The notes: generated by a model from the sequence alone, not told the origin. Shown: positions 1 through 64,000, counted from the stretch's first letter. The stretch: 64,000 bases of DNA from an uncultured Acidobacteriota bacterium (GCA_963700145.1 OY969474.1:320001-384000), one strand, 5' to 3'. A program made the numbers and translations.

Positions 1-2454
1 CCGCACCCCGGCGCGGAGCCGCTCGCCATCGCCGAGGAGTTCCTCGCCGAGCACCTCGACCTGCTGGGGCTCTCCGCCGCCGATCTCGCCGAGCTCGAGG
101 TGACGGACGTCGTGCCCTCCGAAGCGAGCGGCGTCACCCACCTCTACCTCCGCCAGATGCACCGCGGCCTGCCGGTCTACAACGCCCAGCTCCAGGTCCA
201 CCTCGACGCCGAGGGACGGGTGCTGTCGGTCAACAGCGACTTTCTCCCCGATCTCGCGCTCGGCGTCGGCTCCCTCGAGCCGCGCCTCGACGCCGCCGCC
301 GCGGTCGCCGCCGCGGCCAAGCACGTCGAGAAGACCCTCGCCACCCCGCCGCGCCCGCGGGGCAAGCCCACCGGCGCCGGCCGGCGCACCGTGCTGGACG
401 CCAGGGACCTCTCCCTCGAGCCGATCGAGGCGCGCCTCGCGCTGTTGCCGGTGCGCCGCGCCGACGCCCGGCTGGTGTGGAACTTCCAGGTCTACACCCT
501 CGACGAGCAGCACGTCTACGACTTGACCGTCGACGCCGCCACGGGCGAGGTGCTGACCCGCTACGACTGGGTGGCGTCCGACTCCTACCGCGTCTACCCG
601 CGGCCGGTCGAGAGCCCCAACCACACGACGCCCTTGCCGCCGGCCGACGGCCGCGTGCTGCTCACCAACCCGGCCTTCGCCCCCTCGTCGCCGTTCGCCT
701 GGCACGACACCAACGGCGTGCCCGGCGCCGAGTTCACCATCATGCGCGGCAACAACGTCCACGCCTACGAGGACAGCGACGCCAACGGTCTGCCGCCCGC
801 CGTCCAGCCCGACTGCGGCCCCTCGATCGTCTGCGACTTCCCGATCAACCTCGCGGGCCAGCCGAGCACCTACCGCCCGGCGGCGGTGGCCAACCTCTTC
901 TACTGGAACAACCTCATCCACGACATCCAGGCGCAGTACGGCTTCACCTCGGCGGCGGGGAACTTCCAGGTCAACACCTACGGCGCCGGCGGCCTCGGCA
1001 ACGACGACGTGCGGGCCGAGGCGCAGGACGGCGGCGGCATCAACAACGCCAACTTCCTCACCCTGCCCGACGGCCAGCGGCCGCGCATGCAGATGTTCCT
1101 CTGGAACACGGCCAACCCGCAGAAGGACGGCGACCTCGACTCCGGCGTCATCGTCCACGAGTACGGCCACGGCATCTCGAACCGCCTGGTCGGCGGACCG
1201 CTGATCGTCACCTGCCTGCAGAACCTGCAGCAGCCGGGGGAGGGGCTGAGCGACTGGTGGTCGCTCGTCTACACGCACGAGAGGGGCGACCAGGGGACGG
1301 ACGGCCGCGGCATCGGCACCTACGTGCTCAACCAGCCGGTCACCGGCCTCGGCATCCGCACGCAGAAGTACAGCACCGACCCGACCGTCAACACCTGGAC
1401 CTACGCCTCGATCGCCGGCATGATCCCGCCGCACGGCGTCGGCTCGGTGTGGGCGCAGGGCGCGTGGGAGGTCTACTGGCGGCTCGTCGACCGCTGGGGC
1501 TTCGATCCCAACCTCTACGACGCCCTGGGCGGCGCCGGCAACCAGCGGATGAACCTCTACGCCACCGAGGGCCTCAAGTACACCGCCTGCAGCCCGACCT
1601 TCACCCAGACCCGCGACGGCTTCCTCCAGGCCGCCGCCCTCAACTACGGCAGCCAGGACGTCTGCCGCATGTGGAAGGGCTTCGCCGCCTTCGGCCTCGG
1701 CTCCGACGCGATCAGCGGCGGCCCCAACAACCTCAACGTCACCAACGGCTTCGCCACCCCCGCCTCGTGCGCCTGTGCGCTCGACCCCTTCCACCCCGTG
1801 ATCGTGCACTCGACCCAGACGTCGGCGACCTCGTTCGCCGTCTCCTGCCCGGCCGGCACCCTGGTCGTCGGCGGCGGCTGCAGCGACGACTTCACCAGCA
1901 CGATCCTGAGGAGCTCGGCGCCGCAGGGCAACAACGCCTGGAGCTGCAGTTACGAGAGCAACCCCGGGAGCCTGACCGCGTGGGCCCTCTGCGAGGACGT
2001 CCCGGTCGACAACTGCCGCGGCTACGAGATCGTCAACACGACGACGACCACGAGCAACGTCGCCTTCCTGAAGTGCCCGAACGACAAGATCGTCTTGGGC
2101 GGCGGCTGCCGCGACAACACCAACTCGTCGCCCCTGCAGTCGACCTACCCGTGGGGCGACGACGGCTGGGTCTGCAACTGGCAGAACGTGACCGGCAGCC
2201 TGACCGCCTACGCCATCTGCGGCGGCGCCAACCTCGACACCGGCCTCGCCGCGACGACTCACACCGAGACCTTCAGCAACGTCTCGTTCGTCCAGTGCCC
2301 GGCGGGGAAGAAGGTCGTCTCCGGCGGCTGCAGCGACGACTTCACCAGCACCACCGCCCAGAGCAGCTTCCCGTGGAACGACAACGGCTGGATCTGCAAC
2401 TGGACCAAGAACCCCGGCAGCCTGACCGTGTACGCGCTGTGTGAGGACCCGTAG
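1..2454 (+). CDS. M36 (fungalysin-like) extracellular metallopeptidase with FTP/PepSY propeptide and three C-terminal Cys-rich repeats; 5'-truncated by window edge
   Basis: Frame open from base 1. Motifs YLRQMHRGLPVYNA (FTP), VDAATGEVL (PepSY), NNANF, HEYGHGISNRL, GEGLSDW and PHGVGSVWA. C-terminal CP.G..V.GGGC repeats. Confidence 0.9.
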   Translation, partial: PHPGAEPLAIAEEFLAEHLDLLGLSAADLAELEVTDVVPSEASGVTHLYLRQMHRGLPVYNAQLQVHLDAEGRVLSVNSDFLPDLALGVGSLEPRLDAAAAVAAAAKHVEKTLATPPRPRGKPTGAGRRTVLDARDLSLEPIEARLALLPVRRADARLVWNFQVYTLDEQHVYDLTVDAATGEVLTRYDWVASDSYRVYPRPVESPNHTTPLPPADGRVLLTNPAFAPSSPFAWHDTNGVPGAEFTIMRGNNVHAYEDSDANGLPPAVQPDCGPSIVCDFPINLAGQPSTYRPAAVANLFYWNNLIHDIQAQYGFTSAAGNFQVNTYGAGGLGNDDVRAEAQDGGGINNANFLTLPDGQRPRMQMFLWNTANPQKDGDLDSGVIVHEYGHGISNRLVGGPLIVTCLQNLQQPGEGLSDWWSLVYTHERGDQGTDGRGIGTYVLNQPVTGLGIRTQKYSTDPTVNTWTYASIAGMIPPHGVGSVWAQGAWEVYWRLVDRWGFDPNLYDALGGAGNQRMNLYATEGLKYTACSPTFTQTRDGFLQAAALNYGSQDVCRMWKGFAAFGLGSDAISGGPNNLNVTNGFATPASCACALDPFHPVIVHSTQTSATSFAVSCPAGTLVVGGGCSDDFTSTILRSSAPQGNNAWSCSYESNPGSLTAWALCEDVPVDNCRGYEIVNTTTTTSNVAFLKCPNDKIVLGGGCRDNTNSSPLQSTYPWGDDGWVCNWQNVTGSLTAYAICGGANLDTGLAATTHTETFSNVSFVQCPAGKKVVSGGCSDDFTSTTAQSSFPWNDNGWICNWTKNPGSLTVYALCEDP

Positions 2455-2476
2455 CGCCCGGCCTACGTGCCGGGCG
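2450..2476. repeat. GTAG-type REP-like palindrome, single copy
   Basis: cGTAG-CGCCCGGC-ctacgt-GCCGGGCG. The same unit occurs twice at 14826-14899. It overlaps the stop codons of both convergent genes. Confidence 0.7.
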
Positions 2477-3494
2477 GGCCGAGCACCACTTCGCGGATCG
2501 GCACCGGCATGAAGCAAAGCACGAAGAGGAGCAACGCCAGGACCGCGAGCGCCTGCCGCCCGCGGTCCAGCGGCTCCGCCTCGTCGCGCACCGGCGGGTG
2601 CCGCAGCCCCATGAGCAGCACGATGGCGGTCCAGAAGATCCAGCCCGGCCAGATGAGGCTGGCGAGCGCCAGCAGGCCCCAGAGCGGCAGCGCGACCCGG
2701 CGCTGCAGCCGCCCGGTCGCGGCGTAGAGGATGTGCCCGCCGTCGAGCTGGCCCAGGGGCAGCAGGTTGATGGCGGTGGCGAGGAGCCCGAACCAGGCGG
2801 CGAGGGCGAAGGGGTGGAGGTCGAGCACCGTCCCCTCCGGCAGCGGGCCGTGGAAGAGGCGGGCGACGAAGTCGAAGGCCAGGCTCCGCCCCGGGATCAG
2901 GATCGTCGCGGCGCCGCCGGCCGGGATCACGGCGTCGGCGAGCGGCACCGGCCGCGAGCGCGCGAGCCCGATGAAGAGGAAGGGGAGGAGCGCGACGAAC
3001 CCGGCGAAAGGGCCGGAGGCGCCGACGTCGAAGAGCTCCCGCTTGCTGCGGATCGGCGCCTGGATCTTGATGAAGGCGCCGACCGTGCCGATGCCGAAGG
3101 GCGCCGGCAGGAAGTAGGGGAGCGTGGCGGGGAGGCCGTAGCGCCGGCAGGTCAGGTAGTGCCCCAGCTCGTGGACCAGCAGGATCCCCAGCACCGCGAG
3201 CGAGAAGCGCAGCCCCAGGCCGAGCAGCGCCGGGTCGTTCCACACCGCGCGGATGCTGGCGCCGCTGAGCCACGGCATGAGGCTCCAGAAGATGTCGGTG
3301 CGCGTCTGGATCAGGAAGACGGCGCCGAGCGTCGTCGTGGTGAAGAAGGTCAGCAGGAAGAGCAGCAGCGCGAGCCCGTAGCGCGGGCGGACCGGCGCCG
3401 GCTCGGCCGGGGCGCCGGGGGGCGGGAGCAGCTCGATGCGCAGCGGGCGCGGCGGTCCGGCGTCTAGAGAGGACGGATCGGGCGGCGGGCTCAG
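2463..3494 (-). CDS. Site-2 protease (M50) membrane metalloprotease
   Basis: HELGH, GPFAG and NLLPLGQLDGGH motifs. The frame stays open upstream of the track start (3278) through a TM segment to a CTG overlapping the HU stop. The start is uncertain. Confidence 0.85.
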   Translation of the reverse strand: MSPPPDPSSLDAGPPRPLRIELLPPPGAPAEPAPVRPRYGLALLLFLLTFFTTTTLGAVFLIQTRTDIFWSLMPWLSGASIRAVWNDPALLGLGLRFSLAVLGILLVHELGHYLTCRRYGLPATLPYFLPAPFGIGTVGAFIKIQAPIRSKRELFDVGASGPFAGFVALLPFLFIGLARSRPVPLADAVIPAGGAATILIPGRSLAFDFVARLFHGPLPEGTVLDLHPFALAAWFGLLATAINLLPLGQLDGGHILYAATGRLQRRVALPLWGLLALASLIWPGWIFWTAIVLLMGLRHPPVRDEAEPLDRGRQALAVLALLLFVLCFMPVPIREVVLGPPGT

Positions 3495-3757
3495 AGGTTC
3501 TTGAGGTCCTTGCCCGGCTTGAAGCGGACCGTCTTGCCGGGGGTGATCGCCACTTCGACCCCGGTCTTCGGGTTGCGGCCGACGCCCTTCTTGCGGTCGC
3601 GGACCTGGAACACGCCGAAGCCGCGCAGCTCGATCCGCTTGCCGTCGCAGAGGGCGGTTTTCATCGCCTCGATGATGGTGTCGACGGCCTGCGCCGCCTT
3701 GACGCGGGGCACGTCCGACACTTCCGCAACGTGATTGACGATGTCCGACTTGATCAT
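3491..3757 (-). CDS. HU/IHF family DNA-binding protein
   Basis: MIKSDIV...IELRGFGVF...GRNPKTG...VRFKPGKDLK signature. Confidence 0.95.
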   Translation of the reverse strand: MIKSDIVNHVAEVSDVPRVKAAQAVDTIIEAMKTALCDGKRIELRGFGVFQVRDRKKGVGRNPKTGVEVAITPGKTVRFKPGKDLKNL

Positions 3758-3861
3758 GAATTGGTCCGAAGCGGCGGGGAGTGTAGCACGGCGCATCGAC
3801 CTGTCAACTCGTTGGTCCTGGGGGATTTGCCGGCTCGGAAGGGGGCCGCTAGGATGGCCGC

Positions 3862-4809
3862 GTGAGCGCCTCCGCACCTCTCCGCGTGGCCCTGAGCGGC
3901 GGCGCCGGATTCATCGGCTCGCACCTCGCCGACGCCCTCCTCGCCGCCGGCCATCGCGTCGCGGTGATCGACGACCTGTCGAGCGGCCGGCGCGAGAACG
4001 TGCCCGAAGGCGCCGAGCTGCACGTCCTCGACGTGCGCTCGCCGCAGGCGGCCGAGCTGGCGGCGGAGAGCGACGTGCTGGTCCACACCGCGGCGCAGAC
4101 CGACGTCCGGCGCTCGCTCGCGGACCCGGCCTTCGACGCCTCGGTCAACCTGCTCGGCGGGCTCAACCTGCTCGCCGGCGTGCGGCGCGGCGGGCGATTG
4201 CGACAGGTCGTCTTCGCCTCGACCGGCGGCGCGATCTACGGCGAGCAGGAGGCCTTCCCGGCGCCCGAGGAGCACCCGACGCGGCCGCTCTCGCCGTACG
4301 GCGTCTCGAAGCTCGCCTTCGAGCGCTACCTCTTCGTCCACCACACCGCCTATGGGCTCGACGCGGCCTGCCTCCGTTACGGCAACGTCTACGGCGAGCG
4401 GCAGAACCCGCACGGCGAGGCGGGAGTGGTGGCGATCTTCCTCGACCGGCTGCTGGCGGGGGAGACGCCGACGATCAACGGCGACGGCCTCCAGACCCGC
4501 GACTACGTCCACGTCTCCGACGTGGTGCGCGCGACCGTCGCGACGGTCGGCCGCCCTGGCTTCCTGATCTACAACGTGGGGACGGGTGTCGAGACCTCGG
4601 TCGTCGACCTCTACCGCGAGCTCGCCCGCGCGGTCGGCAGCGACGCCGAGCCTGTCCACGGCCCCGCCAAGCCCGGCGAGCAGCAGCGCTCCAGCGTCGA
4701 CCCCTCGCGCCTCTTCCGCGACCTCGCCCTCCCCCCGCCGCTCTCCCTCGCCGAAGGCCTGTCCCGCACCGCCGCCTGGTTCCGGGCGCGCTCAGCGGCG
4801 CAGGACTGA
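3862..4809 (+). CDS. NAD-dependent epimerase/dehydratase (UDP-glucose 4-epimerase-like)
   Basis: GGAGFIGSH Rossmann motif, STGGAIYG, YGVSK, RYGNVYG and TRDYVHVSD. Confidence 0.92.
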   Translation: MSASAPLRVALSGGAGFIGSHLADALLAAGHRVAVIDDLSSGRRENVPEGAELHVLDVRSPQAAELAAESDVLVHTAAQTDVRRSLADPAFDASVNLLGGLNLLAGVRRGGRLRQVVFASTGGAIYGEQEAFPAPEEHPTRPLSPYGVSKLAFERYLFVHHTAYGLDAACLRYGNVYGERQNPHGEAGVVAIFLDRLLAGETPTINGDGLQTRDYVHVSDVVRATVATVGRPGFLIYNVGTGVETSVVDLYRELARAVGSDAEPVHGPAKPGEQQRSSVDPSRLFRDLALPPPLSLAEGLSRTAAWFRARSAAQD

Positions 4810-5283
4810 GTCCAGCCGCACGCCGTCCACCCAGATCTCGACGTCGCGCACGTCCGGGAACTGGCCGGCGGTGCGGGTGAGCTGCTCGAGGACGCGCGGG
4901 CCGTCGCACTTCTCTTGGATCTCCACCCAGCCGGCGAGGTCGATGCGCACGCGGCCGTCGCTGTTCTGGATGCGCTGGATCTCGAGCGGCGAGGCGTGGA
5001 GGGCGCTGTAGAGGCCGCTGGCGGGGTGGTGGGGGGTGTCGATCGCGAGCAGCGCTTCGAGCGCGCCGCGCAGCGCCGGCCGCTGGGCCGGCAGGTCCAC
5101 CTCGACGGCGACGACGCTGTCGCCGCAGCCGATCCGCGGGCCGCCGACGCCGCCATCGTCGCGGTCGATCAGGAAGATGCGCGCCTCGTCGGTCTGGCTC
5201 CAGGCCGACGGCGCCCGCCCCGGCGCGCAGGAGAAGACGGCGAGGAGAAGCGCCAGCGCCGAGCGCGGTCCGGCGCGGCTCAC
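4792..5283 (-). CDS. GerMN (sporulation/spore germination)-like domain lipoprotein
   Basis: Lipobox-like LAVFSC, IGCGDSVV, and QLTRTAGQFPDVRDVEIWVDG typical of the GerMN C-terminus. The GTG start overlaps the folA stop. Confidence 0.65.
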   Translation of the reverse strand: MSRAGPRSALALLLAVFSCAPGRAPSAWSQTDEARIFLIDRDDGGVGGPRIGCGDSVVAVEVDLPAQRPALRGALEALLAIDTPHHPASGLYSALHASPLEIQRIQNSDGRVRIDLAGWVEIQEKCDGPRVLEQLTRTAGQFPDVRDVEIWVDGVRLDSVLRR

Positions 5284-5774
5284 GCCGGCTCCCAGATCTG
5301 AAAGCGGAAGGGCGCCGGCGGCGTGCCGGCCGGCGGGTGCGCCTCCTCCCACACCAAGCGCCACCGCGCCGGGTCGAGCTCCGGGAAGAACGTGTCCCCC
5401 TCGAAGTCGCGCTCGAGGAGCGTCAGGTGGATGCGGTCGGCGCGGTCGAGGGTGGCCGCGTAGATCGCCGCGCCGCCAGCCACGAAGAGCTCCGTCTCGC
5501 CCGCCGCCTCGGCCAGCGCCAACCCCTCCTCGACCGAGCGCGCGACGTGCGCCTTCTCGGCCGTGTACGCCGGATCGCGCGTCACCACGATCGTCGGCCG
5601 CCCCGGCAGGGGCTTCCTCCCGATCGAGTCCCAGGTCCGCCGCCCCATCAGCATCCAGTGCCCGGAGGTCAGCTTCTTGAAGCGCTTGAGGTCGGGCGGC
5701 AGGTGCCAGGGGAGGCCGCCGCCGCGGCCGATCACCCGGTTGGCCGCCATCGCGGCGATCAGTGAGACCTCCAT
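5280..5774 (-). CDS. folA: Dihydrofolate reductase
   Basis: IAAMAANRVIG, LPWHLPPDLKRFK, MGRRTWDSI, LPGR, GGAAIY and GDTFFP. Lies downstream of thyA. Confidence 0.97.
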   Translation of the reverse strand: MEVSLIAAMAANRVIGRGGGLPWHLPPDLKRFKKLTSGHWMLMGRRTWDSIGRKPLPGRPTIVVTRDPAYTAEKAHVARSVEEGLALAEAAGETELFVAGGAAIYAATLDRADRIHLTLLERDFEGDTFFPELDPARWRLVWEEAHPPAGTPPAPFRFQIWEPA

Positions 5775-5785
5775 GCAGAGGCGCG

Positions 5786-6580
5786 TTATACCGCGACCGG
5801 CGCCTTGATCGCCGGGTGCGGGTCGTAGCCGGAGAGGGTGAAGTCCTCGTAGCGGAAGTCGAAGAGCGAGCGCACCTCCGGCGCCAGCGCCATCTCCGGC
5901 AGCGGCCGCGGCTCGCGGCCGAGCTGCAGGTGCGCCTGTTCGAGGTGGTTGAGATAGAGGTGGGCGTCGCCGAGCGTGTGCACCAGGTCTCCGGGGGCGA
6001 GGCCGCAGGCCTGCGCCACCATCCGCGTCAGCAGCGCGTAGGAGGCGATGTTGAAGGGCAGCCCCAGGAAGACGTCGGCGCTGCGCTGGTAGAGCTGGCA
6101 GGAGAGGCGGCCGTCGCCGACCCAGAACTGGAAGAGCACATGGCAGGGCGGCAGGCGCATGGCGTCGAGCTCGGCGACGTTCCAGGCCGAGACCAGGTGG
6201 CGGCGGGAGTCGGGGTCGCGGCGGATCTGCTCGACGACTTGCGCCAGCTGGTCGATCGTGCCGCCGTCGTGCGCCGGCCAGGAGCGCCACTGCCGGCCGT
6301 AGACCGGCCCCAGCTCCCCGGCCTCGTCCGCCCATTCGTCCCAGATCGTCACCCCCTGCGCCTGCAGGGCGCGCACGTTGGTGTCGCCGGCGACGAACCA
6401 GAGCAGCTCGTGGAGGATGGAGCGGAGGTGGACCTTCTTGGTCGTCAGCAGCGGAAACCCCGCCGCCAGATCGAACCGCAGCTGCCAGCCGAAGACCGAC
6501 AGCGTCCCGGTGCCCGTGCGGTCCGCCTTGCGCACCCCGTGATCGAGGACGTGGCGGAGAAGGTCGAGATACTGCCGCAT
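5786..6580 (-). CDS. thyA: Thymidylate synthase
   Basis: [37 protein letters not shown] and DAHLYLNH. Confidence 0.98.
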
Positions 6581-6608
6581 GGGGTGGTTTGGAGTTTATA
6601 TCGTTGGA

Positions 6609-7342
6609 TCAGGGACAGGTGGCGAACGCGTCGGTGTCCTGCACCGGCGCGAAGGGGACGCCGAGGACGTTGTCGTAGGTCTTCTGCTCGCCGGTCTGCG
6701 TGTCCGTGACGGTGATCTCGACCTCGACGTCCGTCAGGCCGCCGGCGAAGACCCAGTACTTTCCGAACGGGCCGCAGGCGTCGAGCACCTTGATCACGAC
6801 CTCGACGTTGGCCGGTCCGAAGAACCAGAGGTAGCCGGTGTCGTCGGTGAGCTTGACCACCGCGGCGCGGCCCGCGTCGGTGGCTGTCCGCCAGGAGGCC
6901 TCCACTTGGAAACGCTCCCGGTTCAGGCAGAGGACGTGCGATAGGGCGGCGCAGGTATGGGCGAGGTTGAGAGCGACGTTGTCGAAGTGCGCCGTCGCCG
7001 TGCCCGGGCCGGACTTGCCGACGACGAGCGAGAGCCGAACGCCTCGCGCGGCGAGCGGCGCGCTGAACTCGAAGTCCGGGAAGGGGCTGGAGTGCCAGGC
7101 GCCGTCCTCCTCCGGCCCGGAAAACCCGCCGTTGCTGGAGAGGAAGAGGCCGCAGGCCGGGTCCGCAAACCAGGCGAAGATGGCTTGCACGGACGCGTCG
7201 ATCCCGGCCGTCGTTTCGAGGCGGTAGTCGGCGCGACGTCCGTGTCGAAGGTGCCGTTCTGGAGCAGGTTCTGCGCCGAAACCGGCGCGGCGGCGCAGGA
7301 GAGGAAAACCGCGAGGACAAGGCGGCGGTTGCTTCGGCTCAT
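6609..7342 (-). pseudogene. Frameshifted or internally deleted secreted protein carrying the C-terminal 'AFATCP' domain
   Basis: The signal peptide and NLLQNGTFDTDVA (ATG 7342) are in one frame. The body and C-terminal domain (LCLNRERF...WVFAGGLT...DAFATCP) are in another. The junction is near 7225. Confidence 0.7.
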
Positions 7343-7463
7343 CGTCCGGGCTGAGCATCGCACAAGTTGCTCGGTGCCTCTGTAACGCCCGCCACGGGCA
7401 CGCGCCTGTAGAGTCGGTCACCCGGCCCGCCGGAGCGGGCGGAGTGCCGCAAGGAGACGCGCG

Positions 7464-8771
7464 ATGAGAGAGCGAAACGCGAAAGCCGCGCCGGCGGTGG
7501 GTCTGGGGTTGGCGCTGATCCTCGCCTTCGGCTGCCGGGGCAAGGCGCCTTCCGACGAGACGATCGTCTCCGACACGCTGCGCTTCAAGGGCAGAGTGGT
7601 GGAGGAGCTGCCGTCGGGCGAGGTGATCCGGGAGACGGCCATCGTCCGCGGCAAGGAGTTCCGCTGGCAGGCCAAGCTGGAAGACCGCGCCGGCACGCCC
7701 GAGATCGAGGCAGATGTCTCCTCCCAGCCCGTCGACCTGGACGCCGTCAGCGTCGAGGAGCTGGCGGAAAAGCTGCGCGGGCTGGCTCTCTACCAGGGCC
7801 ATCAGTTCCTGGAGGCGGAGCCGCCCTACGAGCTGGCGCGGCGGGTCAAGGAGCACCACCGGCTCCTGCGGCAGGGAGCGCCGGTCGAGGCGCTGGAGCG
7901 CGTCTTCCGCGGGGTGGCGGCTGCGCAGGGGGCCGCCGCTCGCACCGCCAGCTTCGAGGCGGTCGAGAGGCCGGCCGGCGCCAGGGGCCCGTTGACGCAG
8001 CAAGTCCACGGCGCCGACGACCGTTCGGTCTTCGACAACACGGTCTACCCCCACCGGGCGCAGATCGTTTTCGACAACACCGGCAGCACGAGCGCGATCA
8101 ACGGCGCCCAGGGCTCCGGCACACTGATCGGGCGGTCCACCGCGATGTCGGCCGCCCACGTCTTCTGGGACGAGGGCAACGACACTTGGGAAGCCGACCA
8201 TCTCTGGTCGCCTGGCTTCGACAGCCAGGACGGGGACTCCAGCCCCTGGGGCGACTGGTTTCGCTGCTACTGGGTAACGATCCCGACGGCCTACACCAAC
8301 AACGAGAACCAGAACACCTGGGACTTCGCCGTGGTGGACTTCAACGTGGGCTGCAACTCCGTGGACAACGGAGTCAACTCGGACCGGCCGGGCAACACCG
8401 TCGGCTGGCTGGGCCACTACACCGCCTCCGAAAGCGCCATCGAGGGCACGACGGGCTACGTCCGCGGCTATCCCGGCGCCAGCGGCACCTGCGGCAGCTC
8501 CGGGGGGGCTTGCAACGTGCGGGTGTGGGGCGACACCTCCAGCGGCAGCGAAAACGACGTCAGCTCCCAGGAGATCCGCCACCTGGCCGACACCAGCAGC
8601 GGGCAGAGCGGCTCGGGCTTCTACCACTACGCCGACCCGAGCTGCGGCGGCTGCGGCCACGGCCCGTACGTCGTCGGCATGCACCGGGTCGGCTCAGGAA
8701 CGACCAACGGGGCGCGCCGCTACGACTCCACGGTCCGCGGCTTCGTCCAGGACAATAGCAGCGAGTTCTGA
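7464..8771 (+). CDS. Trypsin-like (glutamyl endopeptidase/V8-like) serine protease, probable lipoprotein
   Basis: LILAFGC lipobox, GSGTLIG, SAAHV (His), WDFAVV (Asp) and GQSGSG (Ser). AGGAG RBS. Confidence 0.85.
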   Translation: MRERNAKAAPAVGLGLALILAFGCRGKAPSDETIVSDTLRFKGRVVEELPSGEVIRETAIVRGKEFRWQAKLEDRAGTPEIEADVSSQPVDLDAVSVEELAEKLRGLALYQGHQFLEAEPPYELARRVKEHHRLLRQGAPVEALERVFRGVAAAQGAAARTASFEAVERPAGARGPLTQQVHGADDRSVFDNTVYPHRAQIVFDNTGSTSAINGAQGSGTLIGRSTAMSAAHVFWDEGNDTWEADHLWSPGFDSQDGDSSPWGDWFRCYWVTIPTAYTNNENQNTWDFAVVDFNVGCNSVDNGVNSDRPGNTVGWLGHYTASESAIEGTTGYVRGYPGASGTCGSSGGACNVRVWGDTSSGSENDVSSQEIRHLADTSSGQSGSGFYHYADPSCGGCGHGPYVVGMHRVGSGTTNGARRYDSTVRGFVQDNSSEF

Positions 8772-8787
8772 GGGACCGTGTAGGTTC

Positions 8788-8816
8788 TTGACCGTAGCCT
8801 CCATGGCACCTATAAT
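8788..8816 (+). promoter_or_regulatory. Sigma70-type promoter giving a probable leaderless mRNA
   Basis: TTGACC-17 bp-TATAAT with the ATG 6 nt downstream (8823). Confidence 0.7.
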
Positions 8817-8822
8817 CCCGCA

Positions 8823-9029
8823 ATGAGCTATATCAAGACCTCCCTCAATCTATCCCCTCCCGCCCTCGACGCCCTCCGGAAGATGGCCGCCAGGCGCGGT
8901 GTGACGGTCGCCGAGATCGTGCGCCAGGCGATCGCCACCGAGAAGTTCTTCGTCGACGAGGTGGAGAAGGGCCACAAGATCCTCATCGAGGACAAGGACC
9001 GGAGCCTCCGCCAGGTGGTCTTCCGCTGA
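8823..9029 (+). CDS. CopG/ribbon-helix-helix DNA-binding protein
   Basis: KTSLNLS beta strand followed by helix-helix (ALDALRKMAARRGVTVAEIVRQAI). Confidence 0.8.
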   Translation: MSYIKTSLNLSPPALDALRKMAARRGVTVAEIVRQAIATEKFFVDEVEKGHKILIEDKDRSLRQVVFR

Positions 9030-9031
9030 TC

Positions 9032-9352
9032 GTGACCGCCGGCGCGCCCAGCCCCTCGGTCCAGCCCTTCAGCATCGACCTCGAAGCGACCCCCGCCCCC
9101 GGCCACCCGTTCGCGCCGCCGCCGCCCTTCCCGCCGCTCGAGACCGTCCCCTACTCCGACCGCATCCGCGGCCGCATCGCCGAGCGCCTGATCTGGATGC
9201 TCGCCGCCGTCATCCTCCTCGCCTTCGCCACCTACTGGCGCGCCAACCCCGACCCCGCGCAGCTCCAGGAGTTCCTCGCCGTCCTCTTCGGCCCCCTCAT
9301 CGCCCTCGTCTCTGCCGCCGTCGGCTACTACTTCGGCGGGAAGGCGGGGTAG
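9032..9352 (+). CDS. Small two-TM membrane protein ending in AAVGYYFG
   Basis: Two hydrophobic segments, directly downstream of the RHH gene, good GC3 bias. Confidence 0.65.
   Translation: MTAGAPSPSVQPFSIDLEATPAPGHPFAPPPPFPPLETVPYSDRIRGRIAERLIWMLAAVILLAFATYWRANPDPAQLQEFLAVLFGPLIALVSAAVGYYFGGKAG
9283..9338 (+). repeat. ~55-bp imperfect direct repeat, copy 1 (3' end of the membrane protein gene)
   Basis: cctcttcggccccctcatcgccctcgtctctgccgccgtcggctactacttcggcg matches 11532-11586. Confidence 0.75.
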
Positions 9353-9362
9353 CGACGCTCGC

Positions 9363-10130
9363 CTACGCCTGCGAGCGCGCGTTCAGCAGACCGCTCTCGC
9401 CTGCGCTCACCAACACCGGCGCGGGCTTCCTGCGGCGCAGGCGCCAGACCCAGTACGGCATGGCGAGCAGGGGTACCAGGACGGGCACGACGATCAGCGC
9501 GGGGTGGCGCAGTGCCTCCGGGAAGGTGTGGGCCTGGCCGATGAAGAACGAGCCGGCGGCGATGAAGAGCGCGAAGCACATCCGCCACAGGTGCCGCACC
9601 AGCCGCGGCCTGCCGTGCAGCCCCCCGCGGCGGATCACGCGCACGTCGGAGGCTGCCGCCAGGAGGAGGACCGTGCTCATGAACAGGGTCATCGGCGCCG
9701 GCACGCCCTCGCGAACGAACGGACCGCGGGTGACGCCCTCGATTCCCTGGACGAGCCCAAAGACGCCGAGAAAGCCCGCCACCAGCATGCCTCCGACCTC
9801 CAGCCACCGCCGCCGCTCCGCCGCGGGGCGGACCGTGGTCAGCGCGGTGAGGACGAAGTAGGCGACGACCAGCCCGCCGCCCCAGTCCTCGCCCTCGAAG
9901 ACGTTGATCACCACCGCGAGGGCCCCCATCGTCACGATCGAATAGACGAACCAGATCCCGCTCTTGCGATGCAGCGCCGAGCCCTTGGCGGCGTAGAGCG
10001 CGAGGTAGCCGGTGACGAGCGCGACGGCGCCCGCCAGGACGTGCACCAGCAGCATCATCCGCAGCGGCGCCGGGCCCTCGGCGAGGGTGACGCGGGCGGC
10101 GAGGGCGATCAGGGGCAGGCTCGCAGTCAT
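9363..10130 (-). CDS. DUF2306-like membrane protein
   Basis: HVLAG...KGSALHRKSG and RLVRHLWRMCFALFIAAGSFFIGQ, with multiple TM helices. Confidence 0.7.
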   Translation of the reverse strand: MTASLPLIALAARVTLAEGPAPLRMMLLVHVLAGAVALVTGYLALYAAKGSALHRKSGIWFVYSIVTMGALAVVINVFEGEDWGGGLVVAYFVLTALTTVRPAAERRRWLEVGGMLVAGFLGVFGLVQGIEGVTRGPFVREGVPAPMTLFMSTVLLLAAASDVRVIRRGGLHGRPRLVRHLWRMCFALFIAAGSFFIGQAHTFPEALRHPALIVVPVLVPLLAMPYWVWRLRRRKPAPVLVSAGESGLLNARSQA

Positions 10131-10216
10131 CGGCTTAGATACGCCGCCGAGCCCGACGGATTACACCGCGCGGTCTATGAATTGCATGATTTAGATGCAT
10201 AAGAGAGGAGACACCG

Positions 10217-11485
10217 ATGACCAACCCTACACGCCTTTTGTTCGTCCTTGTTCTGGTCTTGGTCACTGCCTCTGCTGGATACGGGGAGGAGCCGCGGAGC
10301 GGCCCGGCGGCGGTGGGGTCGAGTCCCCAGGCGCGCAAGGCGCTCGCGGAATCGATCCCGCGCCGGGAGAAAGAGCTCGCGCTCCGGGAGCGGAAGGATG
10401 TCCTGACCGAAGTGGAGCAGCGGATGCAGGAGATGGGCGTGAGCGCCTCCGCCGACGAGCTGACCGATCTCCTCGGGCGGCGGGCGTCCCTCCAGATCGA
10501 CCTCGACAAGTGCCAGTTGGGAAGCAACAAAGCCGGAGACTGCCGCGCGATGGAGACGGAGATGGCGGCCGTCGAGGCGAGCTTCCGCAAGAAGACCGGG
10601 CTCTCGACGCGCGAGTTCCGCGGCGGTCGCCGGGATACGGCCGAGCGTGACGGCCTCCGGGCCGCCAAGGCCGGAACGCCAAGCGCCACCACCGCCTCCT
10701 CCTCCGGCGACAGTTGCACCTGCGCCTTGTCGGTCTACAGCGGCTACCGCTGGATGAACCGTTATTGGGGGCTCGAGTGCAACAACCACGCGAGCCACGG
10801 CGTCTGCAGCAACAACGTCGACTCGGCCCACACGGCCGGCACAGGCGGTATGACCGGCGACATCAACCTCTATTTCGGCTCCTACCACCAGTACCGGGAG
10901 TGCCCGGACGACCAAACCACCTGCTTCCATGGCCCCGAGACCGTGCACCCCGGGGAGTGGGGCAACGCCTGCAATTGCGACACCTGGCACTCGCAGTACT
11001 CCAACCCTCAAGGGACCTGGTACGGCGGGGACCTCTCGGACAGCGCCTGGGTGCATCAGGTCTCGACCCCCTACTTCACGGTGGCCGGCTCCTGCGAAGG
11101 TGCCACCGTCACCGTGAGCGAGTACATCAAGGAGAACGATCCCTGGTGTTGCGACGACCCGATGGGGACGCTGTGGTTCTCGGTGCCGGTCGCCAACGGC
11201 TCCGGCAACAGCCCGGGTCAGGCCTCGGTCGAGAACTGCAACGGCGGCTCGCAGAGCGGCGCCTACCCCTACTGCGGCACCTTCGGGGCGACGATCTGGG
11301 TGGCCTACATCTGCTCGACCTATTCGCAGCCGGAGTGTCCGGATCCCCAAGCGGAGCAGGATTGCTATGCCATGGGCTGGAACTGGCAACCCTGGCCGGA
11401 CTGCAGCTGCGTGGACCCGTGCACACCCCCTCCCGGTTGCCCCTATTGGAACTTCCAGAACTGTATTTGCGAGAACTACTACTGA
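10217..11485 (+). CDS. Secreted Cys-rich hypothetical protein with N-terminal coiled coil
   Basis: AGGAG RBS, signal peptide (…VTASAG), helical N-region, and many Cys/Trp in the C-terminal two thirds. Confidence 0.8.
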   Translation: MTNPTRLLFVLVLVLVTASAGYGEEPRSGPAAVGSSPQARKALAESIPRREKELALRERKDVLTEVEQRMQEMGVSASADELTDLLGRRASLQIDLDKCQLGSNKAGDCRAMETEMAAVEASFRKKTGLSTREFRGGRRDTAERDGLRAAKAGTPSATTASSSGDSCTCALSVYSGYRWMNRYWGLECNNHASHGVCSNNVDSAHTAGTGGMTGDINLYFGSYHQYRECPDDQTTCFHGPETVHPGEWGNACNCDTWHSQYSNPQGTWYGGDLSDSAWVHQVSTPYFTVAGSCEGATVTVSEYIKENDPWCCDDPMGTLWFSVPVANGSGNSPGQASVENCNGGSQSGAYPYCGTFGATIWVAYICSTYSQPECPDPQAEQDCYAMGWNWQPWPDCSCVDPCTPPPGCPYWNFQNCICENYY

Positions 11486-11496
11486 ACTGCCCCGAT

Positions 11497-11526
11497 CCCC
11501 CGGCCGGAGCCGACTCCGGCCGGGGG
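11497..11526. terminator. GC-rich hairpin between convergent genes (no U-tract)
   Basis: CCCCCGGCCGGAG-ccga-CTCCGGCCGGGGG, a perfect 13-bp stem. Confidence 0.6.
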
Positions 11527-11531
11527 CTCCG

Positions 11532-11586
11532 CCTCTTCGGTACCTGATCGCCCTCGACTCCGCCGCCGTCGGCTGCTACTTCGGCG
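11532..11586 (+). repeat. ~55-bp imperfect direct repeat, copy 2 (degenerate, non-coding)
   Basis: cctcttcggtacctgatcgccctcgactccgccgccgtcggctgctacttcggcg. Confidence 0.75.
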
Positions 11587-11594
11587 ACCGCAGT

Positions 11595-11861
11595 TCACCC
11601 TTGAGGGCAGAGAAGATCCATCAGACGAATGAACGTCTTCAGGGCGTTTCTCCATGACTGGGGGATGAAAGGCAAGTTGCTCAGGGCGACCAGAATCGGC
11701 CGGACCACACGATAGATCCCGCAGATTTGCTGGACCGCCTGTGCGGGTTGGGCCTTCACCGTTTCCGCCGTGAAGGCTTTTGCGCCGGCCTCGAACTGGC
11801 TCAGGTCCTGTGAACTGATGTGCCGATCGATCTCTTCAAAGGTGTACTCGCGCTCTGCCAT
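11595..11861 (-). CDS. 88-aa hypothetical protein with an amphipathic C-terminal helical hairpin flanked by two Cys
   Basis: Strong RBS AAGGAGG-cagcc-ATG, lower GC than its flanks. Confidence 0.75.
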   Translation of the reverse strand: MAEREYTFEEIDRHISSQDLSQFEAGAKAFTAETVKAQPAQAVQQICGIYRVVRPILVALSNLPFIPQSWRNALKTFIRLMDLLCPQG

Positions 11862-12008
11862 GGCTGCCTCCTTGAAGTGAGGAGACCATCTCCTCTTTCA
11901 GAAGGACGGACTCGCCGCGAGTTTTCACAAATGAGGTCGATTGCGGAACTTCTGATCTGTGCCTCACGGCCTGTGTGGCTTCTCTCGCTGGCGCCGGTAG
12001 TCGGCCCC

Positions 12009-12656
12009 TTAGCCCGGCCACCGGTACCCGAGCACCGAGTCCGCCCGGTAGGCCCGAACCTTGACCCGGTTCTCTTGATTGCCGCCGAGGAGTTCGAGGA
12101 GGGCACCGCGGGGGGCGAAGAAGAAGGCGACGTGGCCTTGGGCCGGGTTGTTGCCTCGCCGCAGGACGACGACGCAGCCGCTCCGCGGTCTCTCTAGAGG
12201 CCGGCCCCACGCCAGCCAGGAACGGGCGGCGGCGGAGTCCGTGCCGCGCAGGCCGGCTCGGCGTAGACACCAGTTGACGAAGGCCGAGCACCAGGGGACC
12301 TCGTCGGCGGTGGCGCGGAGGGCGGTGGTCGCGTGGTACGCGACGATGCGTGGGTTGTGGGTCTCGTCGGGGTACTCGCGGACGCCGATCTCGCGCTTGG
12401 CGAGGGCGAGCCAGGGCGGTTGTCCTTGCGGGCCGCGGAAGGCATCGCCGGTCCACGGCAGCAGGTAGCGCGCCGCGGCCCAGCCGGTGAAGAGGCCTTC
12501 GGGGGCAGCGCGCCGCACTTCGAGCCACCGGCCGTCCGGCGAGGCGCTCAGCCGCTCGAGGACCATGCCGCGCGGCAGGACGGCGAGGACCGGAAACGCC
12601 GTGCCCGGGCCGCGGCGCAGGTTCAAACCGCTGGCGGTGACTTCGACTGCGGTCAT
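12009..12656 (-). CDS. SH3b domain + TIGR02594-family (NlpC/P60/CHAP-like) peptidoglycan hydrolase
   Basis: LNLRRGPGT (SH3b), PPWLALA, DEVPWCSAFVNW, ARSWLAWG, GHVAFF and LGGNQ. GGAGG RBS. Confidence 0.88.
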   Translation of the reverse strand: MTAVEVTASGLNLRRGPGTAFPVLAVLPRGMVLERLSASPDGRWLEVRRAAPEGLFTGWAAARYLLPWTGDAFRGPQGQPPWLALAKREIGVREYPDETHNPRIVAYHATTALRATADEVPWCSAFVNWCLRRAGLRGTDSAAARSWLAWGRPLERPRSGCVVVLRRGNNPAQGHVAFFFAPRGALLELLGGNQENRVKVRAYRADSVLGYRWPG

Positions 12657-12736
12657 CGCATCGCCCTCCATGAACGGGGGACCGATCGCCCGGGGCGCCC
12701 CCCCATGCCCGTCGGGGCGCCCCGGGACCGGGACGT

Positions 12737-13096
12737 CTACTGCTCCTGCTCCTCCTGCTTGCCGTCGATCGCCTTGGCGAGGTCGAACTCGGCCTCGGTG
12801 AGGCTGCGGGCGAGGCGGCTGACCAGCGTCACGACGATGCGGTTGGGCCGCAGGTCGAGGTCGGCGCTCAGGCCGTGGTCGAACGCGGTCTCGGTGACGA
12901 AGTGGGCGAAGGCGACGGCCGCGCGGGGGCTCGAGAGCGTGTAGCGCCGCGAGATCTCCGTCGCGTTGCGCGCGGCGCTCCAGCCGGGCAGCTCGCGCAG
13001 GAGCTCCTGGATGCGCTCGGCCTTGAGCCTCGCGGTGACCGGGGTCGGCGCCGCCGGCGCCGGGTGCCCTGACGTGTGCGTGGTGGTCCTCTCCAT
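12737..13096 (-). CDS. Pterin-4-alpha-carbinolamine dehydratase-like protein (catalytic HHP motif degenerate)
   Basis: LRELPGW, ISRRY and LTEAEFDLAKAID follow the PCD pattern. AGGAGG RBS. Confidence 0.7.
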   Translation of the reverse strand: MERTTTHTSGHPAPAAPTPVTARLKAERIQELLRELPGWSAARNATEISRRYTLSSPRAAVAFAHFVTETAFDHGLSADLDLRPNRIVVTLVSRLARSLTEAEFDLAKAIDGKQEEQEQ

Positions 13097-13145
13097 AGGC
13101 GTCCTCCTTCCTGACGCGCCGGCCTTCGGTGGCCGGCGCACCCGC

Positions 13146-13210
13146 ATTATAGTCTGATACTCTGCCGTTTACCACTGTCTATTGACAATAGAGTCAGAGA
13201 CTCCGATACT
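13146..13210. promoter_or_regulatory. Divergent promoter region with palindromic operator
   Basis: Plus strand TTGACA(13182)-17 bp-GATACT(13205). The inverted repeat TCTATTG-A-CAATAGA (13178-13192) covers the -35. Minus strand has TATAAT at 13146-13151. Confidence 0.75.
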
Positions 13211-13312
13211 TCTTCGACTTTTTCGCCCGCGGGCAGAGGAGAAGGTGTGAACAGACCGGGTCGGCTAGTAAAGCGCGTGGATCAGGAGACGGATGGGCTG
13301 GGTCGGCGGCTC

Positions 13313-13543
13313 GATCCAGTCGGTTCGGCTGTGGATCGATTCGGTTCCGCTGTGGATCCACTCGGTTCTGGCGTGGATCGGTTCGGTTCCGCCGCCGATC
13401 CGCTCGGTTCCGGCGTGGATCGACTCAGTTCGGCCGCGGATCGATTCGGTTCCGCTGCGGATCCACTCGGTTCCGGCCTGGATCGACTCGGTTCGGCCGC
13501 CGATCCACTCGCTTCCGGCGCCGATCGATTCGGTTCGTGCCGC
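13313..13543 (+). repeat. Tandem array of 11 x 21-bp units, consensus GATC(c/g)a(c/t)TCGGTTC(c/g)Gnngng
   Basis: GATC recurs exactly every 21 bp from 13313 to 13523, with no spacers. Confidence 0.95.
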
Positions 13544-13597
13544 GGGCCGCCCTCATCGGATGGCGGTGCGATCAACCTGTAACGGAAAGGAGGCAGC

Positions 13598-13984
13598 ATG
13601 GCTATCAACGGAAACTCACTGTCCGAACGTGTCACCCGCTGGCAGGTCGTGGTCGAGAACCTTCGCGAAGGCGAAGGCTTCAGCCACATCGCGGCGGATC
13701 TCCAGCGGCTCGAGGAGCGCATCGCCGAGGCGCGGACCGTCCAGAACCAGCTCGAGGACCTGCGCTCGCAGTTCCGGGCGCAGACCGCGCGGGTCCGCAA
13801 GCTCGCCATCGAGGGCGACTCGCTCCGCGCGCGCATCGGGGCCAGCCTGCGCAGCAAGCACGGCTTCACCAGCGAGGCGCTCATCAAGTACGGCTTCAAG
13901 CCGCTGCGGGTGCCGCGGCGGCGCTCGAAGAAGCCGGAGGCGGGCACGACGCCTCCCACGGTCCAGACCCAAGCCGCGGAGTGA
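13598..13984 (+). CDS. Small coiled-coil hypothetical protein (…HGFTSEALIKYGFKP + basic tail)
   Basis: AAGGAGG RBS, heptad-rich helices, strong GC3 bias. Confidence 0.85.
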   Translation: MAINGNSLSERVTRWQVVVENLREGEGFSHIAADLQRLEERIAEARTVQNQLEDLRSQFRAQTARVRKLAIEGDSLRARIGASLRSKHGFTSEALIKYGFKPLRVPRRRSKKPEAGTTPPTVQTQAAE

Positions 13985-14026
13985 GCGGCGCCCTCATCAC
14001 CGCAACAGGACGAGAAAGGAGGAGCG

Positions 14027-14221
14027 ATGTCGCGAACCGAACGGCGGTCCTCCCGGCGTCGGGCGTCGAAGGGCGGCCGCTTCCTGGCCGACCCTGACGC
14101 CGATCCCGACGCGAAGTCGTTCGCCGGCCCGACGCTGACCCAGGCGTCGGACCGGGCCTGGCGTGACCGGCGCCGCCAGCGGCGGCGGCGGCTCGCCCGG
14201 CACTACGGCGAGGGGGACTGA
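14027..14221 (+). CDS. 64-aa Arg-rich small protein
   Basis: AAAGGAGGAG RBS directly upstream of the ATG. Confidence 0.55.
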   Translation: MSRTERRSSRRRASKGGRFLADPDADPDAKSFAGPTLTQASDRAWRDRRRQRRRRLARHYGEGD

Positions 14222-14298
14222 CCGAAGCCCGGCGCGGCGGGCGTGGCGCAAGCGCGCCCGCCGCGCCTTTTTCCGACCGCTGCACGAGGAGCGACCCG

Positions 14299-14820
14299 AT
14301 GCCCGAGCCCGCGCGCCGCACGTTTCCGACGTCCCTGCGCGACACCGTCCGCGGCTGGCTGGAGCCCGCCGGCTGGACCTTCGAGGAGCAGGAGCACCCC
14401 GCGGTCGGCGTCGGCCTGGCCGACGGCGAGTTCCTCTGGGTCGATGCGGCCGTCCGCGACAACGTCGCCGTGCTCGTCGCCGAGCCGGCCACCGGCCCCG
14501 AGCGGCTGTTCGTCTGCTACCACTTCTCGCTCGACCTCGCCGAGCGCGACCGCCTCGAGCGGCTGGGCCGCGCGGAGCGCGTGCAGCTCGCCTGGGACGT
14601 CCTGAGCCACCTGAACCTCCTCCAGGTCGAGTACGTGATCGACGCCACCGTCCCCAACGACCTCCTGCTCTACATCGAGGTGCCCCGCCCGAGCCTGGCG
14701 TGCGACGCGCTGCTCGGCCACCTGCAGCGGCTCGGCGCCGCCATGCGGCTCGTCTCCGTCGCCTACACCAAGGCGCTCGGCACGCTCGACGACCAGCCCG
14801 CCGCGCCGTCCGTGCATTGA
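14299..14820 (+). CDS. Hypothetical protein (possible YbjN/T3SS-chaperone-like alpha/beta fold)
   Basis: GAGGAG RBS and normal codon bias. The fold is a guess from the pattern only. Confidence 0.7.
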   Translation: MPEPARRTFPTSLRDTVRGWLEPAGWTFEEQEHPAVGVGLADGEFLWVDAAVRDNVAVLVAEPATGPERLFVCYHFSLDLAERDRLERLGRAERVQLAWDVLSHLNLLQVEYVIDATVPNDLLLYIEVPRPSLACDALLGHLQRLGAAMRLVSVAYTKALGTLDDQPAAPSVH

Positions 14821-14825
14821 CGGAA

Positions 14826-14899
14826 AACGCCCGGCACGTAGGCCGGGCGCTACGCCTCCCGCTCCGGCGCCGTAGCGCCCGGCCCACGTGCCGGGCGTT
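14826..14899. repeat. Inverted REP doublet (REPIN-like) of GTAG-type palindromes
   Basis: aacgcccggcacgtaggccgggcgctacg ... cgtagcgcccggcccacgtgccgggcgtt. The 29-bp arms differ by one mismatch and each arm is itself a hairpin. Confidence 0.8.
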
Positions 14900-16246
14900 C
14901 TAGCCCGCACCTTCCAGCACCTGCCCGGTCAGCATCAGGAGCCCGGCGCGGAAGCCCCCGGCCGGCAGCTCGCGCAGCACCTCGCGCCAGACCTCGGCGA
15001 CGAGCCGGCGGTCGGCGCTGCCCGCCGCGGCCGCGTCGCTCAGCCGACGCAGCGCCGCGCGCACCTTGGGCGGCAGCGCCCGGGCGCGGACGAGCGGTGC
15101 GAGCTTCGGCGCCATCCGCATCAGCTCGCGCCGGCGGCCGCGCCAGATCCAGAGGCTGGCCAGGTGAATGCCGGCGACGGCCGCCGCCTCGGCTGAGCCC
15201 GCGGCGAGCGCCTCCGCGAACGCCGCGGTGAGTCGCCGCTCGGCCTCGTCGGCGCGGCCGGCCAGCGCCGCCGCTTGCGCGGCGGTCACGCCGAGGACGG
15301 CGCGCAGCGCCGGGTCGTCGAGCGCCGCCGGGTCCGCTTGCCCCAGCACCGCCTCGGCCTGGTCGGCGCGGTCGAAGCGGAGGAGGAGTTGCGCGAGCAT
15401 CAGCCGCCCGCGCGTCGCCGCCGCCGGGTCGGCGAGCCGGCTCGACAGCAGGAACGAGCGCGAGAAGAGGCCCACGGCGCGCTCCAAGTCCCCGAGGTCG
15501 GCATAGAGCGTGCCCTGTTCTTCGAGCGCCAGGCTCTGCTGCGCCACCTCGCCGCACTCCTCGAAGAGCGTCACCGCCCGCTGATAGAGCGCCAGCGCTT
15601 CGGGCGCCCGCTTGCCGGCGCGCCGGAAGCCGGCGAGGCGCCGCGCCAGCACCGCGGCCTCGAACGAGTCCTGCTCCTCGAGGAGGTCGGAGGCGGTTCG
15701 GAAGGCGAGCTCGGCGCTCGGGAGCTCGCCGCGCCGATGGAGCGCCTGGCCGACGAGCGTGTAGCCGCCGCTCTGGAGGTCGCGCACGCCGGCGCCCGGC
15801 GGCAGCCGCTGGAGGACGGTCAGCGCGAGCCGCGCCAGCTCCTCGGCGGCGTCGGGCTGCGTGTCGGCGGCCTGGCCGCCGCGCTCGAGGAGCGTCAGGA
15901 CGACGGCGGCCGTGTTGAAGCGCTCCTCGCCGCGGAGCGCGAGCGTCCGCCGCTCCCTCGGCAGCGCCAAAAGCTCGTCGACCAGCGGCCCGGCCGCCGC
16001 CCGCTCGGCGGCGATCGCCGCCGAGCGCGCCTCCCAGCGCCGGGCGAGCCGCGGCCAGGCCCGCTCGAGCTCCGGCGCGCCGGCCGCCGGCGCCACGCCG
16101 GCCGCCGTCTGAGCGAGCTGGCCGGCGATCGGCCGCGCCAGGTTGCGACAGCGCGAGCAGGCGAGGAGGTGGCCGAGGACGCCGGCCTGGCGCTCGGTCA
16201 GCGATGTCACGAACGGCAACAGCTCGCCCTCGCGGAAGTGCTCCAT
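14900..16246 (-). CDS. Cytoplasmic TPR-repeat protein with N-terminal HxxxCxxC (zf-HC2/anti-sigma-like) motif
   Basis: GHLLACSRC followed by TPR-like helices (GQALHRRGELPSAE, QGTLYADLGDLERA). No signal peptide or TM. Confidence 0.8.
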   Translation of the reverse strand: MEHFREGELLPFVTSLTERQAGVLGHLLACSRCRNLARPIAGQLAQTAAGVAPAAGAPELERAWPRLARRWEARSAAIAAERAAAGPLVDELLALPRERRTLALRGEERFNTAAVVLTLLERGGQAADTQPDAAEELARLALTVLQRLPPGAGVRDLQSGGYTLVGQALHRRGELPSAELAFRTASDLLEEQDSFEAAVLARRLAGFRRAGKRAPEALALYQRAVTLFEECGEVAQQSLALEEQGTLYADLGDLERAVGLFSRSFLLSSRLADPAAATRGRLMLAQLLLRFDRADQAEAVLGQADPAALDDPALRAVLGVTAAQAAALAGRADEAERRLTAAFAEALAAGSAEAAAVAGIHLASLWIWRGRRRELMRMAPKLAPLVRARALPPKVRAALRRLSDAAAAGSADRRLVAEVWREVLRELPAGGFRAGLLMLTGQVLEGAG

Positions 16247-16551
16247 CGGCTGTCTCGCTCCCGTCACTGGCTCGGTTGCAGGTGTTTGGCTGGATTTGCT
16301 GCTCTCCAGCCCTTTTCATCAGTGACGCTGACATTTCTAGCATAGTGTTGCTGAAGATGGCAAGTAGATGTTCCTCCGAGACGTTGGGTAGCGCCCAGGA
16401 ACTGGCCCCTGCCGTCCGTTGCTCGCCGCCGCATCCGTCGTCCCAGCGGGGGAGCGGACCGCACTACGCTGGTGGGAAAAGAGACAACCCCGCGAGCGCC
16501 GCAGCCATCCCGGCCGTCCGGCGACCCGCCGGGGAACGAGGAGGCTTTGCG

Positions 16552-16779
16552 ATGTCAGGTCGGAAAATCGTGGCAAGCGTGGGGGCGCTCGCGGTGGCGG
16601 CGTTCCTCGTCCTGGGCACACCGGCGCACGCCATCGGCTCGCGCGCCGGCAACGAGGCGCCGCCGGCCCGGGCCAGCGCCCGGCTGGCGTTGGCCGAGCT
16701 GTTGCGGGACGTTCTCGACTTCGTCGGGCTGCGGGCGGTTTGGGAGAATCAGGGTATAGGGATCGATCCGTACGGCTAG
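16552..16779 (+). CDS. 75-aa secreted peptide precursor ending in ...VWENQGIGIDPYG
   Basis: GAGGAGG RBS, Sec signal (MSGRKIVASVGALAVAAFLVLGTPAHA, AxA site), amphipathic helix, G-x-G-I-D-P-x-G end. Confidence 0.75.
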   Translation: MSGRKIVASVGALAVAAFLVLGTPAHAIGSRAGNEAPPARASARLALAELLRDVLDFVGLRAVWENQGIGIDPYG

Positions 16780-16849
16780 CAACAGGAGCGCAAGCGGTTG
16801 TGGCAGAATACGCCCGCTAATCTGCTGAAACCCGGGAGACTGCCCGAGC

Positions 16850-18187
16850 TTGCGCGACCACCCTACGCACGAGACCCTCGACCGCTTCCTGCGCGGGCAG
16901 CTTCCGGCGATCGAGGGTGCCCGCGTCATTGCCCATCTCGTCCGCGGCTGCCGCTTCTGCCAGGCGGCGGCCGCGGATCTCGCGGGGCCGCTCTTCGAGG
17001 AAGGCGAGCCGGAAGACCTCGGGAGCGACGAGGGCGCGGTCTACGAAGTTGATTTCGACCGCGCTTTCGCCGCGGCGGGCCCCGCCGCCGCCGCCCACGA
17101 ACAGGAGACCCTCCTGGCCGACGAGATCTACGCCGCGCTGGTGGCGGGGGGACACTCCGCCATCCCCGCCTCGCACTTCTGCAGCGCCCCTGTCTGCCGC
17201 GCCCTGATGCGGCGGAGCTGGGAGCTGCGGCACGAAGACCCGACCCAGATGCTGCAGCTAGCCCACCTCGCGGTGTACACCGCGAGCCGGCTCGACCCCG
17301 AGCAGGTGGGAACGGTGCGAGTCGCCGAGCTCAACGCCCGTGCGCTCGGCGAGTACGGGAACGCGCAGCGCATCACCGGCGACTTGAGCGGCGCCGACCG
17401 ATCGGTCGAGCAAGCCCTCGCTCTCTACCGGGGCAACGAGGAGGACCGGCTTCTCGGCGCCCACCTGCTGACCATCAGGGCCGCGCTGTTCGGTGATCAG
17501 CGCCGCTTCTCCGAAGCCCTCGACTTGCTCGAGCAGGTAGAGCAGACCTACGAGGAGTTCGGCGAGCGCCATCAGCAGGGGAGAGCGTTGGTCCAGAGGG
17601 GGCTCTATACCGGCTACCGCGGCGAGGTTGCGGAGGGGGTCCGCCTCCTGCGTAGCGCGCTCGCACTGATCGACGAGACGGTCGACCCGAAGCTGGCCCT
17701 GGTAGCTGTTCACAACCTCGCTTGGTTGCTCTCCGAGTGTGGGCAGCTCCGCGAAGGCCGGATACTGTTGTGGGAGAACAGCGGTCGCTACGACCGACAC
17801 GCGGATCGCGTGATGCTCTTGAAGCGCACCTGGCTTGAGGGGTACAACGCCGCGGGCCTCGGCGACCTGGAGCGTGCCGTCGAACGGCTGAGCGACGCGA
17901 TCCAGGGCTTCGACGAGGCAGAGCTGGGCTATCAGGCCGCGCTCGCCACCCTCGACCTCGGCGCCGTCTGGCTGCGCCAAGGCCGCTCGCACGCGGCGTT
18001 GGAGATCCTCGAATACGCTGCCGAGACCTTCGTCGCCATCGGCGTCGGCCGCGAAGCCCTCGGCGCCTTGGCCCTCCTCCAGCAAGCCTGCGAGCAAGAG
18101 AACGTCACCGTAACCTTCGTCCACGAAGTCTCCGCCTTCCTCCGCCGCCTCGAGCACGACCCGGCCGCCCGCTTCAGGCAGCGGTAG
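16850..18187 (+). CDS. Cytoplasmic TPR-repeat protein with N-terminal H...HxxxxCxxC zinc-finger-like motif
   Basis: DHPTHETLDRF...AHLVRGCRFC and TPR helices (GNAQRITGDLSGA, QRRFSEALDLL, VHNLAWLLSECG). TTG start. Confidence 0.85.
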   Translation: MRDHPTHETLDRFLRGQLPAIEGARVIAHLVRGCRFCQAAAADLAGPLFEEGEPEDLGSDEGAVYEVDFDRAFAAAGPAAAAHEQETLLADEIYAALVAGGHSAIPASHFCSAPVCRALMRRSWELRHEDPTQMLQLAHLAVYTASRLDPEQVGTVRVAELNARALGEYGNAQRITGDLSGADRSVEQALALYRGNEEDRLLGAHLLTIRAALFGDQRRFSEALDLLEQVEQTYEEFGERHQQGRALVQRGLYTGYRGEVAEGVRLLRSALALIDETVDPKLALVAVHNLAWLLSECGQLREGRILLWENSGRYDRHADRVMLLKRTWLEGYNAAGLGDLERAVERLSDAIQGFDEAELGYQAALATLDLGAVWLRQGRSHAALEILEYAAETFVAIGVGREALGALALLQQACEQENVTVTFVHEVSAFLRRLEHDPAARFRQR

Positions 18188-18300
18188 CGCAGCTTCCTTC
18201 TCTAGTACCTCGATAGCTGACCGGCCTCGGCCGCCCTCGATCGCGAACACGAGGTCATCGGGCGCCGCCGCGTGAGGGTGACGCATGCAGCCGGAGCGTG

Positions 18301-18553
18301 CTACGGCGGCCGCTCGGGCGCGCGGACGACTCGCTGGGTGCCGTCTTCGTACAGCGCGCGGACGCTTCCGTCCGGGGATAGCACTTGAAGAGTGCCGCGT
18401 GGCCGGCCCCCTCGCAGCGCAGCCGCACCCCGGACTGGAACTGCCGATGTGACCTGGCACTCCCTGCGCCTGAACCTCGATCCAGTCACGAGGAATTAGA
18501 AGGTCGCCATCGCGTGGGAACTGCAGTGCCCAAAGGGTGGCGTAGATGCTCAT
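18301..18553 (-). pseudogene. Internally deleted remnant of a conserved hypothetical gene
   Basis: The N-terminus MSIYATLWALQFPRDG...WIEVQAQGVPGHIG is joined out of frame to a C-terminus LRGGRPRGTLQVLSPDGSVRALYEDG. Confidence 0.5.
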
Positions 18554-18672
18554 GAGCTTCACCACGCTCGCCGCACCGGTCGGGCCGTGAGACGGCCTGG
18601 AGTGCGCCACGGCTGCGGCGAGGCTGGCGCCGCGTCTTATCTAGGTGGGCCCTGGTGAAAACCCCAGAGTCC

Positions 18673-19977
18673 TCAACGTTCGAGCTCGCCTAGAACCAGA
18701 TCGATCTCCCAGGGCCGCACAAAGCGAACGGGGACTCCTTCCTCGACGGTGTCGAGCCGCAGAGAGGCGTTGACCACGCCCAGGCAGGCCGGACGGTACG
18801 CTTCGAGAAAGCTATGTGTTCCTCGTGACACCGTCGGACGGGCGAGCTCGGCAGCTTTGACTTCAATTGCCACCATCCGTTTCCCGCGCCGCACCACGAA
18901 GTCGACCTCGGCACCGCCCTTCGAGCGCCAGAAGCGGATTTCGTCCAGCAACTCCAAGCGTTTTGCCAGCTCGTTGAAGATTGCATTCTCCCAGAGAGCG
19001 CCGCGGTCAGCCCTCTCGCTGCTCGCCTTGAAGCCGCCGAAGACCGCGTTGCGCAAGCCGTTGTCGAGGAAAAAGACTTTGGGCGTTCCGGAGATCTCGG
19101 AGCGCTTGCCCCCCGCGAACGGTGGCACCAGCCGGAGCACGAGTGCTTCCTCTGCGATCTCGAGGTAACGCCCAACGGTGTTGCGGGAGGCTTGGGCCAA
19201 GCCTGCCCAGTCGGTGAGATTCACCAGATTGCCGATGTCCGCCGCCGCCAGCTCCAGCAGCTTGCGAAACACCGACGGCCGCTCGATCTGATGGAGATCG
19301 GAGGTGTCCTTGAGGACGAAGGCTTCCACCAGGTGATGCAGTGCCGTCGCAGGATCAGAATCGAACCACGGCTCCGGATAACCGCCCGTGACGACGAGCT
19401 TTTCCCACAGGTCGCGGAGCCGCAGGTCGCGGATCGCGGGCGCCAGCCCCGCGGGAACGAGCGCTGCGACCTCCTGGAGAGAAAAGGGCAAGAGCTCAGT
19501 CCGTCGCGCCCGGCCGGCGAGAGACTCCCGCGTCCGCGCGCTGAATGCGAACGACGAGCTGCCGGTGGCGACGATGCGTCGCGACTTGTCGAGGTCGACA
19601 AGGCCCTTGATGAAGAGCGGCGCCTCCGCAAGGTGCTGGATCTCCTCGCACAGAAAGAGGGTCTCGGGGCTCAGCACCTCGGCCAGGGCATCCAGAGCGA
19701 GAGCGGGGGAGTGGGCGAGCTCGCGGATCCGCGGCTCCTCGGCATGAAGGATGAGGACCGGGGCCTCGACGTGAGTCAAGGCTTCCCGAATCCACGTCGA
19801 CTTTCCAGCCTGCCGCGGCCCCACGACCAGCTCTGCGCGCCCCGGACGCAGCTCGAGCCGGCGATGGCGTGCGATGAACAGTTCCGGCAGTGAGGCAGCG
19901 AGCAAAGCAGCTTGATCCGCCGGCCGGTCAAGCCACGGATTGTGCATACGGAGCGTCGCCAGGAGGGCCGGGTCCAT
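18673..19977 (-). CDS. AAA_14 ATPase with C-terminal DUF4143 (PD-(D/E)xK-like) domain
   Basis: HNPW, GPRQAGKS, EEIQH, TGSS, ESLAGR, GGYP, KVFFLDNG and EVDFV...AIEVK. Confidence 0.92.
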   Translation of the reverse strand: MDPALLATLRMHNPWLDRPADQAALLAASLPELFIARHRRLELRPGRAELVVGPRQAGKSTWIREALTHVEAPVLILHAEEPRIRELAHSPALALDALAEVLSPETLFLCEEIQHLAEAPLFIKGLVDLDKSRRIVATGSSSFAFSARTRESLAGRARRTELLPFSLQEVAALVPAGLAPAIRDLRLRDLWEKLVVTGGYPEPWFDSDPATALHHLVEAFVLKDTSDLHQIERPSVFRKLLELAAADIGNLVNLTDWAGLAQASRNTVGRYLEIAEEALVLRLVPPFAGGKRSEISGTPKVFFLDNGLRNAVFGGFKASSERADRGALWENAIFNELAKRLELLDEIRFWRSKGGAEVDFVVRRGKRMVAIEVKAAELARPTVSRGTHSFLEAYRPACLGVVNASLRLDTVEEGVPVRFVRPWEIDLVLGELER

Positions 19978-20107
19978 GATCGGCTCAGGTTAACTGTGAG
20001 CAACGAGCCCGGTCAATCGGCATTTGCCCTGACGATTAGTAGGGTTGATCGGCGGGCTCGGGCGCCTGTCGCGCTAGGCTGGGGCACAGCGGCACCGGGA
20101 GAACCCT

Positions 20108-21808
20108 ATGACCGACCCACCGACGCCTGCCCCGCCCGCCGCGACCGTCATCGCCACGCCGTCGCCAGAGAACCGGGAAGCCATGTTCCCGGCATTGACG
20201 GCGGCGCAGCTCGCCCGCGTGGCCGCGCACGGCACCGAGCGCCGGACCGCCCCCGGCGAGGTGCTGGTCGAGGTGGGGGACTCCCACGTGCCGTTCTTCG
20301 TCGTCACCGCCGGCGAGCTCGAGGCCGTGCGCCTCTTCGGCGGCACCGCGACGCGGGTGGCCCTGCACGGCCCCGGCAACTTCACCGGCGAGGTCAGCAC
20401 GCTCGCCGGCCGCCGCGCCCTGGTGAGCGTGCGCGCCACCCAGCCGGGCGCGGTGATCGAGCTCGACCGCGAGGGGCTGCTGGCGCTCGTCCAGACCGAC
20501 GCGGAGCTCTCCGAGATCGTCCTGCGCGCCTTCGTCCTGCGCCGCGTGGAGCTCGTCGCCCAGGGCCTCGGCGACGTCGTCCTGGTCGGCTCCGACCACT
20601 GCTCGGGCACGCTGCGGGTGCGCGAGTTCCTGACCCGCAACGGCCATCCCTACGCCTACATCGACCTCGACCGCGACGAGGGCGTCCAGGAGCTCCTCGA
20701 CCGCTTCCACGTCGCCGCTGCCGACGTGCCGATCGTCATCTGTCGCGGCGAGATCGTGCTGCGCAACCCGACTAACCAGCAGATCGCCGGCTGCCTCGGC
20801 TTCAACGACGCCATCGACCAGAGCCTGGTGCGCGACCTCGTCGTCATCGGCGCCGGCCCCTCCGGTCTCGCGGCCGCGGTCTACGGCGCCTCGGAAGGGC
20901 TCGACGTCCTGGTGGTGGAGGCGAGCTCACCCGGCGGCCAGGCCGGCGCCAGCTCGCGGATCGAGAACTACCTGGGATTTCCCACCGGCATCTCCGGCCA
21001 GGAGCTCGCCGGCCGGGCCTACACGCAGGCGGAGAAGTTCGGGGCGAAGGTGGCGATCCCCCGTAGCGCCCGGCGCCTCGCCTGCGACCGCCGCCCGTAC
21101 GTGCTCGAGCTCGACGCCGGCCCGCCGGTGCCGGCCCGCGCGGTGATCATCGCCACCGGTGCCGAGTACCGGCGGCTCGCCCTCGACGACCTCGGCCGGT
21201 TCGAGGGCGCCGGGGTCTACTACCTGGCCACCTTCATGGAGGCGCGGCTGTGCCGCGACGAGGAGATCGCCGTCGTGGGCGGCGGCAACTCCGCCGGCCA
21301 GGCCGCGGTGTTTTTGGCGCAGACCGCGCGGCACGTCCACGTGCTGGTGCGCGCGCGGGGGCTGGCGGACAGCATGTCGCGCTACCTCGTCCGTCGCCTC
21401 GAAGGCACCCCCAACATCACGCTGCATACGCGGACGGAGATCGTGGCGCTCGAGGGCGAGGCCCACGTCGAGCGCGTGCGCTGGCGCGACGGCGCGGAGC
21501 AGACGGTCGAGAGCCACGACATCCGCCACGTCTTCGTCATGACGGGCGCAGTGCCGAGCACGCGGTGGCTCGCCGGCTGCGTGGCGCTCGACGAGAAGGG
21601 CTTCATCAAGACCGGGACGACGCTGACGCCGGAGGACCTCGCCGCGGCGGGCTGGCCGCTGGCACGGCTGCCTCACTTGCTGGAGACCAGCCTGCCGGGC
21701 GTCTTCGCGGTCGGCGACGTGCGCAGCGGCAGCTTCAAGCGCGTGGCCTCGGCGGTCGGCGAGGGCTCGATCGCCGTCGCCCTCGTCCACCAAGTGCTGC
21801 ACGAGTAG
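20108..21808 (+). CDS. cNMP-binding domain-fused thioredoxin reductase-like FAD oxidoreductase
   Basis: N-terminal cNMP domain (GNFTGEV), GAGPSG, SSRIENYLGFPTGISG, GGGNSAG and PGVFAVGDVRSGS. Confidence 0.92.
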   Translation: MTDPPTPAPPAATVIATPSPENREAMFPALTAAQLARVAAHGTERRTAPGEVLVEVGDSHVPFFVVTAGELEAVRLFGGTATRVALHGPGNFTGEVSTLAGRRALVSVRATQPGAVIELDREGLLALVQTDAELSEIVLRAFVLRRVELVAQGLGDVVLVGSDHCSGTLRVREFLTRNGHPYAYIDLDRDEGVQELLDRFHVAAADVPIVICRGEIVLRNPTNQQIAGCLGFNDAIDQSLVRDLVVIGAGPSGLAAAVYGASEGLDVLVVEASSPGGQAGASSRIENYLGFPTGISGQELAGRAYTQAEKFGAKVAIPRSARRLACDRRPYVLELDAGPPVPARAVIIATGAEYRRLALDDLGRFEGAGVYYLATFMEARLCRDEEIAVVGGGNSAGQAAVFLAQTARHVHVLVRARGLADSMSRYLVRRLEGTPNITLHTRTEIVALEGEAHVERVRWRDGAEQTVESHDIRHVFVMTGAVPSTRWLAGCVALDEKGFIKTGTTLTPEDLAAAGWPLARLPHLLETSLPGVFAVGDVRSGSFKRVASAVGEGSIAVALVHQVLHE

Positions 21809-22004
21809 CAGTCGCGCCGATGCTCCGGCGTTCATAAGCTTCTTCTCCCTAAATCATCGAATGTATGAGATCTGGCTCCTGGCTCGAGGGCCTCCTCGAC
21901 CCCGGCCGGCGCTCTTTCTCCTCGGGAACCGACCGCTCCAGGGACACTCTCCGCCCGTGGCATTCCTCTTGCGAAATGGGCTCCCACCTACCGAGGAGAT
22001 AGCG

Positions 22005-23135
22005 ATGTCGACTGACTCTGTTCACGGCTCGTCTCGATTCCTGCTGCGCAGCGTGTTGCCGGTGGTGCTGGTCGCGATCGGCGCCCTGCTGGTGCCGCCG
22101 TCCGTCACCGCGCAGAGCTGCGTTCTCACCCGCCTCGACACGCCCGTCATGGACGCCTTCCACAACGACTTCACCCCCACCGGCGCTCACCAGCGCTTCC
22201 AGGCCTCCCTCGGCCACCGCTACGGCTACTCGTTCCGCCACTTCGTCGGCACCGACGAGCAGGAGGAGCGGATGGCCGAGCACAGCCAGGTGGTCAACAA
22301 CGTCAACATCATCGACCTCTCGATGCGCTACAGCTTCAACTCCCAGACGAGCCTCTCGGTGGGCCTCCCGTACCTGACGGCCAACCGCGACGGCGCGCTG
22401 CGCAACGCCGAAGGGCACGTGATCGCGCGCTACACGCGCAGCCAGACCGAAGGGCTCGGCGACGTCACGGTGGTCGCCAAGCACCTGCTCTGGGACCCGG
22501 CGACCCACCGCCGCTCGAACCTCTCCCTTGGGCTCGGCATCAAGGCCCCGACCGGTGACTACAAGCAGCGGCAGAGCACGCTGTCGCTCCGCGGCAGCCA
22601 GATCGTGCGCAGCGACGGGGGCACTGCCGATTACTCGGTCCAGCCCGGCGACGGCGCCTGGGGGATCATCACCGAGGCGAGCGGCTACCGCATCCTCAAC
22701 AAGACCGGCTCGCTTGCCCTCTACGGCAGCGGCACCTACATCTTCGCGCCCGAGACGCACAACGGCGTCGCGCGTCCCAACGCCAACATCGCCGAGGAGT
22801 TCGTGTCGGCGACGGACCAGTACGTGGCGCGCCTCGGCGTGCAGATCGGTCCCAAGTCCTGGCGCGGCTTCGGCCTCGGCCTCGGCGGCCGCATCGAGGG
22901 CATCCCGCCGCACGACGCCTTCGGCTCGAGCTTCGGCCGCCGGCGCCCGGGCTACATGGCCTCGGTCGAGCCGTCGCTGAGCTACTCCTGGGGCGGCAAC
23001 TCGCTCTCGATGTCGGTGCCGTGGGCCGTCGAGCGCAACCGCCAGCGCAGCGTCTCGGACCTCATCCGCGGCTCGCACGGCGACGCGGCCTTCCCGGACT
23101 ACGTGGTGCTGACCAACTACGCGGTTCGGTTCTGA
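22005..23135 (+). CDS. Outer-membrane beta-barrel protein (MetA-pathway/transporter-like)
   Basis: Signal peptide, GLGDVT, LGIKAPTG, QPGDGAWG and C-terminal Phe. GAGGAG RBS. Confidence 0.65.
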   Translation: MSTDSVHGSSRFLLRSVLPVVLVAIGALLVPPSVTAQSCVLTRLDTPVMDAFHNDFTPTGAHQRFQASLGHRYGYSFRHFVGTDEQEERMAEHSQVVNNVNIIDLSMRYSFNSQTSLSVGLPYLTANRDGALRNAEGHVIARYTRSQTEGLGDVTVVAKHLLWDPATHRRSNLSLGLGIKAPTGDYKQRQSTLSLRGSQIVRSDGGTADYSVQPGDGAWGIITEASGYRILNKTGSLALYGSGTYIFAPETHNGVARPNANIAEEFVSATDQYVARLGVQIGPKSWRGFGLGLGGRIEGIPPHDAFGSSFGRRRPGYMASVEPSLSYSWGGNSLSMSVPWAVERNRQRSVSDLIRGSHGDAAFPDYVVLTNYAVRF

Positions 23136-23187
23136 TGCGGCGAGGCGACGGCGCGCTCTGGTAGGACTCCGCCGCCGCTGAGTGCGC

Positions 23188-23622
23188 TCAGCGCCGCCGC
23201 GCCCGGTCGGGCTCGCGGGGTTCGGCGGCGGGGGCGGCGGCTTGGGCGGCGAGGATCTCGCGCAGCTTGCCGAGGGCCTGGTCGAGCTGCTCGGGGGTGA
23301 AAGGCGGGGGCTGGCGCGGGACGCTGCCCTGGAGCTTGGTGGCGAGGTCGCGGACTTTCTGGCCGGTCGGGCTCGGCTGCGGCGCTTCCTGCGGGTACGC
23401 CAGGCGGAAGAACTCGACAGGGTCGAGCTGGATGACCTCGAGGATCTGGAACAGGTGGCCGATCTTGAAGGTCAGGGAGCGGCCCCAGAGCTTGCTCAGG
23501 TAGCCGGACGCGAGGTCCATCCGGCGCTCGATCTCGTTGAGCGGGACGCCGGAGATCCGGACGACCGTCAGCAGGAGCTCGAGGAGCCGGTTGGTCTCCG
23601 CCCTGGCGGCTTCCGCAGACAC
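23188..23622 (-). CDS. XRE-family helix-turn-helix protein
   Basis: SGVPLNEIERRMDLASGYLSKL...ILEVIQLDPVEFF. Confidence 0.75.
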   Translation of the reverse strand: MSAEAARAETNRLLELLLTVVRISGVPLNEIERRMDLASGYLSKLWGRSLTFKIGHLFQILEVIQLDPVEFFRLAYPQEAPQPSPTGQKVRDLATKLQGSVPRQPPPFTPEQLDQALGKLREILAAQAAAPAAEPREPDRARRR

Positions 23623-23633
23623 GATGCCCTAGG

Positions 23634-26749
<3,116 letters not shown>

Positions 26750-26750
<1 letters not shown>

Positions 26751-28318
26751 CAGTGCACGTGCCCTTCGACCGCGCCCGAGCCCAGCAGCTCGCTGCGGCG
26801 GATGGCGTTGCCGCCGCGGGTGACCACGCGCTCGCCCGGAGCGATGCCGCGCACCGCCACCCGCGGCCCCTGCCGGGCGACGACCTCGACCTCGCGCCGC
26901 GCGAAGCTCTCGCCGCCGAGCTGAACGTAAACGACCTCGACGCCGGCGTCGTCCACCAGCGCCGAGGCGGGCAGCACGATGCCGCGCACCTCCCCGGGCA
27001 GCAGCAACTCGGTCTCGACGCGGCTGCCGAGGCGCAGCACGTCGACGCCGCGCCGGACCTCCAGGACGACCGGCACCATGCCCGTCGCGCGGTCCACCTC
27101 CGGGGAACGCGAGACCAGCCGCAGCTCGCCGGCCGGCACCGGGAAGGGCTCCTCCTCCGCCCAGCGGCGGACGAAGAGGCCGGCCGGCGCGGCGGTCAGC
27201 GCCGCCGCCTGCGCCGGCCGCAGGGCCAGCTCCAGCCAGACGGGCGAGGTCCGGACCAGGCGCGCCAGCGGCGCGCCGGCGGCCACGAACTGCCCCGGGC
27301 TCACCGCCACCTCCGCCACCCGGCCGGCGATCGGCGCCGCGATGCGGAAGCTCTCCGGCCCGGCGCCGCCCCGCCGCACCGCGCCGGCCGCGGCGCGGCC
27401 GCGGCGGGCCGCCTCGAGGCGAGCCGAAAGCGCGCGCACCGCCGCGTCCGCCTCCTCGACCTCGCGCCGGCTCGCCGCCTCGACCGCCAGCAGCTCGCGC
27501 AGGCGGGCGAGCCGCGAGCGCGCCGCGTGCAGCTCGGCCTCGAGCGATGTCACGTCGGCGCCCAGCTCGGAGAGGCTGCGCTCGCCCTCGACGCGCGGCG
27601 CCAGCGTGAAGAGCGGCGTCCCCCGCGCCGCCTCCAGGCCGACGTGCGGCCAGCGCGCGGCGGTGACCACGCCGTCGGCAGGGGCGGTGAGCGTCGCCTC
27701 GCCGCCGCCGGCGGCGCGCACCGTCGCCGGGGCCCGCAGCGTCCGCCGCAGGCTTCCGGTCTCGGCCCAGGCGGTGGCGAACGGCGTGCGCCATTGCTGC
27801 TCCTTCAGAAACCCGATCGGCTCGCCGCCGGCAGCGTCCTCGGCCGGCGTCCCCGGCGGCGGCTCGACCAGCCCGCCCGGCGACTCCGCCGTCCCGACGC
27901 GCACGCGGCCGGCGGCGATCTCCTCGCGGCGGCCCCGCTCCTCGACCCGGAAGACGAGGTCGAAGGTGCCCTCGCGTGCCGGGCGGAAGACGACCTGGAA
28001 GATGCCGGGGCGGAGCGGCGAGGGCGCGTGGAACGTCTCCTCCCGGCCGCCGCCGCGCAGGATGCCGGTGACCGAACCGCGGTCGAGCGCCGAGAAGTCA
28101 TCGAGCACGGTGAAGTGGGCGTGCGAGGGGGCCTCGCGGCCGGCGATCAGGGGGTCGGTTTCGGCGAACAGCTCGTAGTGCTCGCTCCAGGCGGTGACCG
28201 ACCAGGGCTCGGCCTCGCCGGCGTGCTCGTCGCCCTCAGGGCCGGCGTCGCGGCAAGCCGGCAGAAGGGCGAGCGCCAGGACGGCAAGGGGAAGGAGCGG
28301 CGTCGCGGCACGGGTCAT
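26750..28318 (-). CDS. czcB: CzcB/CusB-family RND periplasmic adaptor (lipoprotein)
   Basis: LLPAC lipobox, FLKEQQW, APIAGRV and C-terminal GHVH. Translationally coupled to czcA. Confidence 0.88.
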
Positions 28319-29544
28319 GGCAGCTCTCCAGGTGCGGGAGTCGATCCGACGGGGCGGCCGGCGGCGGCCTCGAGGGCGCGCTCGGCCGCGAGCGCCGCCT
28401 CGCGCAACGCGAGTGAAGTCGTGCGCGACGCGAGGGCCGCGCGCAGGCTGTCGAGGAAGTCGGTCAGGTCGGCCTCGCCGAGCTCGAACGCGGCGGATGC
28501 GCCGGCCAGCACCGCGTCGGTCTCGGCGGCGGCCGCTTCGGCCGCCCCGGCTTCGCGGCTCAGGCGCTCGTAGGCGGCGAGCGCGCCGGCCAGCTCGGCC
28601 TCGGCGCGGGCGCGGGCCAGAGACAGCTCGGCGCGGGCGCCGGCGAGGCGGGCCTCGGCCTCGCGGCGGTCGGCCTGGCGGCGGTCGAAGAGCGGCACCG
28701 TCCAGCCGACCGAGGCGACCGGCCCGGCGTGGGCGTCCCCCTCCTGCTCCACCCGCTTCCAGCCGAGGCCGAGCGCCGGGGGATCGACGACGCGGCCGGC
28801 GAGCCGCCGCAAGGCCTCGGCGCGCTCGACCTCCCGCTCGCGGGCGAGGAGGTCCGCCCGCGCCGCGAGGGCGGCCGCCGGGGCGATCTCGGCGGCGGCC
28901 GGCAGGGTTGGCGAGGCGGGGCGGGCGCCGGCGGACAGCGCGGGCAGCCAAGCCGCCACCTCCGCCCGCCGGCCGGCCAGCTCCGCCTCGGCGAGGGCGA
29001 GGTCGGCACGCGCCTGCGCCTCTTCGAGCGTCAGGCGCCGGGCGGCCAGGCCGGGGATCTCCCCCGCCTCGGCGCGGGCGCGGGCCCGCCGCGCCAGCTC
29101 GCCGACGCGGGCGAGGTGCGCCGCCGCGAGGTCCCGGCGCTCGGCGGCGAGCGCCCAGCCGGCGTAGGCGGCGCGCAGCGCCAGCCGCAGCCGCAGCCGG
29201 CCCGCAGCGAGGCGCCCCTCGGCGGCCGCGAGCCCGCGCTCCGCCGCCTCGCGGCGCAGGGCGCGGCGCCCGCCGAGCGGCGGCGTCCAGGTGGCGACGG
29301 CGGCCGTCTCGCGCGCGCTCGGGTCCGGCTCCTCGCGGGTGACCTCGACGGCCGGGTTGGGCAGCAGCGCGGCGCGCACCACCTCGGCGGCGGCCACCTC
29401 GCGCTCCGCCAGGAGCGCGGCGGCGGCCGGGTGGTCCTCGCCCACCGCGGCGAGGAGCTCCGCCTCGGTGAAGACGACCGCCTCCTGCGCGCCGGCCGGC
29501 GCGAGAGCGAGCAGGAGCGACAGGGCAAACCAGGTTCTAGACAT
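28315..29544 (-). CDS. czcC: TolC/CzcC-family outer-membrane efflux protein
   Basis: Signal peptide, LLPNP, VPLFDRRQ, AFELGE and helical repeats. Confidence 0.88.
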   Translation of the reverse strand: MSRTWFALSLLLALAPAGAQEAVVFTEAELLAAVGEDHPAAAALLAEREVAAAEVVRAALLPNPAVEVTREEPDPSARETAAVATWTPPLGGRRALRREAAERGLAAAEGRLAAGRLRLRLALRAAYAGWALAAERRDLAAAHLARVGELARRARARAEAGEIPGLAARRLTLEEAQARADLALAEAELAGRRAEVAAWLPALSAGARPASPTLPAAAEIAPAAALAARADLLAREREVERAEALRRLAGRVVDPPALGLGWKRVEQEGDAHAGPVASVGWTVPLFDRRQADRREAEARLAGARAELSLARARAEAELAGALAAYERLSREAGAAEAAAAETDAVLAGASAAFELGEADLTDFLDSLRAALASRTTSLALREAALAAERALEAAAGRPVGSTPAPGELP

Positions 29545-29636
29545 GACGACTCCGTTCGCGCGAACAAACAGGGTGCGCGGCGCCGCGAGAGGGCACCGCG
29601 AAGGGCCGGACGAGCGCCGGCGCTAGGAGGCGGGGT

Positions 29637-30002
29637 TCAGATCAGCAGACTGCAGAGCAGCGCGAGCCGCGGCGGGCCGCACCCGGACGGGCCGGCAGGC
29701 GGGCGCCCGCGCAAGGGCGCCGTCGCGAGCGCGAGCTGCGCAGGGGGGCCGAGCCGGAGCGGCGAGAAGGCGGGGGACTGGACGCTGCGCGGCGGGTCCT
29801 GCCGCGCGGAGGGCGCGGGGGTGAGGTCGTGAGTATGCGGCGGGGTGCCTTCGGGATGGTCGTGCCCGTGCACCAGCGCCGCGGCGAACGTCTCGGGATG
29901 GCTGTGACCGTCCCACACGGCCGCTCCGAGCTGGAGCAGCCCAGGCGCTGAAGTGACGGCGACGAGCAGAAGAGCGGCGAGAAGCGGACGGCAGGCGCGC
30001 AC
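29637..30002 (-). CDS. His-rich exported leader-type peptide upstream of czcCBA (CzcI/DUF2946-like)
   Basis: Hydrophobic N-terminus, GHSH...HGHDH...PPHTH, Pro-rich C-terminus (RGRPP, GPP). CACAAT 6 nt before the GTG. Confidence 0.6.
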   Translation of the reverse strand: MRACRPLLAALLLVAVTSAPGLLQLGAAVWDGHSHPETFAAALVHGHDHPEGTPPHTHDLTPAPSARQDPPRSVQSPAFSPLRLGPPAQLALATAPLRGRPPAGPSGCGPPRLALLCSLLI

Positions 30003-30059
30003 CGCAGGATTGTGTCCCACCGTCGGACGAGCGGTCAAACCGAGCGATACAGTCACACC

Positions 30060-31028
30060 ATGCGACAACCAATCCCTTCTGCAATCGGGCCGCTCCTCGT
30101 CTGCGCCGTCCTCGCCGCGGCCGCGCTCTCCGCGCAGGAGCCACCCCCGGCCGAGAGCTCCCCGGCCGGGCTCGACACCGCGGCGATCGAGCGGCTGACC
30201 GGCCTCAAGGGGGAGCTCAACGCGCGCGAAGGGGTCTTCCGCGTCAGCGCGCCGCGGAGCGACCTCGCGGTGCGGGTAGGGGGCGTGCGGATGACGCCGC
30301 GCCTGGGCCTGAGCTCATGGGCGGCCTTCCGGCGCGCCGGGGCGGCGGCGATGGTGATGGGCGACCTGGTGCTGCTCGAGGGGGAGGTCGATCCGGTCAT
30401 GGGGGCCGCCCTCGACGCCGGCCTCGAGGTGACGGCGCTGCACAACCACTTCCTCGGCGAGAGCCCGCGGGTGATGTTTCTGCACGTCGGCGGGCACGGG
30501 CCGCTCGCCGAGCTGGCCGGCGCCGTGGGGAAGGTCTTCCGGGCGCTCGAGCAAGCGCGGGGGCGGGAGCTGAAACGGGCGGAGATCGACCCCGCGCGGA
30601 CGGCGCTCGACCCGGCGCCGATCGAGACCGCGCTCGGCGCCAAGGGCGAGCTCAAGGACGGCGTGCTGCGGGTGACGATCGGCAAGCCGGCGCGCATGCA
30701 CGGCGAGGAGCTGGGCGCGGCGATGGGGGTCAACACCTGGGCCGCCTTCGCCGGCGACGAGCGGCAGGCGGTCGTGGACGGCGACTTCGCGATGTACGAG
30801 CCGGAGCTCCAGATCGTGCTGCAGGGGCTGCGCAAGGTGGGGATCTCGGTGGTGGCGATCCACCACCACATGACCGGCGAAGAACCGCGGGTCGTCTTCC
30901 TCCACTACTGGGCGACCGGCCCGGCGCTCGAGCTGGCGGCCGGGCTGCGCGCGGTGCTCGACGCCCAGGCCGGCGCGGCCCCGCGCGCCGCCGGGGCCCC
31001 TGCGGATGCAGCGGCCGCGACGCCGTAG
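30060..31028 (+). CDS. DUF1259 (LppY/LpqO-like) secreted protein
   Basis: Two repeats: WAAF...MGDLVL...TALHNH...FLH and WAAF...DGDF...AIHHH...FLHYW. Confidence 0.88.
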   Translation: MRQPIPSAIGPLLVCAVLAAAALSAQEPPPAESSPAGLDTAAIERLTGLKGELNAREGVFRVSAPRSDLAVRVGGVRMTPRLGLSSWAAFRRAGAAAMVMGDLVLLEGEVDPVMGAALDAGLEVTALHNHFLGESPRVMFLHVGGHGPLAELAGAVGKVFRALEQARGRELKRAEIDPARTALDPAPIETALGAKGELKDGVLRVTIGKPARMHGEELGAAMGVNTWAAFAGDERQAVVDGDFAMYEPELQIVLQGLRKVGISVVAIHHHMTGEEPRVVFLHYWATGPALELAAGLRAVLDAQAGAAPRAAGAPADAAAATP

Positions 31029-31092
31029 GCGTTCGCTCGGTGCGGTCCTCCTCACGACCGCCGGCGGGCTCGAGCGCGCTACAATGCCCCCG

Positions 31093-31467
31093 ATGAGGCG
31101 ACTCCCGGCCCGTGGCCGCTCGGCCGCCGCCAGTCTGCTTGCCCTGCTCCTCGGCGCCGTCCTCCTGGCCGGCACGGTGGAGGTCCACGGCACGGCGGCG
31201 GAGCACTCCGCCCTCGATCGGCCGACCGTCGTCTTCACCGACGCGCGGCACGCCGACCAGCCGCTCCACCTCGAGACCTCGGCCGTCCTGGAGGTCCCGC
31301 GCTGCGCCTGGTGCGTGCTCCACGCCAAGAGCCTGGGCGACGCCCTGCGCGTGCCCGCGCGGCTCGCCGGCCCCGCGCTCGCCCGGACCGCCGCCGGCGC
31401 TCCGCTCGACGAGCCCGCCGCCCCGCCCCGCCTCCGCCCGGTCTCCCGCGGCCCGCCGCTCGCCTGA
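31093..31467 (+). CDS. DUF2946/CruR-like leader protein with CxxC and C-terminal RGPP
   Basis: TM/signal segment, His residues, CAWC and ...VSRGPPLA stop. TACAAT 7 nt before the ATG. Confidence 0.75.
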   Translation: MRRLPARGRSAAASLLALLLGAVLLAGTVEVHGTAAEHSALDRPTVVFTDARHADQPLHLETSAVLEVPRCAWCVLHAKSLGDALRVPARLAGPALARTAAGAPLDEPAAPPRLRPVSRGPPLA

Positions 31468-31470
31468 CCC

Positions 31471-31535
31471 GCTCCTCGCGCTGAAAAAGCCCGCGCCGGC
31501 GGGCACTTCGCCTTTTCTCTGCGACGGAAAGGAGT
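31471..31535 (+). promoter_or_regulatory. Stem-loop that can sequester the RBS of the downstream OM protein gene
   Basis: Nested pairings GCTCCT/AGGAGT, TCGCG/TGCGA, GAAAA/TTTTC and GCCCGC/GCGGGC. Confidence 0.6.
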
Positions 31536-31541
31536 CCGGAC

Positions 31542-32870
31542 ATGACCGGCAGGCGACCGCCTTTCGCGAATCCGATCTTGAGACTGATCCCGTGCGGGCT
31601 CGCGCTCGCGCTTCTCGCGCCACCCCTGGGGGCTCAAGAGTCCCCTGCCACCGACCCTGTCGGCGCCCTGCGCGCCGAGATCGAGGCGCTGCGCGCCGAC
31701 TACGAGGTGCGCATCGCCGCCCTCGAAGGGCGCCTGGCGCAGCTGGAGGCCGGCGGCACGGCCGTCGCCCCCGCCCCGCAGCCCACCGAGATCCCGCCGG
31801 AGGTCGCGGCCACCGGTGCCGCGCCCTCCACGGCCACCTACTTCAACCCCAGCGTGGCGATGATCGGCAACTTCCTCGCCGCCGGCGGGCACGCGGCGGG
31901 CGACGACGCCGCGCCGAGCGCCGAGTTGCGGGAGTCGGAGCTCGGGCTCCAGGCCGTCGTCGATCCCTACGCCCGTGCCGACTTCTTCCTCGCCTTCGGC
32001 GAGGAGGGAGTGGAGGTGGAGGAGGGCTACGCCACCCTGACCGCGCTGCCGGCCGGCCTGCTGGCGCGGATCGGCCGGATGCGCGCCGCCTTCGGCAAGG
32101 CCAACACGCTGCACGCGCACACGCTCCCCTGGGTGGACCAGCCGCTGCCGGTGGTCAACCTCCTGGGGAGCGACGAGGGGTGGATCGGCACCGGCGTCTC
32201 GGTGGGCCGGCTCATCCCGCTCGGCGAGACCTTCTCCGAGCTGACACTCCAGGCCTTCCGCGGCGACGCCGAAGGGCTCTTCGCGGGGGAGACGCGGAGC
32301 GACCTCGCCTACAACGCGCACTACCGGCTCTTCCGCGATCTCACCGAAGCGACCAACGTCGATCTCGGGGCCTCCTACGGCTTCGGCCCGAACGGCGGCG
32401 CCGCGGGGACCGACACCCATCTCGCCGGCCTCGACCTGACCTGGCGCTGGAAGCCGCTGCAGACCGGGCTCTACCGCTCGGCGATCGTGCGCGCCGAGGT
32501 CTTCCGCAGCCACCGCGAGCTGGCGGCGCCGGAGCCGCCGACCGATCCGGACGACGAGGATCCCGGCGGCGAGCCGCCGGGCGACGTCGGGGCCCCGGAC
32601 GACGCCGAGGCCCTCGGCTGGTTCCTGGCCGGCGACTATCAGCTCGGCCGGCGCTGGTCGGTGGGCGCGCGCTACGAGCGCTCCGAGCGCGCCGACGACC
32701 CGGGCCTCGAGGACACTGGCACGGCCGGCCTCCTCACCTTCCGGCCCAGCGAGTTCTCCCTGCTCCGCGCCGAGGCGCGCCGGCGGCGCTTCGCCGAGGG
32801 CGACACGGCCACGGAGCTCTTCCTGCAATTCCAGTTCGCGATCGGCGCCCACGGCGCCCATCCCTTCTGA
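31542..32870 (+). CDS. Outer-membrane metal-uptake porin-like protein (C-terminal GAHGAHPF)
   Basis: Signal peptide, coiled coil, FNPSVA, VDPYARAD, EEGY, FGKANTLHAH and QFAIGAHGAHPF. Confidence 0.8.
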   Translation: MTGRRPPFANPILRLIPCGLALALLAPPLGAQESPATDPVGALRAEIEALRADYEVRIAALEGRLAQLEAGGTAVAPAPQPTEIPPEVAATGAAPSTATYFNPSVAMIGNFLAAGGHAAGDDAAPSAELRESELGLQAVVDPYARADFFLAFGEEGVEVEEGYATLTALPAGLLARIGRMRAAFGKANTLHAHTLPWVDQPLPVVNLLGSDEGWIGTGVSVGRLIPLGETFSELTLQAFRGDAEGLFAGETRSDLAYNAHYRLFRDLTEATNVDLGASYGFGPNGGAAGTDTHLAGLDLTWRWKPLQTGLYRSAIVRAEVFRSHRELAAPEPPTDPDDEDPGGEPPGDVGAPDDAEALGWFLAGDYQLGRRWSVGARYERSERADDPGLEDTGTAGLLTFRPSEFSLLRAEARRRRFAEGDTATELFLQFQFAIGAHGAHPF

Positions 32871-32879
32871 GGTGACGTC

Positions 32880-33800
32880 ATGAAGCCCGTCCGCTGTCTT
32901 TCCGCTCTGCTCCTGCTCCTCGCGGCGCTCCCCGGCGCCGCGGAGGCAAAACTGCGCGTGGTCACTTCGACCCAGGACCTGGCGTCGATCGCCGACGCGA
33001 TCGGCCGCGACCACGTCTCCACCTTCCCCCTCGCCAAGGGCTACCAGGATCCGCACTTCGTGGACGCCAAGCCGTCCTTCGTCCTGCAGCTCTCGCGCGC
33101 CGACCTGCTGATCGTCGCCGGCCTCGACCTCGAGGCCGGCTACCTGCCGCCACTCATCGACCAGAGCCGCAACCGGAAGATCCGCCCCGGCGCGCCGGGG
33201 TACCTCGACGCCTCGGTCGGCTGCGAGGTCCTGGGCCGGCCCACGCGGCAGATCACCCGCGCCATGGGCGACGTCCACCCGCAGGGCAACCCGCACTACT
33301 GGACCGACCCCGAGAACGGGCGGCGCATCGCCCGCTCGGTGGCGGCGCGTCTCACGCAGCTCGACCCGGCCGCCGCCGGCGCCTACGCCGGCAACCTCGC
33401 CGCCTTCGAAGCCACGCTCACCCGCAAGACGGCCGAGTGGGAGGCCAAGATGAAGCCCTACGCCGGGCGCGAGGTGGTCACCTTCCACGACTCCTGGCCC
33501 AACTTCGCCAAGCGCTTCAAGCTCGAGGTCGCCGGCCACGTCGAGCCCAAGCCGGGGATCCCGCCCAGCCCGACGCACACCCTCGAGATCATCAACCTGA
33601 TCAAGGCGAAGAAGATCCCGCTCATCCTGGTCGAGCCGTACTTCGACCTCAAGACGCCGAAGTACATCGCCGGCAAGACCGGGTCGGCGGTGCTCGTCTT
33701 CTACCCCTCGGTCGGCGGGACGCCGGCGATCAAGGACTACTTCGCGCTCTTCGACACCAACGTCGACGCCTTCGTGGCCGCGATGAAGGGGCGCGGATGA
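32880..33800 (+). CDS. Zn/Mn ABC transporter substrate-binding protein (ZnuA/TroA family)
   Basis: QDPHFV, GDVHPQGNPHYWTDP, FHDSW and EPKPGIPPSPTH. Confidence 0.92.
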   Translation: MKPVRCLSALLLLLAALPGAAEAKLRVVTSTQDLASIADAIGRDHVSTFPLAKGYQDPHFVDAKPSFVLQLSRADLLIVAGLDLEAGYLPPLIDQSRNRKIRPGAPGYLDASVGCEVLGRPTRQITRAMGDVHPQGNPHYWTDPENGRRIARSVAARLTQLDPAAAGAYAGNLAAFEATLTRKTAEWEAKMKPYAGREVVTFHDSWPNFAKRFKLEVAGHVEPKPGIPPSPTHTLEIINLIKAKKIPLILVEPYFDLKTPKYIAGKTGSAVLVFYPSVGGTPAIKDYFALFDTNVDAFVAAMKGRG

Positions 33801-34627
33801 CGATCCTCGATCTCCTGCTGCCGGCCTTCGTCGCCAGCCTCATCCTGACCGGCATCCACGCCTACCTCGGCGTCCACGTCGTCGAGCGCGGCGTCATCTT
33901 CGTCGACCTCTCGCTGGCGCAGATCGCGGCGCTCGGCACGACGGTGGCCTATCTCGCCGGCTACGACCTGCACTCGACGGCCGCCTACCTGTTCTCGCTG
34001 GCCTTCACCTTCCTGGGGGCGGCGATCTTCGCCCTCTCGCGCGTCCACCGCAGCACGCGGATCCCGCAGGAGGCGGTGATCGGCATCGTCTACGCCGTCT
34101 CGGCGGCGGTGGCCATCCTGGTGATGTCGAAGGCGACGCAGGAGACCGAGCACCTCAAGGAGATGCTGGTCGGCAACGTCCTGTCGGTGACCTGGCCGGA
34201 GTTGGCGCGGACGGCGGTGCTCTACGCCGCCGTCGGGGTCTTCCACTACTTCTGCCGCGAGCGCTTCCTGACCATCTCGATGGACGAGGAGGAGGCCGTG
34301 CGGCGGGGCTACAACATCCGCTTCTGGGACTTCCTCTTCTACGTCTCGTTCGGCTTCGTGGTCACTTCGTCGGTGGCGATCGCCGGGGTGCTCCTGGTGT
34401 TCTGCTTCCTCATCGTGCCGTCGGTCGCCGCCATGCTCTTCGCCGAGCGCCTGGGGCCGCGCCTGGCGCTCGGCTGGGCGATGGGCGCCCTGGTCTCGGC
34501 GGGAGGTGTCGCGCTCTCCTTCTTCCTCGACCTCCCGACGGGCGCCACGATCGTCGCCACCTTCGGCGCCGCCCTGCTGCTGCTGGCCGGGGTGCGGTGG
34601 GCGTTCCGGCGCCAGGCGCGGGCGTAG
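33797..34627 (+). CDS. Zn/Mn ABC transporter permease (ZnuB/ABC-3 family)
   Basis: YLGVHVVERGVIFVDLSLAQIAALG, EAVIGIVY and LPTGATIV. ATGA overlap with the upstream gene. Confidence 0.9.
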   Translation: MTILDLLLPAFVASLILTGIHAYLGVHVVERGVIFVDLSLAQIAALGTTVAYLAGYDLHSTAAYLFSLAFTFLGAAIFALSRVHRSTRIPQEAVIGIVYAVSAAVAILVMSKATQETEHLKEMLVGNVLSVTWPELARTAVLYAAVGVFHYFCRERFLTISMDEEEAVRRGYNIRFWDFLFYVSFGFVVTSSVAIAGVLLVFCFLIVPSVAAMLFAERLGPRLALGWAMGALVSAGGVALSFFLDLPTGATIVATFGAALLLLAGVRWAFRRQARA

Positions 34628-34631
34628 GGGC

Positions 34632-35243
34632 TTACTTCTTGGTGTAGGTGATCTCCATCATCTTCATCTCCTTGCCGTCCTTGCCGGGGATGTACATCTC
34701 GAAGACCTGGACCGTCGGGCTCGTCCAGCGGCTCGTCATCCGCGCGTTGATCGGGCCCTTCGTGATCGGGTCGTTCCAGCTGCCGGTGAAGGTGCAGGCC
34801 CCTTGGGCGTCGCAGGTGCCTTGGCTCAGCATCACGCCGGTGGACATACTGTCGTTCCACGTCGACCAGTACTTGCCGGTGACGTTGTCGTAGCCCTGCA
34901 TGCCGTGGCCGGTGAACGGCGTCCCCATCATCGAGCTGCTGACGTCCTCGACCAGCACGCGGCCGTCGAGCGCCATTTTCCGCGTCGCCGTCCCGCTCTC
35001 TTCCGACGGCGGCCCACCCGGCTCGTGCCAGCTCTTGATCTTCAGATCGTAGCTCCCGGCCGTCGCCGCCAGGGCCTGGTGCGGGGCGCCCGGCGAGCCG
35101 GCCGCCACGTAGGCCTCCATCTCGGCCTTCTGCTCGGGGGTCATCTGGGGAGGCGCCTGCCCTTCTTGCGCCAGCGCCAGCGCCGGCGCGGCGGCGAGCA
35201 CGGCGGCGGCGGTCAACAGCCTGCTTATGAGCTTGCGGATCAT
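34632..35243 (-). CDS. DUF1579-domain secreted protein
   Basis: PGAPHQAL, GYDNVTGKYWSTWNDSMST and MMEITYTK. Confidence 0.88.
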   Translation of the reverse strand: MIRKLISRLLTAAAVLAAAPALALAQEGQAPPQMTPEQKAEMEAYVAAGSPGAPHQALAATAGSYDLKIKSWHEPGGPPSEESGTATRKMALDGRVLVEDVSSSMMGTPFTGHGMQGYDNVTGKYWSTWNDSMSTGVMLSQGTCDAQGACTFTGSWNDPITKGPINARMTSRWTSPTVQVFEMYIPGKDGKEMKMMEITYTKK

Positions 35244-35266
35244 GATTTTCTCCTTAGGGTAGCGAG

Positions 35267-35818
35267 CTACTTGCCTTGCTTCCGCGGGTCGTCGCGGGGG
35301 TCGAGGTAGACGATCTGCCAGGGACCGCCGCCGGTGATCTGGAGGACGGTGTCGCCGGTCGCCCAGGCATAGTGCCACATCTCGGCCGGCATCAGGGAGT
35401 AGGAGCCGGCGGGAAGCGCCGTGCCCTTCGCGTTGTCGAACTTGTCCCCGCGGCCCAGGTTGAAGGTCCCGGAGACGACGGTGATCCGCTCGGGCGCGGG
35501 GTGCCAGTGCGGCTTGATCTGGAAGCCGTCCGGCAAAAAGAGGCGCATGGTGAAGAGTCCCTCTTCGCGGGGATCGCCTTCGAGGACCGCGAACTTCGCT
35601 CCCTTCGGCAGCGACGGCGGCCCGTCCTGCCACTTGATGGCGTCGGCGAGGTAGACGGCGTGGCTCTCCGGCTTCGCGGCGCGGTGCTCGGAGGGCTGCG
35701 CGTCGGGTGTCGTGGATTGAGCGGACGCCTTGGCGCCGTTCGCCACCGCGCCGGCGGCGGCGAGGACGAGCAGGGCGCCCAGGAAGGCTGGCGCGAAGCG
35801 ACGCAGTGAGTGCGGCAT
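35267..35818 (-). CDS. Secreted cupin protein (DUF4437-like)
   Basis: AVLEGDP, PHWHP..ERITVVSG, H.AW and GPW.I.Y.DPRDDPR. Confidence 0.85.
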   Translation of the reverse strand: MPHSLRRFAPAFLGALLVLAAAGAVANGAKASAQSTTPDAQPSEHRAAKPESHAVYLADAIKWQDGPPSLPKGAKFAVLEGDPREEGLFTMRLFLPDGFQIKPHWHPAPERITVVSGTFNLGRGDKFDNAKGTALPAGSYSLMPAEMWHYAWATGDTVLQITGGGPWQIVYLDPRDDPRKQGK

Positions 35819-35913
35819 GGCTCCCTCCTTCGGATGTCGGTGGCGAGTCGTGGAGCCTGTATCATCGCCGAAATCGTCCGGCAGGTCATCTGACTCTTCC
35901 CTGGGGGTCGTCC

Positions 35914-36089
35914 ATGAGCCCACGGCGTCTGGCCGTCCTGGTCCTGGTCCTGCCGCTCGCCGCCTGCCGAGCACGGGAGGGGGCGGAAGGCGGTGGTAGC
36001 CGCCAAGCTCGCCCCCGGACGCGGCGGCGGCGGAGAGCCTCGCGCCCGAGGAGCTGGAGCGGCTGCGCAGCCTCGGCTACATCCAGTAG
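35914..36089 (+). pseudogene. Remnant joining a lipoprotein signal to a sulfatase-type C-terminal tail (EELERLRSLGYIQ) out of frame
   Basis: MSPRRLAVLVLVLPLAAC in one frame and PDAAAAESLAPEELERLRSLGYIQ* in another. The 176-nt span is not a multiple of 3. Confidence 0.6.
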
Positions 36090-36095
36090 CGCCGA

Positions 36096-37607
36096 TCAGG
36101 GGGCCGGCGCGGCGGCGGGGGCGCGGCGGAGGGCGACGTAGGCCGGCAGCTCGAAGTGGCCGCGGGCGGTGGTGAAGTAGGCGGTGGCGAAGCCGGTGAG
36201 GGAATCGCCGGCGGGGCGCAGGGCCAGCGCGATCCGGTGTGGGTGCTCGGCGGGCTCGGCGAGGCGGAGCGTGCCGAGGAAGGAGCCCTGGAGCAGCCCC
36301 TCTTCCCAGCGCGTCTCGGCGAGCAGCGTCGGGAGCTGCTCGTCGAGCGCGACATGGACGTCGCCGTCGGGCTGGAAGGTGAGGCGGAGCGGCGCGGGGT
36401 CGCCGGCGCCCTGCACGGTGCCCTCCCACGTGCCGGCCAGCTCAGGAGTCGGCGCATAGGGGAGGTTGACCGCCGCTTCGTACTCGGTCATCGCCCGCTC
36501 GACCTTCGCCGCCATGCCGGGGACGAGGCGCTCGGTGATCTCGACCGCCAGGGCGTCCATCGCGTTGCCGGTGACGTTCGTCAGGCAGACGACGGCGAGC
36601 CGCGCATGCGGCAGGATCGAGACCGTCGCCTGCGCGCCGCCGGCGCGGCCGTTCGACAGCAGCCAGAGCCAGCCGTCCCCCAGCTCGACGCTCCCCCAGC
36701 CGAGAGCCATGAGCGCGTGCGGCAGCGCCGCCCGGTCCCGTTGCATGGCGGCAACGCCGGCGGGCGACACCGGCCGCCGCTGCCCAGGCTCCAGCGCGTC
36801 GAGGGAGAGGCGGGCGTAGCGCAGCAGGTCGCGGGCGCTGGCGTGGACGGCGAGCGAGCTCCGCGGCAACGAAAAGGCGGGCTCGATCGCCGAGCCGTCG
36901 GCGCGGTAGCGCGCCGCGGGCGCGGTGCCGCTCGCGGTCCAGCCGGCGACCAGGCTGTCGTTCATCCCGAGCGGCGCGAAGACCTCGCGGCGCAGGAGGT
37001 CGGGGTAGGGGAGGCCGGAGGCACGCTCCAGCACGCGCTCGAGGACGGCGTAGGAGAAGTTGGAGTAGAGGTAGGTCTCGCCGGCCGGGAAGGCGACGAA
37101 GAGGCGGTCGCGCACCAACGCCGCGGAGGTCAGCGCGCGCGCCGCCTCTTCGGAGGTGAAGCTGAGATTGCCGTGCGGCACCGCCGCGGTCATCTGCAGC
37201 AGCCGGCGCAGGGTGACGGCGTCGCGCTCGCCGGCGTGGACCGCCGGCGCGTCCGGGCCGAGGTAGGCGTCGGCCGGGCGGTCGAGGTCGAGAAGCCCGC
37301 GCTCGGCGAGCGCCACGACGGCGGTCGCGGTGACCGACTTGCCGACCGAGGCGATGCCGTACGGCGTGCGCGGCGTCGCCGGGACGCCGGCCGCGCGGTC
37401 GGCCCAGCCGAAGGCCTCCTCCCAGAGCACCCGCCCGTCCTGGAGCACCGCGACGGCGACCGACGGCAGCTCGCCCGCCTCGACGCGGCGGAGGAGCTCC
37501 GCGCGCACCTGCGTGAGGCGCGCGTCGGCGGCGACGGTGGCGGTCGCGGGAGGCGCCGCCGGTCCGTTCGCAGCGAGCGCGAGCAGCATGGAAAGCGCGT
37601 AGAGCAT
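36096..37607 (-). CDS. Serine hydrolase, beta-lactamase class C/CubicO-like
   Basis: SVGK (SxxK), YSN, FAPLGM and a signal peptide. Confidence 0.88.
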   Translation of the reverse strand: MLYALSMLLALAANGPAAPPATATVAADARLTQVRAELLRRVEAGELPSVAVAVLQDGRVLWEEAFGWADRAAGVPATPRTPYGIASVGKSVTATAVVALAERGLLDLDRPADAYLGPDAPAVHAGERDAVTLRRLLQMTAAVPHGNLSFTSEEAARALTSAALVRDRLFVAFPAGETYLYSNFSYAVLERVLERASGLPYPDLLRREVFAPLGMNDSLVAGWTASGTAPAARYRADGSAIEPAFSLPRSSLAVHASARDLLRYARLSLDALEPGQRRPVSPAGVAAMQRDRAALPHALMALGWGSVELGDGWLWLLSNGRAGGAQATVSILPHARLAVVCLTNVTGNAMDALAVEITERLVPGMAAKVERAMTEYEAAVNLPYAPTPELAGTWEGTVQGAGDPAPLRLTFQPDGDVHVALDEQLPTLLAETRWEEGLLQGSFLGTLRLAEPAEHPHRIALALRPAGDSLTGFATAYFTTARGHFELPAYVALRRAPAAAPAP

Positions 37608-37621
37608 GCGAGGTCGGCCCC

Positions 37622-37713
37622 TTGTCATTCCGAGCGCAGCCGAGGAATCTGGGCGGGGGCTTCCGCCGGGAACGCCCCTGCCCCCAGATCCTTCGCTTCG
37701 CTCAGGATGACAA
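37622..37713. repeat. GTCAT...ATGAC palindromic REP/RPE-like element
   Basis: TTGTCATTCCGAGCGCAGCCGAGGAATCTGGG...CCCAGATCCTTCGCTTCGCTCAGGATGACAA, a long imperfect hairpin. Confidence 0.8.
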
Positions 37714-37745
37714 CTAGCCTTGGTACTGCCGGACGCCCGCCGAGG

Positions 37746-38840
37746 TTACAGCTCGTCGAGCGCCGCGCCGAGCCGCTCGAGGCCGGCGGCGAGGTCGGGG
37801 GTGGGGCCGCCGATGCCGATGCGGACGTGCTCCGGCAGGCCGAAGAAGCGGCCGGGGACGACGGTCGTCTCGTGGCGGGCGCGCAGGTGGTCGCAGAGGC
37901 GGTCGGTGTCGCCGCCGCGCCAGCGCGGGAAGACCAGCGTCCCGTAGCGCGGGCGGACGGCCTCCAGGTCGTCGCGCCCGTCGAGGAAGCGGTGGAGGAG
38001 AGCGCGGTTGGCGGCGAGGAGCGCCCGCGCGCGCTCGGCGATGTGGTCGAGCCGCGCCAGGGCGACGACGCTCAGCCGCTCCGCCGGGTGGGCCGGGATG
38101 ACGTGGAAGAGGTCGGTGAGCCGCCAGATCCGCCGCGCCAGCTCGGGCTCGGCCAGCACCCAACCGCAGCGCAAGCCGTTCAAGCCGTAGGCCTTGGTCA
38201 GGCTGCTCGCCACCACGAACTCGGGGCCGAGGCGGGCGGCGGTGCGCGCCGGCACACCCTCGTCCACCGCGACCATCTCGAGATACACCTCGTCCACCAG
38301 CACGCGAGCGCCGGCCCGCCGCGCCAGCTCGCCGAGCCCGGCGAGGGCCGCGTCGTCGAGGCGCGCGCCGCTCGGGTTGTGCAGGTCGCTCAAGACGATC
38401 AGGCGGGTGCGCGGCGAGACGAGGCGCGCGACCTCGTCGAGGTCGATGCCCCAGCCCTTCTCCGGCCGCCGCGCGAAAGGCTTCACCTCGGCGCCGAGGT
38501 AGCGGGCGACGGCGAGGATCGGCTCGTAGGTCGGGTGCTCCAAGAGCACCTCGTCGCCGGGCTCGACGAGCGCCGCCATCGCCAGGTGAAGGGCGAGCGA
38601 GGTGCCGACGGCCGCCACGACCTGCTCCTCCGGCACGCCGCAGTGCGCCGCCAAGGCCGCCTGCAGCGGCGGGTAGCCGTACCAGCTCGGGCCGCTCAGC
38701 TCGAGGTCGTCGAGCGTCGCGCCCAGCTCGGCGAGCGGCAGGGGATCGACGCCGCTCGCCACCAGGTTGAAGCGCGCCTGCGAGCGGGTCTTCGCCCACT
38801 CCTGGTACTCCGAGCTCAGGACGCGGGGCGCGCGGCCCAC
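37746..38840 (-). CDS. PLP-dependent aminotransferase, class I/II
   Basis: HNPSG, LVDEVY and SSLTKAYGLNGLRCGW. Start approximate. Confidence 0.9.
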   Translation of the reverse strand: MGRAPRVLSSEYQEWAKTRSQARFNLVASGVDPLPLAELGATLDDLELSGPSWYGYPPLQAALAAHCGVPEEQVVAAVGTSLALHLAMAALVEPGDEVLLEHPTYEPILAVARYLGAEVKPFARRPEKGWGIDLDEVARLVSPRTRLIVLSDLHNPSGARLDDAALAGLGELARRAGARVLVDEVYLEMVAVDEGVPARTAARLGPEFVVASSLTKAYGLNGLRCGWVLAEPELARRIWRLTDLFHVIPAHPAERLSVVALARLDHIAERARALLAANRALLHRFLDGRDDLEAVRPRYGTLVFPRWRGGDTDRLCDHLRARHETTVVPGRFFGLPEHVRIGIGGPTPDLAAGLERLGAALDEL

Positions 38841-40195
38841 CGCCGCTCCTTCCAGCGCCAGGCGGCGTAGACGGCGAGCCCGGCGAGCAGGATCCCCAGC
38901 CCCTTGGCGCTCTCGGCCGGGTACTTGTAGACCGTGTTGGCGACGACCAGCGCCGAGACCGCGACGAAGGCGGCGGTCGTCCACGGGTGGCCGGGCGTGC
39001 GGAACCCGGGCGGCTCGGCGCCGCTCTCGCGGTCGCGCCGCCGCAGCACGAAGAGGCAGCTCGCCGCCAGGCCGAAGAAGATCCAGTCCACCGCCACGAC
39101 GTAGGAGAGGATCTGCTCGTAGCGCCCGGAAAGGGCGATCACCGTCGCCCAGATGCCTTGCAGCGCGATCGCCGCCACCGGCACGCGGGTCCGCGGGTGG
39201 ACGCGGGCCAGGGCGGGCAGGAAGAGGCCGTCGGCGGCCATCGCGTAGTAGACGCGCGGCGCGGTGAGCATGCTCTGCGCCAGAAAGCCGAAGGTCGAGA
39301 CCGCGATCCCGGCGGCGATGAGCCGCGCTCCCGGCGCGCCGAGCGCGGCGCGCATGACGTCGGAGGCCGGAGTCGTCGTGGCGGCGAGGCCGCCAGTGCC
39401 GAGGACGCGGATGCAGACGGCATTGACGGCGACGTAGAGGACGACGACGCCGGCGACGCCGAAGAGGAGGCCGCGCGGCAGGTTGCGGCGCGGCTCGCGC
39501 ACTTCGCCAGCGACGAAGGAAGCCGTCTGCCAGCCGCCGTAGGCGAAGAGTACCGGCACGAGCGCGGCGCCGAAGGCGGTCAGCAGGTCGAAGGAGGGCG
39601 GGCGGTCGAGGAGCCCGCCGGCGGCGCGCGCCGGCGCCGCCGCGCCGGCCAGGAAGAGCCCGCAGACGACGAGCGCGAGGATGGCCGCGATCTTGAGCAC
39701 CATGAGCGCGCTCTGCACGGCGCTGCCGGTGCGCACGCCGAGGCAGTTGACGGCGGTCAGCAGAGCCAGGGCGATCGCCGCCACCGCGCCGTCGGCGAGC
39801 GGCGCGCCGGTCAGCTCCAGCGCGTAGCGGGCGAAGGTCACCGCCACCGCCGCCATGCCGCCGCTCTGCGTCACCAGCAGCAGCCCCCAGCCGTAGAGGA
39901 AGGCGAGCGAGGGGTGGAAGGCCTCGCGGATGTAGGCGTACTGGCCGCCCACCGCCGGCCGCCGCGCCGCCAGCTCGGCGTAGATGAAGGCGCCGGCCAG
40001 GGCGATCACGCCGCCGGCCGCCCAGGCGCCGAGGATCAGGAACGGCGTATGGACCTGCCGCGCCACGACGTAGGGGTTCATGAAGATGCCGGAGCCGACG
40101 ATGCCGCCCATGACCAGCATGGTGGCGTCGAACGGCCCCAGGCGCCGGGCCAGCGCCGGCGCGGCGGCCGGTGCGGCGCGCGCCGTCCGGTCCAT
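38816..40195 (-). CDS. APC-family amino acid permease
   Basis: GGIVGSGIF, YAELAAR, GGQYAY, FAYGGWQ and EVREPRRNLPR. Confidence 0.92.
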   Translation of the reverse strand: MDRTARAAPAAAPALARRLGPFDATMLVMGGIVGSGIFMNPYVVARQVHTPFLILGAWAAGGVIALAGAFIYAELAARRPAVGGQYAYIREAFHPSLAFLYGWGLLLVTQSGGMAAVAVTFARYALELTGAPLADGAVAAIALALLTAVNCLGVRTGSAVQSALMVLKIAAILALVVCGLFLAGAAAPARAAGGLLDRPPSFDLLTAFGAALVPVLFAYGGWQTASFVAGEVREPRRNLPRGLLFGVAGVVVLYVAVNAVCIRVLGTGGLAATTTPASDVMRAALGAPGARLIAAGIAVSTFGFLAQSMLTAPRVYYAMAADGLFLPALARVHPRTRVPVAAIALQGIWATVIALSGRYEQILSYVVAVDWIFFGLAASCLFVLRRRDRESGAEPPGFRTPGHPWTTAAFVAVSALVVANTVYKYPAESAKGLGILLAGLAVYAAWRWKERRWAARPAS

Positions 40196-40200
40196 CGCGG

Positions 40201-40854
40201 CTACCGGGGCCGCCGGTGGCGGTCGAGCCAGTAGCCCCAGGCGACCAGGAGCCACATCGCCTGCCCCGCCCAGGGGATGACCGCGGGGCTGGGGGGCGGC
40301 GGGCCGAGGAGGTTGGCGGCGTAGACGACGAGGAGGAAGGCGACGAGCGCCCAGAGCGCCACCCGCCCGGTGCGGTCGCGCGCGGTCGTGGCGCGGGTGT
40401 AGAGGGCGACGCCGGCGAGGAGGAGGACGACCTCGACGGCGAGGGTGGCGGCCCGCGAGTCCCAGAGGCCGAGCCCGAGCCGCGTCTCGCTGCCGGGCAT
40501 CAACGGCATGTCGGGGCGGTGGGTGACGACGTCGAGCAGCCAGTGGCTGACGACGAGGAGCGCGATCCAGAGCGCCGCGGCGGCGCGCCCGCGCCGCACC
40601 AACCACCAGAGGCCGCCCAGGAGCGCGCCCCAGCCGGCGAGCATGAGCAGGCTGTGCGACCAGGGGTAGCTGACGAAGTCGAGCGGCGTGACGGCGGTGG
40701 CGCCGGGAGCGATCGCCACGACTTCGAGCCCGAGCAGGAGGAAGACCGGCCAGAGGAGGTCCGCGAGCTGCGCGGCGAGGAAGAGGGTGCCGAGAGAGAC
40801 CTCGGGCGCGACGCGCTTGGCGGCGAAGCCGACGGCGAAGTGGCCGAGGAACAC
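40201..40854 (-). CDS. Membrane-bound metal-dependent hydrolase-like protein (YdjM-like)
   Basis: FLGHF, DLLWP, PWSHSL and SHWLLDVVTHRPD. Confidence 0.8.
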   Translation of the reverse strand: MFLGHFAVGFAAKRVAPEVSLGTLFLAAQLADLLWPVFLLLGLEVVAIAPGATAVTPLDFVSYPWSHSLLMLAGWGALLGGLWWLVRRGRAAAALWIALLVVSHWLLDVVTHRPDMPLMPGSETRLGLGLWDSRAATLAVEVVLLLAGVALYTRATTARDRTGRVALWALVAFLLVVYAANLLGPPPPSPAVIPWAGQAMWLLVAWGYWLDRHRRPR

Positions 40855-40913
40855 GCGTGTGGTCTCGTGAGGAGAGCCGACGATAGCACCCGCGCAGCCG
40901 GGAGCGGGCCGGG

Positions 40914-42617
40914 CTACGGCACCTTGCGGAAGCGGAAGCCGTCGGCGCCGCCGCTGTCGAGGCGGAAGCCGGTGACGCGGCCGCCGGTGTCGCGCTCGAA
41001 CTGGAAGGTCAGGACGAACCACTCGGTCGGCAGGACGAAGCGGTCGGGCCCGGCGGCCAGCAGCTCGCCGGCCGGCTGGATCTTGGTGCGCAGGTGGAGC
41101 GCGCCACCCTCGACGACCAGCTCGTACGGGTTGTCCAGCTCGTCGTCGAGGTAGCGGCCGGCGAAGGCGGCGAGCTCGGCCGGGGCCGGGCCGCCGCCGA
41201 GCGGCTCGTAGCGCGCGGTCTCGCCCCCCTCCTCGAAGAGGCGGACGAGCTTGCCGCCGGCCGGGCGGTCCTCGAAGACGATCCGCCAGTCGAGCGCCGG
41301 GCGGACGGTCCAGAACTCCGCCGGACCGCTCGCCGCGAGCTCCAGCCGCGTGCCGGCGGCGTGCACGACGAGCCCGGACTCCTCGGCGCGCACGTTCCAG
41401 ACCGTGCCGGTGGCCGGGTTCTGGTAATCGCCGGCGAAGACGCGCAGCGCCGCGGGCGGGAGCCGCAGCGGCGTGCGTGCCGGCGTGGGCCCGGCGACGC
41501 GCAGCGGCGCGGGCCGCTCGCCCAGCACCAGGTCCGCCACCGTGCGCGAGAGGAGGCGCGAGTCGATCGTGCCGTTGCAGAGGCAGAAGACCGACAGGTG
41601 CTCGGCGGGGAAGCGGACGACGTCGGCGACGTAGCCGGGGCCGCGGCCGGCGTGCCACTGGATCGGCCGGCCGCGGTGCTCGTCGAGGAAGATGCCGAAG
41701 CCGTAGGTGCCCGGCGTGCCGTCGGCGGCCGCCACCGGCGTCACCGCTTGCGCGACCAGCTCCGGCCGGGCACGCCCGAGCCGGTTGGCGTAGAAGTTCT
41801 CGTCCCAGCGCAGCAGGTCGGCGAGGGTCGTCCAGACGCCGCCGCTGCCGGCGAGCGGCGGCACGTGCGCGCCGCGGAAGCCGGTGGCCAGGTCGCCGGT
41901 GTAGGGCGTCGCGCGCCCGGGGATCACGCGCTCGAAGCCCTCACTGAGCTCCGAGCGCGTCATCCCGAGCGGCGCGAAGAGGCGCTCGGCGGCGAGGTCG
42001 CGGATGGGCTTCCCCGCCGCGCGCTCGGCGATCACCCGCAGCAGCACGTAGTTGGTGTTGCTGTACTCGAAGCGCTCGCCCGGTGGGAACTGGAGCCCCT
42101 TCTGCCGCGCGACGAGCGCCAGCACGGGCGCCAGCTCGAGGTAATTCGGCGCGAAGCCGGCGAGGAAGCGCAGCGCCTGGTAGTCGCGCAGGCCGCTGGT
42201 GTGGTGGACGAGCTGCCGGATGCTGATCGGCCGCTCGTAGGCGGGCATCTCCGGCAGGTGCTTGCGGATGTCGTCGTCGAGCCCGAGCTTCCCCTCCTCG
42301 GCGAGGAGGGCCACGAGCATGGCGGTGAACTGCTTGGAGACCGAGCCTACGGGGAAGACCGTCTCCGGCGTGTTGCGTGCGCGGCGGTCGAGGCTCGCCA
42401 TGCCGTAGCCCCGCTGGTAGACGAGCGCCCCGTCCTTGGCGACGCCGAGGACGCACCCCGGCGTGTCCGGCCGGTCCCAGTCGGCGAAGAGGGCGTCGAT
42501 GCGGGCGGTCAGCTCGGGCGCGAGCGGCGCCGGCGCCGGCGGCGCGGCGGCGGCCGGAAGGGCGGCGAGCGCGCAGAGCGCGAACACAGCCGACACGACG
42601 AGGTGGCCTGCGGGCAT
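40914..42617 (-). CDS. Serine hydrolase, beta-lactamase/aminopeptidase-like with C-terminal beta domains
   Basis: GSVSKQF, HHTSGLRD, YSNTNY, HAG and a signal peptide. Confidence 0.9.
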   Translation of the reverse strand: MPAGHLVVSAVFALCALAALPAAAAPPAPAPLAPELTARIDALFADWDRPDTPGCVLGVAKDGALVYQRGYGMASLDRRARNTPETVFPVGSVSKQFTAMLVALLAEEGKLGLDDDIRKHLPEMPAYERPISIRQLVHHTSGLRDYQALRFLAGFAPNYLELAPVLALVARQKGLQFPPGERFEYSNTNYVLLRVIAERAAGKPIRDLAAERLFAPLGMTRSELSEGFERVIPGRATPYTGDLATGFRGAHVPPLAGSGGVWTTLADLLRWDENFYANRLGRARPELVAQAVTPVAAADGTPGTYGFGIFLDEHRGRPIQWHAGRGPGYVADVVRFPAEHLSVFCLCNGTIDSRLLSRTVADLVLGERPAPLRVAGPTPARTPLRLPPAALRVFAGDYQNPATGTVWNVRAEESGLVVHAAGTRLELAASGPAEFWTVRPALDWRIVFEDRPAGGKLVRLFEEGGETARYEPLGGGPAPAELAAFAGRYLDDELDNPYELVVEGGALHLRTKIQPAGELLAAGPDRFVLPTEWFVLTFQFERDTGGRVTGFRLDSGGADGFRFRKVP

Positions 42618-42697
42618 GGGATCCTCCTAAGGGCTGGAGGCTATACGGACAAGGAGAGGTCCGGGGCCCAACGAATGCCAACCGAGCAGCCCGAAGG

Positions 42698-43183
42698 TCA
42701 AGCCTCCTGTGAAGGAGTTTCCTCCGGAGGCTGTCGCAGCGAAGGCGGCGGGGCATGCTGGCTGAGAAGCAGCAGGAAGAGGCGGGTGACTCGGGAGATC
42801 GCACGTCCGGCTTCAGCGGAGGCCTGCTCCATCTCCCAGCGGAGAGCCGCTTCCCGATCCGACTCTGGCAGGTCGTCCTCCTCGGCCTCAGCTCGCGGGC
42901 TGGCCGCTCGTGCCCCGTCGAGGGGCAGAGGACCGAGCGCCGCGAGCGCCGAGTCGGAACGTAGGGTTGCGATGAAGTGTTGTGCGCGGTCGAGAGCCGA
43001 GAGCGGGTATCCCATGGCGTCGACGAGGCGCTGGAGAGTGTTCAGCTCCGGCAGCTTCTTGCCGCGCTCGTAGTCGGAGATCGCGCTGTTACGTACCCCC
43101 GCCGCCCGCGCGAGGTCGTCCTGGTTCCACCCGCGTACCACACGCAGGATGGTCAGGGCCAGGCTTAGCTCGGCGTGGGCCAT
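42698..43183 (-). CDS. XRE-family transcriptional regulator
   Basis: LRVVRGWNQDDLARAAGVRNSAISDYERGKKLP. Confidence 0.9.
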   Translation of the reverse strand: MAHAELSLALTILRVVRGWNQDDLARAAGVRNSAISDYERGKKLPELNTLQRLVDAMGYPLSALDRAQHFIATLRSDSALAALGPLPLDGARAASPRAEAEEDDLPESDREAALRWEMEQASAEAGRAISRVTRLFLLLLSQHAPPPSLRQPPEETPSQEA

Positions 43184-43236
43184 TCAAAACGATTCTAGCT
43201 CCGGTGTTGCCTGGTAGGGCCGTCAGGCAGCTGGTA

Positions 43237-43265
43237 TTGACACCTAGACTACATCGATGTATCTT
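43237..43265 (+). promoter_or_regulatory. Sigma70 promoter with palindromic operator, divergent from the XRE gene
   Basis: TTGACA-17 bp-TATCTT with a perfect palindrome TACATCGATGTA at 43250-43261. Confidence 0.7.
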
Positions 43266-43408
43266 CGAGTGAGCACAGATCGCTCAATTTGCACCAAGGA
43301 GGAGATTTTATGGCCAGCTCTGCATACCCCTTGCCCCAGCCCGAGTTCTTCTTGGTAAGCGATGGCATGAGTGGGTGCTACGATCGTTGTCTCTCAGAGC
43401 ACTCGGAG

Positions 43409-43702
43409 ATGGGTGAACGTTTCCTAGCAACGATGGGCCCGCAGGGCCGGCTCATCTTTCCCGAAGCGCTGCAGAAGCGGCTCGGCTGGCCTCCCGGCGA
43501 AACCGTGGTCATGACTCTCGAGGCGGATGGCACCGTGAGCCTGGTGGGGGGTTCCCGCGAGGCATCTCCGCCGCAGACGCCAGCCGAAGAGTGGAAGGAC
43601 GGGTTGCGCGCATCGGCGGGGATGTGGCGTGATCGGGAGGACCTGCCCGACCTCGAGCAGCTACGAAGCGAGTGGGATCGAGACGGCGACCACGAGAGCT
43701 GA
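43409..43702 (+). CDS. vapB: AbrB/MazE-type antitoxin (in-frame alternative start at 43310)
   Basis: MGPQGRLIFPEALQKRLGW.PGE swapped-hairpin pattern and a SAGMWRDR...LRSEW tail. Lies upstream of a PIN gene. Confidence 0.75.
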   Translation: MGERFLATMGPQGRLIFPEALQKRLGWPPGETVVMTLEADGTVSLVGGSREASPPQTPAEEWKDGLRASAGMWRDREDLPDLEQLRSEWDRDGDHES

Positions 43703-43709
43703 GGCGGTT

Positions 43710-44084
43710 ATGGACGCGCCGCTGCTTCTCGACACGAGTGTCCTCATCGAGCACCTGCGCAGCCGGCCGGGTGCTGCCGAATTCATCGACAGCTTGTCTT
43801 CCAAGCCGCTGATCTCCGTCGTGAGTGTGGCCGAGGTGTTCGCGGGCGCGAAAGCCGATGAGGAGGATCGCCGACGGCTCGATCACTTCCTCAGCAGCTT
43901 CGAGATCATCCCGCTTACCTCGGATGTCGCACGTACAGCAGGTCTCTTCCGCCGAGATCATGAGATTCGCTTGCCCGACGCGATCATCGCCGCGACAGCC
44001 GAGGCTCATGGCGCCGTCCTGATGACCTTCAACCTCCGTGATTTCGAGATGCTGGAGCGAGCGCAAGAGCCGTACTCGCGCTGA
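43710..44084 (+). CDS. vapC: VapC PIN-domain ribonuclease toxin
   Basis: LLDTSVLI, SVAEV, PDAIIAATA and TFNLRDF. Confidence 0.92.
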   Translation: MDAPLLLDTSVLIEHLRSRPGAAEFIDSLSSKPLISVVSVAEVFAGAKADEEDRRRLDHFLSSFEIIPLTSDVARTAGLFRRDHEIRLPDAIIAATAEAHGAVLMTFNLRDFEMLERAQEPYSR

Positions 44085-44167
44085 AAACAGGCGCGGCCCG
44101 GCGCCGCAAAGCCCCAGCTCGTCCAGCCGCCGAGCTCCGCCCGAACCCAGCGCGCTAGCATGCGTCC

Positions 44168-45058
44168 ATGCCCGCGCGCGCGCCGAAGCTCGACGACGAG
44201 GTCCGCGACCTCTATCAGGGCCCGCTCGGCGAGTTCACCGCCGGCCGCCAGGCGCTGGCCAAGCGGCTGCGCCAGGCCGGGGACGCGCGCGCCGCGGAGG
44301 TGGCGGGGTTGCCCAAGCCGCCGCTCTCGGCCTGGGCGGTGAACCGGCTCTTCGCGGGCGAGCCGAAGGGGGTGGCGGCGCTGGTCGGCGCGGGAGAGCG
44401 GGCGCGCGCCGCGCAGCGGAAGGTGGTGGCGAAGGGCGATCCGGCGGCGCTGCGGCAGGCGATCGAGGCGGCGCGGGCCGAGGTCGAGCGGCTGACCGCG
44501 CGCGGCGCTGCGATCCTGACCGAGGCCGACCGGACGCCCGGCGAGGCGATCGTCGAGCGCCTGCGCACCAACCTCGAAGCGCTCGCCTTCAACCCGGCGG
44601 CGGCGCCGGTCGCGGAGCGCGGCTGGCTCGACGAGGACCTCGAGCCGCCCGGCTTCGAGGTGCTGGCCGGGCTCCAGCTCGCGGCGGCCGGTGGGCGCCC
44701 GGCGCCGGCGGCGAAGGCGCCGCCTGCCGCGGCGAAGACGCCGCTTGCGAAGCCGGCGGGCAAGAAGGCCACCGTCCACGGCTTCGAGGAGGGCCGGCGC
44801 GCGGCGGTGGCGCGGCGGGAGCGGGCGGCGCAAGAGGAGACGGAGCGCCGCGAGCGGGCGCGCGAGGCGGTGGCGCGGCGGGAGCGGATCGACCAGGCGA
44901 AGACCGAGCTGCGGCGCGCCGAGACCGAGGTCGACGCCCGCCGCCGCGAGAGCGAGCGCGCCGACCGCGCCGCCGAGGAAGCCCGCGCCAAGCTCGAGCG
45001 CGCCCGCGAAGCCGCGGCGCGGGCGCGCGCGGCACTGGAAGAAGCCGAGCGCTCGTAG
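44168..45058 (+). CDS. Conserved hypothetical protein with long C-terminal coiled coil
   Basis: LYQGPLGEFTAGR...LPKPPLSAWAVNRL and GWLDEDLEPPGF, with good codon bias. Confidence 0.8.
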   Translation: MPARAPKLDDEVRDLYQGPLGEFTAGRQALAKRLRQAGDARAAEVAGLPKPPLSAWAVNRLFAGEPKGVAALVGAGERARAAQRKVVAKGDPAALRQAIEAARAEVERLTARGAAILTEADRTPGEAIVERLRTNLEALAFNPAAAPVAERGWLDEDLEPPGFEVLAGLQLAAAGGRPAPAAKAPPAAAKTPLAKPAGKKATVHGFEEGRRAAVARRERAAQEETERRERAREAVARRERIDQAKTELRRAETEVDARRRESERADRAAEEARAKLERAREAAARARAALEEAERS

Positions 45059-45150
45059 CCGGCGGCCGGCCGCTCAGGGGTCCGGGCAGCAGTGGCAGAG
45101 CGGCCGGCTGCGCGACACGGTCGCCGCGGGTCGGGACACTACTTGTGTAA

Positions 45151-45753
45151 GTGATCATTCCCGCCGCTCCCGAGATTCCACCGCCGCCTGACGAGGTCAC
45201 GCGGCTCCTGCGCGCCTGGGGCGATGGCGATCGCGGCGCGCTCGACCGGCTGATGCCGCGGGTCTACGACGAGCTCCGCCGCGTCGCCGGCCGTTACCTC
45301 CGCCACGAGCGGCCGGACCATACGCTCCAGCCCACAGCTCTGGTGCACGAGGCCTACCTGCGCCTGATCGGCGCCGAGCGCCCGCAGTGGCGCGACCGCA
45401 TCCATTTCTACGCCGTCGCGGCGCAGGTGATGCGCCGGATCCTGGTCGACCATGCCCGCGCCCACCAGGCCGACAAGCGTGGCGGGGGCGCGCGCCGGGT
45501 GCCGCTCGACGAGGGGATCGATGCGGGGGTCGAGCGGGCGGCCGATCTGGTTGCGCTCGACGATGCGCTCGCGGCGCTCGCGGCGATCGACGCGCGCAAG
45601 GCGCGGATCGTCGAGCTGCACCACTTCGCCGGCCTGACCGTCGCCGAGACTGCCGAGGTGCTCGACCTCTCGGTCTCGACGATCGTGCTGGAGGCCCGGC
45701 TCGCGCGCGCCTGGCTGGCCGCGGCGCTGCTGCGCGCGCCGGTGCGGAGCTGA
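45151..45753 (+). CDS. ECF sigma factor, TIGR02999 (kinase-associated) family
   Basis: EVTRLL.AW..GD, YDELRR.A, HTLQPTALVHEAYLRL, MRRILVDHAR and KRGGG. Start approximate. Confidence 0.93.
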   Translation: MIIPAAPEIPPPPDEVTRLLRAWGDGDRGALDRLMPRVYDELRRVAGRYLRHERPDHTLQPTALVHEAYLRLIGAERPQWRDRIHFYAVAAQVMRRILVDHARAHQADKRGGGARRVPLDEGIDAGVERAADLVALDDALAALAAIDARKARIVELHHFAGLTVAETAEVLDLSVSTIVLEARLARAWLAAALLRAPVRS

Positions 45754-45758
45754 CGGGC

Positions 45759-48164
45759 GTGCGCTCGCCCCTCGATGCCGACCTCTGGCCGCGCGCCGAG
45801 GCCGCGCTGCGGGCGGTGATCGCGGAGCCGGACGCCGACCGGCAGGCGGCGCTCGCCGCCGCCTGCGGCGACGACGCCGAGCTCCGGGCCGCGGTCGAAG
45901 AGCTGCTCGCCGCGGACGTCCAGGCGGAGCGGCTGATCGCCGAGACCGTCGCCGCCGGCGCCCGCCTGCTCGCCGACGGCGCCGCGCTCGGCCGTCAGAT
46001 CGGCCCGTATCGGCTGGAGGGGGAGCTCGGCCGCGGCGGCACGAGCACCGTCTATCTCGCGCGCCGCGACGGCAGGCCGCCGGTCGCGCTCAAGCTGCTC
46101 GACCGCAGCGGGCGCGAGGTGGTGGCGCGCTTCGAGGCGGAGCGGCGCGCGCTCGCCGCGCTCGACCACCCGGACATCGCCCGCCTGCTCGACGTCGGCG
46201 TCGCCGAGGACGGCCGGCCGTTCGTCGCCCTCGAGCGGGTCGAGGGGCTGCCCATCGACGCCTGGTGCGCCGCCCGCGGCCTCGATCTCGCGGCGCGGGT
46301 GCGCCTGTTCCGGCGCGTCTGCGCCGCCGTCCACGCCGCCCACCAGCGGCTGGTCGTCCATCGCGACCTCAAGCCGAGCAATGTCCTGGTGACCGCGGAC
46401 GGCGCGCCGAAGCTGCTCGACTTCGGCCTCGCCAAGCTGCTCGGCGCCGAGGTGGAGGCGACCGCCACCGCGTGGCGCGCCCTCACCCCCGCCTACGCGA
46501 GCCCGGAGCAGGTGCGCGGCGAGCCGGTGACCACGGCGACCGACGTCTACTCGCTGGGCGTGGTGCTGTTCGAGCTCGCGACCGGCCGCCGGCCCATCCG
46601 CGTCGAGGGGCTGACGCCGACCGAGGCGGAGCGCGTGATCGCCGAGGAGCCGCCGGATTTCTCCGTCGGCGGGAGCGGCAGCCGCACCGGCGCTCGCCTC
46701 CCGGCGGACCTCGAGAACATCCTGCGCAAGGCGCTGCGCAAGGAGCCGGGACGCCGCTACGGCTCGGTCGAGCAGCTCTCCGAGGACCTCGGGCGGTTCC
46801 TCGACGGCCGGCCGGTCATCGCCCGCCCGGACACCTGGGCCTACCGGACCGGCAAGTTCGTCCGCCGCCACGGTTGGGCGGTGGCGGCGGCGGCCGGGTT
46901 TCTCGCCTTGATCGTCGCCTTCGCCGTCGCGACCGCCGTCCAGGCGCGCCGCATCGAGCGCGAGCGCGACCGCGCGGAGCGCACCGCCGCGCTCCTGGTC
47001 GAGCTCTTCGAGGTCGCCGATCCGAGCGAGTCGCGCGGCGCCTCGGTCACCGCCCGCGAGATCCTCGACCGCGGCGCCGAGCGTCTGGCGCACGAGCTCG
47101 CCGACGAGCCCGAGCTGCGCGCCGACCTGCAGGAGACGATCGGCGGCGTCTACCAGAACCTCGGACTCCACCACAGTGCCGAGCCGCTGCTCGCGGCGTC
47201 GCTCGCGACGCGCCGCCAGATCTTCCGCGGCGACCACCTGGACGTGGCGAGCGGCCTGAACGGGCTCGCGGTCGCGCGCGCGCTGGCGGGCGACTTCGCC
47301 GCCGCCGAGCCGCTCTTCCGCGAGGCGCTGGCGATGCGCGAGCGGCTGTTGCCGGCCGACGATCCGCTGGTCGTCGCGAGCCTCAACAACCTGGCGCTCG
47401 TGCTCCACGACCGCGGCGACCTGGCGGCGGCCGAGGCGCTCTACCGCCGGGCTGTCGCGCTCGATCGCCGGAGCGCCGATCCCGACGGCGCCGCCACGCT
47501 GAACCTCGGCCTGCTGCTGGTCGACCGCGGCGAGTACCGTGCCGCCGAGGCCCTGATCCGTCCCCGGCTCGCGGCGACCCTCGAGCGCTACGGCGAGCGC
47601 CACCCGCAGACCGCCGCCGATCTCCGCATTCTCGGGCTCGCCGTCGAAGGGCAGGGACGCCGCCGCCAGGCGGAGGCGGTGTACCGGCGCGCGCTGGCGA
47701 TCGATCGCGCGCTCCAGCCCGGCGAGCACCTCGACCTGGCGCGCGACCTCCATCTGCTCGGCGCGCTGTACCTCGAGCGGGGCGACCTGGCGGGCGCCGC
47801 ACCGCTCCTCGCGCGCGCCGCGGCGATCCGCGGGCGCTTCCTCCGCGATCCCCATCCGGAGCTGGCGGCGACCTGGGAGCGCCAGGGACGGCTGGCGCTC
47901 GCCGCGGGCGACCTCGGCGGCGCGGAGGCCCGCCTCTCCCGGGCCCTCGCGGCGTTCCGCGGCACGCTGCCCGCCGGCCACCCGTCGATCGGCGAGGCGC
48001 TGGTGCCGCTCGCCGAGCTGCGCGTTCGCCAGGGGCGGTGCGCGGAGGCGCAGGCGCTCGCGGCGGAGGCGGTGGGCGCGCTCCGCGGCAAGCTGCTCGC
48101 GGCCGACCGCCGCTTCGCGCGGGCCGAAGCGGCGGTCGCGGCGGCAGCCGGGTGCCGCCCCTGA
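45759..48164 (+). CDS. Membrane Ser/Thr protein kinase with C-terminal TPR repeats
   Basis: GRGGTSTVY, VALK, HRDLKPSN, LLDFG, TPAYASPEQ, a TM helix and TPR_12-like repeats (SLNNLA). Confidence 0.93.
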   Translation: MRSPLDADLWPRAEAALRAVIAEPDADRQAALAAACGDDAELRAAVEELLAADVQAERLIAETVAAGARLLADGAALGRQIGPYRLEGELGRGGTSTVYLARRDGRPPVALKLLDRSGREVVARFEAERRALAALDHPDIARLLDVGVAEDGRPFVALERVEGLPIDAWCAARGLDLAARVRLFRRVCAAVHAAHQRLVVHRDLKPSNVLVTADGAPKLLDFGLAKLLGAEVEATATAWRALTPAYASPEQVRGEPVTTATDVYSLGVVLFELATGRRPIRVEGLTPTEAERVIAEEPPDFSVGGSGSRTGARLPADLENILRKALRKEPGRRYGSVEQLSEDLGRFLDGRPVIARPDTWAYRTGKFVRRHGWAVAAAAGFLALIVAFAVATAVQARRIERERDRAERTAALLVELFEVADPSESRGASVTAREILDRGAERLAHELADEPELRADLQETIGGVYQNLGLHHSAEPLLAASLATRRQIFRGDHLDVASGLNGLAVARALAGDFAAAEPLFREALAMRERLLPADDPLVVASLNNLALVLHDRGDLAAAEALYRRAVALDRRSADPDGAATLNLGLLLVDRGEYRAAEALIRPRLAATLERYGERHPQTAADLRILGLAVEGQGRRRQAEAVYRRALAIDRALQPGEHLDLARDLHLLGALYLERGDLAGAAPLLARAAAIRGRFLRDPHPELAATWERQGRLALAAGDLGGAEARLSRALAAFRGTLPAGHPSIGEALVPLAELRVRQGRCAEAQALAAEAVGALRGKLLAADRRFARAEAAVAAAAGCRP

Positions 48165-48184
48165 AGGCTGGTGAGCGCCGCGCC

Positions 48185-49960
48185 CTATTCCTCCGGCACC
48201 TCCTCCTCGAAGATCCCCCACTCGACCAGCGGATCGCCGATGACGTGGATACCGTCGAAGCCGCCGTTCGTGGTGTCGACCCGGCCGCTCAGGTTGATCG
48301 CGGCGCCGAAGAGGACCAACGGGTCCTCGTAGGTGAACGAGGTGGCGCCGAAGCGGAGCCCCGCGAACGGCTGGCCCGCGGCGTTGGTCCGGTTCACGCC
48401 CGGATGGTCGAAGAAGCGGAACCAGTAGGGCCCGGCGTTGGCGGCGCCGTCGTTGAGCCAGGTCGTATAGCCCGGCCAGTAGAACGTCGGATCGGCGCGG
48501 ACCAGCGGCGAGACCTTGCGCACGAAGCTCTGGGCGGCGACGGTTACCGCGAAGCCCGGACCCGGCTCGAGGCCGTTGGCGCCGGTCAGCTCCTCGCCCC
48601 AGGTCTTCTTGGGCGCGGACGGCGCCGTGGCGTGCTCGCCCCCCTGGCGCATGGTCCAGCCGACCAGGCCGGAGATGCAGGAGGTGATGCGCATCGAGCC
48701 GGCGAACACCCCCGCCGCCGGGTAGTTGGGCGAGGCGGGCAGACCGGGACCGATGCGCGCCATGAACCCGCGCGGGAAGCTGGCGAAGCTGTCGGAGCCG
48801 AGCGCTGCGCCGTTGCGGTCGAAGTAGCGGACAGTGACCGGTCCGACGTTGGAGGTGGTCGGATTGAGCAGCCCCACCATGGTCTCGACCCCCGGATCCA
48901 GGACCTCGAAGGTCAGCTCCGGATTGATCAGCTTCGGCGAGTGGGTGTTGGCGAGCATCGCCGAGCCCATGCGGAAGCGCTCGCCCACGGCGAGCCCGGT
49001 GCCGCGGAAGAGGTCGACCATGAGCGCCTCGCCGATGATCGGCTGGTTGGCGGTCACGACGAGGCGGAAGTCTTCGTCGAACGCCCCCGGTGGGCTCAGG
49101 TAGGCGGGGATCAGCGCGTTCCAGAGCGTCTGGTCGAGCAGCGAGCCGAACGCCGGCAGGGTCACCGTGAACGGCCCGAAGAGGATGCCGCTGGGGATCG
49201 AGGTGTAGCGCAGGGTCAAGGTGGTCGGCGACGGGTTGGGGTTGGCGATCGCGACGAGCGGCGCGTTGCCGGTCAGGAAGTCGAGCGGCGCGGTGTTCGA
49301 CGCCGGCAGCGGCCCGAACCAGAGGGTGGTCTTGCCCGCCTGGACCATCTGGAGCTGCTGCAGCGAGTTGAGGCCGAGGTTCGCGAACTCGGGGTCGGTG
49401 AGGAACGGCCCGCCGAAGCTCGAGAGGTCGACCGAGTTGGCGTGGTGGACGGTCTCGCCGACGATCGGCAGGTTGTGTCCGATGACCCGAGCCGCGCCGA
49501 GGCCCGGCGTCGCGCCCCCGGTGAGCGCCGTCGCGGGCACCACGCGGGTGGCCTCCGGCCCGAGGGTGAAGAAGGGCGCGGCGAGCAGGTTACCCACCTG
49601 GTCGTAGAACTCGACCGTGACGCCGGTCGACAGGGTGGGGTTGGGATTGGTCACCACCACCGCGCTCTGGAAGCTCGCAAGCTCGGACGGGGAGGGCGGG
49701 AACCAGAACAGCCCGGCGGCGAACTTCTCGGCGGCCAGCCGTCCCTGCAGGTTGGTCCCCGAGTGCACGAAGAAGTAGTCGGGCTGGCTCCCGAAGTCGT
49801 CCGGTGGCCGGGCGGTGACGCCGCTGGGTATGGGCTGCGGCTGGGCGAGGCAGAACTGGGGCGCGGGCTGGGCCTGGATCGCCCAGGCATCCGCGGCGAG
49901 CGCCAGGGCGGCGGCGAGCGCGAGCGCGGTGCGGTTGAGGATTCGCCACGTTGAATGCAT
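48185..49960 (-). CDS. Secreted hypothetical protein with ~4 internal beta-rich repeats
   Basis: Signal peptide (…ALAADAWA) and repeats of xxNP...V(T/R)xxYD..G. Confidence 0.75.
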   Translation of the reverse strand: MHSTWRILNRTALALAAALALAADAWAIQAQPAPQFCLAQPQPIPSGVTARPPDDFGSQPDYFFVHSGTNLQGRLAAEKFAAGLFWFPPSPSELASFQSAVVVTNPNPTLSTGVTVEFYDQVGNLLAAPFFTLGPEATRVVPATALTGGATPGLGAARVIGHNLPIVGETVHHANSVDLSSFGGPFLTDPEFANLGLNSLQQLQMVQAGKTTLWFGPLPASNTAPLDFLTGNAPLVAIANPNPSPTTLTLRYTSIPSGILFGPFTVTLPAFGSLLDQTLWNALIPAYLSPPGAFDEDFRLVVTANQPIIGEALMVDLFRGTGLAVGERFRMGSAMLANTHSPKLINPELTFEVLDPGVETMVGLLNPTTSNVGPVTVRYFDRNGAALGSDSFASFPRGFMARIGPGLPASPNYPAAGVFAGSMRITSCISGLVGWTMRQGGEHATAPSAPKKTWGEELTGANGLEPGPGFAVTVAAQSFVRKVSPLVRADPTFYWPGYTTWLNDGAANAGPYWFRFFDHPGVNRTNAAGQPFAGLRFGATSFTYEDPLVLFGAAINLSGRVDTTNGGFDGIHVIGDPLVEWGIFEEEVPEE

Positions 49961-50067
49961 GTCCTCTCTCCTTTGTCGGACGGCGGCGGCGCCCGCCGAC
50001 GGGCGCTGCCCTATCCAGCAAAAGCGAGAAAGGGAACGGAAGATGACGACGCAGAGGCGGCCCGACG

Positions 50068-52251
50068 CTACTCCCGCAGCAGCCGCAGCCCGTTGGCGAT
50101 CACCAGGAGGCTCGCGCCCATGTCGGCGGCGATGGCGGCCCAGAGGGAGGCGAAGCCGGCGAAGGTGAGGACGACGAAGATTGCCTTGACCAGGAGCGAG
50201 AAGGCGACGTTCTGGCGGATCACGGCGAGGGTGCGGCGGGAGTGGCTGACGAGCCAGGGGAGCTTGCCGAGGTCGTCGCTCATCAGCGCCACGTCGGCGG
50301 TCTCGATCGCCGCGTCGCTGCCGGCGGCGCCCATCGCCACGCTGAGCGTCGCGCGCGCCATCGCCGGCGCGTCGTTGACCCCGTCGCCGACCATCGCCAC
50401 TTGGCCGTAGCGCGCCACCAGCTCCTCGATCGCCGCCACCTTCTCGCCGGGCAGGAGGTCGGCCTGCACTTCGTCGATCCCGGCCGCGCGGGCGATCGCC
50501 GCCGCCGTGCCGGGGTTGTCGCCGGTGAGCATGACGATCGGGCGCACGCCGAGCTTGTGCAGCGCGGCGATCGCCGCGGCGGCTTCGGCGCGCACCGGGT
50601 CGGCGACCGCCAGCAGACCGCAGACGTGGCCGCCGGTGCCGACCGCCACCGCCGTCCGCCCGGCCGCCGACATCCCTTCCAGCAGGCTGTGCACCTCCGG
50701 CGTCTCCTGGCCGCGCTGCTCGAGATACCGGTGCGAGCCGAGCCAGTACTCCCGGCCGTCGAGGCGCCCGACGGCGCCGCGGCCGGGGAGCACCTGGAGG
50801 TCCTCGGCGGCGCGCACCGCGACGCCGCGCTCGTGGGCGTGGGCGAGGACGGCGTGCGCCACCGGGTGGACGCTGCGCGCCTCCAGCGCCGCGGCGCGCG
50901 ACAGGAGCCCGGCCTCGTCGTGGTCGGCGAGCGGGATGACTTCGACGACCGCCGGCCGGCCGCGCGTGAGGGTGCCGGTCTTGTCGAGCGCCACGGCGCG
51001 CAGGCGCCCCGGGATCTCCAGGTAGAGCCCGCCCTTGACCAGCACGCCGTGGTGCGCCGCCGAGGCGAGCGCGGCGACGATCGAGACCGGCGTCGAGATG
51101 ACCAGCGCGCAGGGGCAGGCGATGACCAGCAGGACGAGCGCGCGGTAGAACCACTCCCCCCAGGCGCCGCCGGCCAGGAGCGGCGGCAGCAGGAAGACGA
51201 GGAGCGCCGCCGCCATGACCGCCGGCGTGTAGACGCGGGCGAAGCGGTCCACCCAGCGCTCGGAGGGCGCGCGCCGCTCCTGGGCTTCTTCGACCATCCG
51301 CACCAGGCGGGCGAGGGTCGTCTCCTCGGCCGGGCGCGTGGACTCGACGAGGAGCGCGCCGTCGCCGTTGATGCTGCCGGCGAAGACCTCGTCGCCGGGG
51401 CCCTTCGCCACCGGCACGCTCTCGCCGGTGATCGGCGCCTGGTCGAGCTCGCTGGCGCCGGACTCGATCCGGCCGTCGAGCGGCACGCGCTCGCCGGGGC
51501 GCACCAGGAAGCGGGCGCCGACCGCCACCTCGGCCGCGGCGACCTCCTCCTCGGCGCCGCCCTCGGTGAGCACGCGCGCCCGCCGCGGCGCCAGGTGCAC
51601 CAGCGCCGCCACCGCCCGCCGCGCGCGGCCGACGCTCCAGGCTTCGAGGACCAGCGAGAGCGCGAAGAGGAAGGTGACCATCGCCGCCTCCAGCCACTCG
51701 CCGAGGGCCAGCGCCCCCAAGACGGCGATGCCCATCAGCAGGTTCATGTCCGGGCGCAGGCGGCGGAGCGCCGCCCAGGCGCGCGGCAGCACGAACCAGC
51801 CGCCGGTCAAGATGGCGATGGAGTAGAGGGCGCGCGCCGCGGCGGGGACGTGGTGGGCGTGGGCGTGCGCGAGGCCCATTCCCTCGGAGCCGAAGGCGGC
51901 GGCGACGCCTTCGGCGGCGGCGTGGACAGCGAAGCCGGCGAGGGTGGCGAGACCGCTCGCGGCGACCAGGAGCGCCCGCCCGCGCCGGCGCCAGAGGCCC
52001 TCGGCCGGCGCGGCGCGGCCGTCCTCCCAGGCCTCGCCGGCGAGCCCGGCCCGCGCCACCGCGCGCAGCACGTCGCGGTCCGGCACCTGGTCGGCCGCGG
52101 CGGCGACGATCATCCGCCCCTTGAGGAGGTCGAAGCCCAGGAGCTCCTCGCCCCCCACCACCGGCCCCACCTCGCGCTTGAGCGCCACAACCTCCTGCGC
52201 GCAGTCCAGCCCGCGGATCTTGAACTGACGTCGGGCGGCGGTGGCCGGCAT
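50068..52251 (-). CDS. zntA: Heavy-metal (Zn/Cd/Pb) P1B-type ATPase
   Basis: HMA domain GLDCAQE, HAHAHH loop, TGES, CPC, DKTGT, HP and GDGVNDAP. Confidence 0.92.
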   Translation of the reverse strand: MPATAARRQFKIRGLDCAQEVVALKREVGPVVGGEELLGFDLLKGRMIVAAAADQVPDRDVLRAVARAGLAGEAWEDGRAAPAEGLWRRRGRALLVAASGLATLAGFAVHAAAEGVAAAFGSEGMGLAHAHAHHVPAAARALYSIAILTGGWFVLPRAWAALRRLRPDMNLLMGIAVLGALALGEWLEAAMVTFLFALSLVLEAWSVGRARRAVAALVHLAPRRARVLTEGGAEEEVAAAEVAVGARFLVRPGERVPLDGRIESGASELDQAPITGESVPVAKGPGDEVFAGSINGDGALLVESTRPAEETTLARLVRMVEEAQERRAPSERWVDRFARVYTPAVMAAALLVFLLPPLLAGGAWGEWFYRALVLLVIACPCALVISTPVSIVAALASAAHHGVLVKGGLYLEIPGRLRAVALDKTGTLTRGRPAVVEVIPLADHDEAGLLSRAAALEARSVHPVAHAVLAHAHERGVAVRAAEDLQVLPGRGAVGRLDGREYWLGSHRYLEQRGQETPEVHSLLEGMSAAGRTAVAVGTGGHVCGLLAVADPVRAEAAAAIAALHKLGVRPIVMLTGDNPGTAAAIARAAGIDEVQADLLPGEKVAAIEELVARYGQVAMVGDGVNDAPAMARATLSVAMGAAGSDAAIETADVALMSDDLGKLPWLVSHSRRTLAVIRQNVAFSLLVKAIFVVLTFAGFASLWAAIAADMGASLLVIANGLRLLRE

Positions 52252-52294
52252 CGACCCAGGATGCCGGCCGAGGGGAGGCGGCGTCAAGCCGGGG

Positions 52295-53647
52295 TCAGAG
52301 CTCGATCCGCTCGGCGTGGAAGAGCGCGCCGTCGCGCACCTTGATCGTCTGGGTGGTGAAGAAGCGGCTCTCGGCGGTGAGGGCGTCGACGAGAGTCGTG
52401 CGCGGCACCTCGGTGGAGCGGAGGGGGTCGCCGTGCTTGCCCTTCATCGTGGAGACCATGGTCCGCAGCCGGCCGCGCTTGGTCTCGGCGCCCCGGCGGC
52501 TGAAGGCGTTCCACAGCGAGCGGGGGGTGGCGTTGAGGCTGCCGTGGTGCCCGACCTTGTAGAAGGTGACGTCGGCGAGACGCTCGCGCAGGTCCTCTTG
52601 GTCGAGGGCGAACTGCCAGTTCTCGATCTGCGCGTCGCCCGGGAAGAGGAGCTTCTGCCGGCCGACCTCGAACAGCAGGATGACGCTGGTGTTGTTCATC
52701 GCCTTGTCGAGCACGCGCACGATCTCGCGGAGCTGCTCGCCGCGAATCGCGCGCAGGCGCGGCAGGAGCCAGCGGCTCCGCCTCGGCCGTTCGTGCCCGA
52801 CGAGCACCGGCGCGCCGGGGAACAGCCGCTCCGTGGTCGGGCTCGCCGCCCTCCGGCTGGCCATGGCCTGGAACTGCCAGAACTCGCTCTCGTCGCGCTG
52901 CCGCTGCTTGCTGATCGTCTTGGTCTGCTTGAGGTTCGGCGGGCCGAGCACGCTGACCTTCACCCCGGGCAGCAGGCGCTCGAGCCCCGACTTACTGCCG
53001 GCGTTGACGTAGACGTGCCGCCGGCCCATGGTCATCAGGTTGCGGACGGCCGAGAGGTTGGGGAGGTTGTTCTCGCCCATGAACTGGAGCCGCTTGAAGA
53101 GCGGCCGGCGTCGGCGCGCCGACGCCGGCGTCGCCGCGGCCTCGTCAGCCTCTTCGTCATCGCCCTCGACGTCGTCGCCGCCTTCGACGAGCTCCTCGAG
53201 ACGCGGCACCTCCTGGAGGAGCGACCGGGCGACGGAGTGCATGTTGTGGAGCGCGGCGGTGAACGCCTTGCGGCTGCCGCTCGAAGCGGTCGTCGCCTCC
53301 TCGGCGTCGGGCTGCGCGTCGGGGTCCTCGGTCCAGGGCTGGATGACGACGTCGGGGTCGCAGGCGGCGATGATGCCGCCCGAGTTCGGGCCGTCGGTGG
53401 AAAAGCCGCTGATGTGGTCCTTGTGCCGGTGCGTCGCCACGACCGCGTGGAGCTTGCCGCCGCACTCGTCCCGGATGCTCTCGGCCACCGCAGCCATGTC
53501 GCCGAACCCCTGCGGCGCGCCGGTCGAGCCGAAGTCGATGAGGATGTGGCGGTCCTTCTCCCCGCCGTAGTGGAAGGTCACCAGGAAGCAGTCGCCGAAG
53601 CCGACCTGGTAGGCGCGGATCGTCACGGCGGAAGGGGAGTCGGCCAT
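52295..53647 (-). CDS. MBL-fold metallo-hydrolase (ComEC/Rec2-like)
   Basis: VGFGDCF, IDFGS, THRHKDHISGF, NNTS, FPGDAQ and KVGHHGS. Confidence 0.88.
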   Translation of the reverse strand: MADSPSAVTIRAYQVGFGDCFLVTFHYGGEKDRHILIDFGSTGAPQGFGDMAAVAESIRDECGGKLHAVVATHRHKDHISGFSTDGPNSGGIIAACDPDVVIQPWTEDPDAQPDAEEATTASSGSRKAFTAALHNMHSVARSLLQEVPRLEELVEGGDDVEGDDEEADEAAATPASARRRRPLFKRLQFMGENNLPNLSAVRNLMTMGRRHVYVNAGSKSGLERLLPGVKVSVLGPPNLKQTKTISKQRQRDESEFWQFQAMASRRAASPTTERLFPGAPVLVGHERPRRSRWLLPRLRAIRGEQLREIVRVLDKAMNNTSVILLFEVGRQKLLFPGDAQIENWQFALDQEDLRERLADVTFYKVGHHGSLNATPRSLWNAFSRRGAETKRGRLRTMVSTMKGKHGDPLRSTEVPRTTLVDALTAESRFFTTQTIKVRDGALFHAERIEL

Positions 53648-55356
53648 CACCACTCCTCGCGGTGGCGCACCGCGAAGCCGGTGGCGCGCTCGCGGTGCAG
53701 GGCCGAGAGACGCCGGAAGGCCGAGGCGCCGCGCTTGAAGGAACCGGACCTCCAGAGGTAGTCGAGGCGCTCGCTCTGGCGCTTGCCGTTGAGCACGTTG
53801 TTGTGGACGTAGAACTTGAGCTGGCCGTACTCGTCGAAGACGAGGGCGCCGCCGCCGTACATCTTGACCTCCAGCGCGTCGGGCATGTCCTCGGGCTTGG
53901 CGATGCCGTAGTCCGCCAGCTCGCGGGCGCGCACTTCGAGCACCTGGTAGAACTCGGCCACCGTCTCGTGCAGCGCGAAGCCGTCGGGACCGATGCGCAG
54001 GCAGGGACGGAGCGAGAGCACGCGCGTGTAGGCCTCGTCGCACAGCTTGAGCGTCTTGCGGTTCTCCCAGATGAAGCGGAAGACCTCGTCCTCGTCGCGG
54101 CGCATGGCCTCGAAGTGCGTGCGGTCGTAGCGGATCGGGCCCGCCGGCGGCTCCCAGACGCCCTGGCCGCCCGCGTCGGAGGCCGGCTCGATGCCGTAGG
54201 CGCGGAAGCTCGCGAGCAGCGTCCTGCGCAGCTCGAAGCGCGAGTCGTCGGGGCGGACCTCGGTGTCGGCGGTCAGCAGTGCGCTCAGGTAGTCGCCGAA
54301 CTGGATGTCCACGGCGGGAGCGTAGTCGAGGGCGCGGATCGAGCTCGTCAGCAGCGTGCCGGCGATGTCCGCCCCCTGCTCGATGACCAGGCCGCGATCG
54401 ACGCCGCCCCCGCGCTGCTCGCCGAGCCGCTTGATCCGGCCCGCCCAGATCTCGAGGAAGCCGTTCATCACCGCCGCGACCAGGATCTCGCCGCGCCGGT
54501 GCGGCTCGATGAACTCCTCGAAGCGCCCAGCGGAGGCGTAGTAGTCCGGCGAGGGAGTGAGCTCCACGGAGCGGCGGAGGGCGTCGCCGCGGACCAGGCC
54601 CAGCTCACGCCCCATCTCCTCGGCCAACCCGAAGAGGATGGACCTGCGCAGCTTCTCGGCGGTCACCGCCTTGGGGTTGATCCGGTCCTGCTTCCCGGCC
54701 GCCGGCGAGCGGTCGATGACGAACGATGCGACGCCCGGCAGCGAGAAGACCGAGAGGAGGGCGACGATGTCGGCGAAGCCCTCGTGGAAGGCGGACTGAT
54801 CGGGCGAGGAGGGATCGTTGTAGCGCTCGCGCAGGCCGTCGAGGAGGGCATGGGTGGCCTCGTGCACGACCACGTCGTGGGAGAGGCAGGTAAAGACCAT
54901 CCCCGCGTGACCCGGGAAGTAGCCGAAGAGCAGGGCGTTGTCGTCGCGCGAATAGAAAGCGTTGGCGTCGGCGAAGGTGTGCGGGACGATGTTGAGCTGG
55001 TGGCTCTGGAAGCCCCAGCTCACCCGCCGGCCGAGCGCGAACTCGAAGCGCGCCAAAGCGCGCATGACGAGAGCGTAGACGTTCTGGCAGTGGAAGTTGG
55101 GGTCGCCGAGCAGCTCTTCGTCGGACTTCGCGGCGTACGGGTCCTCATCGGCGGGGATCGGCTGCGGCCGGTAGTAGGTATCGGTCGAGACATCGTAGTC
55201 GACCACCTGCACGCGGTATCCCCACGGCCCCGGCCGCAGCTCCTCGGCCGGCACCTCGACCTGGCTGCGCAGGATCCCTGCGGCGGTCTTCAGCCCAGGG
55301 TCCTGGGCGATTACCGTCAGCTTGCGCGTCCGGGGGATGGGGGGACGCTGCTTCAT
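53647..55356 (-). CDS. Cytoplasmic gluzincin (M4/M36-like) metallopeptidase
   Basis: ANAFY, FTCLSHDVVVHEATHALLDG, AFHEGFAD and EPHRRG. No signal peptide. TGATG coupling to the MBL gene. Confidence 0.85.
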   Translation of the reverse strand: MKQRPPIPRTRKLTVIAQDPGLKTAAGILRSQVEVPAEELRPGPWGYRVQVVDYDVSTDTYYRPQPIPADEDPYAAKSDEELLGDPNFHCQNVYALVMRALARFEFALGRRVSWGFQSHQLNIVPHTFADANAFYSRDDNALLFGYFPGHAGMVFTCLSHDVVVHEATHALLDGLRERYNDPSSPDQSAFHEGFADIVALLSVFSLPGVASFVIDRSPAAGKQDRINPKAVTAEKLRRSILFGLAEEMGRELGLVRGDALRRSVELTPSPDYYASAGRFEEFIEPHRRGEILVAAVMNGFLEIWAGRIKRLGEQRGGGVDRGLVIEQGADIAGTLLTSSIRALDYAPAVDIQFGDYLSALLTADTEVRPDDSRFELRRTLLASFRAYGIEPASDAGGQGVWEPPAGPIRYDRTHFEAMRRDEDEVFRFIWENRKTLKLCDEAYTRVLSLRPCLRIGPDGFALHETVAEFYQVLEVRARELADYGIAKPEDMPDALEVKMYGGGALVFDEYGQLKFYVHNNVLNGKRQSERLDYLWRSGSFKRGASAFRRLSALHRERATGFAVRHREEW

Positions 55357-55404
55357 GGCACCAATTGGCTAGGAGGAATTCTACTCCTTCTCTTGCCTGC
55401 CGGC

Positions 55405-56559
55405 TCAGGCGCTGTCCAGGCCGAAGATCGGTCCCACGAAGGGGCCGGCGAGGAAGCTCTCGGGGTCGATCTGGCTCTGCAGGACGGGGCCGGCGTGGCG
55501 GCCGGTCAGGAGGAGGCGGGCGGACTCGGCGAGGCCGGCGGCGGTGGTGGCCTGGATGGCGCGCAGGGTGCGGTGGCCGCAGCGGAAGGGTGGGACGCGC
55601 CGCCAGCGCTCGCGGCGGTGGAGGATGCCCTGCGCGTCGCGCCCCTGCACCGCGGCGTAGACCACCACGAAGTCCTCCTCCTCGACGCGCGGCACGGTGC
55701 GCACCAGCTCGGCGTGCAGGTGCTCGACGCGGTCGGCGCCGGCGGGCGTGGCGTCGAGGATGGCGTCCACCCAGGCGTAGTGCCCGGGCCAGCGCAGGGT
55801 CTTGTAGTCGAGGTGGCGGACCTGCCCGGCGAGCGCCTCCGGCAGGTCGGCGGCGCCGCCGGAGGTCAGGTCCTCCTCGTAGACCACGCCGCCGATCACC
55901 ACCGTCGCCCGCTCCGAGAGCGACGGCAGCATCGTGCGCTCGCCGTCGCGCACCGCGATGGCGTCCTTGACGTACTCGGTCGCCACGCCGTGCGAGCTCC
56001 AGGTGAAGGCGTAGTAGTGCGGCGGCCGGGCGTTGGCGGTCAAGGCGCCGACGCGCATCGTCAGCGCGTCGGCGCGCTCGACGCCGTGCTCCCGGCAGAA
56101 GCGGCGGAAGAGGCCGTTGCCGAGGACGTTGACGACCCCCGGCGCGAGGCCGGTCTGGAGGAGGAAGCCGCAGGGCGCACCGGCGGCGATCTCGCGCCGG
56201 ATGGCGTCGGTGGCGGCGACGTGCTCGGTCAGGTTGGCGTAGTGCAGGTCGTGGCGGCGGGCGAGGCGGGCCATGCGCACCGCCTCGTCGCCCGGCAGGC
56301 AGTCGAGGAGGATCTCGGCGGCCGCGAGCGCTTGCTCCAGCTCCGGGCCGGTGCCGGTCGGCGGCAGGTCGAACGGGACGACGGCGCCCGGGCGGGACGA
56401 GCCCTCGAGGATCCAAGCCGCGGCCTCCTCGGCGCGCTCCTCAGAGGCGTCGCCGAGCCAGAGATCGCAGGGCGCGTCCCCCATCTCGCGCAGCAGGAGC
56501 CCCACCGCGCTCCCCATCCCGCCGGCCCCCGCGATCACGATCCTCCTCGGCGCGCTCAT
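55405..56559 (-). CDS. Saccharopine dehydrogenase family oxidoreductase
   Basis: GAGGMG, QTGLAPG, VGAL, FTWS..G..TEY, TSGG and YKTLRWPGH. Confidence 0.9.
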   Translation of the reverse strand: MSAPRRIVIAGAGGMGSAVGLLLREMGDAPCDLWLGDASEERAEEAAAWILEGSSRPGAVVPFDLPPTGTGPELEQALAAAEILLDCLPGDEAVRMARLARRHDLHYANLTEHVAATDAIRREIAAGAPCGFLLQTGLAPGVVNVLGNGLFRRFCREHGVERADALTMRVGALTANARPPHYYAFTWSSHGVATEYVKDAIAVRDGERTMLPSLSERATVVIGGVVYEEDLTSGGAADLPEALAGQVRHLDYKTLRWPGHYAWVDAILDATPAGADRVEHLHAELVRTVPRVEEEDFVVVYAAVQGRDAQGILHRRERWRRVPPFRCGHRTLRAIQATTAAGLAESARLLLTGRHAGPVLQSQIDPESFLAGPFVGPIFGLDSA

Positions 56560-56605
56560 GGCGGCGCGGTTTGTACCACGGGCGTGATAGAACGAAAAAC
56601 TAGTG

Positions 56606-57436
56606 ATGGCTCTCGAGATCTACCAGGTGGACGCCTTCGCCGAGCGGCCGTTCACCGGCAACCCGGCGGCGGTCGTGCCGCTCGCGGCACCGCGCGACGC
56701 CGGCTGGATGCAGGCGGTGGCGGCGGAGATGAACCTCGCCGAGACCGCCTTCCTGGTGCCGCGCGGCGGCGGGCCGGCGGGCGCCGCGGACGGCTGGGAC
56801 CTGCGCTGGTTCACGCCGGAGGTCGAGATGGAGCTGTGCGGCCACGCCACGCTTGCCTCGGCGCACGTGCTCTGGGAGAGCGGCCGGCTGCCGGCGGGGG
56901 AGACCGCCCGCTTCCACACCCTGTCGGGGCTCCTCACCGCGGAGCGGCAGGGCGAGCTGATCGAGCTCGACTTTCCGGCGCTGCCGCCGGCCGTGGAGCC
57001 GCATCCGCCGGCGGAGCTGCCGGCCGTCCTCGGCGGCGCCGCGACGCTGTGGGTGGGACGCCAGGCCGAAGACCTCGTCGTCGAGCTGGCGGACGAGGCG
57101 GCGGTGCGCACCCTCGCCCCCGACCTCGTGGGCCTGGTGCGGCTGGCGCGCGGCCTCGTCGCCACCGCCCGCGCCTCGACGCCGCCTTTCGATTTCGTCT
57201 CCCGCTACTTCGCGCCCGGCTTCGGCATCCCCGAGGACCCGGTGACCGGCCGCGCCCACTGCATCGTCGGTCCTTTCTGGGCCGAGCGCCTGGGCCGCGA
57301 CGAGCTCCTCGCCTACCAGGCTTCGCGCCGCGGCGGCGCCGTGCGCGTGCGCGTCGTCGGCGACCGCGTCCGTCTCGGCGGCCGCGCCGTGACCGTCCTG
57401 CGCGGCGAGCTCACCGCCGCCGCCGGCGGCGACTGA
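56606..57436 (+). CDS. PhzF-family isomerase
   Basis: QVDAF...GNPAAV, EMNLAETAF, LRWFTP.VE..LCGHATLA and EDPVTG. Confidence 0.93.
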   Translation: MALEIYQVDAFAERPFTGNPAAVVPLAAPRDAGWMQAVAAEMNLAETAFLVPRGGGPAGAADGWDLRWFTPEVEMELCGHATLASAHVLWESGRLPAGETARFHTLSGLLTAERQGELIELDFPALPPAVEPHPPAELPAVLGGAATLWVGRQAEDLVVELADEAAVRTLAPDLVGLVRLARGLVATARASTPPFDFVSRYFAPGFGIPEDPVTGRAHCIVGPFWAERLGRDELLAYQASRRGGAVRVRVVGDRVRLGGRAVTVLRGELTAAAGGD

Positions 57437-57527
57437 CCGCGGGGCCGCCGCCCACCAGCTGTAGTAGACTGGCGGCCCACGGTCCGAGCGCAATCACCCC
57501 ATCGAAACTGCGGAGGTTTCAAGGCGT

Positions 57528-59459
57528 ATGGGTCGGCAGCTGTCGTACTTGGTCTCTTCTCTCATCGCCTTGCTGGCGCTCGTGGTCGCGCCGGCTCACG
57601 CCACCAGCTTCGTCATGGTCGCCGACGAGGCGCTCGCCGACCAGGCGGCGCTGGTCGTCGAGGCACGGCTCCTCGGCCGCGGCCCGGCGGCCGCCTCCGG
57701 CATGCCGGTCACCGACTACCTCTTCGCCGTCGAGCGCGTGGTCAAGGGACAGGCCGACGCGGCCGTCGTCACCGTGCGCGTGCCCGGCGGGATCCGCGCC
57801 GACGGCCGCGGGCTCATGATCTGGGGCGCTCCCGCCTTCGCCGACGGCGGGCGGGCGCTGCTCTTCCTGAGCGACGAACGGCAGGGCGCGCACCGGGTGC
57901 TCCACCTGACGCTCGGCGCTTTTCACCTCCGCGAGGTGGACGGCGAGACCGTGGCGCTGCGCGACCTGTCGCAGCTCCAGGAAGTGCGCCCGCGGCCCAA
58001 CGGGGCGGCGGTCGAGCCGGCCCGCGCCGACCGGCCGCGCGACCTCGCCCGCTTCGCCCGCTGGGTGGAGGACCGGGCGGCGGGCCAACGCCGGCCGGCG
58101 GACTACTTCGTCGACCTGCCGGCGGCGGCGCTCGAGCGCGCCGTGGAGCCGTTCACGCTCCTTCAGTGTCCCGGCTCGGTCCCGGCCTGCGCGGGGCTCA
58201 ACATGCGCTGGTTCGAGTTCGACACCGGCGGCGGCATCGCCTGGCGGGCGCACGTCAACGGCCTCGCCGGCATCGCGGGTGGGGGGTTCACGCAGTTCCA
58301 GACCGGGCTCAACGCCTGGAACGCGGACGCGGCGACGCCGATCAAGTACACCTACGGTGGCACGACGACGGCGACCACCGCCTTCAGCGACTTCGACGAC
58401 CTCAACGTCGTCACCTTCAGGGACTTCCAGGGCGACATCCTGGACGGCGACTTCGACTGCGAGGAGGGCGGCGTCGTCGCCCTCGGCGGCCCGTGGTTCG
58501 GGGAGAACGATCGGGGCACCTTCAAGGGCATCACCTACCTGCCGATCGCCGGCGCCGACATCGTCATCAACGACAACACGCAGTGCTTCTTCCAGGACAA
58601 CCCCAAGGTCGCCGAGGAGGTCCTCGCCCACGAGCTGGGCCACACCCTGGGCCTGGGCCACTCCTGCAACTCGACGTCCTCCTGCAACGCCAGCGCGACG
58701 CTCAACAACGCCCTGATGCGCTGGAACGTGCACGACGACGGCCGCGGCGCCGCGCTGCAGAATGACGACCGCGCCGGCATCGCCAAGCTCTACCAGCCCG
58801 CCGCCCCGGCGACGCCGGCGGCGCCGAGCAACCTGCAAGCGACCGCGGTCTCGCCTACACAGGTGAACCTCACCTGGCAGGACAACTCGAACAACGAGAC
58901 CAGCTTCCGCATCGAGATCCAGCCGCCGGCCGGGATCAGCATTCCCCCTTTCCAGGAGATCGCCTCGACCGGACCCAACGTCACGAGCTTCAGCGTCACC
59001 GGCCTCCAGCCGGCCACGGGCTACGCCTTCCGCGTGCGGGCGCGCAACGCCGCCGGCGACTCCCCTTACTCGAACATCGACAGCGCCGTGACCTTCTTCA
59101 CTCCGTTCGTCTGCATCGAGGGGCCGACGACGCTGTGCTTGAACGGCGGGCGCTTCCAGGTCGACTTGGGCTGGCTGACGGCGGAGGACGACGGCCTCGG
59201 CCAGGGGGTGGAGCTCACCGACGAGACCGGCTACTTCTATTTCTTCAGCCCGCAGAACGTGGAAGTGGTGGTCAAGGTGATCAATGCCTGCGTCCTGGGG
59301 ACGCCGCGCTTCTGGGTCTTCGCCGGCGGGCTGACGAACGTCAACACCCTCCTGCGCGTCGTCGACTCGCAGACCGGAGCGGTCAAGACCTACGAGAACC
59401 CGCTGGGGGCGCCGTTCCAGCCGATCCAGGACACCAGCGCCTTCGCGACCTGCCCGTGA
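57528..59459 (+). CDS. Secreted matrixin (M10-like) metalloprotease with FN3 domain and C-terminal 'AFATCP' domain
   Basis: Signal peptide, HELGHTLGLGHS with Met-turn (ALM), FN3 (LTWQDNS...YAFRVRA), then LCLNGGRF...SAFATCP. Confidence 0.88.
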   Translation: MGRQLSYLVSSLIALLALVVAPAHATSFVMVADEALADQAALVVEARLLGRGPAAASGMPVTDYLFAVERVVKGQADAAVVTVRVPGGIRADGRGLMIWGAPAFADGGRALLFLSDERQGAHRVLHLTLGAFHLREVDGETVALRDLSQLQEVRPRPNGAAVEPARADRPRDLARFARWVEDRAAGQRRPADYFVDLPAAALERAVEPFTLLQCPGSVPACAGLNMRWFEFDTGGGIAWRAHVNGLAGIAGGGFTQFQTGLNAWNADAATPIKYTYGGTTTATTAFSDFDDLNVVTFRDFQGDILDGDFDCEEGGVVALGGPWFGENDRGTFKGITYLPIAGADIVINDNTQCFFQDNPKVAEEVLAHELGHTLGLGHSCNSTSSCNASATLNNALMRWNVHDDGRGAALQNDDRAGIAKLYQPAAPATPAAPSNLQATAVSPTQVNLTWQDNSNNETSFRIEIQPPAGISIPPFQEIASTGPNVTSFSVTGLQPATGYAFRVRARNAAGDSPYSNIDSAVTFFTPFVCIEGPTTLCLNGGRFQVDLGWLTAEDDGLGQGVELTDETGYFYFFSPQNVEVVVKVINACVLGTPRFWVFAGGLTNVNTLLRVVDSQTGAVKTYENPLGAPFQPIQDTSAFATCP

Positions 59460-60835
59460 AGACGTCCGCCGCCCGCCCCCGCGTGGGGATGATCAGCCTC
59501 GGCTGCCCCAAGAACCTCGTCGACGGCGAGGTGATGCTGGGGGAGCTCGCGCGGCGCGGCTGGGAGGTGGTCGGCGACCTCGACCGCGCCGAGACGGTGA
59601 TCGTCAACACCTGCGGCTTCATCGAGGAGGCGCAGCAGGAGTCGATCGACGCCATCCTCGAGGTGGCGGGGCGGAAGGGCGAGGACGGGGTCAAGCGCCT
59701 GCTGGTCGCCGGCTGCATGGTCAACCGTTTCGGCCCCGAGCTGGCGCGCGAGGTGCCGGAGATCGACGGCTTCGTCGGCCTCGACCAGCTGCGCGAGGTG
59801 GCGCAGCTGGTGCAGCTCGGCGGCGGGCCGCCGTTGCCGGCGCCGGCGCACCTGGTCTTCGACCACACCGCGCCGCGCCTCTTGACCACCCGCGGCTACG
59901 CCTATCTCAAGGTCGCCGAGGGCTGCGACAACCCCTGTACTTTCTGCGCCATCCCGCTCTGGCGCGGCCGCTTCCGCAGCCGCACGGTCGCGGACCTGGC
60001 GGCGGAGGCGCGGGCGCTCGAAGCCCAGGGGGTGCGGGAGCTCTGCCTGATCGCCCAGGACACGACGCGCTACGGCGAGGACCTCGGGCTCGGCCGGCAC
60101 GGCCTCGTGCGCCTGGTCGAGGCGGTGCTCGCCTCGACCGACATCCCCTGGGTGCGCTTCCTCTACGCCTACCCGACGACGCTCGACGAGGACCTCCTCC
60201 GCCTGATGGGGACGGAGCCGCGCTGCCTCTCCTACCTCGACATCCCGCTCCAGCACGCCAGCGGCGAGGTGCTGCGGGCGATGCGCCGCGGCGGCGACGC
60301 CCGCCGTTACCTGCGGCTGCTCGAGCGGGCGCGGACGCTGGCGCCCGACGTCAGCCTGCGCACCACCTTCATCGTCGGCTTCCCGGGGGAGACCGAGGCG
60401 CACTTCCAGGAGCTCCTCGGCTTCGTGCGCGAGGCCCGCTTCGACCACCTCGGCGGCTTCGTCTACAGCCCCGAGGAGGGCACCCCCGGCGCCGCGCTGC
60501 CGGGGCGGGTGCCGCGCCATGTCGCCCGCCGCCGCCACCGCCAGCTCCTCGAGGTGCAGCGGCCGATCGCGCTCGCCAGCCGCCGGCGGTTGGTCGGGCG
60601 GCGGCTGGAGGTGCTGGTCGAGGGGGTCTGCGAGGAGAGCGAGCACCTCCTCCAGGGCCGCCACGCCGGCCAAGCGCCGGAGATCGACGGCCGGGTGCTG
60701 ATCGTGGACGGGACCGCGCCGGCCGGCAGCCTCGCCGAGGTGGAGATCACCGAGGCGCACGCCGACGACCTGGTCGGGCGTATCGTGGCGCCGGCCGGCG
60801 TGGCGGGCGTGGAGCGCGCCACCGCCGCCGTCTGA
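59456..60835 (+). CDS. rimO: Ribosomal protein S12 methylthiotransferase
   Basis: SLGCPKNLVD, NTCGFI, EGCDNPCTFC, YAYP, DIPLQH and QAPEIDG. Confidence 0.95.
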   Translation: MKTSAARPRVGMISLGCPKNLVDGEVMLGELARRGWEVVGDLDRAETVIVNTCGFIEEAQQESIDAILEVAGRKGEDGVKRLLVAGCMVNRFGPELAREVPEIDGFVGLDQLREVAQLVQLGGGPPLPAPAHLVFDHTAPRLLTTRGYAYLKVAEGCDNPCTFCAIPLWRGRFRSRTVADLAAEARALEAQGVRELCLIAQDTTRYGEDLGLGRHGLVRLVEAVLASTDIPWVRFLYAYPTTLDEDLLRLMGTEPRCLSYLDIPLQHASGEVLRAMRRGGDARRYLRLLERARTLAPDVSLRTTFIVGFPGETEAHFQELLGFVREARFDHLGGFVYSPEEGTPGAALPGRVPRHVARRRHRQLLEVQRPIALASRRRLVGRRLEVLVEGVCEESEHLLQGRHAGQAPEIDGRVLIVDGTAPAGSLAEVEITEAHADDLVGRIVAPAGVAGVERATAAV

Positions 60836-60839
60836 CCGC

Positions 60840-61808
60840 ATGCTCGTCGTCCACGACGCCTTCCAGGCCAGCGACCTGCCGCGCGGCGGCATCGTCACCA
60901 TCGGCAACTTCGACGGCGTCCACCGCGGCCAGCGCGCCATCCTCGACCTCGTCGTGGCGCGCGCCAAGGACGCCGGCGCGCCGCCGGTCGTCGTCACCTT
61001 CGAGCCCCATCCGCTGGCGGTGCTCGCCCCCGAGCGGGTGCCGCCGCGGCTCTCGACCCTGGAGCAGAAGGAGCGGCTCCTCGACGAGGCCGGGATCGAG
61101 ATGGTGCTCGTCGTCCGCTTCACCCGCGAGTTCTCGCGCCTGCCGGCGCGGCTCTTCGTGCGCGACTTCCTGGTCGAGAAGCTGGCGGTCGAGGAGATCT
61201 ACGTCGGCTCGGGCTTCGTCTTCGGCCACCGGCGCGAGGGGGACCTGCCGCTGCTGCGCCAGCTCGGCGAGGGCTTCGGCTTCGCCGCCTTCGGCGTGCC
61301 GGAGGTGCACTACAAGGGCGAGCGGATCTCCTCGACGCGCATCCGCCGCGCCGTCTCGGAGGGGAGCGTCGGCGAGGCCTGGGAGATGCTGGGGCGCCCG
61401 TACTCGCTCACCGGCCTGATCGCCCGCGGCGACCGCATGGGGCAAAAGCTGGGCTGGCCGACGATCAACCTGGCGCCGGACAACGAGCTGGTGCCGGCCG
61501 ACGGCGTCTACGTCTCGCGCGTCCACTTCCCGAGCTTCCCCGCCACCTTCGACTGCGTGACCAACATCGGCACCCGGCCGACGGTCTACGAGAACTACCA
61601 GCGGGTCGTCGAGAGCCACATCCTGGACTTCTCGACCGACGTCTACGGCGAGCGGGTGGAGCTGGCCTTCCACAAGCGGCTGCGCGAGGAGCGGATCTTC
61701 CCGTCGGTCATGGACCTCTCGGCGCAGATCCGGCGCGACGTCGAGGCCACCCGCGAGCACTTCGCCAGCCGCCGGCTGGAGCAGGACGTGCAAGCGCTGC
61801 GGGAGTAA
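60840..61808 (+). CDS. ribF: Bifunctional riboflavin kinase/FAD synthetase
   Basis: IGNFDGVHRGQ, TFEPHP, ISSTRIR, NIGTRPT and ESHILDF. Confidence 0.95.
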   Translation: MLVVHDAFQASDLPRGGIVTIGNFDGVHRGQRAILDLVVARAKDAGAPPVVVTFEPHPLAVLAPERVPPRLSTLEQKERLLDEAGIEMVLVVRFTREFSRLPARLFVRDFLVEKLAVEEIYVGSGFVFGHRREGDLPLLRQLGEGFGFAAFGVPEVHYKGERISSTRIRRAVSEGSVGEAWEMLGRPYSLTGLIARGDRMGQKLGWPTINLAPDNELVPADGVYVSRVHFPSFPATFDCVTNIGTRPTVYENYQRVVESHILDFSTDVYGERVELAFHKRLREERIFPSVMDLSAQIRRDVEATREHFASRRLEQDVQALRE

Positions 61809-61867
61809 GCGGGAAGGGTTCGTTGTTTGATGGATGGGCACACATGCAAGGGGGAGAAAGACAGACG

Positions 61868-62197
61868 ATGGCCAGCGACAAAGTCGTGACGATCACCGAC
61901 CAGAACTTCGAGAGCGACGTGCTCAAGTCCGAGCAGCCGGTCCTGGTGGACTTCTGGGCCGCCTGGTGCGGTCCCTGCCGGATGGTGGCGCCGGTGCTCG
62001 ACGAGCTGGCGGAGGAGATGGACGGCAAGGTGCGGATCGCCAAGGTGGACGTGGACCAGAACCAGAAGCTCGGCTACCAGTACCAGGTCTCCAGCATCCC
62101 CACCTTCATCCTGTTCAAGGGCGGGCAGATGGTGGACCGCATGATGGGCGCCATGCCCAAGTCGGCCTTCCAGAGCTTCATCGACCGGAACCTGTAA
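61868..62197 (+). CDS. trxA: Thioredoxin
   Basis: VDFWAAWCGPCR and SIPT. Confidence 0.96.
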   Translation: MASDKVVTITDQNFESDVLKSEQPVLVDFWAAWCGPCRMVAPVLDELAEEMDGKVRIAKVDVDQNQKLGYQYQVSSIPTFILFKGGQMVDRMMGAMPKSAFQSFIDRNL

Positions 62198-62203
62198 GCG
62201 CGC

Positions 62204-63433
62204 ATGGACGGCGGGGTGGGGGAGCTGCGGGACGGGCTCGCCCGCCTCGGCTGCGCCGCCCTGCTGGTCGTCGCCCGCTCGGCGCGCGACCCCGACCTCA
62301 CACCCTTCGTCGGCCCGGTCCATCTCGGGCAGAGCTTCCTGATCGCAACGCCGGACGGGCCTCCCCGTCTCGGCTTCTTCACGCCCATGGAGCGGGACGA
62401 GGCGGCGGCCACCGGCTTGCCGCTCCTCGAGCCGGGGGCGCTGGAGGTCCACCGCTTCCTCGACGCGGGGCTGCCGGCGGCGGCGTTCCTCGCCGAGGTA
62501 TTGGCGCGCGGGCTGACGCTCGCGGGGCTCGCGCCCGCGCGGCTGGCGCTGGCCGGCCACGGGCCGGCGGGGGTGCTCCAGGAGGCGTGCGCACGGCTGG
62601 CGGCGTGCGGCTGGTCGTTCAGCGATGGCAACGAGCTGGTCCGATGGCTGCGGAAGAGGAAACAAGACTGGGAGCTGGGTGAGGTGCGGCGGGTGGCGGC
62701 CGGGACGGTCGCGGCGTTCCAGGCCGTGGCGGCGCGGCTCGCGGCGGCCGAGGAGCGGAACGGCGAGCTGTGGCTCGGCGGGGAGCGGCTCACGGCAGGG
62801 CGGCTGCGCGGGGAGGCGGCGCGGGTGCTGGCCGGCTGGCCGGGGGGTGCGCTCGAGCAGCCGGAGGGGAACATCCTCGCGGCGGGGTGGGACGCCGGGG
62901 TGCCGCACTCGACGGGCGACGACGAGCGGGTACTGCGGCCGGGGGAGTCGGTGGTGGTCGACCTCTTCCCGCGCGGTCGCCTCTTCGCCGACTGCACGCG
63001 CACCTTCTGCGCCGGCGAGCCGCCGGCGGCGCTGCGCGCGGCGCACGCGGCGGTGCGCGCGACGCTCGAACGGGCGAAGGCCGCGGCGCGGCCGGGCGTC
63101 CGCGGCTGGGACCTCCAGGAGGCCGCCTGCCGGATCTTCGAGGCGGCGGGATGGCCGACGCCGCTCTCTTCACCCGAAACGACAGTGGGCTACGTCCACG
63201 GCCTCGGCCACGGCGTCGGCTACGAGCTGCACGAGCAGCCGAGCTTCCGCAAGGCCGCGGGCCCTGAAGGCGTGCTGGCGGAAGGGGACGTCTTCACGCT
63301 GGAGCCCGGGCTCTACGACCCGTCGGGCGGCTGGGGCGTGCGGCTCGAGGACCTCGTCGTGCTCGGCCCCGGCGGCGCGCTGGAGGTGCTAACGCCGCTG
63401 CCGTACGAGCTCGACCCGCGCGCCTGGAGCTAA
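62204..63433 (+). CDS. M24 Xaa-Pro peptidase family protein
   Basis: PH, VVDLFP, ADCTRT, HGLGHGVG..LHEQP, TLEPGLY and GVRLED. Confidence 0.9.
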   Translation: MDGGVGELRDGLARLGCAALLVVARSARDPDLTPFVGPVHLGQSFLIATPDGPPRLGFFTPMERDEAAATGLPLLEPGALEVHRFLDAGLPAAAFLAEVLARGLTLAGLAPARLALAGHGPAGVLQEACARLAACGWSFSDGNELVRWLRKRKQDWELGEVRRVAAGTVAAFQAVAARLAAAEERNGELWLGGERLTAGRLRGEAARVLAGWPGGALEQPEGNILAAGWDAGVPHSTGDDERVLRPGESVVVDLFPRGRLFADCTRTFCAGEPPAALRAAHAAVRATLERAKAAARPGVRGWDLQEAACRIFEAAGWPTPLSSPETTVGYVHGLGHGVGYELHEQPSFRKAAGPEGVLAEGDVFTLEPGLYDPSGGWGVRLEDLVVLGPGGALEVLTPLPYELDPRAWS

Positions 63434-63455
63434 GCGCCGCGGATATGCTCTCGCG

Positions 63456-64000
63456 GTGCCTGCGCCCACCCTGCGGCTGAACGTCTGGTCGGGACCGCGC
63501 AACGTCTCGACCGCGCTCATGTACTCCTTCGCCCAGCGGCCGGACACGCGGGTCGTGGACGAGCCGCTCTACGGCCACTACCTGCGCGTCTCCGGCGCCG
63601 CGCACCCGCACGCCGCGGAAGTCATGCGGCAGATGGACTGCGACGGCGAGCGAGTGGTGCGCGAGACGATCCTCGGCGACGGCTATGACCGGCCGGTCGT
63701 CTTCTTCAAGCAGATGGCCCACCACCTGGTGGCGCTCGACCGCGGCTTCCTCGCCGACACCGCCAACGTCCTCCTGACGCGCCACCCGCGCGACGTCCTG
63801 CCGACCCTCGCCGTCCAGCTCGCGCAGCCCACCCTGCGCGACACCGGCTACGCGGCGCAGGTGGAGCTGCTGGCGGAGCTGCGGGCGCTGGGGCAGCCGG
63901 GCCTGGTGCTCGATGCCGCCGAGCTGCTGCGCGATCCCGAGAGCGTGCTGCGGCAGCTCTGCGCGGGGCTCGGGCTCGACTGGGAGCCGGCGATGCTCGA
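63456..64000 (+). CDS. Sulfotransferase-like protein (BCAT-associated family), 3'-truncated by window edge
   Basis: Translated by eye: LRLNVWSGPRNVSTALMYSFAQRPDTRVVDEPLYGHYL...FFKQMAHH...LLTRHP. It is absent from the ORF track because no stop lies in the window. Confidence 0.85.
   Translation, partial: MPAPTLRLNVWSGPRNVSTALMYSFAQRPDTRVVDEPLYGHYLRVSGAAHPHAAEVMRQMDCDGERVVRETILGDGYDRPVVFFKQMAHHLVALDRGFLADTANVLLTRHPRDVLPTLAVQLAQPTLRDTGYAAQVELLAELRALGQPGLVLDAAELLRDPESVLRQLCAGLGLDWEPAML

Follow-up and report, generated by a model that had tools for sequence, protein, structure and literature searches.

A conserved D-P-x-G peptide gene beside zinc-finger/TPR proteins in an acidobacterium points to a candidate peptide-signalling module

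We analyzed a window of 64,000 nucleotides from an uncultured Acidobacteriota bacterium (GCA_963700145.1 OY969474.1:320001-384000), for which an earlier note had proposed a secreted peptide encoded between two zinc-finger/TPR proteins. The names of homologues place the host, a soil bacterium, in Thermoanaerobaculia. The locus comprises the following features:

14900..16267, minus strand: TPR1, a soluble zinc-finger (H-x3-C-x2-C) and TPR paralogue of 455 aa, divergent from the peptide gene
16268..16551: intergenic region between the two divergent genes, holding several conserved blocks (seen when four diverged copies were aligned)
16341-16366: block CATAGTGTTGC-N-GGCAAG, containing the palindrome TTGC...GCAA (four-copy alignment)
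16461-16466: GCACTA box (four-copy alignment)
16488-16534: G+C-rich leader (four-copy alignment)
16538-16544, plus strand: ribosome site GAGGAGG, 7 nt before the ATG
16552..16632, plus strand: signal-type N-terminus of the peptide, residues 1-27, with basic n-region, hydrophobic core and A-H-A (Kyte-Doolittle, paralogues)
16633..16746, plus strand: pro-region, residues 28-65; an amphipathic helix covers residues ~41-58 (hydrophobic moment)
16747..16779, plus strand: C-terminal unit NQGIGIDPYG, residues 66-75, and stop codon; proposed ligand (predicted complex, variability)
16850-18187, plus strand: TPR2, 445 aa, TTG start, 70 nt 3' of the peptide gene
16850..17149, plus strand: N-terminal anti-sigma-like zinc domain of TPR2, residues 1-100, with H4, H29, C34 and C37 (invariant residues, profile matches)
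17162..18187, plus strand: TPR superhelix of TPR2, residues ~105-440, and stop codon; proposed peptide-binding domain (AlphaFold2 model)

The peptide gene reads as 75 codons on the plus strand from an ATG at 16552 to a stop at 16777-16779. The layout described earlier was recovered: a strong ribosome site of the GGAGG type precedes the ATG, the motif W-x3-G-I-G-I-D-P-Y-G is exact (W64 to G75), TPR2 is co-oriented with the peptide ORF and TPR1 is divergent from it. Long open frames are common at the 71.5% G+C of this DNA, so that an open frame of 75 aa is by itself no evidence of a gene. We hold the gene to be real on grounds of conservation. The genome contains 13 paralogues, matches occur in 34 of 41 related genomes, and eight close orthologues show a conservation pattern specific to the peptide's reading frame. 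Public data add 698 cluster representatives of the family (E<=1e-3). Conservation extends to both the ORF and its D-P-x-G end, one of the points on which the note's reading could have failed. Together with the ribosome site, this conservation rules out a chance open frame at 16552-16779, an explanation to which we assign next to no probability.

The peptide family is tightly linked to TPR genes. A six-frame HMM scan placed each of the 13 peptide loci in the genome next to, and 5' of, a full-length zinc-finger/TPR paralogue, and all 68 peptide ORFs examined in this genome and 11 relatives have a TPR-family gene at most 1067 bp away. The TPR gene is co-oriented and downstream in 58 of the 68 cases, and 55 of the 68 TPR neighbours carry H-x3/4-C-x2-C. 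This linkage (13/13 and 68/68) bears out the suggestion, offered in the note, that DPxG-ending peptides recur beside such TPR genes in Thermoanaerobaculia. Among genomes of the same family as this one, the peptide profile matched 24 of 24, at 2-30 copies apiece.

The precursor reads MSGRKIVASVGALAVAAFLVLGTPAHA/IGS...VWENQGIGIDPYG. Its Kyte-Doolittle 19-residue maximum is 2.14 (residues 6-24), and the N-terminal layout is common to all 13 paralogues in the genome and to 147 of the best 150 public representatives, in agreement with the suggested Sec signal ending in A-H-A; the cleavage site is placed by rule. The proposed amphipathic linker was likewise recognized, as a high helical hydrophobic moment over residues ~41-58, and an equivalent helix of G-W-x5-W type occurs in paralogous precursors. 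Among 8-9 orthologues, residues 1-43 are near-invariant and the last decapeptide is hypervariable. Among the best 150 public representatives, all but one (149) have a [DE]-P-x-G (or DGNG) unit. Units of ~9-11 residues recur within homologous precursors: in 103 of the best 150 there are 2-5 units matching [CSG]-[GCST]-I-D-P-N-G, which in the precursors inspected are identical or near-identical inside one precursor, and 174 of 304 units have Cys on both flanks. The unit stands at the end of the precursor in only 38 of the 149; since most are embedded, processing has to be assumed.

Both TPR proteins were predicted to be cytoplasmic, as proposed: the 19-residue hydropathy maxima are only 1.30 (TPR2) and 1.34 (TPR1), with no membrane segment predicted for either and no signal peptide for TPR2. 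The AlphaFold2 model of TPR2 (pLDDT 88.4) consists of the zinc domain followed by a superhelix of ~8 TPRs. When this model was compared with 48,161 chains by VIA-align, Pins/LGN ranked first (Z 24.8; 24.7-24.8), an assignment echoed by Foldseek (E=1.7e-7), followed by NprR-NprX (Z 21.6) and then by the Rap proteins, which span Z 19.8-21.1 (RapI at 21.1, Rap phi105 with peptide at 20.3 and RapH at 20.2 among them). The match is to a generic TPR superhelix whose top hits are the eukaryotic LGN/Pins proteins, and its best bacterial matches are NprR and Rap proteins, which answers the suggested structural comparison with RRNPP regulators.

Complex prediction with unpaired alignments placed peptide residues 66-75 in the groove of TPR2, as the note had anticipated, with a score of 0.64 (three runs: 0.58, 0.64 and 0.67), whereas the highest-scoring control gave 0.01; the controls (0.00-0.01) included no non-cognate paralogue peptide. 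The prediction passed the mark set for this tool, which 58 of 80 solved complexes reach, as do 2 of 110 mismatched pairs. The runs agreed in at least 77% of contacts, with a partner pLDDT of only ~50, and confident contacts came only from residues 66-75, along the helix-A residues of successive TPR2 repeats. Solved TPR-peptide complexes may have contributed something to this score. The predicted contact residues are more conserved among orthologues than the rest of the domain (entropy 0.389 vs 0.588, p=0.047). Covariation was scored over 47 non-redundant pairs. TPR columns 252, 292 and 127 gave the strongest signal with peptide position -2, and columns 329, 252 and 292 with position -3. All of these are predicted contacts, in a post hoc observation on 24 contact columns among 295 scored. 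The expected peptide/TPR co-variation was thus seen at the top columns, but the tests of contact vs non-contact columns were modest (p = 0.029, 0.13, 0.06, 0.095 and 0.58), the pairs being related.

TPR1 is a genus-restricted branch with orthologues 94% and 71% identical, in the same divergent layout, in the relatives G004 and G001. Relative to TPR2 its groove carries the changes R127A, N171Q, R174H, N289M, K325V and W328V. In peptide-linked ZAS-TPR paralogues N171, R174, N289, K/R325 and W328 are largely kept, with T for N171 in some, as judged by eye on printed sequences and given as no count; a paralogue without a peptide gene (G000 3645700) retains only part of the signature. Of six HTH+TPR proteins encoded beside DPxG peptide genes in relatives, 5-6 have the signature and four have HTH_3 above the Pfam cut-off, so the output domains are interchangeable. 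Because it has lost this signature, TPR1 is, judging from its sequence, probably not a receptor for NQGIGIDPYG. A peptide gene between two TPR proteins therefore stands as a description of the layout, but only TPR2 keeps the groove expected of a partner.

The zinc domain comprises helices 7-14, 20-31 and 35-49 and a long helix 69-99 in the model, and all 48 sequences compared keep H29, C34 and C37 unchanged. Both proteins have the H/C/C motif described before, but the spacing in TPR2 is one residue longer, H-x4-C-x2-C (HLVRGCRFC), as in most paralogues, against H-x3-C-x2-C (HLLACSRC) in TPR1. As for its anti-sigma-like character, the best PDB profile matches were DdvA (E=0.0013) and ChrR (E=0.044). 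Foldseek with the isolated domain ranked ChrR 1-4 and RslA 6, 7 and 10, with alignments of rmsd 1.4-2.5 A over 40-47 columns, all at E>=0.23. With E<=1 as the limit, Pfam zf-HC2 recognized none of the 12 N-terminal domains searched; one 83-aa fragment gave E=0.07. Known anti-sigma factors are therefore top-ranked, but the resemblance in sequence and modelled fold is weak. In two paralogous operons the peptide and TPR genes are separated by an ECF sigma gene, directly 5' of the TPR gene, and another is divergent beside a third module (G000 796772, 799155 and 2755408, this genome). The linked sigma family has four copies in the genome, none of them inside the window, and 10 of the 13 modules, the window's included, have no adjacent sigma gene.

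These observations support the reading of the locus as an RRNPP-type layout, through conservation of the family, linkage to TPR genes, predicted groove binding and structural matches to NprR and Rap; none of the three refuting outcomes named in the note was observed. Rap-Phr and NprR-NprX are the closest systems. As proposed for the window's module, an exported pro-peptide is there encoded next to its cytoplasmic TPR receptor and acts through a short unit, C-terminal or internally repeated; numerous diversified paralogous pairs likewise occur in one genome. The accessible text of two sources states that RRNPP pro-peptides may hold several pheromone copies (PMC9765709; PMC11343458), and that of the former that RapB, RapD and RapJ have no peptide of their own; peptide-less receptors here would be TPR1 and the paralogue at G000 3645700. 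The HTH_3+TPR sister proteins in relatives have the architecture of PlcR, NprR and Rgg. Unlike RRNPP receptors, TPR1 and TPR2 lie outside that sequence family. Pfam gave only generic TPR models (TPR_12, TPR_MalT and others, below or near cut-offs), with no homology in sequence to Rap, Rgg, NprR, PlcR, PrgX or AimR, and the PDB profile match to RapF (E=1.6e-4 over ~120 TPR positions) was weaker than that of kinesin light chain. The modules further differ in their output domain (zinc anti-sigma-like, not HTH or the Rap three-helix bundle), in their diderm host, in units that all have a D-P-x-G core and are often Cys-flanked, and in a conserved amphipathic pro-region.

With zinc-binding class I (ZAS) anti-sigma factors (ChrR/sigma-E, 2Q1Z; RslA/sigma-L, 3HUG; RsiW), TPR2 shares a modelled N-terminal helical domain with invariant His/Cys/Cys and, in three paralogous modules, an ECF sigma gene adjoining the TPR gene. 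It differs in being soluble with a TPR sensor in place of a cupin or membrane/periplasmic domain, in the H-x4-C found in TPR2 and most paralogues (canonical H-x3-C, as in TPR1), and in the lack of an adjacent sigma gene in most modules. DdvA of the Myxococcus xanthus DdvA/DdvS pair (8RLZ, 8ROT), the best sequence match to the zinc-finger region, also joins a ZAS domain to a TPR-containing sensor, but is described in the accessible part of its source as a transmembrane protein with a TPR-CHAT part (PMC11506125); TPR2 has neither membrane segment nor CHAT domain, and has a peptide gene alongside. In LGN/Pins (3SF4, 4WNG, 4A1S), the inner groove of an eight-repeat superhelix accommodates an extended peptide, much like our predicted complex. 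These are eukaryotic polarity proteins, and the likeness is limited to fold and binding mode. A literature search found no published description of DPxG-peptide/zinc-TPR pairs.

We propose that the 75-aa pro-peptide would be exported via the Sec pathway and that its ~10-residue unit NQGIGIDPYG would be the ligand of the concave groove of TPR2, a soluble regulator with an N-terminal zinc finger of the anti-sigma (ZAS) type. Groove occupation would alter the hold of the ZAS domain on an ECF sigma factor, in whichever direction the switch runs; for the window's module this partner would be encoded elsewhere, although it adjoins the module in three paralogues. The likeliest route follows RRNPP logic, with secretion, trimming to the unit, re-uptake and binding by the cytoplasmic receptor, and would allow quorum behaviour. 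Counting against it, neither an importer nor a processing protease nor a sigma gene was found linked to the window's module, and, the host being diderm, a re-imported peptide must cross the outer membrane too. The 13 private peptide/receptor pairs may share the four members of one ECF sigma family as their targets. We give this proposal as a whole an even chance.

Some of the same evidence fits other mechanisms. Precursor synthesis takes place in the same compartment as the cytoplasmic receptor, so TPR2 might bind the C-terminus of the precursor before export and report on production or secretion of its own peptide, giving secretion-coupled feedback (cf. FlgM/sigma-28) with no cell-cell signalling. 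The C-terminal unit alone suffices for the predicted binding, and in the window's peptide it already ends the chain; the module has no linked importer or protease. We nevertheless consider such sensing in cis unlikely: multi-unit precursors with linkers speak for release by proteolysis, the Cys flanks of units speak for an oxidised form outside the cytoplasm, and 13 diversified pairs with a hypervariable unit fit private channels better than a general secretion monitor. Somewhat less likely again is that the peptide is itself the product, a membrane-active or antimicrobial, surface or metal-binding effector whose gene the ZAS-TPR protein regulates by another cue, the predicted binding being an artefact. 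The Trp-rich amphipathic helix of many paralogous pro-regions is typical of membrane-active peptides, regulator genes often adjoin their targets, and the leader and promoter boxes 5' of peptide genes are conserved. Yet the covariation peaks coincide with predicted groove contacts, the groove signature is kept only beside peptide genes and across two output domains, the complex-prediction controls stayed at 0.00-0.01, and it is the short DPxG unit, not the helix, that is conserved and repeated.

Extended C-terminal peptides are commonly chaperoned by TPR proteins, and the predicted binding to TPR2 would also suit a chaperone or immunity protein that keeps the precursor export-competent or harmless in the cytoplasm, its zinc finger being structural. 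We think this very unlikely in view of the invariant H/C/C motif with its anti-sigma-type similarity, the ECF sigma genes in three modules, and the replacement of the finger by HTH_3 in sister proteins, both output domains arguing for transcriptional control. Multi-core precursors with Cys-flanked cores also resemble those of RiPPs, which would make the peptide a substrate modified at D-P-x-G or Cys and the TPR protein a recognition or scaffold subunit; NCBIfam gave a weak, TPR-only match to the cyclophane RiPP TPR protein HaaT (E=1.8e-6, 26 bits vs a cut-off of 1125). The conserved set at the loci examined is, however, peptide and TPR (and sigma) genes, with no modifying enzyme seen in the few flanks that were annotated, those of the window's module and of one paralogous module, and a Sec-type signal peptide is unusual as a RiPP leader; this reading is the slimmest prospect of those that accept a real gene.

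Returning to the proposed signalling role, the peptide/TPR pairs point to an undescribed peptide-signalling system outside Gram-positive bacteria. In their accessible text, PMC10075063 and PMC9765709 ascribe RRNPP signalling through cytoplasmic receptors to Bacillota and the mobile elements that they carry, and describe Gram-negative bacteria as small-molecule signallers. We advance, as a tentative generalization falling a little short of an even chance, that Thermoanaerobaculia use true pheromone communication unrelated in sequence to RRNPP, in which D-P-x-G oligopeptides, released from exported precursors and often disulfide-looped, are re-imported and bind cytoplasmic TPR receptors with ZAS or XRE-type HTH output, 13 to ~30 private channels converging on few ECF sigma factors, in the way that Spo0F and ComA are shared targets of Rap proteins. 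If so, TPR-receptor pheromone sensing would extend to a diderm phylum of soil bacteria that are difficult to cultivate. A soluble anti-sigma protein would couple a peptide signal directly to alternative sigma factors, a new form of ECF gating; our literature search found no description of such a link via a soluble zinc anti-sigma domain. ZAS and HTH outputs would exchange modularly on one sensor-ligand pair, and 13 to ~30 diversifying pairs per genome would suit studies of kin discrimination in soil. For direct tests, the module supplies a peptide of 10 residues and a soluble protein of 445 aa.

The genome has candidate import capacity in the form of three genes for SBP_bac_5 (Opp/Dpp-type) binding proteins; none is module-linked, the one nearest any module being set apart from it by unrelated genes. 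The neighbours of the window's module are an AAA_14/DUF4143 ATPase and ORFs without assignment. Folding z-scores for the intergenic region were mostly without significance, and boxes and leaders related to those upstream of the window's peptide gene were found 5' of paralogous peptide genes.

The module in the window comprises a peptide gene and two genes for zinc-finger/TPR proteins, on the single 5.46-Mb contig of the source genome (G000; 71.5% G+C):

16552-16779, plus strand: peptide ORF of 75 aa, with an ATG start preceded by GAGGAGG and a 7-nt spacer
16850-18187, plus strand: TPR2, a 445-aa zinc-finger/TPR protein, starting 70 nt past the peptide gene
14900-16267, minus strand: TPR1, its 455-aa paralogue, divergent from the peptide gene

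The peptide has a basic N-terminus followed by a hydrophobic core (Kyte-Doolittle 19-residue maximum 2.14, residues 6-24) and A-H-A, carries an amphipathic stretch at approximately residues 41-58, and ends with W64-ENQ-GIGIDPYG75. Neither TPR protein contains a hydrophobic segment of membrane strength (Kyte-Doolittle maxima 1.30 and 1.34). The finger reads H-x3-C-x2-C in TPR1 versus H-x4-C-x2-C in TPR2; this spacing in TPR2 was the one detail to be corrected in the earlier note, whose description of the ORF and its layout was otherwise exact. A scan of 16200-18400 revealed no terminator-like site in the gap between the peptide gene and TPR2. The peptide belongs to no family in Pfam or NCBIfam, and both TPR proteins gave only generic TPR matches there, near or below cut-off. 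The module contains no ECF sigma gene and has no linked importer, protease or sigma gene. Its downstream neighbour, convergent with TPR2, encodes an ATPase with AAA_14 and DUF4143 domains (18673-19977, minus strand; E=5.6e-21 and 1.9e-36), with no evident link to the peptide module.

G000 peptide loci were collected by a peptide search, by inspecting the region 5' of each TPR2 paralogue, by a motif scan and by a six-frame HMM scan. All 13 loci obtained have a full-length zinc-finger/TPR paralogue directly downstream of the peptide gene. All 13 precursors are built alike, with a signal-type N-terminus, a short linker, an amphipathic helix that often reads G-W-x5-W, a linker rich in Gly and Pro, and a core of the form G/C-x-[ILVM]-D-P-x-G. 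Full-length TPR paralogues number 16 in this genome, and the three that lack a peptide gene of their own are TPR1, a decayed TPR1 copy (4.2737 Mb) and a paralogue at 3645700. A profile of the 13 peptides matched 34 of 41 related genomes, including all 24 of the same family, each with 2-30 matches; outside that family but within the order, 9 of 16 genomes were matched. A further 51 loci, picked by peptide match alone, were scanned jointly with those of G000: every one of the 68 peptide ORFs lies within 1067 bp of a TPR-family gene, 58 of them co-oriented with the TPR gene downstream, three in tandem arrays with an intervening sigma gene and seven convergent, and 55 of the 68 TPR neighbours carry the H-x3/4-C-x2-C motif. 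The recurrence of peptides ending in DPxG beside such TPR genes in Thermoanaerobaculia, which the earlier note had suggested, was thus borne out.

Against 1.84 billion cluster representatives, the peptide profile retrieved 698 proteins at E<=1e-3, 9 of them at 1e-10. TPR2 homologues are all unnamed ('hypothetical', 'TPR repeat protein'); taxon names, where given, are Thermoanaerobaculia or Acidobacteriota metagenome bins. In a phylum-wide sample of 200 other genomes the profile had no match at E<=1e-4, with scoring limited to 28 candidates per genome and the home family unsampled; this bounds the reach of the profile rather than the range of the family. The nearest ESM Atlas clusters were unnamed ('hypothetical protein') and commonest in Acidobacteriota, at scores (0.80-0.85) below the meaningful level. 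A search of sequencing runs gave no RNA match; all that it listed were DNA contigs of soil metagenomes, whose shares did not exceed 0.28.

Among the best 150 of the 698 representatives, 147 have a signal-type N-terminus and 149 at least one unit [DE]-P-x-G (or DGNG), with the consensus [C/S/G]-[G/C/S/T]-I-D-P-N-G. One unit is present in 46 precursors, two in 58, three in 39, four in 5 and five in 1; Cys flanks 174 of the 304 units on both sides, and 38 of the 149 precursors end exactly at the unit, like the peptide of the window. In the multi-unit precursors printed, the repeat block spans approximately 9-11 residues in identical or near-identical copies. Nine close orthologues of the peptide in the window (73-89% identity) hardly differ over residues 1-43 and vary in the last decapeptide (NQGIGIDPYG, GEGIGIDPYG, DDQGGAVDPFG, NQGVGIDPYG, AEGPAIDPFG, KEGAAIEPFG, SRDAAIDPYG). 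An export and pro-region that stays constant while the C-terminal unit changes fast is what one would expect of a diversifying signal and not of a structural protein. DPxG is also a boundary motif in Rhs toxins; we rejected this as a four-residue likeness, since YD repeats are absent here.

An AlphaFold2 model of TPR2 (pLDDT 88.4, pTM 0.76; 48-sequence alignment) is all-helical, with short helices at 7-14, 20-31 and 35-48, a 40-residue helix at 61-100 and then approximately eight TPR repeats. The earlier note had asked for a Foldseek comparison with RRNPP receptors, the cytoplasmic TPR receptors of peptide signalling in Bacillota; against the PDB, LGN/Pins came first (E=1.7e-7) and Rap proteins appeared from rank 26 (RapJ-PhrC, E=3.8e-5). 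An independent scan of 48,161 chains again placed Pins (Z 24.8) and LGN (24.7) on top, followed by NprR-NprX (21.6), RapI (21.1), Rap of phage phi105 with peptide (20.3), RapH (20.2), Rap of pLS20 (19.8), PlcR (15.6) and AimR (15.3). Because NprR and Rap rank next after Pins and LGN, RRNPP receptors are the closest bacterial folds to the TPR2 model; the TPR superhelix is common to all these matches, and fold likeness is not proof of function. At the N-terminus, H29, C34 and C37 are invariant in the 48 sequences, and an HP motif often occurs close to residue 4. When 12 of these N-terminal domains were combined into a profile, its best PDB matches were the anti-sigma factors DdvA (E=0.0013) and ChrR (E=0.044). 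The isolated domain model (pLDDT 78) had no Foldseek match at E<=0.001, with ChrR at ranks 1-4 and RslA at ranks 6, 7 and 10, and the domain did not match Pfam zf-HC2. Sequence and model together hint that this N-terminus is an anti-sigma-type zinc domain (ZAS).

Furthermore, the complex of full-length TPR2 with peptide residues 28-75 was predicted, each chain with its own alignment. As the earlier note had supposed, the peptide was placed in the TPR2 groove, with a score of 0.64 (runs 0.58, 0.64 and 0.67) against 0.00, 0.00 and 0.01 for three controls; 58 of 80 solved complexes attain the score mark of the method, as do 2 of 110 mismatched pairs. Likeness to TPR-peptide structures already solved may account for part of the passing score. 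The runs agree in at least 77% of contacts, with a partner pLDDT of approximately 50. Confident contacts come from peptide residues 66-75 (NQGIGIDPYG) only, a segment about as long as the repeat block of multi-unit precursors, and line the concave face at TPR2 residues 127-128, 171, 175, 208-209, 212, 216, 245, 248-249, 252, 282, 285-286, 288-289, 292, 322, 325, 328-329, 332, 361-362 and 365-366. The low-error pairs listed suggest that the peptide C-terminus is directed toward the N-terminal repeats.

Covariation, the first of three independent comparative checks, was scored in 47 non-redundant cognate pairs (24 contact columns among 295). The TPR columns covarying most with peptide residue 70, two before the Asp, were 252 (z=9.4), 292 (5.9) and 127 (4.2), and those with residue 69, three before it, were 329, 252 and 292; all are predicted contacts, although the remark on the top three is post hoc. 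The lowest-error model pairs of residues 69-70 involve 292, 328, 325, 252 and 329. The highest peptide/TPR co-variation was seen at predicted contacts; rank tests of contact versus non-contact columns were modest (p = 0.029, 0.13, 0.06, 0.095 and 0.58; the sequences are related). Among orthologues, contacts are better conserved than the other residues of the domain (entropy 0.389 vs 0.588, p=0.047): approximately half are invariant and a few vary (212, 216, 285, 322, 332).

Five TPR2 residues (N171, R174, N289, K/R325, W328) served as a groove signature. By eye and uncounted, most of it is present in those peptide-linked ZAS-TPR paralogues that were printed, some of which have T for N171. TPR1 no longer has it (Q, H, M, V, V), and the other paralogue without a peptide gene has it in part only. 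Orthologues of TPR1 (94% and 71% identity) accompany the module, in the same divergent layout, in two genomes of its genus. TPR1 keeps the finger and not the groove, and would more probably be a partner or competitor blind to the peptide than a further receptor.

The strongest comparative argument came from convergent peptide genes. In six of their seven TPR neighbours, an XRE-type HTH replaces the zinc finger; HTH_3 scored 52.4, 46.6, 27.9 and 25.1 bits in four of the six (cut-off 23) and fell below cut-off in two, one of which ends at the locus edge. The TPR domain of these proteins matches the TPR2 family profile (E 7e-41 to 1e-65), and the groove signature is retained (N171 6/6, R/K174 6/6, N289 5/6, R325 6/6, W328 6/6). 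DPxG precursor genes convergent to HTH_3 plus TPR genes were found at five loci in four relatives (L055, L065, L068, L029 and L076; genomes G019, G023, G012 and G010). At L055 two such gene pairs stand in tandem, and the precursor of either pair has three units (GC-x-[IL]-DP-x-GGC). By sequence, the same peptide family and groove are joined to either an anti-sigma-like or a DNA-binding domain, which argues that peptide and TPR form a sensor-ligand module with the N-terminal domain as output. For the zinc-finger form, two paralogous operons contain an ECF sigma gene, placed after the peptide gene and before the TPR gene (Sigma70_r2 E=8.7e-9 for one; the other identified by translation). This sigma family has four copies in G000 (796772, 799155, 2755408 and 4071146), one of them divergent from a third module and one an orphan:

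G000:C1:4071146-4071646, plus strand: orphan ECF sigma gene, 46% identity

No ZAS-TPR gene was detected near the orphan, which makes it a candidate target of sigma-less modules such as that of the window.

Taken as a chain, the precursor would be exported and its C-terminal unit freed (the window's peptide would need N-terminal trimming only), the unit would be re-imported and bind the TPR2 groove, and binding would alter how firmly the zinc domain holds an ECF sigma factor. We give this whole chain an even chance, and the groove-binding step, on the predicted models, more confidence than that. Several points count against the chain: neither an importer nor a protease or sigma gene is linked, the outer membrane is a barrier, and the anti-sigma similarity is weak. 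An SBP_bac_5 gene approximately 2.7 kb from one module was considered as a linked importer and rejected; an aminotransferase gene lies between, and the SBP_bac_5 gene looks unrelated. Sensing in cis of an unexported precursor would be the readiest alternative, although we think it unlikely. Somewhat less probable is that the peptide is the exported product and TPR2 its regulator, against which multi-unit and Cys-flanked precursors and the covariation count; these same observations leave a chance ORF hardly credible. A chaperone or immunity role seems improbable, and a RiPP precursor slightly more so.

Compared with known systems, signalling through export, re-import and groove binding would work like RRNPP, yet the module shows neither sequence homology to that family nor its effector domain; the HTH+TPR sisters in relatives have the textbook RRNPP architecture. 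ZAS anti-sigma factors are resembled in motif and context, and weakly in sequence and fold. Our literature search, which covered papers without their supplementary tables, turned up no account of DPxG peptides accompanying ZAS-TPR or HTH-TPR proteins in Acidobacteriota. The RRNPP_detector paper (PMC10075063) contains neither 'acidobacteria' nor 'sigma'. Passages of the ECF classification paper (PMC7826278) yielded no soluble TPR anti-sigma group and note that the classification may have overlooked soluble variants of anti-sigma factors. As peptide/TPR-receptor signalling, the system would be of a known kind, with an output and a phylum new to it.

A second copy of the three-gene module (L016, G000:C1:4271044-4278297; 75%, 50% and 59% protein identity to that of the window) appears, from its sequence, to be decaying. 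Its peptide (L016:3613-3843) reads ...GGGVDPYR and then has no stop, differing by a 1-nt frame change at the last codons from a public homologue (P0166) ending ...GGGIDPYGKN. The TPR2 copy is intact; its TPR1 copy and three shorter ORFs, extra genes after modules with C-G-[IL]-D-P-N-G peptides, are as follows:

G000 4273044-4274384, minus strand: TPR1 copy with an in-frame TGA, its family-profile match limited to positions 9-243
G000:C1:3107320-3107988, minus strand: shorter extra ORF
G000:C1:3386501-3387172, plus strand: shorter extra ORF
G000:C1:3888977-3889219, plus strand: shorter extra ORF

The shorter ORFs match the first half of the ZAS-TPR profile only (positions 13-239, or 119-199).

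Around the peptide gene, a promoter scan of 16200-18400 gave no sigma-70-like site, and the one terminator-like site there, on the opposite strand inside the leader, did not exceed shuffles. A block CATAGTGTTGC(C)-N6/7-GGCAAG with the palindrome TTGC...GCAA (window 16341-16366) is kept in four diverged module copies. A [G/A]CACTA box lies approximately 45-100 nt 5' of the start codon (exact GCACTA in 15 of 62 peptide-gene upstream regions, L007-L080; conserved box/leader segment at 16461-16544 in the window). In single-sequence folds, most leaders form a G+C-rich hairpin directly 5' of the ribosome site, its tip often GCC-AUGG-GGC; folding beat shuffles in 2 of 10 leaders only (z = -3.67 and -2.60), and RNAalifold on 23 poorly aligned leaders gave no consensus pairs. 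A tandem array at 13313-13537, upstream of an ORF at 13598-13984, repeats a 21-bp unit approximately 10 times, with super-periods of 42 and 63 bp and 75-80% matches, and its consensus contains GATCGACTCGGTTC; one frame reads DPLG repeats, a spelling that is probably incidental.
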